64,000 nt of DNA. It comes from Kofleriaceae bacterium (GTDB lineage Bacteria; Myxococcota_A; Polyangia; Haliangiales; Haliangiaceae). Position 1 is the first letter of the stretch, and every line of letters begins with the position of its first letter. The notes under the pieces are model-generated. The model saw nothing but the letters and a program-made list of their open reading frames with translations. It had not been told where the DNA came from and did no database searches. The stretch spans positions 28,774 through 92,773 of the forward strand of contig JBKJLC010000084.1 of the NCBI GenBank assembly GCA_046597055.1. The letters are read 5' to 3'. A program made the position numbers and the translations under genes. Shown here in pieces: positions 1-64,000 of the stretch.

Positions 1-198
1 CGCGGTCCGGAGCCTCAGCCATCCCAGCCGGGTACCGCGGGGGCGGACCCCCGTCAAGGTCGGCTACCGCGCGTGTCCCCGCGCCGCGGGCTCGTGGATC
101 CTGCCAACCTGCGCGCATCCAAGCTGCTGCTGATCTGACCCGAGGTCAGCGGCCGGGCGGCCACCGGTCGCGGCGGGGTGGGTCTGGTACGCTGCCGC

Positions 199-912
199 AT
201 GGACACCGGGGTCGACGTGCTCGAGGTCGAGTTGCAGCGCGCCCTCGCCGCCGCACCGGAGCGGCTCGATCTGGTCGCGCTGGCGATCGCTCGCCTGGAC
301 GACGCGCGCGTCGATGACGAGCAGGTGCTCGGCCAGCTGGATCGCTGGGGCGCCGCGGTGCGCGCCGCGGTCCGGGCGCCGCGGCCGAGCGGGCTCGAGG
401 CGCTGGCGGTCGTGCTCGGCGGGGAGAACGGCCTGCGGGGTGACGACGCCGAGTACGACGAGCCCGCGAACAGCTTCCTGCCGCGCGTGCTCGAGCGCCG
501 GCGCGGGCTGCCCATCGCGCTGTCGGTCGTCTACCTCGAGGTGGCGCGCCGCGCCGGCATTCCGCTGTTCGGCCTGGCCTTGCCCGGGCACTTCGTGGTC
601 GCCCAGGAGGCCGACCCCGGCGCGCTCGTCGTGCTCGATCCGTTCGCCGGTGGCCAGGTGATGAGCCACGGCGAGCTGCAGACGACCCTCGCCCGGGTCG
701 GTGCCTCGCTGCGGCCGGCCATGCTCGAGCCCGCGTCCGCGCACACGATCGCCTGCCGCATGCTGCGCAACCTGGTCGGCAGCTACCAGCGCCGGGCGCG
801 CTGGGACATGGTGCGAGCCGCCGCGGCGCTCCTGCGCGCGATCGAGCCCGGCGACCCCACCGCGCGCCACGCGATGGACGATGCGGCGCCGTCCGACGAC
901 GACCTCAACTGA
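199..912 (+). CDS. SirB1/transglutaminase-like (Transglut_core2) protein
   Basis: NSFLPRVLERRRGLPIALSVVY and ALPGHF motifs, LDPF, RMLRNL. ATG 199 preceded by TACGCT. Confidence 0.85.
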   Translation: MDTGVDVLEVELQRALAAAPERLDLVALAIARLDDARVDDEQVLGQLDRWGAAVRAAVRAPRPSGLEALAVVLGGENGLRGDDAEYDEPANSFLPRVLERRRGLPIALSVVYLEVARRAGIPLFGLALPGHFVVAQEADPGALVVLDPFAGGQVMSHGELQTTLARVGASLRPAMLEPASAHTIACRMLRNLVGSYQRRARWDMVRAAAALLRAIEPGDPTARHAMDDAAPSDDDLN

Positions 913-920
913 GAGACCCC

Positions 921-1721
921 ATGGTCATCCCCGACTTCGTGCCCGGCATCACGGCGCCGTCCACCACGGGCCGTCAGTTCATCGTGCGCGACCACCGGCT
1001 GCTGGTGGTCCGCCACGATCAGCGGCCGACGCTGCCGGTCGGCCCGGTCGACGATCGCTGGCTCTACCTCGGACAGCACGGCGAGACGGCCTGCTTCGCG
1101 CTCGGCCTGGCCGCCGACGAGCCGCTGCCAGGCGACGGTGAGCTGGTCGCCCTGCGGGGCCTGTTCGGGGCCTTGCCCGACCACGACTTCGCGATCGCTG
1201 CCCGGGCGCTCGGGCTGACGACCTGGGACGCCGACCACCGCTTCTGCGGGCGGTGCGGAGGCCCGACCGCGCGGTCGACCCTCGAGCGCGCGCGGGTGTG
1301 CGCCCGGTGCACGCTCAGCCACTTTCCCCGGGTGTCGCCGGCGGTGATCGCGCTGGTCGAGCGGGACGGCCACGCGCTGCTCGCGCGCAACGCGCGGTTC
1401 CCCCACGCCTTCCACAGCTGCCTGGCCGGGTTCGTCGAGGTCGGCGAGACGCTCGAGGCGACCGTCGCGCGCGAGGTCCACGAGGAGGTCGGCATCCAGG
1501 TCGCGGACATCCGCTACGCCGGCAGCCAGCCGTGGCCGTTCACCAGCTCGCTGATGATCGGCTTCACCGCCCAGTACGCCGGGGGCGAGCTCACCCCCGA
1601 CGGCGACGAGATCGTCGAGGCCGGCTGGTTCGCGCCCGATGCGCTGCCGCCGCTGCCAGGCGCCATCAGCATCGCGCGCCAGCTGATCGACGGGTTCGTC
1701 GCCCGCCACCGCCGGACCTGA
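921..1721 (+). CDS. nudC: NAD(+)/NADH diphosphatase (Nudix, NudC)
   Basis: Zn ribbon FCGRCG..CARC, Nudix box AGFVEVGETLEATVAREVHEEVG, SQPWPF signature. Confidence 0.93.
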   Translation: MVIPDFVPGITAPSTTGRQFIVRDHRLLVVRHDQRPTLPVGPVDDRWLYLGQHGETACFALGLAADEPLPGDGELVALRGLFGALPDHDFAIAARALGLTTWDADHRFCGRCGGPTARSTLERARVCARCTLSHFPRVSPAVIALVERDGHALLARNARFPHAFHSCLAGFVEVGETLEATVAREVHEEVGIQVADIRYAGSQPWPFTSSLMIGFTAQYAGGELTPDGDEIVEAGWFAPDALPPLPGAISIARQLIDGFVARHRRT

Positions 1722-1789
1722 TCGGCGGCCAGCGGTGCCCGGCGCCGAGTCAGCCGGCTGCGACCCGGACCCGTGCAGTAGACTGCGGC

Positions 1790-2497
1790 GTGCTCGGCGC
1801 CGACGAGGTCGCGGTCTTCTTCGCCCGGCCCGAGGCGCTCGCCGAGCCCGATCGGCGGGCGGCCGCGCTGGCGATCCTGACGCCGGCCGAGCTGCCGCGG
1901 CTCGCGCGGTTCCGCTTCGACCGCGACCGCGACGTGGCCCTGGCGTCGCGCGCGCTGCAGCGGCGCGCGCTGTCGCGGTGTGCCCCGGTCGCGCCCGCGG
2001 CGTGGCGGTTCGCCACCACCGCGCACGGCCGCCCGGAGATCGTGGCGCCGGCCTCGCGGCTCCGCTTCAACGTCGCCAACACCCACGGCCTGGTCGCGTG
2101 CGCGGTCACGCTCGATCGCGAGCTCGGCCTCGACGTCGAGGCCGTGCGGGCCGACGCGCCGGCCGAGATCGTCGACAGCCACTTCGCGCCGAGCGAGCAG
2201 GCGGCGCTCTGGGCGCTGCCGGCCGACCAGCAGGCGCGCCGCTTCGTCGCGCTGTGGACGCTCAAGGAGGCCTACGTGAAGGCGCGCGGCGTCGGCCTCG
2301 AGCTCCCGCTCGATCGGTTCTGGTACCAGCTCGACGCCGGCCCGCCCCGCCTCACGATCGCGCCCGAGCTACGCGACGACGCGGCGACCTGGCAGATCGC
2401 GCTGTGGTCGCCGACCGCGGACCACGTCGCCGCGCTGTGCGTGCGGCGGCCGGCCGGGCCCCCGCTGGCGATCGGGCATCACTGGGACGCCGGTTGA
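1790..2497 (+). CDS. 4'-phosphopantetheinyl transferase, Sfp type
   Basis: GRP, LRFNV, LGLDVE and WTLKEAYVKARGVGL motifs. Start placed at GTG 1790 after TAGACT. Confidence 0.9.
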   Translation: MLGADEVAVFFARPEALAEPDRRAAALAILTPAELPRLARFRFDRDRDVALASRALQRRALSRCAPVAPAAWRFATTAHGRPEIVAPASRLRFNVANTHGLVACAVTLDRELGLDVEAVRADAPAEIVDSHFAPSEQAALWALPADQQARRFVALWTLKEAYVKARGVGLELPLDRFWYQLDAGPPRLTIAPELRDDAATWQIALWSPTADHVAALCVRRPAGPPLAIGHHWDAG

Positions 2498-2514
2498 TCC
2501 GGTGTCGGTTCCGA

Positions 2515-3237
2515 TCAGGCGAGGTTGTGATAGACGTTCTGGACGTCGTCGTCTTCCTCGAGCGTGGCGACCAGCTTGAGCACCTCGTTGGCCTTCTCCT
2601 CCGGGAGCTCGACCAGGGTCGCCGGCACGTACTCGAACTCGGACGAGATGATCTCGAGGCCGCGGGCCTCGACCGCGGCCATGAGGCTGCCGAAGTCGGT
2701 GAACGCGCAGCGGATGACGATCTGCGGCTCGCCCTTCTCGCTCTGGCCGTCGCCGAGCTCCTGCAGGCCGTGGTCGATGAGGTCGAGCTCGAGCGCCTCG
2801 AGGTCGAGGCCGTCGGGCGCGAGCCGGAGCACGCCCATGCGCTGGAACAGGAAGCCGACGCTGCCGGTGCTGCCGAAATTGCCGCCGTGATCGCGGAAGT
2901 GCATCCGCACGTTGGCCACGGTCCGGGTCACGTTGTCGGTCGCGCACTCGACCAGGAGCGCGATGCCGTGGGGCGCGTAGCCCTCGTAGACCACGACGTC
3001 GTAGTCGGCGGCGCCCTGGCCGCTCGCCTTCTTGATCGCGGCGTCGAGCTTCTCCTTCGGCATGTTGGAGGCGCGCGCGTTCTGCAGGATCCGGCGCAGC
3101 GAGGGATTGCCGTCCGGGTGGGGCCCGCCCGCCTTCACGGCGATCGTGATGTCCTTGCCGATCTTGGCGAACAGCTTTCCGACCCGGGCACCGCGGGCAA
3201 AGATGGTGGACTTGCGTTTTTCGAAGGCTCGCCCCAT
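2515..3237 (-). CDS. yebC: YebC/PmpR family protein
   Basis: [40 protein letters not shown]. Confidence 0.95.
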
Positions 3238-3345
3238 GGCCGGCGCACTCTAGGCCGCGCGGCGGCGTCCGTCACGGGCTTGGGCACCCAAGGTGCCGGG
3301 GCCGACCTCGAGGCCGCGGGCGGCTGATCGGCTAGGGTTGCCGCC

Positions 3346-4224
3346 GTGCGCATCGCGACCTGGAACGTGAACTCGCTGAAGGCCCGGATCGACAAGGTCT
3401 GGTGGTGGCTCGACCGCGCGCAGCCCGACGTGCTGCTCATGCAGGAGACCAAGCTCGGCGACCACGATGCGCCGCACGAGGCGTTCCGCGCCCACGGCTA
3501 CCAGCTGGCCCACCACGGCGAGGGCCGCTGGAACGGCGTCGCGATCGCCAGCAAGTGCGGCCTCGACCAGGTCGTGACCCACTTCGGTCAGCCGCTGGCC
3601 GCGGTCGCCGGCCCCGGCACCGGCGACGACCAGCCCGCGGCCGAAGCCCGCATGATCGCGGCGGTGTGCGGCGGGGTCCGGGTGGTCAGCCTGTACGCCC
3701 CCAACGGCCGGGCGGTCGGGACCGTCCACTACCAGGCCAAGCTCGCCTGGTACGACCGGCTGGCGCGCTGGCTTGGCGAGGCGAACGACCCGGCGGCGCC
3801 GCTCTTGCTCGGCGGCGACTACAACGTCGCGCCCGGCGACGGCGACGTGTGGGATGCGACCGCATGCCATGGCGGTACCCACGTTTCGCAGCCCGAGCGC
3901 GACGGGTTCGCCCGCCTGCTGCAGTGGGGCCTGGTCGATGGCTACCGGCGCCACGCCGACCCGTCGGGCCGCTTCACCTGGTGGGACTACCGGGCCGGCT
4001 GCTTCCAGAAGAATTTCGGCATGCGCATCGACCACCTGCTGGTCACCGCCAGCGTGGCGGCTCGCAGCCGCTGGGCCGAGATCGATCGCGAGGCGCGCAA
4101 GGGCAAGCCGATCCCGTCGGACCACGCCCCGGTCCTGATCGATCTCGACGAGCCCGGGGTGCCGCTCGACGCGGGCTGGGCCGGCGCCGCCGCGCGCCGC
4201 GCCGCCCGCCGCGCCGCCCGCTGA
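3346..4224 (+). CDS. xth: exodeoxyribonuclease III (AP endonuclease)
   Basis: IATWNVNS, QETK, WNGVAI, YAPNG, GDYNVAP, TWWDYR, RIDH, SDHAP. Confidence 0.95.
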   Translation: MRIATWNVNSLKARIDKVWWWLDRAQPDVLLMQETKLGDHDAPHEAFRAHGYQLAHHGEGRWNGVAIASKCGLDQVVTHFGQPLAAVAGPGTGDDQPAAEARMIAAVCGGVRVVSLYAPNGRAVGTVHYQAKLAWYDRLARWLGEANDPAAPLLLGGDYNVAPGDGDVWDATACHGGTHVSQPERDGFARLLQWGLVDGYRRHADPSGRFTWWDYRAGCFQKNFGMRIDHLLVTASVAARSRWAEIDREARKGKPIPSDHAPVLIDLDEPGVPLDAGWAGAAARRAARRAAR

Positions 4225-4234
4225 GGTCGGCTCG

Positions 4235-5023
4235 TCAGGTCTTGAGGCGGTAGCCGGTCCGGAACATCCAGCCGATCACGACGACGCAGGCGACCAGGAA
4301 GCCGAGCGTGATCGCCAGGCTGACGCCGACCGAGACGTCGGCGGTCTCGTAGAAGCTCCAGCGCAGCCCGCTGATCAGGTAGACGATCGGGTTGAACAGC
4401 GTGATCGTGCGCCAGGTCGGCGACAGCATGTCGACCGAGTAGAATGCGCCGCCGAGGAACGTCAGCGGCGTCACCACCAGCATCGGGACGATCTGCAGCT
4501 GCTCGAAGCCCTTGGCCCAGATCCCGATGATGAAGCCGAACAGGCTGAACGTCGTGGCGGTGAGGATCATGAACGCCGCCATCCACACCGGGTGCATGAT
4601 CCGGATCGGCACGAACAGCGCGGCGGTCGCCAGGATGATCAGCCCGAGGATGATCGACTTGGTCGCGGCCGCGCCCACGTACGCGATCACGATCTCCAGG
4701 TAGGAGACGGGCGCCGACAGCAGCTCGTAGATGGTGCCGGTGAACTTGGGGAAGTAGATCCCGAACGAGGCGTTCGACAGGCTCTGGGTGAACAGCGACA
4801 GCATGATGAGCCCGGGCACGATGAACGCGCCGTAGGGCACGTCGTTCACCTCGGCCATCCGGCTCCCGATCGCGGCCCCGAACACCACGAAATAGAGCGC
4901 GGTGCTGATCACCGGCGCGACCAGGCTCTGCCACAGGGTGCGGCCGAACCGGGCCATCTCGAACCGGTAGATCGCCCACACCGAGTGACGGTTGAACGCG
5001 ATGCTGGGCTTGGTCGTGGTCAC
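4235..5023 (-). CDS. ABC-2 type transporter permease (YadH-like)
   Basis: Six hydrophobic segments, [32 protein letters not shown]. Coupled to the upstream ATPase. Confidence 0.9.
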
Positions 5024-5943
5024 GCGCGGTCACTCACCAGGCTGAGGAAGATGTCTTCGAGCGAGCTCTGATGGGTGTTCAGGTCCTTGAACCCGATCCC
5101 GAGCTCGCTCGTGCGCTTCAGCAGCGCCGCGATGCCGTGCTCCTCGTTCACGTCGTACGTGTACTCCAGCTCGTTGCCGCTGGCCCTGAGCGTGAGCGGC
5201 CAGGTCGCCAGCTCGGCCGGGATCGCGGTCAACGGCTCCTGCAGCGTGAGGCGCAGCTGCTTCTTGCCGAGCTTCTTCATCAGGGTCGCCTTGTCCTCGG
5301 TCAAGATCAGCTCGCCCTTGCGGAGCACGCCGATCCGGTCGGCCATCTCCTCGGCCTCGTCGATGTAGTGGGTCGTCAGGATGATGGTCACGCCGCGCTC
5401 GCGCAGGCGTCGGACCAGCGCCCACATGTCGCGGCGCAGCTCGACGCCGACGCCGGCGGTCGGCTCGTCGAGGAACAGGATCTCGGGCTCGTGCGACAGC
5501 GCCTTCGCGATCATCACGCGCCGCTTCATGCCGCCCGACAGCGTCATGATCTTCTCCTGGCGCTTGTCCCACAGCGACAGGTCGCGCAGCACCTGCTCGA
5601 GGTAGGCCCGGCTCGGCGCCTTCCCGAACAGGCCGCGGCTGAAGCTGACCGTCGCCCACACCGTCTCGAACGCGTCGGTGGACAGCTCCTGCGGCACCAG
5701 GCCGATCTTGCGGCGGGCCGCGCGGTAGTCGGCGACGATGTCGTGGCCGTCGGCGGTCACGCTGCCCGAGGTCGCGGTGACGATGCCGCACACGATGCTG
5801 ATCAGGGTGGTCTTGCCGGCGCCGTTGGGCCCGAGCAGGCCGAAGATCTCGCCCTTGCGGATCTCGAGGTTGATGTTCTTGAGCGCCTGGAGGCCGGACG
5901 CGTACGTCTTGGTCAGGTTCGCGATCGCGACGATCGGGGGCAC
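5020..5943 (-). CDS. ABC transporter ATP-binding protein (YadG-like)
   Basis: Walker [18 protein letters not shown] signature, Walker B LFLDEPT, H-loop TTH. Confidence 0.95.
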
Positions 5944-6098
5944 CGCGCGACCTTAGCGTACGCCGCCGGCGGGGGTCGCCGGCCGGCCCCGGTCAACCGG
6001 TCAGGTGAGAAACCGGCCAGCCCCGGGCGTGCCCTGCGTCATCGCTACCCGATCCATCCTGCGAATCTGGCCCCGCATCGTGGTAGCCATCGCGGTCC

Positions 6099-8129
6099 AT
6101 GCCGCACCCGTTTCCGTACTTCGGCCAGGGGAGCGCGCTCGCCGACGAGCTCTCGCCGCTCGTCGTCTTCGTGTCCGAGGTCCCCGCCGCCGAGCTGGCC
6201 CGGGTGGCCGCGACCGCGCCCGCGCCGGTGCGGGACTCGATCCAGACCGGGCCGCGCTGGCTCCAGCTCAAGGGCAGCGACCACTACCTGGCCGACGCCC
6301 GGCGCTGGGTGCGCGACGCCAACCTCAGCGGCGCGCGCTCGGACGACAAGGCGTTCACCGCGATCGCCGAGGCGCTCGAGCGCTGGATCCTGGAGCTGCA
6401 CCAGACCCACCCGGTCGCGCTGTTCTTCGTCGACTCGATGGAGGAGGGCAGCAGCACCTCCGGTGCCTGGCACGCGTGGTCGATCGAGCACTACGGCGAC
6501 CTGGTCCGGCCGGTGGTCGCCCGACTGCGCGCCGACGGTGCCCGCGATCACGCGAGCTGGATCGCGACCAACTTCCTGAAGTTCGGGGCGGTCCCGGGCG
6601 CGGAGGACCTCCGCGCGATGGCCGACGACGATGGCCCGGCGACGATCGGGAACATCAACCGCCGGTGCATCTCGATCATGCACCTCACCCGCACCCAGGG
6701 CGACGGCGTGCTCGCGGAGCTGGGGCCGTACGCCGAACTCGGCTACTGGGCCTGCGCGGCGGTGCCCGAGCTGGTGTCCGATCCGGCCCGGTTCCCGGCC
6801 CACCTGGCGGCGCTGGCGCAGGCGTGTCCGGGCAAGCACCCGGACGTGCTGCAGCAGCTCCTGGTCGACGCGGCCACGCGGCTGGTCGCCGACGGCTTTC
6901 CGTTGATCGTGACGCTCGAGCACTTCCCCGGGCGCAAGGCGCGGCCGCGTCGCGAGCTGGTCGCGGTCGCGCTCGAGATCGTCGCGGTCGCGGCGGCGCT
7001 GGCGCCGCTGACCTGGCCGCAGGTCGACGCGCTGGTGAGCACGGTGCGGTCGCTGGGCGCCGAGCGCGAGCTGGCGCGGGTGGTGCTCGCGTCGACGCTG
7101 GCGGCCGCGACGCCGCTCACCCGCCCGGCCATCCTCAAGTGGGGGCGGGCGCTGCTCGCGCAGGCGACCGCGCGGGGTGACGTCGAGGCGACGGCGTGGC
7201 TGACCGCGGTGCCGAGCCTCTACCTCGTGCCCGAGGTGATCGAGCTGCCGGTCGAAGGCGCGACCCATCCCCACCTGGCGCGGTTGAACGCCGCGCGGCT
7301 CGAGGTGAGCTACCGCGGGTCGGCCGAGCCGCAGCTCGTGCAGGTGCAGATCGTGGGCGCGCCGCACCCCGGCCGCGCGCCCGGCTATGCCCGCGCCATG
7401 GCCAACCTGGTCGATCTGATGAACAGCGGCGTCGCCGGCGGCGGTCGGTTCGCGCCCGAGCTGGGCGAGGCCGAGATCGTCGAGGGTCGCGAGCAAGGCG
7501 ACGGCCCCGACTTCGCGTGGACCCTCCGCCTGCGGGCGATCGACGCCGGCTTCGTGGCGGTGGCGCTCCACCTGCTCGGCGACTCCTGGAACCCCATCGG
7601 CCAGGCCCGCGAGGTCCGCTACTGCCCGAAACACGTGCGCATCGTCGGCGAGCTGGCGCTCGACGACTCGGGCGACGCGGTGCGGACCGACGACGTCCTG
7701 TGCGCGCTGATCGATCCGTCCCCGGCCTACCGCGCTTGGCCGGAGCTGCCGTTCCCGGTCAAGGAGGCCAAGAAGGCCAAGACCGCGCGCTTCTCGCTCA
7801 AGCTCGCCGCGATCGACCCCGAGCGCAAGGCGGCCTTCGAGCAGCATGTCCACATGCTGGGCGCGATGTTCGATGCCCACCCGCAGAGCGGCACCGGCAA
7901 CCGGCGCGGCCCCACCGCGGTCGGCAAGACCCAGCTGGGCGTGCCGTTCGCGGAGCTGACGTTGCCAGCCGAGCTCGCGCGTGGGCCGCTGCTCAACATG
8001 GCGCGCCACTTTCATGTCCGGGTGGCGCCGGTGAGCTGGGTCGAGGTCGCGCTCGGCGAGCCGGCGGCGGCGGTGGTGGTGGAAGGAAGCGGTAACGAGG
8101 GTGAGGAGCCGGTAACGCCGCCGTCTTGA
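6099..8129 (+). CDS. hypothetical protein (676 aa)
   Basis: Long ORF with G/C-ending codons and protein-like composition. No motif recognised. Confidence 0.7.
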
Positions 8130-8186
8130 CGGGCAACCTGCGTTCGAAGGCGCGGCGCGGGGCCGCCGAGCGCTTATCCTCCCGCG

Positions 8187-8819
8187 ATGATCACTCTCCA
8201 CTTCGCCCCGAGCACGGCCAGCCTGGTCGTGCACTGGCTGCTGATCGAGCTCGCGATCCCGCACGAGCTGCACGCGGTCGACCTCGAGGCCGGCGAGCAC
8301 AAGACGCCCGCCTATCTCGCGCTCAACCCGTCGGGCGTGGTGCCGACGCTGGTGGTCGACGGGACCCCGATCTGCGAGGCCGCGGCGATCGTGATGCACC
8401 TCGCCGACGTTCACCTCGGCGCCGGCCTGGCGCCCGCGGCCGGCACCGCGCCGCGCGCGCAGTACTACCGATGGATGTGCTTCATGGCGAACACGCTGCA
8501 GCCGGCCTATCGCGCCTGGTTCTATCCGTCCGAGCCGGCCGGTGACGCCAACGTCGATGCGGTGAAGGCGCAGGCCCGGCAGCGCATCGAGCGCGCGTGG
8601 GACCTGGTCGAGGCCCACCTCGCGAGCGGCGGGCCCTACCTGCTGGGCGAGACGCTCACCAGCCCTGACTTCATGCTGACGATGCTCATGCGATGGTCGC
8701 GCAACATGCCGCGGCCCGCGCACACCTGGCCCGCGCTGGCGGCGCACGCGCAGCGCATGAAGGCGCGGCCGGGGTTCCAGGAGACCTACCGGCGCGAGGG
8801 CATCACCGACTGGACCTGA
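8187..8819 (+). CDS. glutathione S-transferase
   Basis: YLALNPSGVVPTL, EAAAI..HL, PYLLGE..T.PD. Confidence 0.92.
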   Translation: MITLHFAPSTASLVVHWLLIELAIPHELHAVDLEAGEHKTPAYLALNPSGVVPTLVVDGTPICEAAAIVMHLADVHLGAGLAPAAGTAPRAQYYRWMCFMANTLQPAYRAWFYPSEPAGDANVDAVKAQARQRIERAWDLVEAHLASGGPYLLGETLTSPDFMLTMLMRWSRNMPRPAHTWPALAAHAQRMKARPGFQETYRREGITDWT

Positions 8820-8854
8820 CCGGTCGGCGCGGCCGGCGGGCGGGTCGAGTCAGC

Positions 8855-9187
8855 TCAGTCGGCGCGGCCGCAGTCGTCGGCGCCGGCGGCGTGGGCCGAG
8901 CACGCGTTCTCGTACTCGCGGCCGTCGCTGCCGGTCACCGGCGCGTCGATCTCGGCGCACACGCGCGGCCGGCCGCGGCAGACGCCGCCGCGGTCGGCGA
9001 TGCCGCAGCTGTCGTCCTCGTAGTCGCAGTACTCGGCGTCGGTGCAGGTCTGGCCAGCGAAGCCGCCGCAGGACGCGCGGCTGCCGGGATTGCCGGCCCC
9101 GTCGTCGTCGTCGTCGTCGTCGAGGTCGAGCACGCAGGCGCTGGTGGTGAGGGAAACCAGCACGGCGAGGAGAAGGGAAGGACGCAT
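8855..9187 (-). CDS. small Cys-rich lipoprotein with Kazal-like domain
   Basis: Lipobox TTSAC, poly-Asp tract, CAEIDAPVTGSDGREYENAC resembling the Kazal C-x5-PVCGxDGxTYxNxC pattern. Confidence 0.75.
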   Translation of the reverse strand: MRPSLLLAVLVSLTTSACVLDLDDDDDDDGAGNPGSRASCGGFAGQTCTDAEYCDYEDDSCGIADRGGVCRGRPRVCAEIDAPVTGSDGREYENACSAHAAGADDCGRAD

Positions 9188-9308
9188 ATCCCACGGGGAT
9201 TAGCAGGTCACGTGCCGACCTCGTCGCCGAAGCGAGACGCCGACTTGCGGGCCGAACGCCTCAGTTTTTCGCCGCGCCTGCGACCGGCGCGTGCCATACG
9301 CTGGGCCG

Positions 9309-9929
9309 ATGCAGCACGACCCGCGGACCAGCCGGATCGTCGAGCCCCTGTTCCGGATGTGGAGCCGGATCTACGACCTCGGCGTGTTCCAGGCCTACTA
9401 CGGACGGATCCACGATCGGATCCTGCGCCGGGCGCCCGGGCCGTTCGCGTCGGTGCTCGACGTCGGCTGCGGGACCGGCGAGCTGCTGGTCAAGCTGCGC
9501 AAGCGCTGGCCGGCGGCGCGGCTGGTCGGGCTCGACTTCTCGGCCGAGATGCTGGCGCGCGCGGAGGCCAAGTTGATCGGCGGCGCGGTCGAGCTGGTCC
9601 AGGGCAGCGTCTACCAGCTGCCGTTCGCCGACGGCGAGCTCGAGCTCGTGACCAACACGCTGTCGTCGCACTTCTATCAGGACCTGCCGGCCGCGGCGGC
9701 CGAGCTGGTCCGGGTGACCGCGCCCGGCGGCACCGTGGTGATGGCCAGCCTCGGCAACGGGCCCGTGCGCCACGTGCCGGGTCCGCTCGGTCGGGAGATC
9801 AACCTGGGCCAGACCGTCCATCGCTCACCCGCTCAACAGCGGCGCGTGCTCGAGGCGGCCGGGCTCGAGGTCGCGCGGATCGAGTCGCTGTTCCCGATGG
9901 CCTGGCTGTACGTGGCGCGCCGGCCCTGA
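9309..9929 (+). CDS. class I SAM-dependent methyltransferase
   Basis: VLDVGCGTG, GLDFSAEML, LPFADG, PGG. Confidence 0.9.
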   Translation: MQHDPRTSRIVEPLFRMWSRIYDLGVFQAYYGRIHDRILRRAPGPFASVLDVGCGTGELLVKLRKRWPAARLVGLDFSAEMLARAEAKLIGGAVELVQGSVYQLPFADGELELVTNTLSSHFYQDLPAAAAELVRVTAPGGTVVMASLGNGPVRHVPGPLGREINLGQTVHRSPAQQRRVLEAAGLEVARIESLFPMAWLYVARRP

Positions 9930-9967
9930 GCCCGCATCGCGCGGCGAGGCGCTCGGCGCCCCGGCCG

Positions 9968-12900
9968 TCAGCGGTGGGCGGCCAGCCAGGCCTCGATGGT
10001 CGCGTGGCGGCGCCGGTCCTCGACATCCGGCCCCAGCGCGGCGGCGGCGGCGCGGATCACGACGAGCTGGGCAGCGCGATCGGTGCCGAGCTGGTGGCGC
10101 GCCCGCGCGATCAGGAACCGGACCCACGCCTTGGCCGGCTCCGAGACCGCGACCTTGTCGCCTGCCATCAGCGCGAGCGCGCGCTCGCCGAGGGTGACGA
10201 CCTCGGCGTGGCGGCCGAGGCGTCCGGCGGCGTCGGCCAGGTCGATCAGGACCATCGCGGTGCGCGGATGCTCGCGGCCGAGCAGACGCTCGAACCGGCG
10301 CAGATTTTCGGCGAGCAGCCGGTAGGCCTCGGCGGCGTTGCCCTCGGCCAGGTACGTCATCGCCACGTGCTGGCCGATCTGGGCGACCTGCTCGTTGTCG
10401 GCGCCGTTGCGCGCGACGCTGATCGCGTGCGCGCGCGTGAACAGCGTGCGGGCCTCGCCGAAGCGGCCGGCCACGGTCAGCGTCTCGCCCAGGCCGGTCA
10501 GGGTCCACGCCACGTCGGGATGATCGGCCCCGAGCACGCGCTCCTGGATGGCGAGCGCCCGCGTGAAGTAGGTCGCGGCCTCGTCGGGCTCACCCTGGGC
10601 GACCAGCGCGGCGCCGAGGTTGGTCAGGCCGTCGGCGACGTAGGAGTGGTCGGGCCCGAGCGCGGACTCGTCGATGGCGAGCGCGCGCCGGTACACGGCC
10701 TCGGCCTCGGCGTGCTTACGCTGGTACGACAGCACGCCACCCAGGTTGACCAGCGCGGTCGACAGCTGGGGATGCCCGGACCCGAGCGAGCGCTCGTAGA
10801 CGGCGAGCGCTCGGCCCAGCACCTCCTCGGCGCGGACGTACTCGCCGCGCTTCATGAGCACCAACCCGAGCGTGACGAGGGTGCCACCGGTCCGGTGGTC
10901 GCTGTCGCCGTAGAGCGCCTCGTGGGCGCGGACCGCCTCCTCGAGATCGCGGCGGGCGGCGTCGAAATTGGTGCGCTTGAGCTCGACCAGGCCACGCCGG
11001 GTGATTAGCGCGGCATGCAGCGGCGGCTGATCGACGGCCGCGACGAAGCCGACCGCGACCTCGGCCGCCTGCACGTAAGCAGTCGCGCGCTCGAGCCGGT
11101 TCTCGTGCTCGTTGGCCACCAGCACCAGATCGATCCAGGCGCGCGCCGCCAGCCGGTGATCGCCGGCGCGGGCGGCGACCCGGAGGGCCTCGTGCAGCGT
11201 GATCTCGGCGGCGGCGTAGGCGCCGGTGCGCTCCTCGAGGCGGCCGCGCAGCCAGAGCGCGCCCGCGAGCACGTCCGGAGCGTCGAGGCCGCGCGCCTCG
11301 TCGACCGCGCGCGCGGCCAGCGTCAGGCCCGCGGCGTAGGTGCCGGTGTCGACCGCGACCTCGGCGCGATCCATCGCGTGCTCGACGCTCGCCAGCCGGG
11401 TCCGGTCCGCCGGTGCCAGCGGGCGCGCGGTGGCCCCGGCCAGCTGCTCGCGGCGCGAGCAGTCGGCGACGTCGCCGACCGCGGTCACCGCCTGCACCGT
11501 GCGGTCGATCAGCTCGGGGCCGGGGCGGTCGCCGAGCGCCGCGACCAGCCCGGTCATCTGGTCGAGCTTGCGATCGAGGCAGCTCATCCGCTGATCGAGG
11601 AGCGCGGTCGACTGCTCGCCGCGGACATGGGTCGCCTCGCAGGCGTCGACCCGCATCGCCTGCCAGGCGCTGGCCCAGCGGTCGAGCAGCGGCTCGGCGC
11701 GGGCCAGCACGTCACGGGCGTAGCTGCGCTCGGAGGCGGCGAACGCGGCGCGCACGCGGGTCCGGGCCGGGTCGCCCCAGACCTCGGCCAGCCGCGGCTC
11801 GGCGAGGCGGCAGCGGGGGCCGGTGCCCGGCGAGCGCAGCAGGCCGAACAGCGCGAGGCCGGCCAGGCCGACGCCCGCCACCCCGACCAGCGCCCGCCGA
11901 CGCGCGACCCGTGGATCGCGCCGGAGCTCGGCGAGCAGCGCCTCCATGGTCGGGAACCGATCGGCCGGTTCGCTGGCCAGCCCACGCATCACCGCGCGGC
12001 GCCAGCGCGCCGGCACGCCCGGGCGCGGCGGCGGCATGCGCAGGTTGCCGGCCAGCACGTTCCAGCGCAGCTCGCGCAGGTCGGCACCCTCGAACGGCCG
12101 GGCATCGAACAGCCCCTCGTACAGGGTGACGCAGAAGCTGAACTGGTCCGAGCGCGCGTCGACGGTACCGTTGCGGTGCTGCTCGGGCGCCATGTAGCGG
12201 GGCGTCCCGACCGCGGCGCCATCGATGGTCAGCCGCGCCGACCGCGGGCGGCTCGGCGCGCTGCTCGAGCCGATCGCCGGCAGCGGGGTCAGCTCCACCG
12301 GCGACGTCGCCTCGTCGTCGGCGGTCCGAGCGGCGGAGCTCGACAGGTCGCTCGACGGACGGGCCAACCCGAAGTCGAGCACGCGCGCGCGACCGTCGAG
12401 GGCGACCACCACGTTCTCGGGCTTGAAGTCGCGATGGACCAGGCCCGCACGGTGGGCCGCGGCCAGCCCCTCGCCAGCGCCGAGCAGCACCGCGACGATG
12501 GCGCGGCTGTCGCCGAGGTGCGCGGGTAGCCACTGGCGGAGGGTCTGGCCCTCGACCAGCTCCATCGCGACGAACAGGTCGTCGCCGAGCAGGCCGACGT
12601 CGTGGACCGCGACCACGTTGGGGTGCGAGAGCTGGGCGAGCGCCTGGGCCTCGCGCATCAGGCGCTCGCGCGCGGTCCCGGCCTCGGGGCCGGCCCGGAC
12701 CCGCACCCGCTTGAGCGCGACATTGCGATCGAGGTGCGGATCGTGCGCTTTCCAAACCACCCCCATCCCGCCCCGACCCAGGATCTCGACGACGACGTAG
12801 CGGCCGATCTGGGTCCCGGGCGCGACCCGATTGGCCTCGCTCGGCGAGCGCCGGCGCGCGGGTCTGGCCGGCCCCGCCGAGGCTCGACTGGCGGTACGGG

Positions 12901-13036
12901 TCGCCAGGTCGGCCTCGCCCAGGTGCGCGTGGACCGCGTCGTTGGTGGCGTCTTCGTCGATCGGGTCGGCGCCCGGGGCGCCCCGCCCCTCGGCGGCGGC
13001 GCTCGGCGGCGCGGGCGACTCGTCGGGATTGGCCAC
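9968..13036 (-). CDS. Ser/Thr protein kinase with TM segment and TPR repeats (myxobacterial type)
   Basis: GRGGMGVV, VALK, HRDFKPEN, DFG, GTPRYMAPE, a TM helix, then LGxDHP-type TPR repeats. Start uncertain (13036/13042/13075). Confidence 0.92.
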   Translation of the reverse strand: MANPDESPAPPSAAAEGRGAPGADPIDEDATNDAVHAHLGEADLATRTASRASAGPARPARRRSPSEANRVAPGTQIGRYVVVEILGRGGMGVVWKAHDPHLDRNVALKRVRVRAGPEAGTARERLMREAQALAQLSHPNVVAVHDVGLLGDDLFVAMELVEGQTLRQWLPAHLGDSRAIVAVLLGAGEGLAAAHRAGLVHRDFKPENVVVALDGRARVLDFGLARPSSDLSSSAARTADDEATSPVELTPLPAIGSSSAPSRPRSARLTIDGAAVGTPRYMAPEQHRNGTVDARSDQFSFCVTLYEGLFDARPFEGADLRELRWNVLAGNLRMPPPRPGVPARWRRAVMRGLASEPADRFPTMEALLAELRRDPRVARRRALVGVAGVGLAGLALFGLLRSPGTGPRCRLAEPRLAEVWGDPARTRVRAAFAASERSYARDVLARAEPLLDRWASAWQAMRVDACEATHVRGEQSTALLDQRMSCLDRKLDQMTGLVAALGDRPGPELIDRTVQAVTAVGDVADCSRREQLAGATARPLAPADRTRLASVEHAMDRAEVAVDTGTYAAGLTLAARAVDEARGLDAPDVLAGALWLRGRLEERTGAYAAAEITLHEALRVAARAGDHRLAARAWIDLVLVANEHENRLERATAYVQAAEVAVGFVAAVDQPPLHAALITRRGLVELKRTNFDAARRDLEEAVRAHEALYGDSDHRTGGTLVTLGLVLMKRGEYVRAEEVLGRALAVYERSLGSGHPQLSTALVNLGGVLSYQRKHAEAEAVYRRALAIDESALGPDHSYVADGLTNLGAALVAQGEPDEAATYFTRALAIQERVLGADHPDVAWTLTGLGETLTVAGRFGEARTLFTRAHAISVARNGADNEQVAQIGQHVAMTYLAEGNAAEAYRLLAENLRRFERLLGREHPRTAMVLIDLADAAGRLGRHAEVVTLGERALALMAGDKVAVSEPAKAWVRFLIARARHQLGTDRAAQLVVIRAAAAALGPDVEDRRRHATIEAWLAAHR

Positions 13037-13126
13037 CGCCACGAGCGTATCACCGCGGTCGCTGGCGCGACGCAACCGGTTCGTCGGGGCTACTGCCAGG
13101 TGCGCGGGTAGACCCGGGCCTGGCCG

Positions 13127-13723
13127 TCACGGCGCGTCGAGCGCCGCGCGCACCTCGTCGGGCGTCGCGCCGGCCCAGCGGGTGACCTGGTTGGCCACGG
13201 TCGCGAGCGTGCGCGGATCCATCCGGTCGCAGCACAGGATGCCGTGCAGGTGATCGACCTCGTGCTGCAGGATGCGCGCGTACCAGCCGGTCGCGTCGAT
13301 CGCGACCGGGCGGCCGTCGCCGTCGAGCGCCTCGACGTGGACCTGGCGCGCGCGCGGCACCGCCATGACGAACCCGGCGAGGCTGAGGCAGCCCTCGAAC
13401 GCGTCGATCGTCTCGGTGCCGACCACGGTCAGCCGCGGGTTGACCAGCACGTGGAACGGCACGATCGCGCGCTGGCGAGCGGCCAGCTGCGCCGCCGACA
13501 GGTTGGCCTGGCGCTCCTCGACGTCCTCGATGACGACCAGCGCGAGCCCCTCGCCGACCTGCGGCGCGGCCAGCCCGACCCCGGGCGCGGCGCGCATGGT
13601 GTCGCGCATGCGCTCGATCAGCGTGCGCGTGGCGTCGGTGGCGAGCTCGGTCAGGTCGAGCGCGCGCGCGCGGCGGCGCAGCACCGGCGCGCCGGCCTGG
13701 ACGATCTCGAGGAGGGATCCCAT
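13127..13723 (-). CDS. def: peptide deformylase
   Basis: GVGLAAPQ, EGCLS, QHEVDHLHG. Confidence 0.95.
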   Translation of the reverse strand: MGSLLEIVQAGAPVLRRRARALDLTELATDATRTLIERMRDTMRAAPGVGLAAPQVGEGLALVVIEDVEERQANLSAAQLAARQRAIVPFHVLVNPRLTVVGTETIDAFEGCLSLAGFVMAVPRARQVHVEALDGDGRPVAIDATGWYARILQHEVDHLHGILCCDRMDPRTLATVANQVTRWAGATPDEVRAALDAP

Positions 13724-13732
13724 GCCGGCAGC

Positions 13733-15244
13733 TTACAGCCCGTACAGCGCGCCGTACTTGCCGCGCAGGTAGTCGAGGTAGGGCGCGGCCGACAGCGGCC
13801 GGCCGGTCGCCGCCAGCACCAGCTCGTCGGCCGAGCGGGCGCGGCCGTGGACGTGGATGTTCCGGGCCAGCCAGGTGCGCAGCGTGTCGAAGCGTCCCGC
13901 CTCGATCTCCTGCGGGATCTCCGGGTGGGCCGCCAGCGCGGCCTGGTAGAACTGCGCGCTCATCAGGTTGCCGAGCGCGTACGACTGGAACGCGCCGCCG
14001 ACGAAGCCGTCGTACCAGTGCACGTCTTGCAGGCAGCCGTCGGCGTCGGTGGTCGGGGCGACCCCGAGGTCGGTGCGGGCGCGCTCGCGCCAGGCCTCGG
14101 GTAGGTCGGCGACCGCGAGCCGGCCCTCGAGCAGCTCGACCTCGAAGTCGAACCGCATGATCACGTGCAGACAGTAGGTGACCTCGTCGGCCGCGGTCCG
14201 GACCAGCGAGCGCTCGACCCGGTTGATCGCGCGGTAGAACGCGTCGAGCGAGACCCCGCCCAGCTGGGCCGGGAACGTGGCCCGGAGCTGCGGGTACTGC
14301 CCGGTCCAGAACGCCAGGCTGCGCCCGACCAGGTTCTCCCACAGCCGCGACTGGCTCTCGTGCACGCCGGCCGAGGTGCCGTCGGCCAGGGGGGTCGCCT
14401 CGAACGCGCGGTCGATGTGCTGCTCGTAGAGGGCGTGCCCGGCCTCGTGGAGCGTGGAGAACAGCGCCTCGGACAGGTCGTCGATGCGGACCCGGGTCGT
14501 GATCCGGACGTCCCCGAGCGAGAACTTGGTCATGAACGGGTGGTGGGTCTTGTCCTGGCGGCCCCGGGTCAGGTCGTAGCCGAACTTCGCGGCCATGGCG
14601 GCGCCGAACGCGAGCTGGTCGGGCTCGGGGAACGTCTGGTGCAGGCACGCGTCCTCGGCGGGCGCGGCCCGGGTGATCGCGTCGACCAGCGGGACCAGCT
14701 CGGCGCGCAGCGCGGCGAACAGCGTCCGCACGCTCGACGTGCGTACGTCGGGATCGGCGAGATCGATCAGCGGATCGGCGACGTGCTCGAACGGCGCGAA
14801 GAAGCCGGCGTACTCGCGGCTCATCTCCACCGTCCTGGCGAGCAGCGTCGCGACCGCGGCGAAGTCGTTGGCGGGCCGGGCCCGGGTCCAGCGCTCGTAC
14901 AGCTCGGCTCGGTGGTTGGCGAACGCGCTGACAAAGGCGGCCGGCACCTTGGTCGCGCGGTCGACGTCGCGCCGGGCCACCCGCACCAGCCGGGCCGCGA
15001 ACGAGTCGTCGCCGGCGCGCTCGGCGGTCGGGGTCAGCCGATCCAGCAGGCGCGCGAGGCCCGGGTCGGTCAAGCGGTCGTGGGCGAGCCGCTCGAGCGT
15101 CGCGAGCTGCCGGCCCCGGGCGGCGTTGCCGCCCTCGGGCATGTACGTCGCCTGGTCCCAGCGCAGCACCGCGGCGGCGGCCTGTAAGTCGTTGTGCTCT
15201 GCCAGCCGGGCCCGGAGGTCATCGAAGTCGGGATCCATCGCCAC
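13733..15244 (-). CDS. M32 carboxypeptidase (carboxypeptidase Taq family)
   Basis: HPF, DVRITTR, HEAGHALYEQ, HESQSR, GCLQDVHW. Confidence 0.95.
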   Translation of the reverse strand: MAMDPDFDDLRARLAEHNDLQAAAAVLRWDQATYMPEGGNAARGRQLATLERLAHDRLTDPGLARLLDRLTPTAERAGDDSFAARLVRVARRDVDRATKVPAAFVSAFANHRAELYERWTRARPANDFAAVATLLARTVEMSREYAGFFAPFEHVADPLIDLADPDVRTSSVRTLFAALRAELVPLVDAITRAAPAEDACLHQTFPEPDQLAFGAAMAAKFGYDLTRGRQDKTHHPFMTKFSLGDVRITTRVRIDDLSEALFSTLHEAGHALYEQHIDRAFEATPLADGTSAGVHESQSRLWENLVGRSLAFWTGQYPQLRATFPAQLGGVSLDAFYRAINRVERSLVRTAADEVTYCLHVIMRFDFEVELLEGRLAVADLPEAWRERARTDLGVAPTTDADGCLQDVHWYDGFVGGAFQSYALGNLMSAQFYQAALAAHPEIPQEIEAGRFDTLRTWLARNIHVHGRARSADELVLAATGRPLSAAPYLDYLRGKYGALYGL

Positions 15245-15291
15245 GCAGCTTGCCCTGCCCGGCGCCGGCTGTCCTCGGTTACCATCGGACG

Positions 15292-16086
15292 ATGCTGGGC
15301 GAGGCTGCCGTTGCGAGTGAGCTGCAGATCCGCGGGCTGATTGCCGCCCGCGATGCCTTCATCGTCTACCAGCCGATCGTCGAGCTGACGTCGCGCACCA
15401 TCTTCGCCTACGAGGCGCTCGCGCGGACCCGGTCGAAGGACTTCGACGGCCCGCTCAGCCTGTTCGCGGCCTCGGTCGCGCACGGGTGCACGGGCGAGCT
15501 GGGCCGGATGCTGCGCGAGATGTCGGTCGAAGGCTGCCCGGATGTCCCGCTGTTCGTGAACATCCACCCGGCCGAGCTCAACGAGGGCTACCTGGTCCAG
15601 CCCAACGATCCGATCTTCCACCACTCGAGCGACGTCCATCTCGAGATCACCGAGAGCGTGCCGCTGTCGCATTTCGCGCTGTGCCAGACGATCCTGCACG
15701 AGGTGCGCGGGCGCGGCGTGTCGCTGGTGGTCGACGACCTCGGCGCCGGCTACTCCAACCTCAAGTACATCGCCGATCTGCACCCGCAGTTCGTGAAGCT
15801 CGATCGCGGGCTGATCATGGGGCTGGTCAAGGACTCGCGGGTGTTCATGCTGGTTGCCGGGATCGTGGAGATGTGCCGGAAGCTGGGGGCCCGGGTGGTG
15901 GCCGAGGGCATCGAGACCGTCGAGGAGCTCGAGTCGATCGTCGCGGCCGGTGCCCACTTCGGCCAGGGCTACTTGCTGGCGCGGCCGGCGTTTCCGCCGC
16001 CGCCGATCACGTGGCCCGGCGATCCGTCGGTGGCCCCGGTCCCCAAGCTCCGGCCCACCCTGAACCGGTCCCGGCTGCCCCGGTGA
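15292..16086 (+). CDS. stand-alone EAL domain protein (c-di-GMP phosphodiesterase)
   Basis: YQPIV, YEALAR, LEITE, DDLGAGYS, VKLDR, AEGIET, QGY. Confidence 0.92.
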   Translation: MLGEAAVASELQIRGLIAARDAFIVYQPIVELTSRTIFAYEALARTRSKDFDGPLSLFAASVAHGCTGELGRMLREMSVEGCPDVPLFVNIHPAELNEGYLVQPNDPIFHHSSDVHLEITESVPLSHFALCQTILHEVRGRGVSLVVDDLGAGYSNLKYIADLHPQFVKLDRGLIMGLVKDSRVFMLVAGIVEMCRKLGARVVAEGIETVEELESIVAAGAHFGQGYLLARPAFPPPPITWPGDPSVAPVPKLRPTLNRSRLPR

Positions 16087-16100
16087 CCTGAACGGCCGAC

Positions 16101-16138
16101 CCGCCGATCGGCCGGTGAGCGAGGCTCCCGATCGGCGG
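16101..16138. repeat. perfect 11-bp inverted repeat between the EAL gene and glnA (possible terminator or leader hairpin)
   Basis: ccgccgatcgg (16101-16111) and its reverse complement ccgatcggcgg (16128-16138). No U-tract follows. Confidence 0.45.
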
Positions 16139-16229
16139 ACCGCCGGTGCGACAGAAAGACGGCCCGGGGCGCTTGCGCGCGCGGGGCCGCCGGTTGACAC
16201 CAGATGTTCATCTCACCAAGGGAGACACC

Positions 16230-17681
16230 GTGGACCGCAAGGCTCGCTCCGACGCCCCCTCACTGCGCTCGTTCCTCGAGCTCACCTACGACGAGCTCGA
16301 GGAGAAGAACCTCGAGGCCAAGCTGCAGCGCCTCGACCGAGTCAAGATCGACAAGGTGCGTGAGGCGCGCAGCAAGTACTTGACCGACGAGAAGCGGATC
16401 AAGGCGGTCACCGTGTGCTTCACCGACCTCGAGGGTCGGCTGCACATGCTCGACTATGACAAGAAGTTCCTGCTCGGCAGCGCCGACAACCTGACGTTCG
16501 ACGGCAGCTCGATCCGCGGCTTCTCGGCCCAGCAGGAGTCGGACCTCCGCCTCGGCATCGACTGGGGCGCGTTCTACTGGCTGCCATCCGACGTGTTCGG
16601 GCCCGGCAAGGTGCTGGTGTTCGGCGAGGTGCTCGAGCGCGACGGCACCCCGTACGCCGGCGACCTGCGCGGCCGGCTCAAGGCCTACGCCCAGCAGATC
16701 TTCGACAAGGACGGCACCGTCTGCAACGCCGCCCACGAGATCGAGGGCTTCCTGTTCCGCGGCCGCGACGCCGAGCGCCGCTTCCACGAGACCCGGCAGT
16801 TCGACTTCATCTCGACCGGCGGCTACTACCACGCGCTGCCCGGCGACGCGCTCCGCCAGTTCATCGACCGCTCGGCCGAGGCCCAGCGCGCGATGGGCTT
16901 CGAGAACGAGAAGGACCACCCCGAGGTGGCGCCGTCGCAGTTCGAGATGAACTTCAAGTACGCCGACGCGGTGGTCGCCGCCGACCAGGTCCAGCTCTAC
17001 AAGCTGCTGGCGCGCCAGGTCGCCAGCCAGCTCGACATGACCGCGTCGTTCCTGCCCAAGCCGGTCGCCGGCGTCAACGGCAACGGCATGCACACCAACC
17101 TGTCGCTGGCGCGGAAGGGGAACAACCTCTTCCACGACGCCGCGGGCAAGGAAGGCCTGTCGCAGCCGGGCTGGGACATCATCGCGCGCATCCTGACCTC
17201 GGCGCCCGACATCTGTCTGGCGCTGAACTCGTCGGTCAACGCGTATCGCCGCCTCGATCCGCACTTCGAGGCGCCCAACCAGATCAAGGCGTCGGCGATC
17301 GACCGCGGCGCGATGGTCCGGATCCCGCTGGGCAACAAGAACTCGGCGCGCATCGAGGTCCGCAGCGTGGCGCCTGACGCCAACCCGTACATGTCGGTCT
17401 ACTCGATCCTGCGCACCGGCCTCGAGGGGCCGCTCGACAAGGACGTCAGCGACCCCGCGCGCACCCGCTACCTGCCCGACAACATCGACGACGCGATCCG
17501 GCTGTTCCGCAGCAGCAAGCTGTGCACCGAGCTGTTCGGCGAGGTGGTGCAGACCCGGTTCGCCGACCTCAAGGCGGCCTCGGCCGACCGGTGCCCGCGC
17601 GCGCTGGGCTCGACGGTGAAGACCAACGAGGTCCAGTTCCACCACGAGATCACGAACCAGTACCTCTGGAACCAGTTCTGA
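16230..17681 (+). CDS. glnA: glutamine synthetase (GSI-like)
   Basis: FDGSSIRGF, ESD, HPEVAPSQFE, PKP..GVNGNGMH, NAYRRL..HFEAP, RIEVRS..PDANPY. SD-like aagggag before GTG 16230. Confidence 0.9.
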   Translation: MDRKARSDAPSLRSFLELTYDELEEKNLEAKLQRLDRVKIDKVREARSKYLTDEKRIKAVTVCFTDLEGRLHMLDYDKKFLLGSADNLTFDGSSIRGFSAQQESDLRLGIDWGAFYWLPSDVFGPGKVLVFGEVLERDGTPYAGDLRGRLKAYAQQIFDKDGTVCNAAHEIEGFLFRGRDAERRFHETRQFDFISTGGYYHALPGDALRQFIDRSAEAQRAMGFENEKDHPEVAPSQFEMNFKYADAVVAADQVQLYKLLARQVASQLDMTASFLPKPVAGVNGNGMHTNLSLARKGNNLFHDAAGKEGLSQPGWDIIARILTSAPDICLALNSSVNAYRRLDPHFEAPNQIKASAIDRGAMVRIPLGNKNSARIEVRSVAPDANPYMSVYSILRTGLEGPLDKDVSDPARTRYLPDNIDDAIRLFRSSKLCTELFGEVVQTRFADLKAASADRCPRALGSTVKTNEVQFHHEITNQYLWNQF

Positions 17682-17813
17682 TCCGGCGCGCGGTCGGAGC
17701 CCGGCCGCCGCCGCGCTGACGAGCGCCGGTCGCGACCACCCGCGCGCGCTGCGGCCGCCGTAGGCAGGGCCATCTTGCGCCGCGCGGCAGCCGCAAGCTA
17801 TCAACGCGGCTCC

Positions 17814-19289
17814 ATGTCTCTCGCCGTCAGGGTCGCGCGCGGCGCGGTCTGGACCATCCTGTCCGCCGTCGGCGGCCGTGCGCTCGGCGTGATCGGCACG
17901 CTGATCATCACGCGCTTTCTCGCACCGTCCATCATCGGTGAGGTCGGCTCGGCGATGATCATCGTGCTGACGGTCAACTGGCTGACCAACTTCGGCTTCG
18001 GTCAGTACGTGATCGTCCGCGGCCGCACCGAGCCGGGCCCCGAGGTCGTCTGGCACGCCAACGTCGCCAGCATCGGGCTCGCCTGGATCGGGCTCACCCT
18101 TGTCGCGCTGTTCGCCGATCCAGTCGCGTGGCTGGTCGACTCGGACAAAGTGGGCCAGTACATCCCGCTGCTCGCGCTCACCCTCGGCATCCGCCGGGTC
18201 GCGGCGATCCCCGAGAAGCTGCTCGTCCGCTCGATGCACTTCCGCGCGATCAGCCTCGCCCACGGGTTCGGCGAGGTGGCCTATGCCGGCGTGACGGTCG
18301 CCTTCGCCGCCGGCGGCTTCGGCGGCATGTCGGTCGTCTACGGCAACCTTGCCCAGTACTCGCTCGTCACGGTCATCATCCTCGCCGCCACCGGCCGCGG
18401 CTGGCTCGTCCGGACGCCGCTGCGGATGGCGCGCTTCCGCGACATGTTCCGCTTCGGCTGGCCTCTGGCGATGGAGGCGATCGCCGGCAACGCCTCGCGC
18501 TACTGGGGCAGCCTCGCCGTGCGCCGCCTGTTCGACGCCCACGTCACCGGCCTGTTCAACCTCGCCTACAGCCTCGCCGACATCCCGGCCATCTACGTCG
18601 GCGAGCAGATCGGCATGGTGCTCCTGCCGTCCTTGGCCCAGCTCGAGCCCGAGCGGCGACCGCGCGCGCTCGAGCGCTCGACCGCGCTCCTGTCGCTGAT
18701 CATCTTCCCGATGGCAGTCGGGCTCGGCGTCGTGTCCGAGCCGCTGATCGCGCTGGTGATGTCGGACGAGTGGCAGGGCGTCGCGCCCCTGCTCACCATC
18801 CTCGTCGTGCTCTCGGTGTTCCGGCCGGTCGCGTGGGTCGTGTCGTCCTACCTGCTGACACAGGAGCGCAACCGGCCCCTCATGTTCCTCGAGCTCGGCA
18901 AGGCGGCAGTCCTGCTCGGCGCCATGGTCGCGCTGTCACCGCTCGGGATCGAGTGGACGGCGGTCGCGGTCGGGATCGCGTTCGGCCTGCACGCGATGGC
19001 CAGCGTGTGGCTGGTGCTGCGCGACGGGCCGCACTCGCTGGTGTTGCTCGGCGGCTTCCTGCGGCCGCTCGTCGCCTGCGCGGCAATGGCCGGCGCGGTG
19101 CTCGGAGCGCGCGCGCTCCTGGCCAGGCTCTTCGAGTTGCACGCCGGGATCCATCTGGCGATCGAGATCGTGGTCGGCGGCGGCATCTATATCGCGGTCG
19201 CGCTCGTCGTGTGCCGCGAGACGGCGCGCGACCTGTTCGGGCTGATGAGGGACGTCATGCGCGGGGCGTCGCCAGCCTCGCCGCGTTGA
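17814..19289 (+). CDS. polysaccharide/oligosaccharide flippase (Wzx/PST family)
   Basis: ARGAVW start, many TM helices, GLFNLAY, MSDEWQGVAPLL. Confidence 0.85.
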   Translation: MSLAVRVARGAVWTILSAVGGRALGVIGTLIITRFLAPSIIGEVGSAMIIVLTVNWLTNFGFGQYVIVRGRTEPGPEVVWHANVASIGLAWIGLTLVALFADPVAWLVDSDKVGQYIPLLALTLGIRRVAAIPEKLLVRSMHFRAISLAHGFGEVAYAGVTVAFAAGGFGGMSVVYGNLAQYSLVTVIILAATGRGWLVRTPLRMARFRDMFRFGWPLAMEAIAGNASRYWGSLAVRRLFDAHVTGLFNLAYSLADIPAIYVGEQIGMVLLPSLAQLEPERRPRALERSTALLSLIIFPMAVGLGVVSEPLIALVMSDEWQGVAPLLTILVVLSVFRPVAWVVSSYLLTQERNRPLMFLELGKAAVLLGAMVALSPLGIEWTAVAVGIAFGLHAMASVWLVLRDGPHSLVLLGGFLRPLVACAAMAGAVLGARALLARLFELHAGIHLAIEIVVGGGIYIAVALVVCRETARDLFGLMRDVMRGASPASPR

Positions 19290-19332
19290 CGGGCGACGCT
19301 GGGTCTGGTTTGATACCTCGGGGGGGTTACCG

Positions 19333-20373
19333 TTGCCCACAGTTCAATCCAGCCGGCCCCTGCGGGTCGGTATCGTCGGGTGCGGCGCGATCGCGCGCGA
19401 GGCGCACCTTCCGGTGCTCGCCGAAGCCTGCGGGCTCGAGGTCACCGTGCTCTGCGACCGCGACCGCGGCAACGCCACGCTGGCCGCGCGTGAGAGCGGC
19501 GTCGACGCCGCGATCACCACGGAGGTCGCCGAGCTCGCCGGCAAGGTCGACGCCGCCATCGTGGCCGTCCCGCCGCGATTTCACGCGCCCATCGCGATCC
19601 AGCTCATGGAGATGGGGATCGATGTCCTGTGCGAGAAACCTCTCGCGATCACGGTCGCCGACGGCCGGAAGATGGACGAGACCGCTCGCCGGACCGGGCG
19701 GGTGCTCGCGGTCGCGCTCATGATGCGGTTCTTCCCGCACAACCGGTGGCTCGCGGATCTGGTGGAAGACGGCGAGGTCGGCGACGTGCGCGAGGTCATC
19801 GTCGAGGACGGCGCGCCGCTCGACTGGCCGATGATGAGCAACGGCTACTTCGACCGTAACGCGACCGGTGGCGGCGTCCTCTTCGACAGCGGGGTGCATC
19901 TCCTCGACCGGGTGCTCTGGCTGTTCGGCGATCTCGATGAGCTCGCATACGAGGACGATTCATTCGGCGGCTTCGAGAGCAACGCGAGGCTTTCGGGCGT
20001 CCTTCGCATCGGCGGGCGACCGGTGCCGACGCGTATGGAGTTCAGCTGGTCGCACCGGCTGCGCCGCAGTATCCGGGTGGTCGGCGAGCGCGGGACGCTC
20101 GAGGCCTCGACCTCCGATCCACGGCACCTGACCCTCCACCGGACGACGCGCCGCGGTCCGATGGAGATGCAGATCCGCTGCGCCGAGCGGTGGGACGCGC
20201 GCAGTCACTACCGGGCGCAACTCGCCGACTTCATCGGCGCGATCCGCGAGCGGCGCGCGCCGTTCGTGACCGCCGAATCGGCCCTGCGGTCGCTCGCGGT
20301 CATCGAGGCCGCGTACGCGCGGCGAACGACGATGGCGCAGCCCTGGCTGGGATCGATGGGGGGGTCGGCGTGA
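19333..20373 (+). CDS. Gfo/Idh/MocA family oxidoreductase
   Basis: GIVGCGAIA, VLCEKPLA, GGGVLFDSGVHLLD. Confidence 0.92.
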   Translation: MPTVQSSRPLRVGIVGCGAIAREAHLPVLAEACGLEVTVLCDRDRGNATLAARESGVDAAITTEVAELAGKVDAAIVAVPPRFHAPIAIQLMEMGIDVLCEKPLAITVADGRKMDETARRTGRVLAVALMMRFFPHNRWLADLVEDGEVGDVREVIVEDGAPLDWPMMSNGYFDRNATGGGVLFDSGVHLLDRVLWLFGDLDELAYEDDSFGGFESNARLSGVLRIGGRPVPTRMEFSWSHRLRRSIRVVGERGTLEASTSDPRHLTLHRTTRRGPMEMQIRCAERWDARSHYRAQLADFIGAIRERRAPFVTAESALRSLAVIEAAYARRTTMAQPWLGSMGGSA

Positions 20374-21518
20374 AGCCCGCCCGGATCCTGGTCACCGGCG
20401 CCACCGGGTTCATCGGCTCGCGCCTCTGCGAGCTCCTGTCACTCGAGTACCGCATCCCCTATCGGGCGCTCGTTCGCAATTTCTCGCGCGCCACGCGGAT
20501 CGCCCGGTTGGACACCGAGTTGGTGGCCGGCGACCTGCTCGACGTCCGCAGCCTGGAGCGGGCCGTGGAGGGCTGCGACGCCGTCGTCAACCTGGCCCAC
20601 GCCGAAGACAAGACCGCCGAGCAGGAGACGGCGCACCTGGTCGACGCCTGCGCGCGCGCCCGGGTCCGGCGCCTGGTCCACATGAGCTCGATGGCGGTGC
20701 ATGGGCCGTCGCCGAAACTGCCAGTGGTCACCGAGCGCACCGCGTCGATCGAGCGGTGGGGCGAGGGCTACTCCGACGCCAAGGCCGCCGCCGAGGCCGT
20801 CGTCACGGCGGCGGGGAAGCGGGGGACGCTCGAGACCGTCGTCCTCCGCCCGACGATCGTCTACGGTCCCTACAGTTTCTTCGTCACGCCGATCGTTCAG
20901 GACGCGCGGCAGGGGAAGATCAGCCTGATCGACGGCGGCCGGGGCCTCTGCAACGCGGTGTACGTCGACGACGTCTGCGATGCGGTCATGGCGGCGCTCG
21001 ACCGCGACGAGGCGGTCGGCGCCGCCTTCTTGATCAACGGCGATACCCGCATCACGTGGGGGGACTTCATCACCGCGTTCGCCGGCATGGTCGACGGCGC
21101 CAAGACCGTCTACGACCACTCGCTCGAGGAGATCGCCGCCTACTGGGAAGCGCAGCGTCCCCGCGCGCGCGACAGCGCCACCGCCGCCGTCCGGCTCGCC
21201 GTCTCGCCGGCCCTCCACGCCCAGCTCGCCACCATCCCGCCGGTCGGCAAGCTGATCCGCGCAACCAAGGAGCTGGTCTCCGGTCGGCTCACGGCGGAGC
21301 AGAAGATGTCGCTCAAGCTCTTCCTGGGGGGACGACGCGCGCCGGCTGTCGTCCCGCCGATGCGGATGCCCAACGAGGGCCGGGTCGTGCGCGAGGCGTA
21401 CCGATCGTGGGTGTCGAACGATCTGGCCAAGGCCCGGCTCGGCTGGGTGCCGGCCCGTTCGTTCGCGGTAGGCGTCCAGCGCACGGGCGAGTGGATGCGG
21501 TTCGCGCGCCTCACGTGA
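20370..21518 (+). CDS. NAD-dependent epimerase/dehydratase
   Basis: ILVTGATGFIG, SS, YSDAK (YxxxK), LRPTIVYGP. GTGA overlap with the upstream stop. Confidence 0.92.
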   Translation: MKPARILVTGATGFIGSRLCELLSLEYRIPYRALVRNFSRATRIARLDTELVAGDLLDVRSLERAVEGCDAVVNLAHAEDKTAEQETAHLVDACARARVRRLVHMSSMAVHGPSPKLPVVTERTASIERWGEGYSDAKAAAEAVVTAAGKRGTLETVVLRPTIVYGPYSFFVTPIVQDARQGKISLIDGGRGLCNAVYVDDVCDAVMAALDRDEAVGAAFLINGDTRITWGDFITAFAGMVDGAKTVYDHSLEEIAAYWEAQRPRARDSATAAVRLAVSPALHAQLATIPPVGKLIRATKELVSGRLTAEQKMSLKLFLGGRRAPAVVPPMRMPNEGRVVREAYRSWVSNDLAKARLGWVPARSFAVGVQRTGEWMRFARLT

Positions 21519-21584
21519 TCGCTCCTGGACGCGTGCCGATGACCGCATCTCTCTATTTGCGCGTGGCGCTAAGATGATCCGCGG

Positions 21585-25373
<3,789 letters not shown>

Positions 25374-25386
25374 TTCGGCGCCGGCG

Positions 25387-26565
25387 TCAGGGCGCGTCCG
25401 GATCGTGGCCGCGGGTCTCCCAGCTGCTCGAGTCGAGCGTGAACAGGGCGAGCGGCACGAACAGCCCGCTCGTGATCGGCATGACCAGCGCGTGCGGGAG
25501 ATACGCGAGCGCGCCGACCCGCTCGTGCGCGGGCCAGGCCCGGACCCGCCAGCGGTAGTACAGGCCGTAGAGCCCGAGGAAGCCCAGGTGGACCAGCACC
25601 ACCTGGACCAGCCGGTCGGCGGCCAGCGCCCGGAACAAGCCGATCGGGTAGAGGACCAGCACCAAGGCCGCCGCGAAGTAGCTGATCGCGACCAGCGGGG
25701 TCAGCTTCCACACGTGGCTGCAGCCCGCGACGTAGTCGACGATGACCGCCCGCCGCCAGCGCAGCTGCTGCGAGAAGTAGGCGGACAGGGTCGCCGGCAC
25801 CAACGTCCGGCACCGCGCGTCCAGGGTGGTCGTGGTGTGGTAGCCGGCCTTCACGATCTGCCGGGTCAGGTAGCGATCCTCGCCGTACTTGATCGGGACG
25901 CCGAGGATCGCGCGGTCGTCGAGGACCGGCAACAGCTCGACCAGGACCGAGCGCCGGTACGCGGCCAGGCAGCCCGACACCGACATGACGTGGCGGTACG
26001 TGCGTTCGACGTTCTTGCTGACGTAGTACGCGTACCAGTACTTCATCACCTGCATCCGCGTCAGCCAGTTGTCGTGCTTGTTGCGGACGTCGACCCAGCC
26101 GCCGACCGCGGCCACGGTCGGTCCGGTGAAGCGGCGCACCAGCTGCCGGATCGCCTCGGGGTCGACGATCACGTCGGAGTCGATCGACACGATGATCTCG
26201 CTGTCCGACAACCGGACGACCTGGTTGATCGAGGCCCGCTTGCCGACGTTGTGGGGATTGCGCAGCACGGTCAGGCGGTCGTCGTGGCGCGCGACCGCGC
26301 AGGCGTGCTGGTGGCTGTCGTCGGCCGAGCGATCGTCGACGCACACCACGCGCAGCCGGTCGCGCGGGTAGCTCGAGGCCAGCACGCTGCGCAGGGTGTC
26401 CGCGATCGCGGCGCCCTCGTTGAACAACGGGACCACCACGGTCACGGTCGGCAGGTAGTCGTCGACGGTGGCCTCGACCGGCGGGCGCGCGGTCCGCATC
26501 ACGGTCCCCAGGTACCGGTTCACGAGCTGCACCAGGGCCAGCAGCTGGATCAGGACGCGCAGCAC
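25387..26565 (-). CDS. processive GT2 glycosyltransferase, NodC/hyaluronan-synthase-like
   Basis: VDDRSAD, GKR, IDSD, SGCLAAYRR, GEDRYLT, QQLRW, C-terminal TM helices. Confidence 0.88.
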   Translation of the reverse strand: MLRVLIQLLALVQLVNRYLGTVMRTARPPVEATVDDYLPTVTVVVPLFNEGAAIADTLRSVLASSYPRDRLRVVCVDDRSADDSHQHACAVARHDDRLTVLRNPHNVGKRASINQVVRLSDSEIIVSIDSDVIVDPEAIRQLVRRFTGPTVAAVGGWVDVRNKHDNWLTRMQVMKYWYAYYVSKNVERTYRHVMSVSGCLAAYRRSVLVELLPVLDDRAILGVPIKYGEDRYLTRQIVKAGYHTTTTLDARCRTLVPATLSAYFSQQLRWRRAVIVDYVAGCSHVWKLTPLVAISYFAAALVLVLYPIGLFRALAADRLVQVVLVHLGFLGLYGLYYRWRVRAWPAHERVGALAYLPHALVMPITSGLFVPLALFTLDSSSWETRGHDPDAP

Positions 26566-26735
26566 GGGGTGGCCAGGGACCTCGCGTCGAACGATAGGGG
26601 CCGGGTCGACGCGCGGTCAAGGCGCTTGCCCGCCACGGAGGCGGGTTGCCGGTCGACGTGACCAGGGCCGCGATCACCGGCAACCTCGCGCGGCGCCGCC
26701 GGCGGGCTTGCTCGCGCCGCGACGCCGGGCGCACG

Positions 26736-27884
26736 ATGGCGCGGGTGAGCGGATCGGGCGCGACGACCTCGAGGACCGGCCGGGTGCTGCTGGTCGAGGA
26801 GGGCTGGCACTCGACGATGTACCTGGCGCGCGCGCTCGAGGACGCCGGGCATGCGGTCACCGTGCTGACCGCCAACGGCAGCACCGCCTCGTGCCGGCGC
26901 CGTTCGGTGCGCTGGATCTCGGGGCCGCCGCTCGCGAGCCCGGGGTTCCCGGCGCACCTCGCGGGCGTCATGGCCGGCGCGCGGTTCGCGCACGTGCTGC
27001 CGCTGACCGAGCCGGCGATGGCGCGGCTGTGGGACGCGCCCGGGCCGTGGAGCGACCGGCTGCATCCGGTCACCGCGGCCTGGCAGCGGCACCTGCTGCG
27101 GGACAAGCACGCGCTGGTCGAGCACATGGCCGCGCGCGGGATCGACGTGCCCGCCCACCGCCGGCTCGACGCCCAGCCCGACCTCGGCGCGGCGGTGCGG
27201 GCACTCGGTCTGCCGCTGGTGATCAAGGGCGACCGCGGCTCGGCGGGGCGGATGGTGCGGATCGTCGACACCATGGCGGCGCTGGAGCTGGCGGTGCGGC
27301 GCGCGCGTACGCTCGGCGGCGCGTGGATCCTGCAGGAGCTGATCGCGGGTCCGACCTACCTGTTCGGTGGGCTGTTCCACGACGGGCGGCCGCTGCGGAT
27401 CTACGCGGCGCGCAAGGTCGAGCAGCAACCGCCGCGGACCGGCGGCGCCAGCCGCCTCCGCTCCACCGACGATCCGGGCCTGATCGACGTCGGGCTGCGC
27501 ACGCTGCGCGAGCTGCGCTGGACCGGCTTCGCCAGCGCCGATCTCATGCGCCGGCCCGACGGCCGCCACGTGCTGCTCGAGGTCAACCCGCGGTTGTGGG
27601 GCTCGCTCGCCGGCGCGGCCTCGGCCGGGGTCGACCTGTTCACGCCCTTCGCCGCGGTGCTCGCCGGCCAGGTGCCGCCGGCCCAGCTCGGGTTCGCCGC
27701 CGACGACGACTGCCTGATCTTCCCGCGCTACCTCGGCGCCGCCAGCCATCGCAACCTGGCCGGGGCCCGGCGGGCGCTCGGCCACCTGCGCGGCGATCAG
27801 GGCCGCGACTGGCGCGATCCGGTGTTCGTGGTGCACATCCTGCGGCGGCTGTTCCACCTGCGGCAGCAGTCCCAGCGGTTCTGA
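26736..27884 (+). CDS. ATP-grasp domain protein
   Basis: DK, GLPLVIKG, LQELIAG, LLEVNPRLWGS. Confidence 0.85.
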   Translation: MARVSGSGATTSRTGRVLLVEEGWHSTMYLARALEDAGHAVTVLTANGSTASCRRRSVRWISGPPLASPGFPAHLAGVMAGARFAHVLPLTEPAMARLWDAPGPWSDRLHPVTAAWQRHLLRDKHALVEHMAARGIDVPAHRRLDAQPDLGAAVRALGLPLVIKGDRGSAGRMVRIVDTMAALELAVRRARTLGGAWILQELIAGPTYLFGGLFHDGRPLRIYAARKVEQQPPRTGGASRLRSTDDPGLIDVGLRTLRELRWTGFASADLMRRPDGRHVLLEVNPRLWGSLAGAASAGVDLFTPFAAVLAGQVPPAQLGFAADDDCLIFPRYLGAASHRNLAGARRALGHLRGDQGRDWRDPVFVVHILRRLFHLRQQSQRF

Positions 27885-27933
27885 CCCCACGGCGGGTGGC
27901 CGCCCGGGCGCGGGTTCCTTGCTATCGTGGGCC

Positions 27934-28971
27934 GTGGCTCAGGTCCCCGCATCGTCGGCCGGCGCGGCGCGCGCGCTCGCCCTGGTCGAGTCGCTCCAGG
28001 CCGGCTTCGCCGCCGCGCTCGCGGCCGAGACCGCGGCGGTCGGCTCGCCCACGCCGTTCGCGCCGGTCGGGTGGCTGCGCGACGACGGCCGGCACGGCGG
28101 TGGGGTCCGGCTCGGCGCCGGCGGCACCGCGGCGCTCGACCGCGCGTCGATCAACGTGTCGCAGGTCCACTACGATGACGAGCCGGCCCGGGCCCTGAGC
28201 TCGGCCACCGCGCTGTCGACGATCATCCACCCGGCGTCGCCGCACGCGCCCTCGGTGCACATCCACCTCAGCTGGACCGAGCTGCGCGCCGGGCGCGCGT
28301 ACTGGCGGATGATGGCCGATCTCAACCCGGCGATCCCCGATGACGCCCAGACCGCGACCTTCGCGGCGGCGCTGCGCGCGGCCGCGCCCGCGCTCGACGC
28401 GCAGGCCCATGCCCAGGGCGATCGCTACTTCTGGATCCCCGCGCTCGGCCGCCATCGGGGCGTCACCCACTTCTATCTCGAGGATCACGCGACTGGCGAG
28501 GCCGCGGCCGACGCGGCGCTGGCCCGGCGCGTGGGCGAGGCGGCCACCACCACCTACGCGCGGCTGCTGGGCGCGGCGCTGCGCCGGGCCACGCCGGTCA
28601 CCGCCGACGATCGGGCGCGCCAGCTCGCGTACCACACGCTGTACCTGTTCCAGGTGCTCACGCTCGATCGCGGCACCACGTCGGGCCTGCTGATCCACGA
28701 TCAGAACGACGCCGGCATCCTGGGGTCGTTGCCGTCGCACGTCGACCGCGGGCTGCTCGCGGGGTGGCGCGACCGGCTGGCCGCGCCGCAAGATGCGCTG
28801 CTCGACGCGATCGTGGCGGTGCTGCCCGACGCGCACCCGGCGCCGGTCGGCGAGGCGACCAAGGTCGCGCTGGCAGGAGCGCTGCGCGCGCACTACCGCG
28901 CGCACCCCGAGGCGATCGCGCTGCAGGCCTCGGGCGGCGTCGCGGTGCCCACGGTCGCGAACCACCGCTGA
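27934..28971 (+). CDS. hemF: divergent coproporphyrinogen III oxidase (HemF-like)
   Basis: GGG, RASINVSQVH, STIIHP..PHAPSVH, DLNP, DRYFWIP..RHRG, DRGT. Start GTG 27934 after TATCGT. Confidence 0.75.
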   Translation: MAQVPASSAGAARALALVESLQAGFAAALAAETAAVGSPTPFAPVGWLRDDGRHGGGVRLGAGGTAALDRASINVSQVHYDDEPARALSSATALSTIIHPASPHAPSVHIHLSWTELRAGRAYWRMMADLNPAIPDDAQTATFAAALRAAAPALDAQAHAQGDRYFWIPALGRHRGVTHFYLEDHATGEAAADAALARRVGEAATTTYARLLGAALRRATPVTADDRARQLAYHTLYLFQVLTLDRGTTSGLLIHDQNDAGILGSLPSHVDRGLLAGWRDRLAAPQDALLDAIVAVLPDAHPAPVGEATKVALAGALRAHYRAHPEAIALQASGGVAVPTVANHR

Positions 28972-29071
28972 CGCGCGGAGCGCCGTCGGCGAGCCCGCGT
29001 GAGGATGCGAGGTCGGCGCGGCCTTGCCAGGCTGGGCGCGCCGGAGTATCCCGCACGGGGAGGCCGTATCC

Positions 29072-30508
29072 ATGGCGCAGACTGCTCAGCAACGGACGAT
29101 CGAGACCGTCGAGAACGAGGCCCAGCGGGTCTTCAAGCTCCAGCGTGAGGCCTACCTCCGCCATCCTTATCCGAGCTACGACGAGCGGCTCGACAACCTG
29201 CACAAGCTCGACCGCCTGCTGGTCGACAACCGCGCCGCGATCGCCGCGGCGATCAGCGCCGACTTCGGCAATCGCTCGATCGAAGAGTCGATGATGGCCG
29301 AGGTCTTCACCTCGGTCGACGGCCTGCGCGACGTGGCCAAGCACCTCAAGTCGTGGATGGCGCCCGAGAAGCGCGGCATCTCGCTGCTGTTCGCCACCGG
29401 CAAGAACCGGGTGATCCCGATGCCCAAGGGCGTCGTCGGCATCGTGTCACCCTGGAACTATCCGCTGTTCCTCACGATGAGCCCGCTGACCAGCGTGCTG
29501 GCCGCGGGCAACCGCGCCATGATCAAGATGGCGTCGAATTCGCAGCACCTGTGCCGGCTGCTCGCCGCGAAGGTCCAGGAGGTGTTCGCCGAGGACGTGC
29601 TGGCGATCCTCCCCGGCGTGAAGGGGCAGGACTTCTCGTCGCTGCCCTACGACCACCTGATCTTCACCGGGTCGGCCGACGCCGGCCGCACCGTCATGCG
29701 CGCGGCGGCCGAGAACCTCACGCCGGTGACGCTCGAGCTCGGCGGCAAGTCGCCGACGATCATCGCCGACGACTTCGACGTCGAGGAGGCGGCGGCGCGC
29801 ATCCTCTACGCCAAGTGCCTCAACGCCGGGCAGACCTGCCTGGCGCCCGACTACCTGCTCATCCCCGAGTGGAAGCGCGACGCCTTCGTCGCCGCGGCCC
29901 GGCGCATCATGCCGACGCGCTACCCCGACACCGACTCGCCGCAGTACACGTCGGTCATCGACGACAAGGCGTACCGGCGGCTGCGCGCCACCCTCGACGA
30001 CGCCCAGCAGAAGGGCGCCGAGCTGGTGCCGCTCATCCCGTCGGCGACGTTCAACGACGCGCTGCGCAAGATCCCGCCGCACCTGGTCCTCGGCGTCACC
30101 GATGACATGAAGGTGATGCAGGACGAGATCTTCGGGCCGCTGCTGCCGGTCAAGACCTACCAGACCCTCGACGAGGCGATCGCCTACGTGAACGGGAAGG
30201 ATCGCCCGCTCGGGCTGTACCTGTTCACCAACGACAAGGCGACCGAGCAGCGGGTCCTGTACTCGACGATCTCGGGCGGCGTCACCATCAACAACTGCAT
30301 GCTGCACGTCGCGCAGCACGACCTGCCGTTCGGCGGCGTCGGTGCCAGCGGCATGGGCCAGTACCACGCGCGCGAGGGCTTCCTCGAGTTCTCGAAGCTG
30401 CGCCCGGTCTTCACTAACCCCCGGCTCCCGATCCTCGACATGTTCTACCCGCCGTACACGAAGAAGCACCAGAAGGTCCTCGACTTCCTGGTCCGCTTCA
30501 AGCGCTGA
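29072..30508 (+). CDS. aldehyde dehydrogenase (coniferyl aldehyde dehydrogenase-like)
   Basis: PWNYP, FTGS, LELGGKSP, NAGQTCLAPDY, EIFGP, PFGGVGASGMG. Confidence 0.93.
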   Translation: MAQTAQQRTIETVENEAQRVFKLQREAYLRHPYPSYDERLDNLHKLDRLLVDNRAAIAAAISADFGNRSIEESMMAEVFTSVDGLRDVAKHLKSWMAPEKRGISLLFATGKNRVIPMPKGVVGIVSPWNYPLFLTMSPLTSVLAAGNRAMIKMASNSQHLCRLLAAKVQEVFAEDVLAILPGVKGQDFSSLPYDHLIFTGSADAGRTVMRAAAENLTPVTLELGGKSPTIIADDFDVEEAAARILYAKCLNAGQTCLAPDYLLIPEWKRDAFVAAARRIMPTRYPDTDSPQYTSVIDDKAYRRLRATLDDAQQKGAELVPLIPSATFNDALRKIPPHLVLGVTDDMKVMQDEIFGPLLPVKTYQTLDEAIAYVNGKDRPLGLYLFTNDKATEQRVLYSTISGGVTINNCMLHVAQHDLPFGGVGASGMGQYHAREGFLEFSKLRPVFTNPRLPILDMFYPPYTKKHQKVLDFLVRFKR

Positions 30509-30523
30509 CCGGCGGTCGGGGCC

Positions 30524-33175
30524 TCACGGTCCGCGGGTGTCGTCGGACGTCACGGTGACGACGGTCGCGTGTCGGCCCGCGATGCCCGCGGTCGCGTGCA
30601 GCCAGGCGACCAGCTCGGCGGCCGAGGCGGGGCGCGCCGGGCTGCACGCGGCGCGCAGCGCGTCGCGCAGCGCGCTTGCGGTGGCGAAGCGGTCGTCGGG
30701 GTCGACCTCGAGCGCGCGGGCGACCACCGTCACCAGCGCCGGCGGCGCGCCGGCCGCCAGCACCTCCAGCGCCGCCCGCGGCGAGATGCGGTCGTCGAGC
30801 GGCGCCGCGCCCAGGCACTCGAGCAACAACACCGCCGTGCTGTAGAGGTCGGAGCGGGCGTCGAGCTCCTGCGCGTGGGCCTGCTCCGGCGACATGTAAA
30901 GGGGTGTGCCGCGGACCACGCCGGTCCGGGTCAGGTCGACCCGGGCGGCGCTGCGCGCGATGCCGAAGTCGACCAGCTTCACCTCGCCGGCGACGCTGAC
31001 CAGGACGTTGCTCGGCGTGATGTCGCGGTGCACCACCCGCAGCCAGTGCCCGTGCAGGTCGCACGCGGCGTGCGCGTAGGCGAGCGCGTCGAGCAGCGGG
31101 ACCACGATCGCGAGGACGATCGGCAGCGGCATCGGGCCGCCACCGCGCCGCAGCAGCGCGCGCAGCGGCTCGCCATCGACGTACTCCATCGCGATGAAGT
31201 AGCCGCTCTGGTGGCGGCCGACCTCGATGATCTGCGCGATGCCGGGATGGTGCAGGGCCGCGGCGATCCGGGCCTCGTGCAGGAACATCGCGACGTGCTC
31301 TGCGTCCTCGGCGACCCGCGGCAGCGGGCGCTTGAGCGCGACCCGCCGCTCGAACCCACCGGGCCCGATCTGCCAGGCCAGGTGGACCTCGGCGTTGCCG
31401 CCGACGCCGAGGCGGCGCTCGACCCGGTAGGCTCCGACCGAGCCCTCGCCGTGCTGGCGCTCGAGCGCGGTGCCGATCTGGGCCGCGACCGTGCCGACGA
31501 AGCCCTGCTCGGCCTCGTCGTAGCGGAGCCCCGACCGGCGGACGCCGACGCCGACGAAGCCGCTGACCACGCCGTGCATCCGGACCGGGGCGACCAGCGC
31601 GAGGTGGCGCTCGCCGAGCGGGCTCTGCGCGGCGGCCGGCATCGGGGTTGCCGTGAACGCGCCCAGCCCCCACACCCGGTCGACCCGGATCGCGGCGGCC
31701 AGGGGCCCGTCGCGCAGCAGCGGCTCGCGGTTGGGGCCGGGCGCGCCCCAGCCCTCGTGCCGGTGATAGGCCTCGCCCGTCGACGCCAGCAGCCACAGCT
31801 CGAGGTGCTCGGCGTGGAGCACCTGGAGCGCGCCGTGGGCGGCGGCCAGGGCGGCGGCGCTGTCGCCGGCCGAGACCAGGCGGGCCAGCTCGGACAGGGT
31901 GCGGCGCGACTCGACCTGATCGACCTGCGCCCGCAGGAAGCGGCGATCGAGCCGCCGGCGCAGGGCCCGGTAGATCGGCGCCATCGCGAGCGCGGCGGCC
32001 GCGGTGATCGCGATCCGCACCAGCGGCGACGCCGGCAAGTTGTTCTCGAACGCCAGCGGGACGGCGATCAGGCCGACCACGCAGGCGACCGCGATCGCGC
32101 CGATCGCGAGCAGGTAGTTGACCAAGGCCGCGGTGAGCCGGTCGGCGCCGAGCGCGTTGTAGCGCAGCACGGCGGTGGCCGTCATCGCCGGATAGACCAG
32201 CACCGGCACCGCGTTGAGGTGGATCAGCCACTTCTGGTACGGCACGCCCAGCATCGTGCGGCCCAGGAACAGCAGCAGCGGCAGCCACAGCCCGATCGAC
32301 ATCCCGATCAGCAGCGTGCGGTAGTGCGACGCGAGCGTGCGGTCGCGGCGCCGGGCGGCGAGCCAGCCATGGAGCAGGACCACGGTCAGGACCGCGCCCA
32401 CCACCAGCGACCACAGGCTGCCCCACAGCCAGTGGCTCATCGCCGCCGGCGGCTCCAGCGTGAGGCCGATGACGGTGAGCCCCACCGCCGGCAGGTAACC
32501 GAGCGCGATGCCGATCCGGGCCCATCGCCCGCGGCGCGCGGTCGGCACCTCGAAGGCGAGCAGGTGCAGCCCGAGGCTGCCCGAGAAGGCGAACGAGGCG
32601 TGGAGCATGTGGGCCAGGAGCGTGGGCGCCCGGCTGGCCGCGACCATCGCCAGCAGCATCACCGCGAGGCTGGTGGTGAAGGCGAGGAACAGCCAGCTGA
32701 CCCGCGCGCCCGGGCGGAGCAGGAAGCACAGGGCACCCAGGGCCACGCACAGCGCCCCGGCCAGGACCCGGCCGGCCAGCGCGAACGCGTGCAGGGGCGG
32801 CAGCGGCAGGACCCGCACCGGGATGGTGACCTCGCCGGCACCGCGGCGGACCGTGATCGTGGGCGGGCCCCACAGCGGGGCCTCGGTCAGCAGTGGCCAC
32901 AGGTAGCCGCCGGGACCGCGCACGCCGGCGACCGCGACCACCCGATCCCCGGGTGCGACGTCGGGCCAGCGCGCATCGGCGCGCGTGACCCGGGTCCGGT
33001 CGAGCTCGAGCCCCGCGGTGTCGATCCGGCGCGTCGCCAGCGCGAGCGCGACCGAGAACGCGACCAGAACGACCCCGGCGAGCACCAGCGCCAGCGCCAC
33101 GCCGACCCAGGGCGTGCGCAGCAGCCGCCGGCTCAGGGAGGCGGTCTCGAGCGTCGACCGTCCAGTGGGTTGCAT
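30524..33175 (-). CDS. membrane Ser/Thr kinase: PDZ-like + multi-TM + GAF-like + C-terminal kinase
   Basis: PGDRVVAVAG (PDZ-like), multiple TM helices, GAF-like segment, GVGGNAEV, VALKR, HRDITPSN, DFG, GTPLYMSPE. Confidence 0.88.
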   Translation of the reverse strand: MQPTGRSTLETASLSRRLLRTPWVGVALALVLAGVVLVAFSVALALATRRIDTAGLELDRTRVTRADARWPDVAPGDRVVAVAGVRGPGGYLWPLLTEAPLWGPPTITVRRGAGEVTIPVRVLPLPPLHAFALAGRVLAGALCVALGALCFLLRPGARVSWLFLAFTTSLAVMLLAMVAASRAPTLLAHMLHASFAFSGSLGLHLLAFEVPTARRGRWARIGIALGYLPAVGLTVIGLTLEPPAAMSHWLWGSLWSLVVGAVLTVVLLHGWLAARRRDRTLASHYRTLLIGMSIGLWLPLLLFLGRTMLGVPYQKWLIHLNAVPVLVYPAMTATAVLRYNALGADRLTAALVNYLLAIGAIAVACVVGLIAVPLAFENNLPASPLVRIAITAAAALAMAPIYRALRRRLDRRFLRAQVDQVESRRTLSELARLVSAGDSAAALAAAHGALQVLHAEHLELWLLASTGEAYHRHEGWGAPGPNREPLLRDGPLAAAIRVDRVWGLGAFTATPMPAAAQSPLGERHLALVAPVRMHGVVSGFVGVGVRRSGLRYDEAEQGFVGTVAAQIGTALERQHGEGSVGAYRVERRLGVGGNAEVHLAWQIGPGGFERRVALKRPLPRVAEDAEHVAMFLHEARIAAALHHPGIAQIIEVGRHQSGYFIAMEYVDGEPLRALLRRGGGPMPLPIVLAIVVPLLDALAYAHAACDLHGHWLRVVHRDITPSNVLVSVAGEVKLVDFGIARSAARVDLTRTGVVRGTPLYMSPEQAHAQELDARSDLYSTAVLLLECLGAAPLDDRISPRAALEVLAAGAPPALVTVVARALEVDPDDRFATASALRDALRAACSPARPASAAELVAWLHATAGIAGRHATVVTVTSDDTRGP

Positions 33176-33309
33176 CGGGGACAGCCGGCCATGTCACCCG
33201 GTCGACCCGGTCGCCGCAAGCCGGGCCTTCTTACAGCTTCCAACGCGCGTGAGCCAAGGTTCTGCGACGCCGGGTCCGCGCCGACGCTCGCACCGAAACC
33301 GACGCCGCG

Positions 33310-33741
33310 TCAGCGGCCGGGGATCGGGGGCGGCTGCCGCAGCTTGCGCAGGTGTTCGCGCAGATCCTCGACCTCGTAGTCGAGCGTGAGGTCGGCGACC
33401 GCGACATCGGGCATCCCGAGCGCGCCGGCCAGCTCGCCGAGGTAGGTGTCCTCGTCGAGATCGATCTCCTCGTCGGCGTCGTGGACCGCGGCGACCAGCT
33501 CGACCAGCTTGCGCTTGTCCTGGTCGCTGTCCGCCGCGAACCGCGCGGCGGTACCGACCAGGTCGAACCGCGTGGGCTCGAACCCGCGCACCCGCGCGTC
33601 CACCTCGGGCGGGAGCTCGTCGGCCGCGAGCAGCCGGGCGAGGAGCTGACGGATCACCCGCTCCTCCTCGCTGCGGAGCTCCTTGTCGGCATGCGCGGCG
33701 CCCATCAGCAGGTCGACGATCTCGAGAATCCGGTCAGTCAT
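33310..33741 (-). CDS. TerB-like tellurite resistance family protein
   Basis: Two acidic AAHAD..EE and AVHDADEEID..E motifs in a helical 143-aa protein. Confidence 0.75.
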   Translation of the reverse strand: MTDRILEIVDLLMGAAHADKELRSEEERVIRQLLARLLAADELPPEVDARVRGFEPTRFDLVGTAARFAADSDQDKRKLVELVAAVHDADEEIDLDEDTYLGELAGALGMPDVAVADLTLDYEVEDLREHLRKLRQPPPIPGR

Positions 33742-34040
33742 GATGAACCCCTAGCGTAGAGCATCATGCGGCGAGGAACAGGGCCCTTCAGAAGCGGCCC
33801 CGCCAGGGGCACCTGCGCGTGATCTGCGAGGGCGCGGCCAATCCTCGCGCGGCCAGCGGATGCGAGCCAGCGCAGAAGCGTGCTGGCGCTGGCAACCAGG
33901 GATGAGGCTCGGGTCACCGCCACAGGGTAGGCGCGGCCCCCGCGGTGCTGACCGGGAAAGGCAGGCAACCCGTGGCGCCGGCACGCGTCGCCAGCACATT
34001 CTTACCCAGGCACCATCGGCTGCGTGATAGACGACGGCCA

Positions 34041-35195
34041 ATGCGGCATAGCTTGGTGGTCGTGATGACGGGCGCGGCGCTCGCTGGCGCGTCCTGCTCG
34101 TCCCGTGCGGCGCAGGTCCCCCTCGCCCCCCCGGTCGAGGCGGCGCCCGACACGGCGGCACTCGACACCTTCTTCGCGACCCAGTTCCCTGCTGACGAAC
34201 CTGGGGGGGCGGTGCTTGTCGCCAAGCAGGGCAAGGTCGTCTTCGCACGCGGGTACGGCCTCGCCGACCTGGTCACCCGCGAGCCGGTGACCACGCGAAC
34301 GCTGTTCAACCTCGGTTCGCTGTCGAAGACATTCGTTGCGAACGCGCTACTCATCTTGCAGGAGCGCGGCCGGCTCTCGGTCGATGACCCGCTCGCAAAG
34401 TACTTCCCCGATTTCAAGCATCCCGATCTAGCCCGCAAGATCCAGATCCGACATCTCCTGACCCATACCTCCGGCCTCCCGGACAACCGTGAGGTCGCGG
34501 CGAATCGCGAGTTCTATCTCACGGCCAAGGACGCTGAGAACTGGGCCCCGGTCACCCAGGCCGATGCGCTCGAGTTCGAACCCGGGAGTCGCTTTGCCTA
34601 CTCCAATCCCGCGTTCGACGCGCTGGCGCTGATCGTCGAGCAAGTGAGCGGCAAGCCCTGGCAGGTGTTCGTCCGTGACGAAATCTTCCTCCCTGCTGGC
34701 ATGCCGACCAGCACGATCACCGATGGACCTCATCCAGCGACCGGCGTGGCCCACGGCTACTACCGGGCGGGCGATCGATGGCTGGAGCTCGACTACGGCG
34801 AAACCCCGACCTTCGCGGCCGCTGGCAATGGTGGCGTGTGGAGCTCGGTGGAGGAGCTGGCCCGATACGAGTGGGCGCTCGAGCACGCCACGTTCCTGCG
34901 ACCGACCACGGTCGCCGATTCACGAGCCGTCAAGACCTTCGCCGGCTGGACGAGCGACGTGCCGCCGCAGGTCGGCTGGTCGTGGTTCGTCAAGGCTGTC
35001 GGCGAGCTCCGGACAGTCGGCCACACAGGTTCGCAGGGCGGATTTCAGACCAACTACTTCGTCGTCCCCGACAAGGACGTCCTCGTGGTCTTTCTGACCA
35101 ACTCGCCGCGTGATTTCGACGGGATCACGAACGAGCTCCAGCGTTGGCTGACCGCGGCGAACTGGCTCGATGCCGACGCCGTCGGGAAGCAGTGA
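34041..35195 (+). CDS. serine hydrolase (beta-lactamase class C/PBP-like), probable lipoprotein
   Basis: SLSK (SxxK), LLTHTSGL, YSN, HTG. N-terminal hydrophobic stretch ending GASC. Confidence 0.9.
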   Translation: MRHSLVVVMTGAALAGASCSSRAAQVPLAPPVEAAPDTAALDTFFATQFPADEPGGAVLVAKQGKVVFARGYGLADLVTREPVTTRTLFNLGSLSKTFVANALLILQERGRLSVDDPLAKYFPDFKHPDLARKIQIRHLLTHTSGLPDNREVAANREFYLTAKDAENWAPVTQADALEFEPGSRFAYSNPAFDALALIVEQVSGKPWQVFVRDEIFLPAGMPTSTITDGPHPATGVAHGYYRAGDRWLELDYGETPTFAAAGNGGVWSSVEELARYEWALEHATFLRPTTVADSRAVKTFAGWTSDVPPQVGWSWFVKAVGELRTVGHTGSQGGFQTNYFVVPDKDVLVVFLTNSPRDFDGITNELQRWLTAANWLDADAVGKQ

Positions 35196-35198
35196 CGA

Positions 35199-35414
35199 TC
35201 ACCGCTTCTTGTACGTGAACATGATCGTGTTCTGCTTGATGTCGAGGAACACGTCGGGGCCGACCACGCGGACGCTGTACTCGTTGTCGAAGCTGGTGGT
35301 GCCGCCGCAGGTGACCGTGCGCACGAGGCGCTGGTTGGCGGCGGCATACGAGAAGGTCCGCGGCACCGGCGTCGGCGGCGTGCCGGTGAGCGTCAGTTGC
35401 TCGTAGACGTTGAG
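35199..35414 (-). pseudogene. start-less 3' gene remnant (71 codons)
   Basis: Reads LNVYEQLTLTGTPPTPVPRTFSY...IMFTYKKR* with almost all codons ending in G/C. An in-frame TAA sits directly upstream and there is no start codon at the 5' end. Confidence 0.6.
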
Positions 35415-35481
35415 TTAACACGGCGGCCGGGCTCGATCAATGCGCCCGGATCGTCGCGCGCCCCGTGGTACACGCCGGTCG

Positions 35482-36003
35482 ATGCTCCGGTTCTCGTACG
35501 CCACCCGCGCCGATGTGCCCGCGGTCGTTGCCCTGGTCGAGCGGGCTTACCGCGGCGAGGCCAGCCGCGCCGGCTGGACCACCGAGGCCGATCTGCTCGA
35601 CGGCCAGCGCACCGACCCGGACGAGGTCGCCACGCTGATCGATCGCGCCGACGCGCGCATCGTCCTGGCCCACGACGGCGATGACCTGGTTGGCTCGGTC
35701 CTGGTGAAGGTTGCGCCAGAGGCCGGGTACCTCGGGATGTTCGCGGTCGAGCCCACCCGGCAGCGCGGGGGGCTCGGCCGCGCGCTGCTCGCCGAGGCCG
35801 AGCGCGTGCTGCGCGAGGACCTCGCCTGCGCGAGCGCCCGCATGACCGTGATCGTACAGCGCACCGAGCTGATCGGCTGGTACCAGCGCCGCGGCTGGCA
35901 GGTCACCGGCGAGCGGGAGCCGTTCCCCTACGGCCAGCTGCGCGCAGGTCAGCCGCGTCGCGACGACCTCGCGTTCGTCGTGCTCGCCAAGCCGCTCGCC
36001 TGA
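35482..36003 (+). CDS. GNAT family N-acetyltransferase
   Basis: GMFAVEPTRQRGGLGRALL acetyl-CoA motif, WYQRRGW. Confidence 0.9.
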   Translation: MLRFSYATRADVPAVVALVERAYRGEASRAGWTTEADLLDGQRTDPDEVATLIDRADARIVLAHDGDDLVGSVLVKVAPEAGYLGMFAVEPTRQRGGLGRALLAEAERVLREDLACASARMTVIVQRTELIGWYQRRGWQVTGEREPFPYGQLRAGQPRRDDLAFVVLAKPLA

Positions 36004-36067
36004 ACGCGCGCACCGGCGACCCGCCGCGGCGCGATCCTGCGGCAGGCCCGGCGGGGGCGCCGGCCGG

Positions 36068-37408
36068 TCAGCGTCGCGCGGCCACCGCGGCGTCGAGAGC
36101 CTCGGCGGTGGTGCCGGCCGCCTTGCAGGCGTCGGCCCAGGTCGCGAGGGTCGCGGGGTACAGGTGGTCGCGGACGGCGTCGAGGCCGACCTGCTCGACC
36201 GCGACCGTGACCAGCAGGCCGCCGAGCGGATAGGTATCGGCTTCGCGTCGCCCGCGGAACTCCGTCATCGGCAGCAGCGTGGCCGCGGTCGGGCGCTCGT
36301 CGAGTCGCCGGGCCCAGTCGGCGAGCGAGACGCCGCCGTAGCCACCCGCTGCCCACACCGCGACGCCCTCGCCGATCAGCGCCGACCCCGCGGGCCCCCA
36401 GCGCAGGCCGGCGATGACGTGGGATCCCTCGTGGGCGACCAGGCGCTCGAGGCTGCCCTGCGCCGGGTCGACGCGGATCACGTGGAGTGCGCTGGCCAGC
36501 GCCAGCGCGTGGCCGTCGCCGCCATCGCCGGTGAGCGAGGTCTTGCTGCGACGGTCCGGATACACGTACGCCGTGATCGGTGGGATCGCCGCGACCTGCA
36601 GGCGGGCGGCGGCGACGGCGAGCCCCCGCACCACGGCTTCGACCACGGCGGCCTCGTCGGCCGCCGCTGGCACCTGGGCCGGGAAGCCGACCCGCATGGA
36701 GACGCCGGCGACCTCGCGCTCGACGAACCGCCACGGGATGCGTCGGGCCTGCGGTCCGAGCGCGGCGGTCGTGGTGCCGTCGGCGCGTCGCAGCCAGGTG
36801 CCGGTCTGCAGTCGCCCGTGGGCGTCGGCGATCAGCACCGAGTCGCCGCCGTGGCGGACGCTGTTGATCTCGACCACGCCCGGGGTGCCGGTGGCGGCGT
36901 ACAGCACGAACGCGGGGTGCGACGCGCCGGCGGGGATCGCCGCGATGACGACGGCCGCGCCCCGGTAGGTCTCGCCACCGACGGAGATCTGCTCGGCGCC
37001 CGGCTGCACGGGCAGGGTGGGGCCGAGCGCCGCGATGACGGCGTTGACGTGCGCGCCGCCATAGAGCACCGGCCGCGGCGGCCACGCCGACGGACCGGCG
37101 GCGACATCGATCGAGGTGTCGAGCACGACCGTCGCGCCCGGGAACAACCCGCGGATCAGCTCGGCCTGGGCCGCGATCATGCGGTCGGTCGCGGCATCGC
37201 CGAGCGTTCCGAGCACGAACGTGGGTGGCCCCTGCCCGAGCAGCTGGTCGGGCGTGAGGTTGGCGCTCGCCTCGCTCTCGGGTCCGGCCGGGGCGGTGGC
37301 GACCGGGCTCGCCGCATCCTTCGCGGTCGGCGCCGGTGCACCCGGGCTGCCCCGGCCACACCCGAGCATCGCCATCACCACCGCCAGCACGGGTCCGGTT
37401 CGCGTCAC
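36068..37408 (-). CDS. lipoprotein with gluzincin-like (peptidase MA) C-terminal domain
   Basis: Lipobox MLGC, HEGSH followed by EGVA. Start GTG 37408 after TACGCT. Confidence 0.7.
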   Translation of the reverse strand: MTRTGPVLAVVMAMLGCGRGSPGAPAPTAKDAASPVATAPAGPESEASANLTPDQLLGQGPPTFVLGTLGDAATDRMIAAQAELIRGLFPGATVVLDTSIDVAAGPSAWPPRPVLYGGAHVNAVIAALGPTLPVQPGAEQISVGGETYRGAAVVIAAIPAGASHPAFVLYAATGTPGVVEINSVRHGGDSVLIADAHGRLQTGTWLRRADGTTTAALGPQARRIPWRFVEREVAGVSMRVGFPAQVPAAADEAAVVEAVVRGLAVAAARLQVAAIPPITAYVYPDRRSKTSLTGDGGDGHALALASALHVIRVDPAQGSLERLVAHEGSHVIAGLRWGPAGSALIGEGVAVWAAGGYGGVSLADWARRLDERPTAATLLPMTEFRGRREADTYPLGGLLVTVAVEQVGLDAVRDHLYPATLATWADACKAAGTTAEALDAAVAARR

Positions 37409-37516
37409 CCGACGAGCGTACTGGCTCCGGCGTCGGCCCGGCGCGAGCCGCGCCACCAAACCCCTGCGCGCCAGCGGGCCGGTGGGCTCGATCGATGACG
37501 GGCAATCGCAGCGTGG

Positions 37517-38044
37517 CTACGATTTCAGCGCCTGCTCGGTCTTCGCGATCAGCGCGGCGGTCGCCTTGATGGGCGCGACGTTCTCGTTCGCGGTGACGCG
37601 CTTGCCCTCGACGGTGCCGCCGACCGCCACCAGGTACTCGGCCCCGACCTGGGTGTGCGCGGGCTTGAGCTCCGGCTTGCCCGCGACGAGCGCGGGCGAG
37701 GCGCCAACGATCAGATGATGGACGACGAACGTCGGACCCGTGATGTCGCCGCGCAGGACGCGCCCGACCTGGTACGTGAGGGCCTGGGTCGCGGCCGCGT
37801 AGCCGCTGAAGGACGCCGGCGGGGGCCCGACGCTGACCAGGGTGCCGACGAACACGGCGTCGGCCGCCTTCACCTGGGCGAGGAACCGCGACTCGTCGGA
37901 TCCGATCTGCAGGGCATCGAGGGGATTCATGGGGGCGGCATCCTTGGCCGAGGTCGTGGTGACGGGGCCGCTGGGCGCGTCGGTCGCGCGCGAGCAGGCG
38001 CCGAGCAGGCTGGCAACGACGACGAGCAGGCTGAGGTGGTGCAT
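37517..38044 (-). CDS. lipoprotein with TIMP-like/NTR OB-fold pattern
   Basis: Lipobox LLGAC. ADAVFVGTLV...YQVGRVLRG...GAEYLVA matches the strand pattern of bacterial TIMP-like domains by eye. Confidence 0.6.
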   Translation of the reverse strand: MHHLSLLVVVASLLGACSRATDAPSGPVTTTSAKDAAPMNPLDALQIGSDESRFLAQVKAADAVFVGTLVSVGPPPASFSGYAAATQALTYQVGRVLRGDITGPTFVVHHLIVGASPALVAGKPELKPAHTQVGAEYLVAVGGTVEGKRVTANENVAPIKATAALIAKTEQALKS

Positions 38045-38049
38045 GGGGC

Positions 38050-38517
38050 TCAGTGGGGGCGAGCGTCGTCGAAGCCGCGCTCGCGATTGTAGGCGTTCTC
38101 CTGGTCGATCGCCGCGCTGTGCGCCGGCGTGAACCGGGCGGTGAACGCGGCATCGTTGGCGGCCCGCGCCGCCGTCCAGGTGTTCACCCGGTTGACGAAG
38201 GTGGTGGCCGCGATGGTCTCGGCGGCGGTGAGCGGCGGCACCACCGCGGTCCCGGCGAGCGCGGCCTGGACCCGCGCCGGCAGCGCGGCCTGGTCCGCGA
38301 CCAGCTGGAGCCGCTGGGTCTCGAGCGCGGTCTGTTGCGCCGCGATCGCGGTGATATCGGTCGCCTGGTGGGTCGCGTCGTAGCGTCGCTCGTGCAGGAG
38401 GTGCGCGTACCCCGACTCCTGCGACTGCGGGTGCGTGGTGGTGCCGGCCGCGGGTACGGCCGCCTCGGGCGAGACCGCCCCGCAAGAGTAACTCTGGGGT
38501 TGCCGCCCCTTGCCCAT
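38050..38517 (-). pseudogene. probable decayed C-terminus of an M91/NleD-like metallopeptidase effector
   Basis: QESGY where HExxH is expected, C-terminal AIDQENAYNRERG..R. The 5' end abuts a hydrolase remnant. Confidence 0.4.
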
Positions 38518-38664
38518 GTGAGGTGCTTCCCGAACCATGCGAGCGGCTTCGCGCCACGCCGCCCGGGCGGCGGCCGGGTCGTAGCGTTCGCGGGTGTCGT
38601 TGTGGAACGCGTGCTGCGGGCCGGGGTAGACGATCGAGCGGAACGTCTTGCCGTGCTGCTGGTA
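38518..38664 (-). pseudogene. dienelactone hydrolase C-terminal remnant
   Basis: YQQHGKTFRSIVYPGPQHAFHNDTRERYDPAAARAAWREA then, after a 1-nt shift, LAWFGKHL. No N-terminal part is present. Confidence 0.75.
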
Positions 38665-38700
38665 CGAGCTACGCGGTGCCGCCGTCGCGCGCGGATGGAG

Positions 38701-39483
38701 CTACTTGCAGACCTTGCCGGCCTTCAGCGCGTCGGTCGCGAACGCCGCCCAGTCGGGTATCGCGCCGAGCTCCCAGACCAGCATGCCGACCGCGCGCAGC
38801 CCACGTCCGGCGTCCGGGGTGAACACGAGCTCGAAGGCCGCGTCGTACTCGCCGGCGCCCGGCGACTGACAGAGCGCGTACGCGAACGCCTGGCCGCCGG
38901 TGCGCGCGCCGCCGCCTTCGTCGCCACCGCTGCCGCCGAAGTGCGGGTCGGGCGTCGCGACGAACTGGTTGGCGCACCGGATCACGTGGCTCCGCTCTCC
39001 CGGTGGTGTCTCGGCTTCGCGCTCGCTCGAGCGGGTCTGCTCCATGACCAGCTCCTTGGCGTAGCGGAGCAGCGCGGCGGCCGCCGGCTTCCCGCAGTGC
39101 TGCTTCTTCACCTCCACCCCCGGTCCCTCACCGGCCCCCGGCAGGATGCGGTGCTCGACGAAGCCGCGCGCCGGATCGATCAGCTGCGCCGCTGGCACCG
39201 TGCCGTCCGCGATCGCGACGATGAGCGCCTCGGTCGCCACCTCGGGCGGCTCGCCGGGAGCGCCCAGGCCGGTCTTGCGGCCCGCCCGCAGCGCCGCCTC
39301 GGGATCGGCCGCGACCGCGTCGACCGGGGCTGCCGCGTCGATGCTCGGCGCGGCCGCATCGATCACCGGCCCGCCGGTCGACGGCGTCGACGTGCCGGTG
39401 GTCACCGCGGGCGTCCCCGACCGCTCCGACTTGCAGCCCACGAGCGTCAGCACGACCACGCCCAGCGCGAACAGCGATCTCAT
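38701..39483 (-). CDS. hypothetical lipoprotein
   Basis: MRSLFALGVVVLTLVGC lipobox, low-complexity DAA linker, Cys-containing domain. Confidence 0.75.
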   Translation of the reverse strand: MRSLFALGVVVLTLVGCKSERSGTPAVTTGTSTPSTGGPVIDAAAPSIDAAAPVDAVAADPEAALRAGRKTGLGAPGEPPEVATEALIVAIADGTVPAAQLIDPARGFVEHRILPGAGEGPGVEVKKQHCGKPAAAALLRYAKELVMEQTRSSEREAETPPGERSHVIRCANQFVATPDPHFGGSGGDEGGGARTGGQAFAYALCQSPGAGEYDAAFELVFTPDAGRGLRAVGMLVWELGAIPDWAAFATDALKAGKVCK

Positions 39484-39875
39484 CGCGCGACGATACCTCC
39501 GGTCGGGCGACAGAAGCATGTGCCGGACCGACCGAGCGTCCGGTCCGCCTGGCGCCGGCAGTTGCCTCGGCGACGGGCGGGTTCGTCGACTACCTGGTCG
39601 CGCGGGGTGGGCTTGGCTTTGCCCTCGCGGCGGTCATCGCGCGCCTCGGCGTCGGCGGCGTGTCCGCCGACCGGACAGCGCGACGGCGGGCCCCCGCCCG
39701 TAGCCCGAGCGCGCTCGCGAGCTGGCAGTCGCTCAGGCGCGTCAGCGGCTGTCATCGAGCGATGCGACACCCCTCGCCGGTCTGGGAGACGCCGTAGACG
39801 TACGCGTCGTTCCCCATCGTTGCGTGCGAGTGCAACATCGCGGCGACTGACCCGTGATGGGGTCATGGCAGTGAG

Positions 39876-40790
39876 TCAGCCGTCGGCGAGCACTCGCTCG
39901 ATGCTCAGCTCCAGCGTATCGGTGACGCGCCGCAGCAAGCTCTCGATGCTCGCGGGCGACATGCCGTGCGCGGCGGCGAGTTGGGCACGCAGTCCCTCGG
40001 CCAGGTTCAGGCGCGCCTGCACCAACCAGCGCGACGCCGTGGCTCGGTGCACGTCGTGCAGCGCCGCCAGATCATCGATGGTCAGACCATCGAGCACGTG
40101 CTGCCTCAGCAGCGTGCGCGTCGCTGGCGGCAGCTCCGAGACGGCATCGTTGAAAGCCTGCTTGAGCAGCGCGCCGTGCTGTGCGCGCACGAGTGCGAGT
40201 TCGGGGCTGGCGGCCGCGTCGGCGAAGACGTCCTCGACGGTCAGGCCGCCGGCAACCTCGTGGCCGGCTCGCGCCGCCGCCGCGCGCCGGTTGTCGACCG
40301 CCGTGCGTGCGGCGATCACGTGCAACCACGGCTGGATGTCGCGATGGCCGGTGTAGTCCGCGATCCGCGGGTGGCCGTCGGCGCTGTGGTCGCCGCCGCC
40401 CGTGCCCAAGAAGATCTTGCAACGGACCAGTTGTTCGACTTCGTCGCGCTCGCCCACGGGCAGCATGCGCGCGAGCACGGCGCGCAGAACTCCGAAATAG
40501 ACGCGCTCGAATACCTTCGGCGCCTGGGCGTCGCCGGCGAGGATCGCGGCGGCGAGGTGCAAAGGGCCGGCGCGCAGCCCCGCGAGCGCAAAGGGGTCGG
40601 CGCCGCCCGCGCCCACGCGCGCTGCCACGTGCGAGAGGAAGGCAATGGGCTCGAGCTCGACCTCTGGGAACTCCGAACGCGCGCGCGCGATCAGTGAATC
40701 CAGCCGATCCGCAAGGTCATCCGGTGGCGCCGCCGCACCCGCACCGAGGCCAGCGACGAACGCATCGCTCGTCGCCTTGGGCGCCACCAC
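39876..40790 (-). CDS. myxobacterial-type sigma-70/ECF family factor
   Basis: ARSEFPEVEL..F N-terminus, RIADYTG...WL.V.A.R region 2, LLRQHVLDGLTIDDLAALHDVHRATASRWL HTH. Confidence 0.82.
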   Translation of the reverse strand: MVAPKATSDAFVAGLGAGAAAPPDDLADRLDSLIARARSEFPEVELEPIAFLSHVAARVGAGGADPFALAGLRAGPLHLAAAILAGDAQAPKVFERVYFGVLRAVLARMLPVGERDEVEQLVRCKIFLGTGGGDHSADGHPRIADYTGHRDIQPWLHVIAARTAVDNRRAAAARAGHEVAGGLTVEDVFADAAASPELALVRAQHGALLKQAFNDAVSELPPATRTLLRQHVLDGLTIDDLAALHDVHRATASRWLVQARLNLAEGLRAQLAAAHGMSPASIESLLRRVTDTLELSIERVLADG

Positions 40791-40795
40791 ACAGC

Positions 40796-40805
40796 ATCGT
40801 ATACT
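40796..40805. promoter_or_regulatory. overlapping divergent -10-like boxes of the sigma factor and kinase genes
   Basis: TACGAT on the minus strand (40796-40801) and TATACT on the plus strand (40800-40805), in a 29-bp intergenic gap. Confidence 0.5.
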
Positions 40806-40819
40806 GCAAAGCGCCCGCC

Positions 40820-43600
40820 GTGAAGTGCCTCGCCGATGAAGACCTGCTCGATTGGGTCGCCGGCCTGCGGCCCGCGGCGGCGTCGCCAGACCCGCTCCAC
40901 CTGGATGCTTGCGAGGCGTGTCGGATGCTGGTCTCGCTCGCCGTGCGCGGCGGCCTGCCCGCCAATCTGGCCATCGCGCGGCCGCGCGCGGGCCGCTTCG
41001 AGCTCGAGGCGCTGCTCGGCATGGGCGCGGCGGGTGAGGTCTATCGCGCGCACGATCCCCGGCTTGACCGCGCGGTTGCGCTCAAGATCGTCCGCGCCGA
41101 TCGCGATCGCCCCGAGGCGCGGTCGCGGCTGCTCGCCGAGGCCCGCGCCCAAGCCCAGGTGAACCATCCCAACGTCGTCGTCGTCTATGAGGCGGGTGAG
41201 CTGGACGACGACGTCTATCTCGCGATGCCACTCGATCGCGCCGAGAGCCTTCGGGTGTTCCTCAGCCGCCGGCGCGCCACGGGTCCGGTCAGTGCGTGGT
41301 GGATCGCCGAGCTCTTTGCACAGGCCGCACGCGGGCTCGCCGCGGTGCACGCGGTCGGGCTCGTCCACCGCGACATCAAGCCAGACAACTTGCTCGTGGG
41401 CGCCGACGGTGTCGTGCGGGTCGCAGACTTCGGGCTCGCCAAGCGTCCGGTGTCAGCTAACTCGCTCACCAGCACGGCAGGTACACCGTCCTATATGGCG
41501 CCCGAGCAGCATGCCCGCGAGACGCTCGATGGCCGGGCGGACCAGTATTCCCTGTGCGTGGCGCTGTGGGAGGCCCTCTTCTGCGAGTTGCCGTTCGCGG
41601 CTTCGGACCGCAGGCCGCTCGTGGACGCCAAGCGCCAGGGGCCCCCGCCCCGCCCGCCGCGCCGGCCACGCTTGCCCGGACCATTGGCGGCCGTGCTCAC
41701 GCGCGGGCTCGCGCCCCAGGCCACGAACCGGTACCCCGACGCGCAGGCGCTGGCGCTGGCGCTGACGCGTCCCACCCGCATGCGTTCGGGCGCCGCGTTG
41801 GCCGCGGCCCTGGGCGTCTGCGTGGTCGCGTTCGCCGCCCTGCGCCCGGGCCGGGCTCGGCTGGAGCCCGCTGCGGCCTGCGTGGCCGCGCTCGCCATCG
41901 ACCGCGTCGCCGCGTCGCCGGGGCGACTCGCCTTCTCGACGCGGCTACGGGGGAGTGGAACGGCGAGCAGCATCCAGCACGTCGAGGCGAACCTCGCCAG
42001 GACGCTGACCGCCCTCTCGGCCCAGGCCACGCAGGCCTGCCGCGCCACGCACGTGGCGCACACGCAGTCGCCCGCACTGCTCGACGCGCGCGTGGCTTGC
42101 TTGACGCGCCAACGGGACGACCTGGTGGCGCTGCTCGAGCTGTTCGCGCGCGCGGACGGGCTCGACCTCTGGCGTGCCGGCGACGCGCTGGCCGACGTCG
42201 CCGATCCCGGGCAGTGCACCGACGCCGCCGGGCTCGACCAGATGGATCCCCCGCCCACCGAGGCCGCTCGACGTCAAAAGCTCGACCAGCTCAGCCGCGG
42301 CCTGGCTGCTGTGCGCGCGCTCTCGCTCGCGTCGCGCGCCCGTGAGGTGGTCGAGCTCGGCGGTCGCCTTCTGCCCGAGTTGCGCGAATTTGGCTACCGC
42401 CCGCTGCTGGCAGAGCTTCTGTCGGTGCTGGGCGATGCCCGTATGAAGATCGATGATCGCGCGGGCGCGGCTACCGATCTCCGCGAGGCGCTCGCGCTGG
42501 CCGACGCCAGCCGTGCGGATCGTCTCCGTGGCACGGTGGCGCTCACGTTGTGCGGTTTCCTCTCGGAAGATCCTGCGCACATCGACGAAGCGATCGCCTT
42601 CGCCGACCAGGCCGCCGCCGCCTCGGCTCGACTCGGCGGCGACGCCACCGTCGACGCGCTGCGCCTCGAAGCCTTGGGCATGGTCTACTTCAAGAATGGC
42701 CGCTACGCCGAGGCGGTGGTCATGTTGCGCCAGGCCGTCTCACGGGCTCGCGCCCTCTGGGGCGACGGCGCCAGTGTCGCCGACTTCATGTCCAACCTCG
42801 GGGCGGCCCTGGCCACGAGCGGCGCCCTCGCCGAGGCGCGCACGGTGCTCGAGCAGAGCGTGGCGCTGCGCGAAGTGGCGCAGGGCGCGGACCACCCCGA
42901 CGTCGGCATCGCCTTGGTCAGCCTCGCACCCCTCGTCGCCAACGCTGGCGACGGCCTCGGCGCGATTGCCATGCTGGAGCGGGCGCGCGCGCTGCTCGCA
43001 CGCGCGTACGGGCCACGATCGGTCAGCGTCGCGGGCGTCCTGAGCAGCCTGGCTGCCGTCGAGTCCGGCATGGAACGGGACGCCGAAGCGCTCGCCTACG
43101 GTCGTGAAGCCTTGGCGGTGCTCGAGGAGCGCCTCGTGCCCGGCGATGCCAACCTGGCGATGGCCAGGGTGCGAGTCGCGGAGTCGCTCCTCAACCTGGG
43201 GCGTTTCGCCGAGGCTGAACCGCTGGTTTCGCAGGCCCGCGCGGCGCAGGAGGCAGCGCTCGGCCTTGAGCACGTGGCGTTGGCCCGGGCGGTCTTTCTG
43301 GCCGGCGTCATCGCGCTCGAGCGCGGACATCCAGCCGAGGCCGCCCCGCTGCTCGCGCGCGCCGCGGCGATGCAGGAGCGATCGGGCGCCACGCCCAGTG
43401 CGCGTGCGGACGGCGAGGAGTCGCTGGCTTACGCGTTGTGGGCGAGCGGTCGGCACGCCGAGGCCACGTCGCAACTACAGCGCGCCTGCGCCATGGCCGC
43501 CGCCGCGGGCGATTTCGGCGAGGTCAAGCGACGGCAGCTCAACGCGTGGGCACGCACCCATCGTACGGCTGGCTGCCCGAAGCCGGATTCACATCGTTGA
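40820..43600 (+). CDS. Ser/Thr kinase with N-terminal zf-HC2-like motif, TM segment and TPR repeats
   Basis: HLDACEAC, GMGAAGEV, VALK, HRDIKPDN, DFG, GTPSYMAPE. Shares ACxATHV..QS.ALLD.R..CL with 9968-13036. Confidence 0.9.
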   Translation: MKCLADEDLLDWVAGLRPAAASPDPLHLDACEACRMLVSLAVRGGLPANLAIARPRAGRFELEALLGMGAAGEVYRAHDPRLDRAVALKIVRADRDRPEARSRLLAEARAQAQVNHPNVVVVYEAGELDDDVYLAMPLDRAESLRVFLSRRRATGPVSAWWIAELFAQAARGLAAVHAVGLVHRDIKPDNLLVGADGVVRVADFGLAKRPVSANSLTSTAGTPSYMAPEQHARETLDGRADQYSLCVALWEALFCELPFAASDRRPLVDAKRQGPPPRPPRRPRLPGPLAAVLTRGLAPQATNRYPDAQALALALTRPTRMRSGAALAAALGVCVVAFAALRPGRARLEPAAACVAALAIDRVAASPGRLAFSTRLRGSGTASSIQHVEANLARTLTALSAQATQACRATHVAHTQSPALLDARVACLTRQRDDLVALLELFARADGLDLWRAGDALADVADPGQCTDAAGLDQMDPPPTEAARRQKLDQLSRGLAAVRALSLASRAREVVELGGRLLPELREFGYRPLLAELLSVLGDARMKIDDRAGAATDLREALALADASRADRLRGTVALTLCGFLSEDPAHIDEAIAFADQAAAASARLGGDATVDALRLEALGMVYFKNGRYAEAVVMLRQAVSRARALWGDGASVADFMSNLGAALATSGALAEARTVLEQSVALREVAQGADHPDVGIALVSLAPLVANAGDGLGAIAMLERARALLARAYGPRSVSVAGVLSSLAAVESGMERDAEALAYGREALAVLEERLVPGDANLAMARVRVAESLLNLGRFAEAEPLVSQARAAQEAALGLEHVALARAVFLAGVIALERGHPAEAAPLLARAAAMQERSGATPSARADGEESLAYALWASGRHAEATSQLQRACAMAAAAGDFGEVKRRQLNAWARTHRTAGCPKPDSHR

Positions 43601-43841
43601 CGGCGGCGAGGTTCCTCGCGGCCGGACGTGAGCGCGGGCTGGCCGCGGCCGAACGAGTGCCCGCCGTACATCAGCCGATACGCGCGCGACCGGCTCACCT
43701 CGCGCGGGGTTACCTCGACGCCGTCCGCGATGCGCCCGCGCACCCGGTCGCGGCCGTAGGCCAGTCCGGGATCCGGATCGGCGGGCCGCCATTCCGGGCG
43801 GCGTGGGTGGGCGTCCCGGCCGACGTCCGCTATCGTCACGC

Positions 43842-44762
43842 GTGCCCTCGAGCCTGCTCGCCCTCCTGGATGACATCGCCACGTTGCTCGACGACGTGGC
43901 GGCGCTGACCAAGATCGCCACCAAGAAGACCGCCGGCGTCCTCGGCGACGACCTCGCGCTCAACGCCCAGCAGGTGACCGGGGTATCACCGGACCGCGAG
44001 TTGCCGGTGGTCTGGGCGGTCGCCAAGGGCTCGGCGCTCAACAAGCTGATCCTGGTGCCGCTCGCGCTGGCGATCAGCGCGGTGGCGCCGTGGGCGGTGC
44101 TGCCGCTCTTGATGATCGGCGGCGCGTTCCTGTGCTTCGAGGGGTTCGAGAAGGTCGCCCACCGATTCCTGCACTCCCCCGCCGAGGACGCGGCCCATCA
44201 CCTGGCGCTGGTCAAGGCGGTGGCGGACCCGACCATCGATCTGGTCGCGTTCGAGCGCGACAAGGTCAAGGGCGCGATCCGGACCGACTTCATCTTGTCG
44301 GCGGAGATCGTCGTGATCGCGCTCGGGACGGTGAGCGCCGAGTCGTTCGGGACCCGGGTCGCGGTGCTGACCGCGATCTCGGCGGTGATGACGGTCGGCG
44401 TGTATGGCCTGGTCGCGGGGATCGTGAAGCTCGACGACGCCGGTCGGGCGCTGAGCCTCAAGGCCAGCGGCTCGGCGCGCGGGTTCGGCAACCTGCTCCT
44501 CGTCGGGGCCCCGGTGCTGATGAAGCTCCTGTCGATCGTGGGCACCGCCGCGATGTTCCTGGTCGGCGGCAGCATCCTCCTGCATGGCATCCCGCCCCTC
44601 CACCACGCCGCCCAGGCGGCGATCGTGGCCGCGGAGGCGGTCGAGCCCCTGGGCGGTGTGCTCGGCTTCCTGACCTCGATGGCGTGCGACGCGGTGACCG
44701 GCATCGTCGCCGGCGGCCTGGTGGTCGGCGCCGTCACGCTGGTCAAGAAGCTCCGGCGCTGA
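43842..44762 (+). CDS. DUF808 family inner membrane protein (YedI-like)
   Basis: LLALLDDIA, KKTAGVLGDDLALN, RELPVVW, GAIRTDFILSAEI, IVKLDD. Confidence 0.9.
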   Translation: MPSSLLALLDDIATLLDDVAALTKIATKKTAGVLGDDLALNAQQVTGVSPDRELPVVWAVAKGSALNKLILVPLALAISAVAPWAVLPLLMIGGAFLCFEGFEKVAHRFLHSPAEDAAHHLALVKAVADPTIDLVAFERDKVKGAIRTDFILSAEIVVIALGTVSAESFGTRVAVLTAISAVMTVGVYGLVAGIVKLDDAGRALSLKASGSARGFGNLLLVGAPVLMKLLSIVGTAAMFLVGGSILLHGIPPLHHAAQAAIVAAEAVEPLGGVLGFLTSMACDAVTGIVAGGLVVGAVTLVKKLRR

Positions 44763-44801
44763 CCGTCGCTCCCGCGGCCGGCCTGGCGTAGGCTGGATCC
44801 A

Positions 44802-45833
44802 ATGCGGATCGCCGTGGTGTTCGACACCCCGTACCCCGACTGGGACCCCGACCAGCAGGCCGCGCAGCTGGAGCGCGAGATCGCCAACGCCGACGAGGCC
44901 GAGCCCGAGATGGAGTACCAGGTCGCCCAGGCGCTCCGCGACAACGGGCACGACGTGCTGCTGCTCGGCGTCCACGACGACCTGCACGACACCAGCGCGC
45001 GGCTCGCCGACTGGAAGCCGGAGCTGGTGTTCAACGCGACCGAGGCGTTCTTCGACAACGCCGAGCTCGACTACCTGATCCCGGCGATGCTCGAGTCGCA
45101 GGGGCTGCGCTACACCGGCGCGCCGCCGCTCGCGCTCCTGGTCACGCGCAACAAGGCGATGAGCAAGAAGATCCTCGCCTACCACGGGGTGAAGGTGCCG
45201 GGGTTCCGGAGCTACCGGGTCGGCGAGCGGCCGGCCGACGAGGTGAAGCTGCGGTTTCCGCTGATCGTCAAGCTGATGCAGTCCGACGGCTCGGAGGGCA
45301 TCGCGCAGGCGTCGATCGTCCACGACGTGGCCGGGCTCGCCCAGCGCGTCGAGTTCCTCCACGAGCGGTTCGGCAAGCCGGTCATCGCCGAGGAGTACAT
45401 CGAGGGCCGCGAGCTCTACGCGACGATGGTCGGCAACGGCGATCAGGTCCAGATCCTGCCGATCGTCGAGCTGGTGTTCGACCCCAAGGCCTCGCGCCCG
45501 GAGGCGCGGATCTCGACCCAGCGCGCAAAATGGGACCTCGGCTACCGCAAGCGCCACGGGATCAAGACCGTCTACGCGCGCCGGATGTCGAAGGCGGCGA
45601 GCGAGCGTCTGGCCGAGTTCTGCCGGACCGCGTACCGCGCGCTCTGGCTGCGCGACTACGCCCGGCTCGACGTCCGGCTCACGCCCGATGGCGAGATCTG
45701 GTTCCTCGAGGCCAACGCCAACCCGTACCTGAGCTTTGGCCACAACTCGGCCGAGGCCGCGCACAAGGCGGGCATGCACTACGAGGCGTTCATCCAGCGC
45801 ATCGTCGACGAAGCGATGGGGCGCGATGCCTGA
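44802..45833 (+). CDS. D-Ala-D-Ala ligase-like ATP-grasp protein
   Basis: VFN..E, YTG, FPLIVK, SEGI, EEYIEGRE, ARLDVRL, LEANANP. Confidence 0.88.
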   Translation: MRIAVVFDTPYPDWDPDQQAAQLEREIANADEAEPEMEYQVAQALRDNGHDVLLLGVHDDLHDTSARLADWKPELVFNATEAFFDNAELDYLIPAMLESQGLRYTGAPPLALLVTRNKAMSKKILAYHGVKVPGFRSYRVGERPADEVKLRFPLIVKLMQSDGSEGIAQASIVHDVAGLAQRVEFLHERFGKPVIAEEYIEGRELYATMVGNGDQVQILPIVELVFDPKASRPEARISTQRAKWDLGYRKRHGIKTVYARRMSKAASERLAEFCRTAYRALWLRDYARLDVRLTPDGEIWFLEANANPYLSFGHNSAEAAHKAGMHYEAFIQRIVDEAMGRDA

Positions 45834-46815
45834 CCGGCCCCGGCCCGAGACCCGCTGCAAGTGCGGCCACGCGCTGCAGCGGTTCTGGACCTTCTGCCCG
45901 GCGTGCGCGCGCCGGCAGGTCTGGCGTGACACCCAGGTCGTCACCGGGGCCGAGTGCGGGCAGTGCGGCTGGGTGGTGTCCGATCGCGGCAGCTTCTGCC
46001 CGTGGTGCGGGGTCGACATCCACGAGGACGGCGTGTCGAGCAAGCGGCCGCTGCGCCAGCCCAAGGGCTTCCGCATGGACGCCCGGTGCGACGCCGGGTG
46101 TGGTGGCGGGGTGCAGTACCCGATGGCGTTCTGCCCGTGGTGCGGCGAGTCGCAGAGCTGGAATGACGCGCACCTGTTCGAGGGCGTGTGCCCGCGCTGC
46201 GAGCGCGGTGTCGACGACTGGATGGACACCTGCCCGTGGTGCAGCCAGGATCCGACCGGCCGCGACCTGATCGCGCCCGCCGACCGCGAGATCCGCCGCC
46301 TGCTCCGCATCGCCGGGATCGCGAACTGGGGCTTCCGCCTGCTCCTGCGCCCGGGCGGGTCGGGGGTCGCGCCCGACTCCCCGAAGATCGTCGCGATCAA
46401 CCGGAACCACGTGCTCGGCCGCCGGCGGCGCGCGGAGGTCCAGTGGCCCATGCTGGTCGGGCTGGTCGCCCACGAGCTCGGCCACAGCTTCCTGTTCCAC
46501 CACTGGCGCTGGACCCGGTCGACCCGCTTCCGGCGCGTGTTCGGCCAGGTCGACAAGGCCTACCGGGTCGACGAGGACACGCCGGTCTACTTCGAACGGC
46601 GGCGGGTGGCCTGCAACCCGGTGGATCACGTCAGCATCTACGCCGCGACCCACCCGCAGGAGGACTTCGCCGAGACCTTCCGGATCTACCTCACCCGGCG
46701 GCGCCGCCTGCGCGAGCTGTTCGCGGAGCTCGGCCGCAAGCGCAAGGCGGTCAAGGTCTTCGAGAAGTTCCTGCTGCTCCACGACTACGTCCGCTCGCTG
46801 CGCGGCTGGACCTGA
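45826..46815 (+). CDS. zinc-ribbon repeat + zincin metallopeptidase
   Basis: Four C-x1-3-C...CPxC units, HELGH, VSIYAATHPQEDFAETF. Overlaps the upstream stop by 8 nt. Confidence 0.82.
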   Translation: MPDRPRPETRCKCGHALQRFWTFCPACARRQVWRDTQVVTGAECGQCGWVVSDRGSFCPWCGVDIHEDGVSSKRPLRQPKGFRMDARCDAGCGGGVQYPMAFCPWCGESQSWNDAHLFEGVCPRCERGVDDWMDTCPWCSQDPTGRDLIAPADREIRRLLRIAGIANWGFRLLLRPGGSGVAPDSPKIVAINRNHVLGRRRRAEVQWPMLVGLVAHELGHSFLFHHWRWTRSTRFRRVFGQVDKAYRVDEDTPVYFERRRVACNPVDHVSIYAATHPQEDFAETFRIYLTRRRRLRELFAELGRKRKAVKVFEKFLLLHDYVRSLRGWT

Positions 46816-46838
46816 CCGGCCGCGGTCGGGGCGTGCCG

Positions 46839-46964
46839 TCAGGGCGGCGCCTCGACCACCACGCCCATGCCGCCGGCGCCCAGCACCCGCTCGATCCGGA
46901 ACTTCTGATCGACGATCTCGCCGAGCTGGACGGGCAGCCCGGCCGGATCGGGCACGCGGCTCAT
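46839..46964 (-). pseudogene. truncated Ser/Thr kinase 5' remnant (41 aa)
   Basis: MSRVPDPAGLPVQLGEIVDQKFRIERVLGAGGMGVVVEAPP*. It stops right after the Gly-rich loop. Confidence 0.75.
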
Positions 46965-47031
46965 CGTCGGCGAACGCTAGCACGCGGGCCGGGGCCTCCG
47001 CCTGCGGGGCGCGCGCGGGGCGGCGCGGCGG

Positions 47032-47649
47032 TCAGCGCGGCCGGGCATCGCGCGACGGATCCCGCGCGGGGTCGCCGTCCGGCACCACGTCGGCGGCCCA
47101 GTCGCTGCGCTTCCAGCTCGGCACCGGCGTCACGCACGCCTGGGTCGGTACGAAGCGCGAGCGCTCGACCAGCGCGTACTTGTGGATGTAGCGGGGGCAG
47201 TTCGGAAAGACCTCGCGGACGGCGACCCGGACGACCAGCTGCGCCTCGGGCCAGGTCGCGCGCAGGTCGTCGTCCGGATCGATCATCGCGGTGCCGTTCA
47301 GCCGCAGGCGCGATTGGCCCTCGAAGTCGACGAACAGGAGCCCGACCTCGCCGGTCTCGACCACGGCGCCGAGCGACAGGAACATCCCGTTGCCGTCCTG
47401 GTCGGGGAAGGCGAGGGTGCGCGGATCGAGCACCCGCACGAAGCCGGGGGCGCCGCCCTTGTACGAGCAGCTGGCGTGTCCGCGCGCGTCGACCGTCGCG
47501 AGGAAGAACATGTCGCGGCGCTCGATGAAGGCCCGATCGGCCTCGTCGATCGCGTCCTTGACCAGGCGCGCCTCGATGCGGTCGGCGAGCGGCCGCGTCG
47601 CGAACCGGTCCTGGAGCTGGCGGGCACCGTCACCGTAGAGCTTCGACAT
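47032..47649 (-). CDS. pyridoxamine 5'-phosphate oxidase-like FMN-binding protein
   Basis: FFLAT, CSYKGG.PGFV, FPD..GNG, RLRLNG, FPNCPRY. Confidence 0.88.
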   Translation of the reverse strand: MSKLYGDGARQLQDRFATRPLADRIEARLVKDAIDEADRAFIERRDMFFLATVDARGHASCSYKGGAPGFVRVLDPRTLAFPDQDGNGMFLSLGAVVETGEVGLLFVDFEGQSRLRLNGTAMIDPDDDLRATWPEAQLVVRVAVREVFPNCPRYIHKYALVERSRFVPTQACVTPVPSWKRSDWAADVVPDGDPARDPSRDARPR

Positions 47650-47771
47650 GCGGATCTCCTGCGCGAAGGGTAGCGCCGTTCCTTCGCGGGGGCGTGCGCG
47701 CCGGTCGCGTCCGTCCCTCTCGATGAGCGGCGGCGCCGCGGCCCGGTCGACGCGCGCAACAGTCTAGACTG

Positions 47772-50700
47772 GTGCGCGCCATGGCCCCCGATGACCGAAC
47801 CGGCAACTGGCAGCGGCACGAGCGCGCCAGCACCGTGTCCGACGCGCTCCAGCACCTGCGGATGACGATCGTCGCGATCCGGGAGGCGCCGGGCGACGCC
47901 GAGCACCGTCGCCGGCTCCGTGCGCTCGCGGCCGACCAGGGGCTGTGGGAGCAGCTGGCGGGGCTGCTCGCCGACGAGGTGCGCGCGCACGCCGATCGCC
48001 CGGCGATCGCGGCAGCGTTCCACGAGGAGCTCGCCGATGTCCACGAGGTGCTCGGTCAGCCGCTCGAGACGATCGCGGCACTGGAGGCGCTGGTCGCGAT
48101 CGCGCCCGAGGTCGTGGCCCACCATGAGCGGATCGCGCACCTGTACCGGCAGGCCGGGGCGTGGGCCAAGGCGGCCGACGCATTCGCGCAGGTGGCGCTG
48201 CGCGCGTCGGACGCCCGCGCCGACGGGGCGCTCCTGGCGGCCGCCCAGCTCGACCGCGACCACGACCGCCTCGATCGTGCGGTCGTGATGTACCGACGGT
48301 TGGTCGAGCGCCGGCCCGCGGACCCGGTGGCGTGGCGCGGGCTCGACGATGTCCTGTCCGAGCTCGGTCGATGGCGCGAGGTCGCGGCGATGCGCGGCGA
48401 GCGTGCGGCGCGGGCCTCGAGTGGCTTCGAGAAGGCCGCGCTGCTGCGCGCGCAGGCGCGGGCCCTCGCGCAAGCCGGGGACGCGCCCGCCGCGGCCGAT
48501 GTCATCGTCCGGGCCGCGACCCACGCGCCCGATGAGCTCGGCGGGCTGGTCGATCAGGCCGAGGGCCTGGCGCGCGACGGCCAGGGCGCCCAGGCCGCCG
48601 AGCTCCTGCGGGCGAGGATCGCCGACGCGGTCGCGCGCGGCGCCTCGGCCGACGACGTCGCCGCGCTCCGGCTCTGGCTCGCGCAGGTGCTCGAGGACGC
48701 GTGCGACGATCGCACCGCGGCGACCGCGGTCCTCGACGAGCTGCTGGCGGCCGCGCCGGCGCACCTGCGCGCGCTCGAGCGGCTCACCGCGCTCGCCGCG
48801 ACCGACCCGGATCCGCGGGTGCATGCGATCGCGCTGCTGCGCTACGCGGCGGCGGTCCCCGGCGCCGCCGATCGCGCCTCGTACGTGGCGGCGGCCGGCC
48901 GCCGGCTGCGCGAGGTCGGGGACCTCGAGGGCGCCGTGCAGGCGCTCGAGCACGCGGCCGCGCTGGTCGGCGAGGACGAGGCGCTCCAGCGCGAGCTGGT
49001 CGACGTCCGGACCTCGGCGTGGGTCGCCCAGGCCCGGTCGGACGCCGCCGCCGGCGACACCCGTGGCGCCGAGTGGCGCTTGCGCGAGCTCCTCGGCGCG
49101 CAGCGCCATCACCTCGAGGCAAACCTCGCGTTCGCCGACCTGCTCGCGGCGACCCGCCGTGGCGTCGCCGCCGCCGAGCACCTCCGCGAGACGCTGGCGA
49201 CGATGCCCGAGGACCGCCCGCCCGCGCAGGCGGCGCGCCTCGTGCTGCGCTACGCCGAGGTGATGGGTGCGCTCGGCGAGGCCGACGACAGCCACCAGCT
49301 CCTGCACGAGGCGCATCGCCTCGATCGCAGCTCGCTCGCGGTCACCCTCGCGCTCGGCGAGAGCTGCTTCGCGCGCCGGTTGTGGCGGCAGGCCGCGCTG
49401 CACCTCGCCGCGGCGGGCGGGCACCCCGATGCGCCCCGTCATGCCGCGGTGGTGGCGGCCGCCCTCGTCCACGCGGCGCAGGCGGAGGTCCGGGCCCTGC
49501 GGCCGGCCAACGCGGGCAAGCACTACGAGGCGGCGACCCGCCTCGACCGGGGCTGCGCGCCGGCCTGGCGCGGGCTCGCCCAGCTCGCCAGCGAGCGTGG
49601 CGACGTGGTGCATGCCGCCGACTGTCTCGAGCGCGAGGCGGCCGCGACCGCCGAGCCCCGCGAGCGCCTCCGGCTGTACGACGCGCTCGGCGACCTGGCG
49701 CTCGACGTGCTGGCCGACCCGGTGCGCGCCGAGCGGTGCTGGCGCGAGGTCGCCGGGGCCGGATCGGCAACGCTGCTCCAGAAGCTGTGCGCCGTGCAAC
49801 GCCAGCGCGGCGCCACCGTCGAGCGCGCGGACACCTGCGAGCGCCTCGCACGGCTGGCAGCCGATGCGGAGAGCCGCCAGGCGCTCCTGGTCGAGGCCGC
49901 GGAGGCGCTGCTGGCGGGCAAGGCGGTCGAGCGCGCGGTCACCGTCGTCGACGAGGTGCTCGCGATGTTCCCGCGCGAGCCCGACGTGGTCGTATGGGCG
50001 ACCACGATGGCGGTCACCGCCGGCGACGCCCGGCGCGCCGGCAGCTGGGCGCGCCGGCTCATCCACGGCGGCGAGCCCGAGGACCTGCGCGCCGGGCTCG
50101 AGCTCGCCAGCGCGATCGGCGTGCCGCTGTCGGCGGACGACCGGCGCTTCCTCGACGCGCACCCGGCGCGGCCGATGGCGTCCGACCAGGGGTACCTCGG
50201 GTCGCTCGATGACGCCGACTGCCGTGCGCTGGTCGACGATCCCGGCGAGCGGCCCCTGCGCGACGTGCTGGCGCTCCTCGGCGAGGCCCTGCCGCTGATC
50301 GGTCCGAACCCGAGCGCCGCGCTCCTCGAGGCGGGCGTGCCCGACGCCGTGCGCGTCACCGCGTCGAGCGAGGCGGCCGCCACCGCGCTGTACCCGCACC
50401 TCGCGCGGGCCCTCGGCGGTCCTCCAACGCTGCTCTACACGACGTCCTTCGCCGGGATCGACCTGGCCTTGCTGTTCGCGTCACCGCCGGTGGTCGTCTT
50501 CGGGCCCGCGCTGGCCTCGGTCCGCGCCGGCTCGCGCGGCGACGGCCACCAGGAGACCGACGCGGCCCTGCGCTTCCAGCTCGGGCGCACCGTCGAGCTG
50601 TCGCGCCCGCACCGGCTGTTCGCAGCCATGCCCGAAGACGCCCTGGCGCTGCTGGTCGCCGGCCTCCAGCACGGGCTCGGGCGCCCCCAGCCACCGGCCG

Positions 50701-50987
50701 CCTCGGGCCAGGTCATGGCGGAGGCGGAACGCCTGCGGTCCCGGCTCTCGGTCGCGTTGCGGCAACGCCTGACCGAGCGCCTCGCCGCGCTCGGGCCGAG
50801 CCCGCTCGACCCACGCGCCTACGTCGCCGCCTGTCAGCGCGCCGCCGATCGCGCCGGGCTGCTCGCCTGCGGCGACGTGACGGTGGCGATCCAGCTCGCG
50901 GGCGGCGCGCGGCGCGCGCCCCATCTCGTACAGCTGGCCGCGTCCCGTCGCTACCTTGCCATCCGCAAGAAGCTGCGCAGCTCCTGA
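47772..50987 (+). CDS. large TPR/alpha-helical repeat protein (myxobacterial)
   Basis: Ala-rich helical repeats (AWRGL, ALERL), C-terminal LRFQLGR...ADRAGLLACGD domain. Start 47772 or 47781. Confidence 0.75.
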   Translation: MRAMAPDDRTGNWQRHERASTVSDALQHLRMTIVAIREAPGDAEHRRRLRALAADQGLWEQLAGLLADEVRAHADRPAIAAAFHEELADVHEVLGQPLETIAALEALVAIAPEVVAHHERIAHLYRQAGAWAKAADAFAQVALRASDARADGALLAAAQLDRDHDRLDRAVVMYRRLVERRPADPVAWRGLDDVLSELGRWREVAAMRGERAARASSGFEKAALLRAQARALAQAGDAPAAADVIVRAATHAPDELGGLVDQAEGLARDGQGAQAAELLRARIADAVARGASADDVAALRLWLAQVLEDACDDRTAATAVLDELLAAAPAHLRALERLTALAATDPDPRVHAIALLRYAAAVPGAADRASYVAAAGRRLREVGDLEGAVQALEHAAALVGEDEALQRELVDVRTSAWVAQARSDAAAGDTRGAEWRLRELLGAQRHHLEANLAFADLLAATRRGVAAAEHLRETLATMPEDRPPAQAARLVLRYAEVMGALGEADDSHQLLHEAHRLDRSSLAVTLALGESCFARRLWRQAALHLAAAGGHPDAPRHAAVVAAALVHAAQAEVRALRPANAGKHYEAATRLDRGCAPAWRGLAQLASERGDVVHAADCLEREAAATAEPRERLRLYDALGDLALDVLADPVRAERCWREVAGAGSATLLQKLCAVQRQRGATVERADTCERLARLAADAESRQALLVEAAEALLAGKAVERAVTVVDEVLAMFPREPDVVVWATTMAVTAGDARRAGSWARRLIHGGEPEDLRAGLELASAIGVPLSADDRRFLDAHPARPMASDQGYLGSLDDADCRALVDDPGERPLRDVLALLGEALPLIGPNPSAALLEAGVPDAVRVTASSEAAATALYPHLARALGGPPTLLYTTSFAGIDLALLFASPPVVVFGPALASVRAGSRGDGHQETDAALRFQLGRTVELSRPHRLFAAMPEDALALLVAGLQHGLGRPQPPAASGQVMAEAERLRSRLSVALRQRLTERLAALGPSPLDPRAYVAACQRAADRAGLLACGDVTVAIQLAGGARRAPHLVQLAASRRYLAIRKKLRSS

Positions 50988-51192
50988 CCGGCCCGCCGGG
51001 CGAGCGAACCGCCATCGGTCGGTGGCGGGCGTCGGCGACGAGGGCGCCCGCGCCGTGTGCGGCCTGTGCGGCGCCGCGTCGACCGCGCGCGCATCGCCGC
51101 GTGGGCGTGGACCTGTCATCGGCTCGGCCGGCCGCCGCGCGGGGTCTTGGAACTACGCACGCGAGGCCGCCGCTTCTTTTGAATCGAGTCCG

Positions 51193-51879
51193 CTACCGCA
51201 GCAGACCGGCCAGCCGGAGCAGGCTCACGTGCGGCCCCGAGGCCAGCCCCGGGAGCTCGTCGAGGAGCGTCGCGCGCCGCGCGGCGACCGCGTCGTAGTC
51301 GTCGCGCGTGATCAAGATCCGCAGCACAACGGGTGGTGGCACCATCCAGTCGCCCAGGAATGCGAGGTCGCCCTCGGCGGTGATCGCGTCGAGTCGCAGG
51401 GTCACGAGGGCGGCGGCCCGCAGTCGTGCGTCGCCCGCGATCAGCTCGCACTTGAGCGCCTCAAGTACGAGGTCGGAGAGGCCGGCGTCGTCAGCGACCA
51501 GCTTTTCGCGCAGCTCCTCGTAGCCGAAGCAGACCCGGACCAGGAAGTCCCCGGCCCGCGCGCGAACCATGTCCGGCGCGTCGTAGAGCAGGCGCTGACG
51601 GTAGATCTCCATGACCTGCTCAGCGCACGTCTGCGCCCGCTCGAGGTCGTGGAGCGGGTAGACGCCGATCAGCTGGCAGCGCTCGAAGTCGAAGTAAACA
51701 AACGGACGCTCGATCAGCGTCCGGACACTGCAGTAGTGGCACTCAAACAGGTGCAGGTTGCGGTCGAGGACCTGCTGGCGCAGGGCGGGATGGCGGCCGG
51801 CGTTCAGGCTCTCGACGAGCTGCACGTGGAGTGTCTCGCCGCAGCGGCAGCGCAGGTCGTGGGCGACCGTGATCGACAT
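51193..51879 (-). CDS. CpXC domain protein
   Basis: CRCG...SLN...P.LRQQVL...LHLFECHYC...PFVYFD, later RVCFGYEELREK. Confidence 0.75.
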   Translation of the reverse strand: MSITVAHDLRCRCGETLHVQLVESLNAGRHPALRQQVLDRNLHLFECHYCSVRTLIERPFVYFDFERCQLIGVYPLHDLERAQTCAEQVMEIYRQRLLYDAPDMVRARAGDFLVRVCFGYEELREKLVADDAGLSDLVLEALKCELIAGDARLRAAALVTLRLDAITAEGDLAFLGDWMVPPPVVLRILITRDDYDAVAARRATLLDELPGLASGPHVSLLRLAGLLR

Positions 51880-52544
51880 CAGTCCTCGTCGACGCGCTCG
51901 CGCTTCTGGGTGAGCTCGCGGCGCTCCTCGGTCCAGCGCGGGGCGGCACCCTTGCCCAGGTGGAGGGTCCAGAACGAGACCGTTGTCTCCGACGTGTCGG
52001 CGGTGGAGTCTCCGGGGTGGATGTCCGGATCGCTCGGCGCCTGAAGGCGATAGGCCAAGATGAGGTCGAGATCGTGACCGCGCCAGTTGGTGCGCATCGA
52101 CAGCTCCGTGCCCTCATCGGTGACGTAGTACTCCGGCGAGCCGGCCGCGGCGTCCACCGGCGGGAACGCCCCGAACACGTACAGCAGGTCGGTGACGTCG
52201 CCCGCAGTGAGCGCGTGGTCGGCGTAGACGTCGACCGCGTCGAGATAGGGGCCGAGCTTGGCCAGGCCGCCTCCGTCGGTGACTTTGCCGTCGTGCACCA
52301 GGACCCAGCTGGTCCCCGGCAAGGCGGCGTCGAACAGGAACGGCAAGCGCGGGTTTCCCTCGCGCACCTTGTCGGGCGGCGCGTGGTGGGTAACCTCGGC
52401 GTGGTGCTCGGCGATCGCGCGCGCCTCCGCCCACTGGCTCGGCGTGGCCTTCACGTCCGGGGCTCCACGGCACGCGCAGGCGACCAGGACGGCGAGCACG
52501 AGGGTCGATGCAACGTGGTCACCAGGGGAAGGGTGGACGGTCAT
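51879..52544 (-). CDS. hypothetical lipoprotein (candidate immunity/partner protein)
   Basis: LVLAVLVACAC lipobox-like signal. Overlaps the upstream gene, and its stop overlaps the CpXC start (TGATG). Confidence 0.7.
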   Translation of the reverse strand: MTVHPSPGDHVASTLVLAVLVACACRGAPDVKATPSQWAEARAIAEHHAEVTHHAPPDKVREGNPRLPFLFDAALPGTSWVLVHDGKVTDGGGLAKLGPYLDAVDVYADHALTAGDVTDLLYVFGAFPPVDAAAGSPEYYVTDEGTELSMRTNWRGHDLDLILAYRLQAPSDPDIHPGDSTADTSETTVSFWTLHLGKGAAPRWTEERRELTQKRERVDED

Positions 52545-54180
52545 GATGGTTGCCAGCGCCGCCCGAAGGCGCGGCGTCGAAGTCGGGTTTCATGATCGCA
52601 TCGGGATCGAGGTACTTCGCCGTGTGCAGCTCGTCGAGCTTCTGCTTCGTCACCGCGTCGAGCCCGTCGCCGGAGCGGTTCAGTCGGTGATAGTGGGCGT
52701 ACTGCTCGGCGAACCACTCGTACGGCGATGACATCGAGTAGCTGGAGACCCGCTGGCGGTGGGCCTCGGCGTTGTAGGAGCACAGCGATTCGCTGGCGCG
52801 GGTCAGGAACACGTAGACGCGATCATCCTCGCCGATGTTGGCGTCTCCTGCGAACTTGTAGAGGCCCTTGCGGTCCTCGCCGCGCATCACCCGGTCCCAG
52901 TACTTGGTCAGCTTCTGATCTGCGTAGTGCTTGCGGATGAACGCGTCGACGTCCTGGACCTTGCGGAAGCCGGGCGTGGTGACCTGGTACGGCTTGCCTG
53001 CGATGCGGTGAGCCATGTACTTCCGCGCCTCGCTGGCGTCGAGCACGTCGGCTTGGTCGCCGAGTTGCTCCCACACGCGCTGCTTCAGGTCCCCGTCGCT
53101 GCCCCACAGCCCCTTCGACCAGTCGTCCTCGCTCGTCCCGGTCTGCCAGCCCACGAAGGGATGGCTCATGGTCCAGGCGTTGCCGTCCAGCTCCTGGCCG
53201 ACACCGTGTCCCACCTCGTGCAGGACGCCGACATCGAAGTGGTTGATCGCGTTGCCGCCCTTCTTGCCGCCGCCGGTCATGTTGTGGTCGGTGCCACCAC
53301 CGTCCCTGGCCGAGGTCGAGCTCTCGTTGAGGATGACGTGCCGGTCGTGCCACCAGGCGTTGCGGAGCGGCTTCCACTCGGTGGCGGTGCGCTCCTTCTC
53401 CTCGAATCCGATCGCGAAGTCTTTCACGGTGCGGGCGTGCTGGAGCGGCAGGTTCTCCGAGATCTGCGTGTAGAGCCGGTGGATCCACTCCATCTTCCAC
53501 GGGCGCGTGCGGACGAGCGTGGGGTCGTAGGCGTCGTCGCGCAGCGGCGCGTAGAGGTGCGCGAAGAGCTTCTTCGCGACCTCCATGTCGTCGTAGGTCA
53601 TGACGACCTTGCCGACGCTCCTGGCTTCCTCCTCGTTCATCGTATCGCGGGGGGGAAGCGTCCCCAGAAAGTCCTGCCACAGGACAGGGTGGCGGGCGAT
53701 CGACGCCAGCCAGTCATTCTGGGCTGACTTGTCGCGGAGGATCGCGCGCAGCAGGTCGGGGCGGTCACCAAACGTCAGGCCGGTGTCCGCCATGATGGTG
53801 AGGAGATACGTGCCCAGCACGCGCTTGATCTGTTCGAGCTCACGCTCGATGGTCGCGCCCTGGGACCATCGGATCCGCTGGGCGGGCGCGACCGTGTGCC
53901 AGGTCTGCATGGCCCGCTGACGGTCGCTTGCATCGAGTGCGGCGCGAAACGCGGCGATGTCGTCGGAGATCTCGGTCGGTTCCGCTGGTCGCAGGTTCTC
54001 CGGCAGACCGCCGTCCAGATTGAGCACCCTGGGGCGCATCGACAGATCGGCGGGGACGGGCGCATCCTTTTTCTGGACGATGCCCTGGGTCACTGTGCGC
54101 TTGCCAGCCGCCGTCGCGCGGCCGCCGCTGGCGCCGCTGCTGGCGGCTTCGCCGCCCGGCCGGTGATCCTTGGGCGCCAT
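52519..54180 (-). CDS. zincin metallopeptidase, candidate secreted effector/toxin
   Basis: Low-complexity N-terminus with GKRTVTQ..VQKK, LHEVGHG, VSSYSMSSPYEWFAE. No signal peptide. Confidence 0.75.
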   Translation of the reverse strand: MAPKDHRPGGEAASSGASGGRATAAGKRTVTQGIVQKKDAPVPADLSMRPRVLNLDGGLPENLRPAEPTEISDDIAAFRAALDASDRQRAMQTWHTVAPAQRIRWSQGATIERELEQIKRVLGTYLLTIMADTGLTFGDRPDLLRAILRDKSAQNDWLASIARHPVLWQDFLGTLPPRDTMNEEEARSVGKVVMTYDDMEVAKKLFAHLYAPLRDDAYDPTLVRTRPWKMEWIHRLYTQISENLPLQHARTVKDFAIGFEEKERTATEWKPLRNAWWHDRHVILNESSTSARDGGGTDHNMTGGGKKGGNAINHFDVGVLHEVGHGVGQELDGNAWTMSHPFVGWQTGTSEDDWSKGLWGSDGDLKQRVWEQLGDQADVLDASEARKYMAHRIAGKPYQVTTPGFRKVQDVDAFIRKHYADQKLTKYWDRVMRGEDRKGLYKFAGDANIGEDDRVYVFLTRASESLCSYNAEAHRQRVSSYSMSSPYEWFAEQYAHYHRLNRSGDGLDAVTKQKLDELHTAKYLDPDAIMKPDFDAAPSGGAGNHHDRPPFPW

Positions 54181-54266
54181 CGGGCGATCATACCAGCCTG
54201 GAACTCACCATCGAGCCCCGGTTGGAGTCTGCCTGGTCGCGCCCTCCCTCCGCTGCGACACCCCGC

Positions 54267-54764
54267 TCAGCGGCAGCGCTGGTCCGTACACTGCGGCTCG
54301 CAGCTGCCAGGACCGCACCGCCGCGGGAGCCGGCAGCCGGTGCTGCGGAACCGCGCGGCGAGGTCGTTCAGCGCCCGGGCGCTGGTCGCGTCGGTGATGC
54401 CCGCGCACTGCGGCGAGTCCACGATCGACGTGAAGCAGCCGCAGTCGTCGGCGGTGGTGCACGCGCCCTTGGCCGCCGCGAGTCGCTGCTCGAAGGCCGC
54501 GGTCAGGTCGCTGCCGGTCGAGGCTGCCGCGGTCGGCCGGCTGGCATCCGGCGCGGTCGCGCGGGCGGGGCCGGCGTCGACCGGCGTGGCGGCCCCGGCG
54601 TCGATCGCCGTGGTGGCGCCGGCGTCGATCGCCACGGCTGATCCGCTCGCGACGCTCGCGCCGGTGGGGGCACGCTTCAGCGCGCGGTCGGACCGGCGCT
54701 CGTCGCCGCCGCTGCGCGCGCACGAGCAGAGGACCGCGATCCACAGCAGCGATGCGCGCGTCAT
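54267..54764 (-). CDS. Cys-rich lipoprotein
   Basis: VLCSC lipobox, repeated IDAGA linker, CTTADDCGC...C...C...C domain. Confidence 0.7.
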   Translation of the reverse strand: MTRASLLWIAVLCSCARSGGDERRSDRALKRAPTGASVASGSAVAIDAGATTAIDAGAATPVDAGPARATAPDASRPTAAASTGSDLTAAFEQRLAAAKGACTTADDCGCFTSIVDSPQCAGITDATSARALNDLAARFRSTGCRLPRRCGPGSCEPQCTDQRCR

Positions 54765-54894
54765 GGCGGGGTCGCGGGATCGGGCAGGCAGGCGAGATCG
54801 AGCTCGGCGAGCGCGCAAATATACGGGGCGACTGTCGCCTTTTGCCCCCGTGCACGGGCGTTCATCCTTCGATCCTCATCGGCTCGCGTGTCGT

Positions 54895-55764
54895 TCAGGC
54901 GTCGTGCCGCCGCGTACGGGCGAGCACATGAAGCGTGCGGGCGAAGTCGGCGAGCGTCGGACCCGCTGGGTCCGGGCTGAGCGCGGGGGTGAGGTCGCGG
55001 GCGGCTGAGGGCAGCTGGACGTGCTCGCCTCGGCAGAGGCGGTTGTAGCCATAGGCGCCATCGCCTTCCTCGTACGGGTAGCGGCCGAGGCGCCACTCGG
55101 CGGCCATCACCGCGAGGGTGAGCACCAGGGCTCGCGCGTCGTAGCGCTCGCCGCGGTTGACCTCGGGCGCGAGGTAGCGGCGTGTGTAGAGCGGCGCCGT
55201 GCGCAGGTCGCGGCGGCGATAGGCGGCGGTGAAGATGTCGTCGTTGCGCCCGCCGAGGCCGGTGACCTCGGGCCCGGTGGGGCGGTTCACCACCCACACG
55301 TACTCCGGGCGCAAGCCGACGTCGAAAACGCCGTCGGCAGCCGCGGCAAGCAGCTTCTCGGCCACCTGTGCACCGAGGAGGAACGCGTTCGGCTCGGTCG
55401 GAATCTTCGTTAGCGGCAGCGGCCAGCCCGGTGGCACCCGCTCGACGTAGCCGACGGTCGTGCGCCGCTCCTGATCGCCCGCGCCGCCGTCGATGCCCTG
55501 CTCGTCCCACATGCTGCGACCGAGCAGCGTCTCGACCTGAGAAGACTCGTAGGTGGGGATGTAGTGGATACGGTCGAGCGCCGCGACCGTCGGCTCGACG
55601 GCCCGCAGGTCGACCAACCAGCCGTGGGCAAACACCAGGTCGGCGAAACTGTAGCGGTGGCAGGTCTCGCATGTCCACGTTGCCAGCACGTGCGCTGGTT
55701 CGCTCGCTCGTGGTGCCCGCACTAGATGCGAATGCGTGGCGAAGTCGTCGCCGACGTGCACCAT
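54895..55764 (-). CDS. hypothetical protein: CxxC domain + kinase C-lobe-like domain
   Basis: WTCETC, then RYLAPE..RGERYDARA...GRYPY. No HRD or DFG. May be 5'-truncated. Confidence 0.55.
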   Translation of the reverse strand: MVHVGDDFATHSHLVRAPRASEPAHVLATWTCETCHRYSFADLVFAHGWLVDLRAVEPTVAALDRIHYIPTYESSQVETLLGRSMWDEQGIDGGAGDQERRTTVGYVERVPPGWPLPLTKIPTEPNAFLLGAQVAEKLLAAAADGVFDVGLRPEYVWVVNRPTGPEVTGLGGRNDDIFTAAYRRRDLRTAPLYTRRYLAPEVNRGERYDARALVLTLAVMAAEWRLGRYPYEEGDGAYGYNRLCRGEHVQLPSAARDLTPALSPDPAGPTLADFARTLHVLARTRRHDA

Positions 55765-56009
55765 CGCGATGATTGCGATGGTGCGGGTCCCGCCGTGTCA
55801 CGCCTTCCATGCCAAACCGGGTTCGGCACACCCTGCGCTCGAGCGCCAACGCGAGGCCGCGGTTGCCGGCCATGCCGGCGGCCCGTCGCCGATCCGGCCC
55901 GATGCTCGCCGCCAGCGCGCGAGCGCCGGTGCTGACGCGACCCGGTCGCACGACGAAAGTGCGCGGCGCAGCTACGGCGATGTGGCCGTGCAAGCTGTCT
56001 GGATCCGCG

Positions 56010-56308
56010 GGGTGCCCGGCCGTGGTCGTCCTTCAGCTTGCGCCGCATGTGGTTGTAGTCCGAGCGCACCTTGACCCGCCGGAAGCCGCGCGCGCGCGCG
56101 CGCGCGTGAGCGCTCGGTACACGGCGAATAGCTCGATCTCGCTCGCGGCCACGTCGGCGTGGACCTCGGCGATGCGCGCGACCACGGGTCCGGCGCGACC
56201 AGGCCGATTCGTGACGTGAAGGACGATGCCGATGCCGGTCGCAGCGCGGTCCGCTCGATAGGACGCATCGACGAACGCGGTCAGGGTGATCGGGCGTATC
56301 GCGGTCAC
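56010..56308 (-). pseudogene. frameshifted RNase H-like gene
   Basis: AFVDAS...GIGIV...ELFAV.RAL then, in another frame, RGFRRVKVRSD. The break lies in a (CG)10 tract and the 3' end is unclear. Confidence 0.65.
56087..56106. repeat. (CG)10 dinucleotide tract
   Basis: 20 nt of perfect CG repeat read directly from the sequence. Confidence 0.85.
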
Positions 56309-56418
56309 GAGCCAAGCGCCCGCGCTGGCTGCTTCAACCAGGCCAGGTCGCCCGCCCACGTCTTGCGCTCCGTGGTCTCGCGGGCGATCTGGTCGATGGC
56401 GTGCGCGTCCGGTGTCAT
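56305..56418 (-). CDS. 37-aa ORF coupled at both ends
   Basis: MTPDAHAIDQIARETTERKTWAGDLAWLKQPARALGS*. ATGA overlap with the upstream stop and GTGA overlap with the RNase H-like start. Confidence 0.4.
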   Translation of the reverse strand: MTPDAHAIDQIARETTERKTWAGDLAWLKQPARALGS

Positions 56419-57581
56419 CGCCACGCCCCGTCGTCGCTCCACGGCTCGCGAGCGCGGACCGCCGACAACTGCGGGCGCAGGTCCTGATGATCGGTCGGAT
56501 CGAGTCGCACGACTTGCTCGAGCACGCGCTCGGCCTCGTCCCAGCGTCCGAGCCGCCACAGACACGAGGCGAGGCCAGCCAGGCAGCTCAAGAACGGCCG
56601 GTTGCCGACCAGGCCCCAGGGCAGCACGCCCTCGAAGCCGTCACCGATGGAGAGCTCCCCGATCCGGCCGCCGACCTCGTAGTGGTGGAGCGCCCATTCC
56701 GGGCTGAAGCCCAGCAACCGGTTGCCGAGATACGTGTGGGCGTCGAGGTAGCGCAGGTCGAGCTCGAGCAGCTTCGCGGCGGCTTCGTCATCCAACAACA
56801 GCGCCGCGCCGATCGCCGGCAACTCCATCTCGAACGAAGGACGCCGGCCGCGCGTGAGGATCGAGGCGACCCAGGCGTCGAGCGGCGGATCGCCCCAGTC
56901 GTGGTCCGCGGGATCCCAGTCGCCGATCCCACGAAGCGCGAGGGGCACCAGTCCGAGCGCGGTCGCATCGATCCGGGTGCCGACGATCCGCCCCGACAGA
57001 TACGGGTGGCCGGCGTGCCGCCAGTGCTTGTTGGGCTGCACCGTGGCGATCTGACCTGCGACCACGCGATGCAGGCTGCCAGCGCGCAGCGTGATCACGC
57101 GCTCGCTCCCCAGCAGCCGGCAGCGGGCGGCGCGCTCCTTGACCGCGAGCACGACGAGGTCGACCGGCTTCGACAGGTCGAGGTCGTCCTCGCTGGCCTT
57201 GTGCTGGCGGCCGCGTGGTGCGGCGGTCGAGCCGCTCGCGGCGGGCACGACCCCGAGCCATGCGCGATACGCCGCGAGGTAGCGGATGGCGGGCGTTCCC
57301 GCGCGCATCGCGACGTCCGCGAGCCCGATGCGGTGCTCGGCGCCGTCGTCGCGGCGGACCCGGGCGACCAGCCCACGGCGCGGGTTGCCGTCGTACTCGA
57401 CCGCGACGAGCACCAGCGGCTCACCCACCACGTGGACGTCCGCGGGCAGCTCGAGCTCGTCGCTGAGCACTCGGTGCAGCGCGCGCAGCTGCGCGTCCTC
57501 CCCGGTTGCCTCGGCGAGGATCCGGGTGAGGAGCTGCGCGCCGCTCGCTGGCTCGCGGGTCGCGCTGGCCGCCCCGGTCAC
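56415..57581 (-). CDS. CcbP-like N-terminal domain + TPR-like protein
   Basis: LELPADVHVVGE...RGLVARVRR...YRAWLG, then LDAHTYLGN...LPWGLVGNRPFL...LDPTDHQ. Start uncertain. Confidence 0.65.
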   Translation of the reverse strand: MTGAASATREPASGAQLLTRILAEATGEDAQLRALHRVLSDELELPADVHVVGEPLVLVAVEYDGNPRRGLVARVRRDDGAEHRIGLADVAMRAGTPAIRYLAAYRAWLGVVPAASGSTAAPRGRQHKASEDDLDLSKPVDLVVLAVKERAARCRLLGSERVITLRAGSLHRVVAGQIATVQPNKHWRHAGHPYLSGRIVGTRIDATALGLVPLALRGIGDWDPADHDWGDPPLDAWVASILTRGRRPSFEMELPAIGAALLLDDEAAAKLLELDLRYLDAHTYLGNRLLGFSPEWALHHYEVGGRIGELSIGDGFEGVLPWGLVGNRPFLSCLAGLASCLWRLGRWDEAERVLEQVVRLDPTDHQDLRPQLSAVRAREPWSDDGAWR

Positions 57582-57723
57582 GAGATCTCCGGCAGCGCGC
57601 GCGATGCCTCGATGTGGCGGCGCCTGGCGACGATGGGATCGAGGTCCAACACGGCGCCGCACGCTGGCACGAGGGTCTGACGCGGCCAGGTCAGGATGGC
57701 CGCGTCAGGCCCCAACGCCGGGC

Positions 57724-60363
57724 TCACGACGCGTCGGTGTTGGCGGCGCTGGAGGTCACCGTCGTCGCCGCGCCCTCCGCGTCGAGCGCCGCGGCGCCGG
57801 CCTCGGCCCATGCGGCCAGCTCGATCGCGGGCGCCGGCCGCGCCGGCGCGCAGGCGGCGAGCAAGGCGGCGGCCATGTCGGCGGCGGTCGCGAAGCGGTC
57901 GCTCGGGTCGAGCGCGAGCGCGCGGGCGGCGACCTCCGCCACCGCCGCAGGCACGGTCGCCTCGAGCCCGGCCCGTGCCTCGCGGGCCGCGACGCCGGCG
58001 GTCGCGGGCGCGACGGCGACGCCGAGACACTCCAGCAGCAACACGCCGGTGCTGTAGAGGTCGGAGCGGGCATCGAGCGGCTGGGCCCGGGCCTGCTCGG
58101 GCGACATGTACGCCGGCGTGCCCCGGACCACGCCGGTCCGGGTCACGTCGCTGCGCGCCGTGCTGCGCGCGATGCCGAAGTCGACCACCTTGACCTCGCC
58201 GGCGTTGCTGACCAGCACGTTGCTGGGCGTGATGTCGCGGTGGATCAGCCCGAGCCACCGACCGTGGACGTCGGTCGCGCGATGGGCGTAGTCGAGCGCG
58301 GTCAGGAGGGGCGCGACCACCGCCAGCATGATCGGCAGGGGCATCGCGCGGCGACCGGCCAGGAGCGTGCGGAGCGGCCAGCCGTCGACGTACTCCATGG
58401 CGATGAAGTAGCCGCCCTGGTGTCGTCCGACCTCGACGATCTGCACGATGCCGGGATGGCGGAGCGCGGCCGCGACGCGGGCCTCGTGCAGGAACATCGC
58501 GACGTGCTCGGCGTCGTCGGCGATCCGGGGCAAGGGACGCTTCAGCGCGACCCGCCGCTCGAAGCCGCCGGGGCCGATCTGCCAGGCCAGGTGGACCTCG
58601 GCGTTGCCCCCCACGCCGAGGCGGCGCTCGACCCGGTACGCGCCGACCGCGCCCTCGCGGTGCTGGCCTTCGAGGGCGATGCCGACCTGGGTCGCGACGG
58701 TCGCCAGGTAGCCCTGCTCGGCCTCGTCGTAGGCGAGCGCCGATCGGCGGACGCCGATGCCGACGAAGCCGCTGACGACGCCGTGCATGTGGACCGGGGC
58801 GACCACGGCGAGGTTGAGCTCGCTCAGGGCGATCTGGGCCGCCGGCGGCATCGCGCTCGCGGTACACACGCCTACCCCCCAGACCCGGCCGACCCGGATC
58901 GCCGCGCCGAGGTCGCCGTCGCGGCGCACGGGCGCCCGCTCCGGGCCCGGCTGGCCCCAGCCGTCCTGGCGCTGATAGGCGTCGCCCGACGCTGCCAGCA
59001 GCCACAGCTCGACGTGCTCGGCGTGCAGGACCTGGAGCGCGCCGTGTGCCGCGGCCAGCGCGGCGGCGCTGTCACCGGCCGACACCAAGCGCGTCAGCTC
59101 GGACAGCGCCCGCCGCGACTCCTCGAGGTGCAGCTGCGCCCGGAGGAAGCGGCGGTCGAGGCTGCGGCGCAACCCGCGGTAGAGCCGGGTCATCCCCAGC
59201 GCCACCAGTGCGGTCGTCGTGACCCGCAGCAGCGGTGAGCCCGCCAGGCTGCGCTCGAACAGCAGCGGGACCGCGATCAGACCCAGCACGCAGGCGACGA
59301 CGATCGCGCCGATCGCCAGCAGGTAGTTGATCAGGGCCGCGGCCAGGCGATCGGCGCCGAGCGTGTTGTAGCGCAGCACCGCGGTGGCCATCATGGCCGG
59401 GTAGAACAGCACCGGCACCGCGTTGAGATGGGTCACCCACTTCGCGTTCGGCAGGGCCCGGGTCACGAAGACGATCAGGGGCAGCCACAAGCCGACCGCC
59501 AGGCCGACCAGCAGCGTGCGGTACTGCGCGGCGAGCGCCCGGTCGCGGCGGCGGGTCGTGTACCAGCCATGCGACAGGTGCACGGTGCCGATCGCGCACC
59601 CGATCATCGCCCACAGGCTGCCCCACACCCAGTGGTGGGCCGCTGCCACGGGATCGAGCGCCAGGCCGGTGACGATCACGACGACCGCGGGCAGGTAGAT
59701 CGCCGCGATCACGGCGCGGCCGCGATCGCGGCGGTGGCGCGAGGGCAACTCGCAGGTGAGCAGATGGAGGCCGAGGCTGGCCGACAACGCGAACGAGGCG
59801 TGGAGGAGGTGCGGCCGGATCGTCAGGTTGCGGCTGGCCGCGACGATGACCAGCAACATCATCGCCAGCCAGAACGTGAAGGCGAGGAACAGCCAGCTCG
59901 CGCGACTGCCGGGGCGCAGGAGGAAGCAGAGCGCGCCGAGCACCACGCACATCGCGCCGGCGAGGATGCGGCCACCGAGCGCGACGGCGTGGAGCGGCGG
60001 CAACGGCCGGGCCCGGACCGGCAGGGTGACCTCGCGATCGCCGCGCCGAAACGTCATCGTCGCCGGGCCCGCGAGCGGGGCCTCGCTGACGAACATCTCG
60101 ACGTACGTGGACGAGATCCGGACGCCGCCGACCGCGACCAGGCGATCGCCGGGCGCCACCCCCGGCCACCGCGCGTCGGCGCGCTCCACGAAGGTCCCGT
60201 CGAGCTCGAGGCCGGCGGTATCGAGGCCGCGCATGCCGACCGCGATCGCGACCGCGATCGCGACCAGCACGACCCCGGCGAGCACGATCGCCGCGGCGAC
60301 GCTCACCCACCGCGTCCGCAGCAGGCGCCCGGTCAACGAGGCGGTATCGAGGGTCGACGTCAT
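57724..60363 (-). CDS. membrane Ser/Thr kinase, paralog of 30524-33175
   Basis: Same domain order, identical YRVERRLGVGGNAEVHLAWQIGPGGFERRVALKRPLPR, HRDITPSN, DFG. Confidence 0.88.
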   Translation of the reverse strand: MTSTLDTASLTGRLLRTRWVSVAAAIVLAGVVLVAIAVAIAVGMRGLDTAGLELDGTFVERADARWPGVAPGDRLVAVGGVRISSTYVEMFVSEAPLAGPATMTFRRGDREVTLPVRARPLPPLHAVALGGRILAGAMCVVLGALCFLLRPGSRASWLFLAFTFWLAMMLLVIVAASRNLTIRPHLLHASFALSASLGLHLLTCELPSRHRRDRGRAVIAAIYLPAVVVIVTGLALDPVAAAHHWVWGSLWAMIGCAIGTVHLSHGWYTTRRRDRALAAQYRTLLVGLAVGLWLPLIVFVTRALPNAKWVTHLNAVPVLFYPAMMATAVLRYNTLGADRLAAALINYLLAIGAIVVACVLGLIAVPLLFERSLAGSPLLRVTTTALVALGMTRLYRGLRRSLDRRFLRAQLHLEESRRALSELTRLVSAGDSAAALAAAHGALQVLHAEHVELWLLAASGDAYQRQDGWGQPGPERAPVRRDGDLGAAIRVGRVWGVGVCTASAMPPAAQIALSELNLAVVAPVHMHGVVSGFVGIGVRRSALAYDEAEQGYLATVATQVGIALEGQHREGAVGAYRVERRLGVGGNAEVHLAWQIGPGGFERRVALKRPLPRIADDAEHVAMFLHEARVAAALRHPGIVQIVEVGRHQGGYFIAMEYVDGWPLRTLLAGRRAMPLPIMLAVVAPLLTALDYAHRATDVHGRWLGLIHRDITPSNVLVSNAGEVKVVDFGIARSTARSDVTRTGVVRGTPAYMSPEQARAQPLDARSDLYSTGVLLLECLGVAVAPATAGVAAREARAGLEATVPAAVAEVAARALALDPSDRFATAADMAAALLAACAPARPAPAIELAAWAEAGAAALDAEGAATTVTSSAANTDAS

Positions 60364-60736
60364 CAGCAGTGACGAGGGGCAGGGCTGGCCTGGACCAGCC
60401 AATGAACTCTACCGTCCAGGGCAGGCCGCGGCATAGAGTGGCAAGCCAAGGCGCCATCGCTTCTCCCCCCGCTGGCGCTTCACGTCGCCTGGCCGCCTGG
60501 ACGCGTCTCAGCCATCGTTCGCACACCGTGTGGGGACCGCGCGTATTGCCGCGTGCCAGCATCCGCCGCATCGTCCCGAGCCTTCGCTGCGGCTTCGTCC
60601 GTTCCGTCTCGCGTCGGTCGTGCTCGTTCGCGGTCGCGGGGCCACGTTCGCGTCCTGGCACGGCGGCGCGCCTCCTGGCGCGGCGGTGACTGCCGTTCGC
60701 GGTGCGGGCGCGCGACCTCCCGGTTGCCGTGCGGGG

Positions 60737-61642
60737 TCACCAGAACGCTTCGCCGCGGTGGACCCAGGACAGGCCGCCGGCCATGGGCATGTCGCCGCCG
60801 GAGCGCAGGGGCTTGGCCCGGAGCCAGAGCTGGAGCGTCGAGGGGCAGACGTGCGCGGTGAGGTAGCGGGTCGCGAATGGCCCCTCCTCCTCGCAGCGGT
60901 GGATGGCGAGGCGCAGCTCGCCGCCGAAGCTGCTGATCTCGTGGTCGGACGGTCGCCACAGGCCCGTCGCGAACAGCCCCACGTCGATGGTGTTGCGCAC
61001 GATGGTGCGGACGCCGAGGTCGGCGCGCGCGTCGACGCGGGTGCTGGCGTCCGGAGACCAGCGGCCGCGCAGCTCCATGCCGCCGGCGACGATCACGCCG
61101 GTGAAGCGGCGGTTGCGGTGGAGCTCGAGGTAGCCCTGGACCGGCAGCGCCGCCGCGATGCGACCGGCCGCGGCGTCCCGGGGCGAGCTCGGGAGGAGCA
61201 GACGCGACTCGAGCAGCGAGCCCTCGAGGCGCGCGGCGACGCGGAGGCCGCGGCCCTCGAGCCGCTCGCCGAAGCGCAGCCCGAGCTCGCCGAACGGACC
61301 CATCTCGACCGCCTGCGCGTCCCGCCACACCTGCACGCCGGCGCGCGCGGAGAACGGGCGTCGCGCGGCATCGATGTCGACCTGGAGGCGCCCCGCGATG
61401 ATCGGGCCTTCCTCTGGCGTCGCCGGCGCCACACCGAGCAAGGCCACCGACGTGTGGACGTCGTGCGAGGGCAACCGGACATCGGCGCGCGCGCGCGTCG
61501 CGAGGAGCAGGGTCGCGGCGGCGACCGCGACGGCGGCCGGGGTTCGAGAGCTCCGCGTCCGCGGCGGGGACCGACCGGGCGACGGCAGGGCGTCACGCAG
61601 GCTGCCGGTCGGCGGCCGCGAACAGGGTAGAACTGGGGTCAT
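60737..61642 (-). CDS. hypothetical exported protein, possibly beta-barrel
   Basis: AAVAVAAATLLLATRARA signal-like segment, alternating amphipathic beta strands, C-terminal W. Start uncertain. Confidence 0.5.
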   Translation of the reverse strand: MTPVLPCSRPPTGSLRDALPSPGRSPPRTRSSRTPAAVAVAAATLLLATRARADVRLPSHDVHTSVALLGVAPATPEEGPIIAGRLQVDIDAARRPFSARAGVQVWRDAQAVEMGPFGELGLRFGERLEGRGLRVAARLEGSLLESRLLLPSSPRDAAAGRIAAALPVQGYLELHRNRRFTGVIVAGGMELRGRWSPDASTRVDARADLGVRTIVRNTIDVGLFATGLWRPSDHEISSFGGELRLAIHRCEEEGPFATRYLTAHVCPSTLQLWLRAKPLRSGGDMPMAGGLSWVHRGEAFW

Positions 61643-61824
61643 GGCGTGGCGAGACGTGGCGCGGGCGCGCACATTCAACCCGCATGGCGTGAACCGGCGT
61701 GCGGCCGACCAGGTCCGGGCGGCGACACCCGCGTGCACCGCTGCACGTGCGTGACGCCGAGCGCCCTGCGCGCCGACCGCTCCACTCGACCGCAACCGAA
61801 TGCCGCGGCGGTTGTCCCACCGCC

Positions 61825-62638
61825 GTGCGCGTACGCTGGTTCAGGTTTCCCCTCGTTTCAGGCGTCGTCCTGGTCTCATCCTGTGCACCGCCGCGCACGC
61901 AGGTCTCGCCCGCCCCGCGGCGGGGGCTCGCCGCGGGCCGCGGGCGCCGAGCTGGTGCTCGAGCTGGCGCCGACCGGGGAGCTGGTCTCGTTCGGCCGGG
62001 AGGTGCGCGCCTCGGCCGACGCCTGGTCAGGGGAGTGGACGCAGTGCAGCCGCGCGCAACCCGTGCTGTTCGACGACGCTGCCGGGTGCGAGGCCGCGCG
62101 CAAGGCTGCGCGCGCGGTCGCGGTCGACCTCGTGGGCTGCGAGATCTCCGCGTGGCCGTACGAGCAGTCTGCGCGTGACAACACGCTCGCGGCGTTCGCG
62201 GCGCGGCTCGGCAAAGGCGGCGGGCTGTGGGCGATCGAGGGCGATCGTTGCCGGCGGTGGATCGTCGCCGACGGCCGCGAGGCGGCGGGCGTGGTGTCGA
62301 GCAGCCTGTCGATCCGACGCGGCGACCACGGCGGCGGCGTCGAGACCTCGTGGGGGATCGAGTACGATCCGGCGCGCCTCACGGTCGCCGTGTCTGGCCC
62401 ATCGACGAAGCGGACCGAGGGCGACAAGACAACAGTGACGGCCCTGGGCTGCTACGACACGGGCCACGTCCGCACGCGCGCGCCGCGCGAGGTCTCGCTG
62501 GGCGCCACCTTCTACCTCGACGGCAAGCGGTGCGCCGCGGCGCTCGCCCACCAGCGCGCGCGCGACCGCTGGATCGGTCGCGCGGACCGGGACGAACTTG
62601 TTGTCGCCGGTGGCCGCGTGGCTCCGGGCGGCTGCTGA
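61825..62638 (+). pseudogene. lipoprotein split by a frameshift near 61910-61930
   Basis: GTG 61825 gives VRVRWFRFPLVSGVVLVSSC (lipobox). The protein-like body AELVLELAPTGELVSFG... is in the next frame. Confidence 0.5.
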
Positions 62639-62718
62639 GCGGTGAGGCAGCCGACCTGCGCGCCGACCTGCCCGGTGGCGGAAGGCCCGGTTGGGGCACC
62701 GCAGCCGTGGCCCGTCGT

Positions 62719-63307
62719 TCACCGGTCGGGAACGTCGTGCGGATTCCCTGCCTGGATGTTTTCCATCTTCCAGGTGAGCGAGTACGCACTCGAGATTGTC
62801 AGTGTTGCTTTCTGCAGAGTGAGGAACATCTCACTGCCGTGGCGTCGCCGGCTGGTAGGCACCCAATGGATGGTCAGCTTCGCCGAGCCGCGGCCGTACT
62901 CGAGGCGGGGCTGATGGCCGGGCGGCGCGGTGTCGGCCATCACGCCGATCTGTTTGTTTACTGACCGCGTCGTGTAGTCCTTGTTGTGCCTTCGTGAAGG
63001 CGCCAAAGTACGTGAGCAGCTGCAGCACGTCGTCGACGCTGTAAGTGCGCGCTTCCAGGAACCGCGCCGCCTTGAGCAGCGACCCGAGCGTCTTGTTCGA
63101 GCGGGCGTTCTTCAGGAACACCTTGCCGCCGACGACGACCGCGCCGCTCGGTGTGCCGCTCGGGCTATCATCGTCGATGACGAAGGAAAAGTTCGAGAAC
63201 TGGCGATCGGAGGCGCGCCCGATCGGCCCGACCTTCAGGCCCTTGCTCTTGAGATGGGCGCGCAACGTGGCCTCGTCGCTGTCGGCCGCCGTTGTGGGGT
63301 TCGTCAC
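62719..63307 (-). pseudogene. frameshifted homolog of the 51879-52544 lipoprotein
   Basis: VVVGGKV..TLGSLLKA..SVDDVLQLLTYFGAF aligns to VLVHDGKV..KLGPYLDA..TAGDVTDLLYVFGAF. One extra base near 62989-62990. Confidence 0.55.
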
Positions 63308-64000
63308 GCGATCATCCGCGCGCGCCCTCTGCCTCGATGGCCATCGCCGGCGCCAGCATGTCAGGATGGTACCGTGGACGGTGAACGACCGGCGTCGGGG
63401 GGCATGCATGAGCGAGGACACGCACCTATGATGGTCGGCCGCTGCTGCATGGCCGCGGTCGCGGCCATCACCGCCGCGACGTCGAATGGCTGCGCGGTCG
63501 TCATGAGGCCGCCACCAGGAGAGTGCGCCGGCCGACACGTCGCGATCGTCGATAAGGTCGGGGCCACCGCTGCTTTCACGCTCACGGTCCTCGGGTTCGT
63601 CGGGGGGGGGAGGGGGGGATCTTCGGAGTCGACGACTCACCCAGCGAACATGGCGTGCGTGACCGCGTGATCATCTTAGGTACGCTCGCTGCCACCGGTG
63701 TTGGGTTCACGGCATCGGCGGTGTACGGGGGGCGCGCGCGGCGGCGCTGCCTTGCGAAGGTGCCGTCGCCGCCGCCGCCGCCGTTCATCCGCGCCTTCGA
63801 CCAACCACCACGCCCGCGCGTGCCCACGTGAGCCTGGCCGGCTCGAACGTGCCAGCAGCAGCGGTTGGGCCCGACGGGAATCCAGCGCCGGGCCGCTGTC
63901 GTCGTCTCATGCTGTCCGCCCACCGGACAGAACCCAACTGGGTGGGCAAGACTCGTCGACGGTGCAAGGCCTGGTGGCCATCGCGTCAGCGCAGCGTGGC

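Follow-up and report, generated by a model that had tools for sequence, protein, structure and literature searches.

A three-gene operon encoding a lethal factor-like zincin, a predicted lipoprotein and a CpXC protein

Within the analysed window, a 64,000-nt stretch of a Kofleriaceae bacterium contig, three minus-strand open reading frames form an operon consisting of a zincin gene (P0001; 54180-52519, 553 aa), a gene for a predicted lipoprotein (P0002; 52544-51879, 221 aa) and a gene for a CpXC zinc-ribbon protein (P0003; 51879-51193, 228 aa). P0001 and P0002 overlap by 26 nt, and P0002 and P0003 by 1 nt (TGATG). The 8.38-Mb genome encodes one LF-like zincin and one CpXC protein above the Pfam cut-off, and both lie within this operon, a pairing that exceeds chance. 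NCBIfam and PADLOC searches returned no match for P0001, P0002 or P0003, and a promoter scan of the operon found none, matching chance expectation. PDB sequence searches with the operon proteins yielded nothing significant, with PPEP-3 appearing at E 0.54, and Atlas searches returned only CpXC clusters together with unnamed clusters below 0.9.

P0001 starts with a disordered leader (residues 1-45; 54046-54180, minus strand; pLDDT 30-34) within a segment, residues 1-70, that was modelled at pLDDT <50; the leader includes GKRTVTQGIVQKK at residues 26-38, the first six residues of which are GKRTVT (residues 26-31; 54105-54088). It is followed by a helical domain (residues ~70-193; 53602-53973, minus strand) with generic alpha-solenoid/MgtE-N-like matches only (Z up to 6.6), a catalytic domain (residues ~194-527; 52600-53601, minus strand) assigned from VIA structure matches as LF/PPEP-like and, C-terminal to a low-complexity linker, a conserved PFPW tail (52522-52533, minus strand; pLDDT <50). 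The C-terminal W553 was invariant in 20/20 rows, and an F/M-x(1,2)-W tail occurred in 41 of the 51 family members. The sequence contained no hydrophobic signal peptide, profile searches detected no DUF4157 and Pfam no VgrG domain.

Comparison of the P0001 model with known structures placed anthrax lethal factor (LF; 1yqy) as the top VIA match (Z 11.4, rmsd 4.3, 173 aligned), followed by PPEP-2 and PPEP-3 (6fpc and 9g0j; Z 8.6 and 8.5), and Foldseek also ranked LF first, though at E 0.14. The HEVGH zinc-binding motif (residues 321-325, with H321, E322 and H325; 53206-53220, minus strand) was invariant in 20/20 rows and conserved in at least 90% of 51 rows, and Y481-x6-E488 (52717-52740, minus strand), located in VSSYSMSSPYEWFAE at residues 478-492, was invariant in the 51-row alignment. 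We take Y481 to be the catalytic tyrosine and E488 the third zinc ligand by analogy to LF/PPEP. An insertion of ~125 residues separates HExxH from the conserved Tyr, such that the Glu-to-Tyr spacing is 159 in P0001 versus 35-36 in PPEP (taken from PDB titles). The fold and the active-site residues, established by prediction and conservation, suggest that P0001 is very probably an active LF-like protease. The features from which an earlier note had recognized this operon, namely three overlapping minus-strand genes, an LF-like zincin with HEVGH and a distant third-ligand motif, and a disordered N-terminus carrying GKRTVT in a protein devoid of signal peptide and DUF4157, were thereby confirmed, as were its lipoprotein and CpXC assignments described below.

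The hydrophobic stretch of P0002 (51879-52544, minus strand) ends in VAC23/ACAC25, a lipobox-like pattern by regular expression with Cys23 or Cys25 as the predicted lipidation residue. P0002 gave no Pfam match at E up to 0.1 and no fold match, with a structure model of pLDDT 76 that returned none in VIA at Z of at least 5 and none in Foldseek at E 0.001; cystatin-like matches near Z 4.4 were too weak and were set aside. A paralogue split over two reading frames lies at 62722-63310 on the minus strand (HMM E 1.9e-9 and 8.5e-6) and aligned with the P0002 family by hhalign (73.5%, E 3e-5). Its immediate surroundings, as far as the window reaches, showed no zincin or CpXC gene, making it a candidate orphan immunity gene or remnant.

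P0003 (51193-51879, minus strand) matched Pfam CpXC (PF14353) at residues 10-143 with 67.5 bits against a cut-off of 25.4 (E 1.4e-18), which was its sole Pfam match, and continues into a conserved C-terminal part; it is a CpXC protein of the long type. Among its ribbon cysteines C11, C13, C47 and C50, the latter two were invariant and the former two were conserved in at least 90% of 107 rows, and many further basic and His residues beyond the ribbon were invariant. In a quick tree, the CpXC proteins of the zincin family formed a single clade of 42 rows that included 38/38 family-labelled sequences (support 100), and a separate clade of short CpXC proteins stands alone, without a zincin.

Conserved linkage of the three genes

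The linkage of zincin, CpXC and lipoprotein genes is strong. After removal of 11 duplicate loci from 44 family loci (leaving 33) and of nine with <1.8 kb downstream, 24 loci were evaluable; CpXC was adjacent to the zincin in 23 of these and the lipoprotein family in 22 (18/24 with a first, independent HMM), with the two loci lacking a lipoprotein match both cut off upstream. The prediction that homologues would be linked to both partner genes was therefore borne out. The locus without an adjacent CpXC (L159) has its nearest one 16 kb off. Viewed from the CpXC side, a related zincin was found near 54 of 64 long-type loci of the order, additional to those already in the family set, and near none of 20 short-type loci, both drawn from the CpXC matches listed, beyond which the order has 75 more; in other Myxococcota families, it was found near 27/32 long-type loci. 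One genome carries seven long CpXC genes, each (7/7) with a zincin nearby. These counts are non-independent events, given that kin have common gene order. Long-type loci with full flanks but no zincin numbered three in the order (L105, L114 and L173) and 5/32 outside it. In 9/43 first-pass linked loci CpXC was convergent to the zincin, and the two are thus not co-transcribed there. We dismissed an apparent zincin-CpXC fusion in two loci (L059/L165) as an artefact of the reading frame.

DUF4157 was present in 19 of the 51 aligned zincin family members, and P0001 belongs to a DUF4157-less clade that retains the GKRT leader; as the zincin tree was midpoint-rooted, DUF4157 was presumably, rather than demonstrably, lost in this clade. 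The family profile aligned over 315 columns (98.7%) with P0138, a DUF4157-annexin-zincin protein whose gene lies ~2.7 kb from a long CpXC, suggesting that the CpXC partnership probably reaches this class too. The same catalytic motifs were contained in two giant actinobacterial proteins (L071 and L072).

The two partners differ in conservation. Across 19 loci, after exclusion of four frameshifted loci and of loci missing a gene or too short, the median identity was 25% for the lipoprotein (the most divergent), 31% for the zincin and 43% for CpXC (the most conserved). A lipobox or signal peptide was visible by eye in most lipoprotein family members checked. In sister zincin subfamilies, unrelated lipoprotein families take the place of the P0002 family while CpXC is kept, a replacement that may be likened to the behaviour of immunity genes. 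In this genome, a lipoprotein-like gene also follows 6 of the 16 DUF4157 genes with a same-strand neighbour (background 12%, p about 0.009). Four Burkholderiales loci keep CpXC, with zincins that carry neither DUF4157 nor the GKRT leader and with no lipoprotein between the two genes. From these patterns of sequence and gene order, P0002 is probably an immunity protein, presumably periplasmic.

P0003 is likely a cytoplasmic inhibitor or chaperone of the protease, and we slightly favour the more specific proposal that it binds and restrains the enzyme. Complex prediction for the zincin (residues 68-553) with CpXC scored 0.00 in two runs in which the controls were not folded, a result that speaks neither for nor against binding. 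We found no description of CpXC function or of a CpXC-zincin link in the literature searched, to which subscription journals and some supplements might add a mention.

A recurring leader and the eCIS route

The earlier note had likened the P0001 leader to those of DUF4157/eCIS cargo, which holds within this genome, where the GKRT leader was common to 18/26 DUF4157 ORFs; outside the lineage it does not, as the pattern occurred in 0/23 zincin genes from other Myxococcota families. Of the DUF4157-bearing family members, 7/19 carried it, and the GKRT leader is, by its sequence distribution, lineage-specific. The recurring motif, P/A-G-K-R-T-L/R-T, also occurs in cargo without DUF4157. With a PSSM built without P0001, from a training regex composed after P0001 had been inspected, P0001 scored 22.8 bits, within the leave-one-out range (median 21.5), and ranked second of 6,386 non-DUF4157 genes. 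The genes ranked first and fourth have toxin-like C-terminal motifs, one that we take to be JAB-like and an HExxH, and the third-ranked match was a P-loop protein, the leader resembling a Walker A motif.

An eCIS locus comprising Pvc16_N, sheath, tube, CIS_tube, GPD, base_V, gp25 and baseplate J genes was found on contig C74, and the genome encodes four full-length Afp15-like ATPases, a family that lies beside Pvc16 in 10/20 eCIS loci of relatives. Of the co-occurrence with eCIS/T6SS loci that had been anticipated, only the eCIS part stood: the T6SS sheath (VipB) was not found in this 94% complete genome, leaving T6SS delivery unsupported. Co-occurrence with Pvc16 itself says little, given that Pvc16 was present in 124/147 genomes of the order; no Pvc16 match was obtained in the genome that carries the closest module (92% complete) or in 4/4 Burkholderiales genomes with zincin-CpXC pairs, one of which contained eCIS-type tube genes. 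As for the features by which eCIS cargo (EAT) is recognized, P0001 has a disordered N-terminus lacking a Sec signal and its genome has eCIS genes and Afp15-type ATPases, whereas its location, on contig C208 with cargo genes scattered away from the eCIS operon, departs from the typical, though not required, position in or just downstream of that operon. A preprint on AlgoCIS describes a disordered N-terminus as needed for loading and DUF4157 as dispensable (10.64898/2026.05.27.728243). Judged by its sequence features, P0001 is very probably eCIS cargo, with the disordered leader as a likely loading signal.

The ATPase neighbourhood of CpXC bears on what the zinc-ribbon protein does. Among the matches listed, an Afp15-like ATPase was present in 26 of the 64 long-type CpXC loci, and in 14 of the 64 its ORF was abutted or overlapped by a same-strand CpXC (11 within 63 nt), including loci with the zincin on the opposite strand. 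CpXC might accordingly act as a loading adaptor specific to this cargo, passing the zincin on to an Afp15-like AAA+ ATPase, leaving the eCIS toxin and lipoprotein immunity unchanged, and its rank as the module's most conserved gene would fit, for adaptors tend toward high conservation. We nevertheless consider this role unlikely, because a single long CpXC stands against ~25 DUF4157 cargo ORFs in the genome, the Burkholderiales keep CpXC beside zincins with neither leader nor DUF4157 in genomes where Pvc16 was not found, and no ATPase adjoins the operon within the window.

Proposed mechanism and relation to known systems

Taking these observations together, we propose, with a probability of roughly 0.55, that the operon encodes an eCIS-delivered, LF-like zinc protease toxin with two protective partners, the lipoprotein and CpXC. 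P0001, the sequence of which lacks a Sec signal, would be made in the producer cytoplasm, where CpXC would keep the protease inactive or soluble. An Afp15/Pvc15-type AAA+ ATPase encoded elsewhere would then read the GKRT leader and thread P0001 into the C74 eCIS tube; leader sharing, eCIS genes and ATPases are observed in this genome, and the loading of P0001 is what they suggest. Once injected, P0001 may cleave envelope or periplasmic proteins of rival bacteria, a target suggested by the location of the partner lipoprotein in the envelope, and the lipoprotein would shield the envelope of kin from the incoming enzyme. Guards in two compartments are an unusual requirement; the VgrG2b C-terminal domain was harmless in the E. 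coli cytoplasm (PMC6899460). The generalization that long-type CpXC proteins are dedicated inhibitors or chaperones of LF-fold proteases, with guarding in two compartments and GKRT-directed loading without DUF4157, is more tentative and somewhat less likely than not. If it is true, the short CpXC genes that stand alone in many relatives would serve as orphan guards or else represent the natural target.

The nearest fold is a eukaryote-directed toxin domain, some relatives contain annexin domains and the cytoplasmic partner persists where the lipoprotein does not, from which P0001 could instead be eCIS cargo against eukaryotes such as protist grazers or fungi, cytosolic like LF, with CpXC as the sole true guard and a different role for the lipoprotein. 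A common fold does not reveal the target, however, as PPEPs have the same fold and cut bacterial surface proteins. An exported partner is also retained or replaced in most Kofleriaceae subfamilies, and a lone lipoprotein paralogue 9 kb away resembles orphan immunity genes. Zhang et al. 2012 (PMC3482391) note that immunity genes are missing for many PVC toxins, the targets of which may be distant organisms; even so, we judge a eukaryotic target improbable. Still slightly less probable is a non-weapon switch in which the zincin cleaves or activates CpXC as a cytoplasmic regulator with the lipoprotein as envelope sensor: the near one-to-one protease:zinc-ribbon pairing, the invariant basic and His residues of CpXC and its stand-alone short clade would fit, but DUF4157 fusions, the common leader, ATPase neighbours and the catalytic motifs within the giant actinobacterial proteins indicate exported effectors, no membrane link joins lipoprotein and protease, and a PADLOC match is absent.

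A protective role for CpXC would give an uncharacterised Pfam family a testable function, and CpXC could offer a naturally occurring protein that inhibits proteases of the LF/PPEP fold. The operon also bears on the question of producer self-protection left open in the discussion of Geller et al. 2021 (PMC8213781), namely how producers survive eCIS toxins that mostly lack a recognizable immunity gene. With a natural DUF4157-less cargo clade carrying a short recurring leader, what the loading ATPase reads becomes directly testable, and the Kofleriaceae offer a little-studied eCIS arsenal, with ~25 DUF4157 cargo genes in this single genome.

The toxin class itself is known, so that the candidate 'new toxin/immunity module' of the earlier note would be new in its CpXC partnership, for which we found no description, and not in its toxin. 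ALF-like metallopeptidases are named as PVC/eCIS cargo in Haliangium by Zhang et al. 2012 (PMC3482391), with Hoch_1736 of Haliangium ochraceum as a Tox-ALF-MPTase example (also PMC3894181). P0001 shares with this class the HExxH zincin, the LF-like fold, the C-terminal position in eCIS cargo and the occurrence in deltaproteobacteria/Myxococcota. The C-terminus of DUF4157 cargo is where the domain lies in 19/51 family members, P0001 itself being without DUF4157, and P0138, which the family profile reaches, has the same architecture as Haliangium ALF-MPTase cargo, the comparison with Hoch_1736 being by architecture only. In contrast to the lipoprotein and CpXC partners of P0001, the immunity partner listed by Zhang et al. 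2012 is Imm-SuFu, a contextual trait that does not define the class, and CpXC is not mentioned in the available text of that paper.

Lipoprotein immunity to a zincin is likewise known. VgrG2b C-ter/PA0261 and Tpe1/Tpi1 are metallopeptidases with periplasmic toxicity and envelope immunity proteins, the immunity protein being a lipoprotein in some species (PMC6899460), and the operon repeats the order of an HExxH protease gene followed by a divergent gene for a predicted envelope-targeted partner. Those pairs are delivered by T6SS/VgrG and have no third cytoplasmic partner, whereas the operon genome gave no VipB match and P0001 has no VgrG domain; the likeness is functional, and we assign no membership. 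With LF and PPEP (1yqy, 6fpc and 9g0j), P0001 shares the predicted catalytic fold and the HExxH ... Y-x6-E layout, at only 11-15% identity and with the insertion before Tyr. LF proper differs further by a separate PA-binding domain and a signal peptide, in place of which P0001 has its disordered leader and helical N-domain, together with the PFPW tail.

P0003 belongs with Pfam CpXC by score and four-Cys ribbon, and that family divides here into a long subtype that tracks LF-like zincins and a short one that stands alone. For loading, the closest parallels are AlgoCIS Cgo1/Cgo2 and PVC cargo, with a disordered N-terminal loading sequence, an AAA+ loader (Alg15/Pvc15) and a dispensable DUF4157. 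Loading sequences of eCIS are described as poorly conserved or merely groupable in three reports (10.64898/2026.05.27.728243; PMC11495950; PMC11297309), unlike the present genome, in which a short leader motif recurs in most DUF4157 ORFs and the cargo genes are scattered.

The operon and its protease

The three overlapping minus-strand genes described in the earlier note were confirmed as ORFs encoding the 553-aa zincin P0001 (54180–52519), the 221-aa predicted lipoprotein P0002 (52544–51879) and the 228-aa CpXC zinc-ribbon protein P0003 (51879–51193; Pfam E 1.4e-18). Directly upstream, a minus-strand gene (54267–54764) is predicted to encode a small lipoprotein whose C-terminus is Cys-rich; it had no Pfam match and was absent from the recurring neighbours of the homologues. 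The host assembly spans 8.38 Mb with a GC content of 72%, and the zincin gene, at 66.7%, falls at about the 5th percentile among the genome's genes. Close P0001-family members (E <1e-69) occurred in just 16 of the 147 genomes of the order, a tally including the unpublished G038, and the module is therefore patchy across the order.

A first search retrieved 19 P0001 homologues; a profile search yielded 533 representatives with an E-value of 0.001 or below, of which 37 remained at 1e-30. H321, E322, H325, Y481 and E488 were invariant across the first 20 alignment rows, with Y481 and E488 still invariant across the 51-row alignment. The AlphaFold model of P0001 (pLDDT 79), disordered at residues 1–70 and 529–553, best matched the catalytic domain of anthrax lethal factor (LF; Z 11.4, rmsd 4.3, 173 residues), followed by the Pro-Pro endopeptidases PPEP-2 (Z 8.6) and PPEP-3 (Z 8.5); Foldseek ranked LF first at a non-significant E of 0.14. 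Unlike PPEP, whose spacing was taken from PDB titles, P0001 contained ~125 extra residues between HExxH and Tyr. An aromatic C-terminal tail behind a flexible linker was kept in 41 of 51 family members.

Linkage of the partner genes to the zincin

The earlier note had proposed checking whether zincin homologues are linked to the partner genes, and the linkage held. Removing redundancy reduced the 44 locus rows with a close family member to 33, of which 24 extended 1.8 kb or more downstream. In 23 of these 24, CpXC followed the zincin within ~1.5 kb; in the sole exception, L159, a same-clade CpXC lay 16 kb off on the same contig. The lipoprotein family adjoined the zincin in 18 of 24 loci using an HMM from P0002's own homologues only, and in 22 using a partly circular HMM extended from these loci. 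Its gene was at times upstream of the zincin, and both loci without it were cut off on the upstream side.

CpXC matches of two length classes occurred in 120 of the 147 genomes (tally including G037 and G038). Among 64 loci of the long type, to which P0003 belongs, picked on CpXC alone, a zincin HMM match lay within 5 kb in 43 (upstream in the same orientation in 33, convergent in 9 and otherwise placed in 1), longer flanks added six, and five held a divergent HExxH protein whose Glu motif matched, giving 54/64. The other ten comprised five at contig edges, one in the short clade, the 16-kb case described above and three without zincin. The zincin HMMs derived from profile-search matches, partly these same proteins; the loci, however, were chosen by CpXC. 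In 20 short-type loci, neither zincin, DUF4157 nor ATPase was found; a stand-alone short clade (L136–L155) in many Kofleriaceae genomes could represent an orphan guard, a target or an unrelated function. In other Myxococcota families, CpXC matched in 18 of 201 sampled genomes (count including the window's own), with a zincin in 24 of 32 CpXC loci by HMM and in three more by motif. Judged by gene neighbourhood, the zincin–CpXC link extends over several families and a second phylum, related loci not being independent. No CpXC was present in the loci seen for giant actinobacterial proteins that share the zincin motifs, which means that the pairing does not hold throughout the zincin class. The module is real and widely conserved.

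A CxxCxxCC protein recurs beside zincin–CpXC modules (22 loci before duplicate removal), as do three unnamed 250–310-aa families and a 2OG-Fe(II) oxygenase (L036–L065 and L159–L168 for clusters c3, c5 and c10; L096–L174 for c8 and c9); none was seen beside the window's operon. Judged by eye, the 922-aa protein encoded at L154 (genome G142) combines a CpXC domain at its N-terminus with a coiled coil and HEAT-like repeats. A weak second CpXC match of the genome under study (C255:9636–9878) lies in an ORF of about that length.

Leader and delivery genes

The eCIS cargo marker DUF4157 was fused in 19 of 51 family members, and P0001 sits in a 14-row DUF4157-less clade amid DUF4157-bearing rows (quick tree, support 99), where 11 of 12 full-length members keep the GKRT leader. 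The suggested resemblance to DUF4157/eCIS cargo leaders was substantiated: the motif precedes the domain in 18 of 26 DUF4157 ORFs of the genome, and it heads diverse proteins, as the C-terminal parts of these 18 differ. A matrix built from them, with P0001 left out, ranked P0001 2nd among 6,386 called non-DUF4157 genes. Ranks 1 and 4 were also effector-like; rank 3 was a Walker A loop, so the motif has limited specificity. It occurred in 7 of 19 DUF4157-bearing family members and in 0 of 23 zincin genes from other families, whose start calls are rough, and is lineage-specific.

Two further genes of the genome, L222 (C41:1937–6280, plus strand) and L223 (C259:26706–27998, minus strand), carry GKRT-type leaders with neither DUF4157 nor a Pfam match, and are candidate further cargo. 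The C-terminus of one of the two bears an E...HVHP...S..D motif resembling JAB/MPN; the other contains HExxH.

As to injection systems, the genome has an eCIS cluster on contig C74 and gave no VipB match. It encodes four full-length WHD-AAA ATPases, a family adjoining Pvc16 in 10 of 20 eCIS loci of relatives. PF06841 tube-like genes (C286:8165–9106 and C252:25382–26323) and the four Afp15-like ATPase genes lie outside the C74 operon. The eCIS genes should be read with caution as evidence on delivery: Pvc16 was present in 124 of 147 genomes (including unpublished G037 and G038); it was not found in G126, which carries the closest module, nor in four Burkholderiales genomes whose zincins (L068, L070, L073, L075) have long alanine-rich N-termini with CpXC directly after. 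The available portion of the AlgoCIS preprint (10.64898/2026.05.27.728243) states that loading needs a disordered N-terminus, not DUF4157.

Predicted roles and relation to known systems

Median identity over 19 complete loci rose from 25% in the lipoprotein to 31% in the zincin core and 43% in CpXC. Inspected by eye, most members of the lipoprotein family have a lipobox or a signal peptide. Unrelated lipoproteins hold the same position in sister zincin subfamilies. A P0002-family paralogue split over two frames (62722–63310, minus strand; GC 64%, GC3 71% over the stretch), 9 kb from the operon within the window and adjoined by neither a zincin nor a CpXC gene, could be an orphan immunity gene, a remnant or the product of an assembly error. 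Because low identity, a lipobox, subfamily replacement and a lone broken paralogue are how immunity genes behave, an immunity role is predicted for the lipoprotein; VgrG2b/Tpe1, in the accessible text of PMC6899460, is a tested precedent of a zincin with envelope immunity.

Elsewhere in the genome, a lipoprotein gene directly follows DUF4157 cargo genes on C221, C157, C158, C264, C98 and the window's own contig (C208:8659), and by eye on C129 and C78 (6/16 by regex versus a 12% background). These cargo genes and apparently mutually unrelated lipoproteins are candidate toxin–immunity pairs, most without known toxin domains.

CpXC showed no export signal or leader, was retained where lipoprotein, leader and DUF4157 are missing, and its clades track zincin subfamilies (quick tree); we read it as a predicted dedicated inhibitor or chaperone of the protease. 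The main rival, a predicted loading adaptor, arises because CpXC abuts an ATPase gene in 14 of 64 loci. CpXC acting as a substrate or in signalling is less likely, as is an anti-eukaryote target of the protease. The full predicted mechanism, an injected protease against which the lipoprotein and CpXC guard the producer, is given a probability of roughly 0.55.

The claim of a candidate new toxin/immunity module stood in part: the toxin class is already known, and the CpXC partner is apparently undescribed. In the parts available, Zhang et al. 2012 counts ALF-like metallopeptidases among the PVC/eCIS toxins, giving Haliangium Hoch_1736 as the example and Imm-SuFu as immunity, and PMC3894181 describes Hoch_1736 as combining DUF4157 and annexin with an LF-like protease at the C-terminus. 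P0138, of the same architecture, aligns to the P0001 family at 98.7%, and its gene lies ~2.7 kb from a long CpXC. The portions seen of Geller 2021 and a 2024 machine-learning paper treat DUF4157 as an eCIS cargo marker and note immunity genes and a conserved signal sequence as lacking; those of the Pvc15 paper group signal peptides by similarity, and those of PMC11090510 mention only unrelated CPxC motifs. No account of a CpXC–zincin partnership was found in the open-access literature searched. Set against these systems, three features appear to be undescribed: a CpXC partner that is almost always present, a partner set spanning two compartments, and a leader that recurs in a clade lacking DUF4157.
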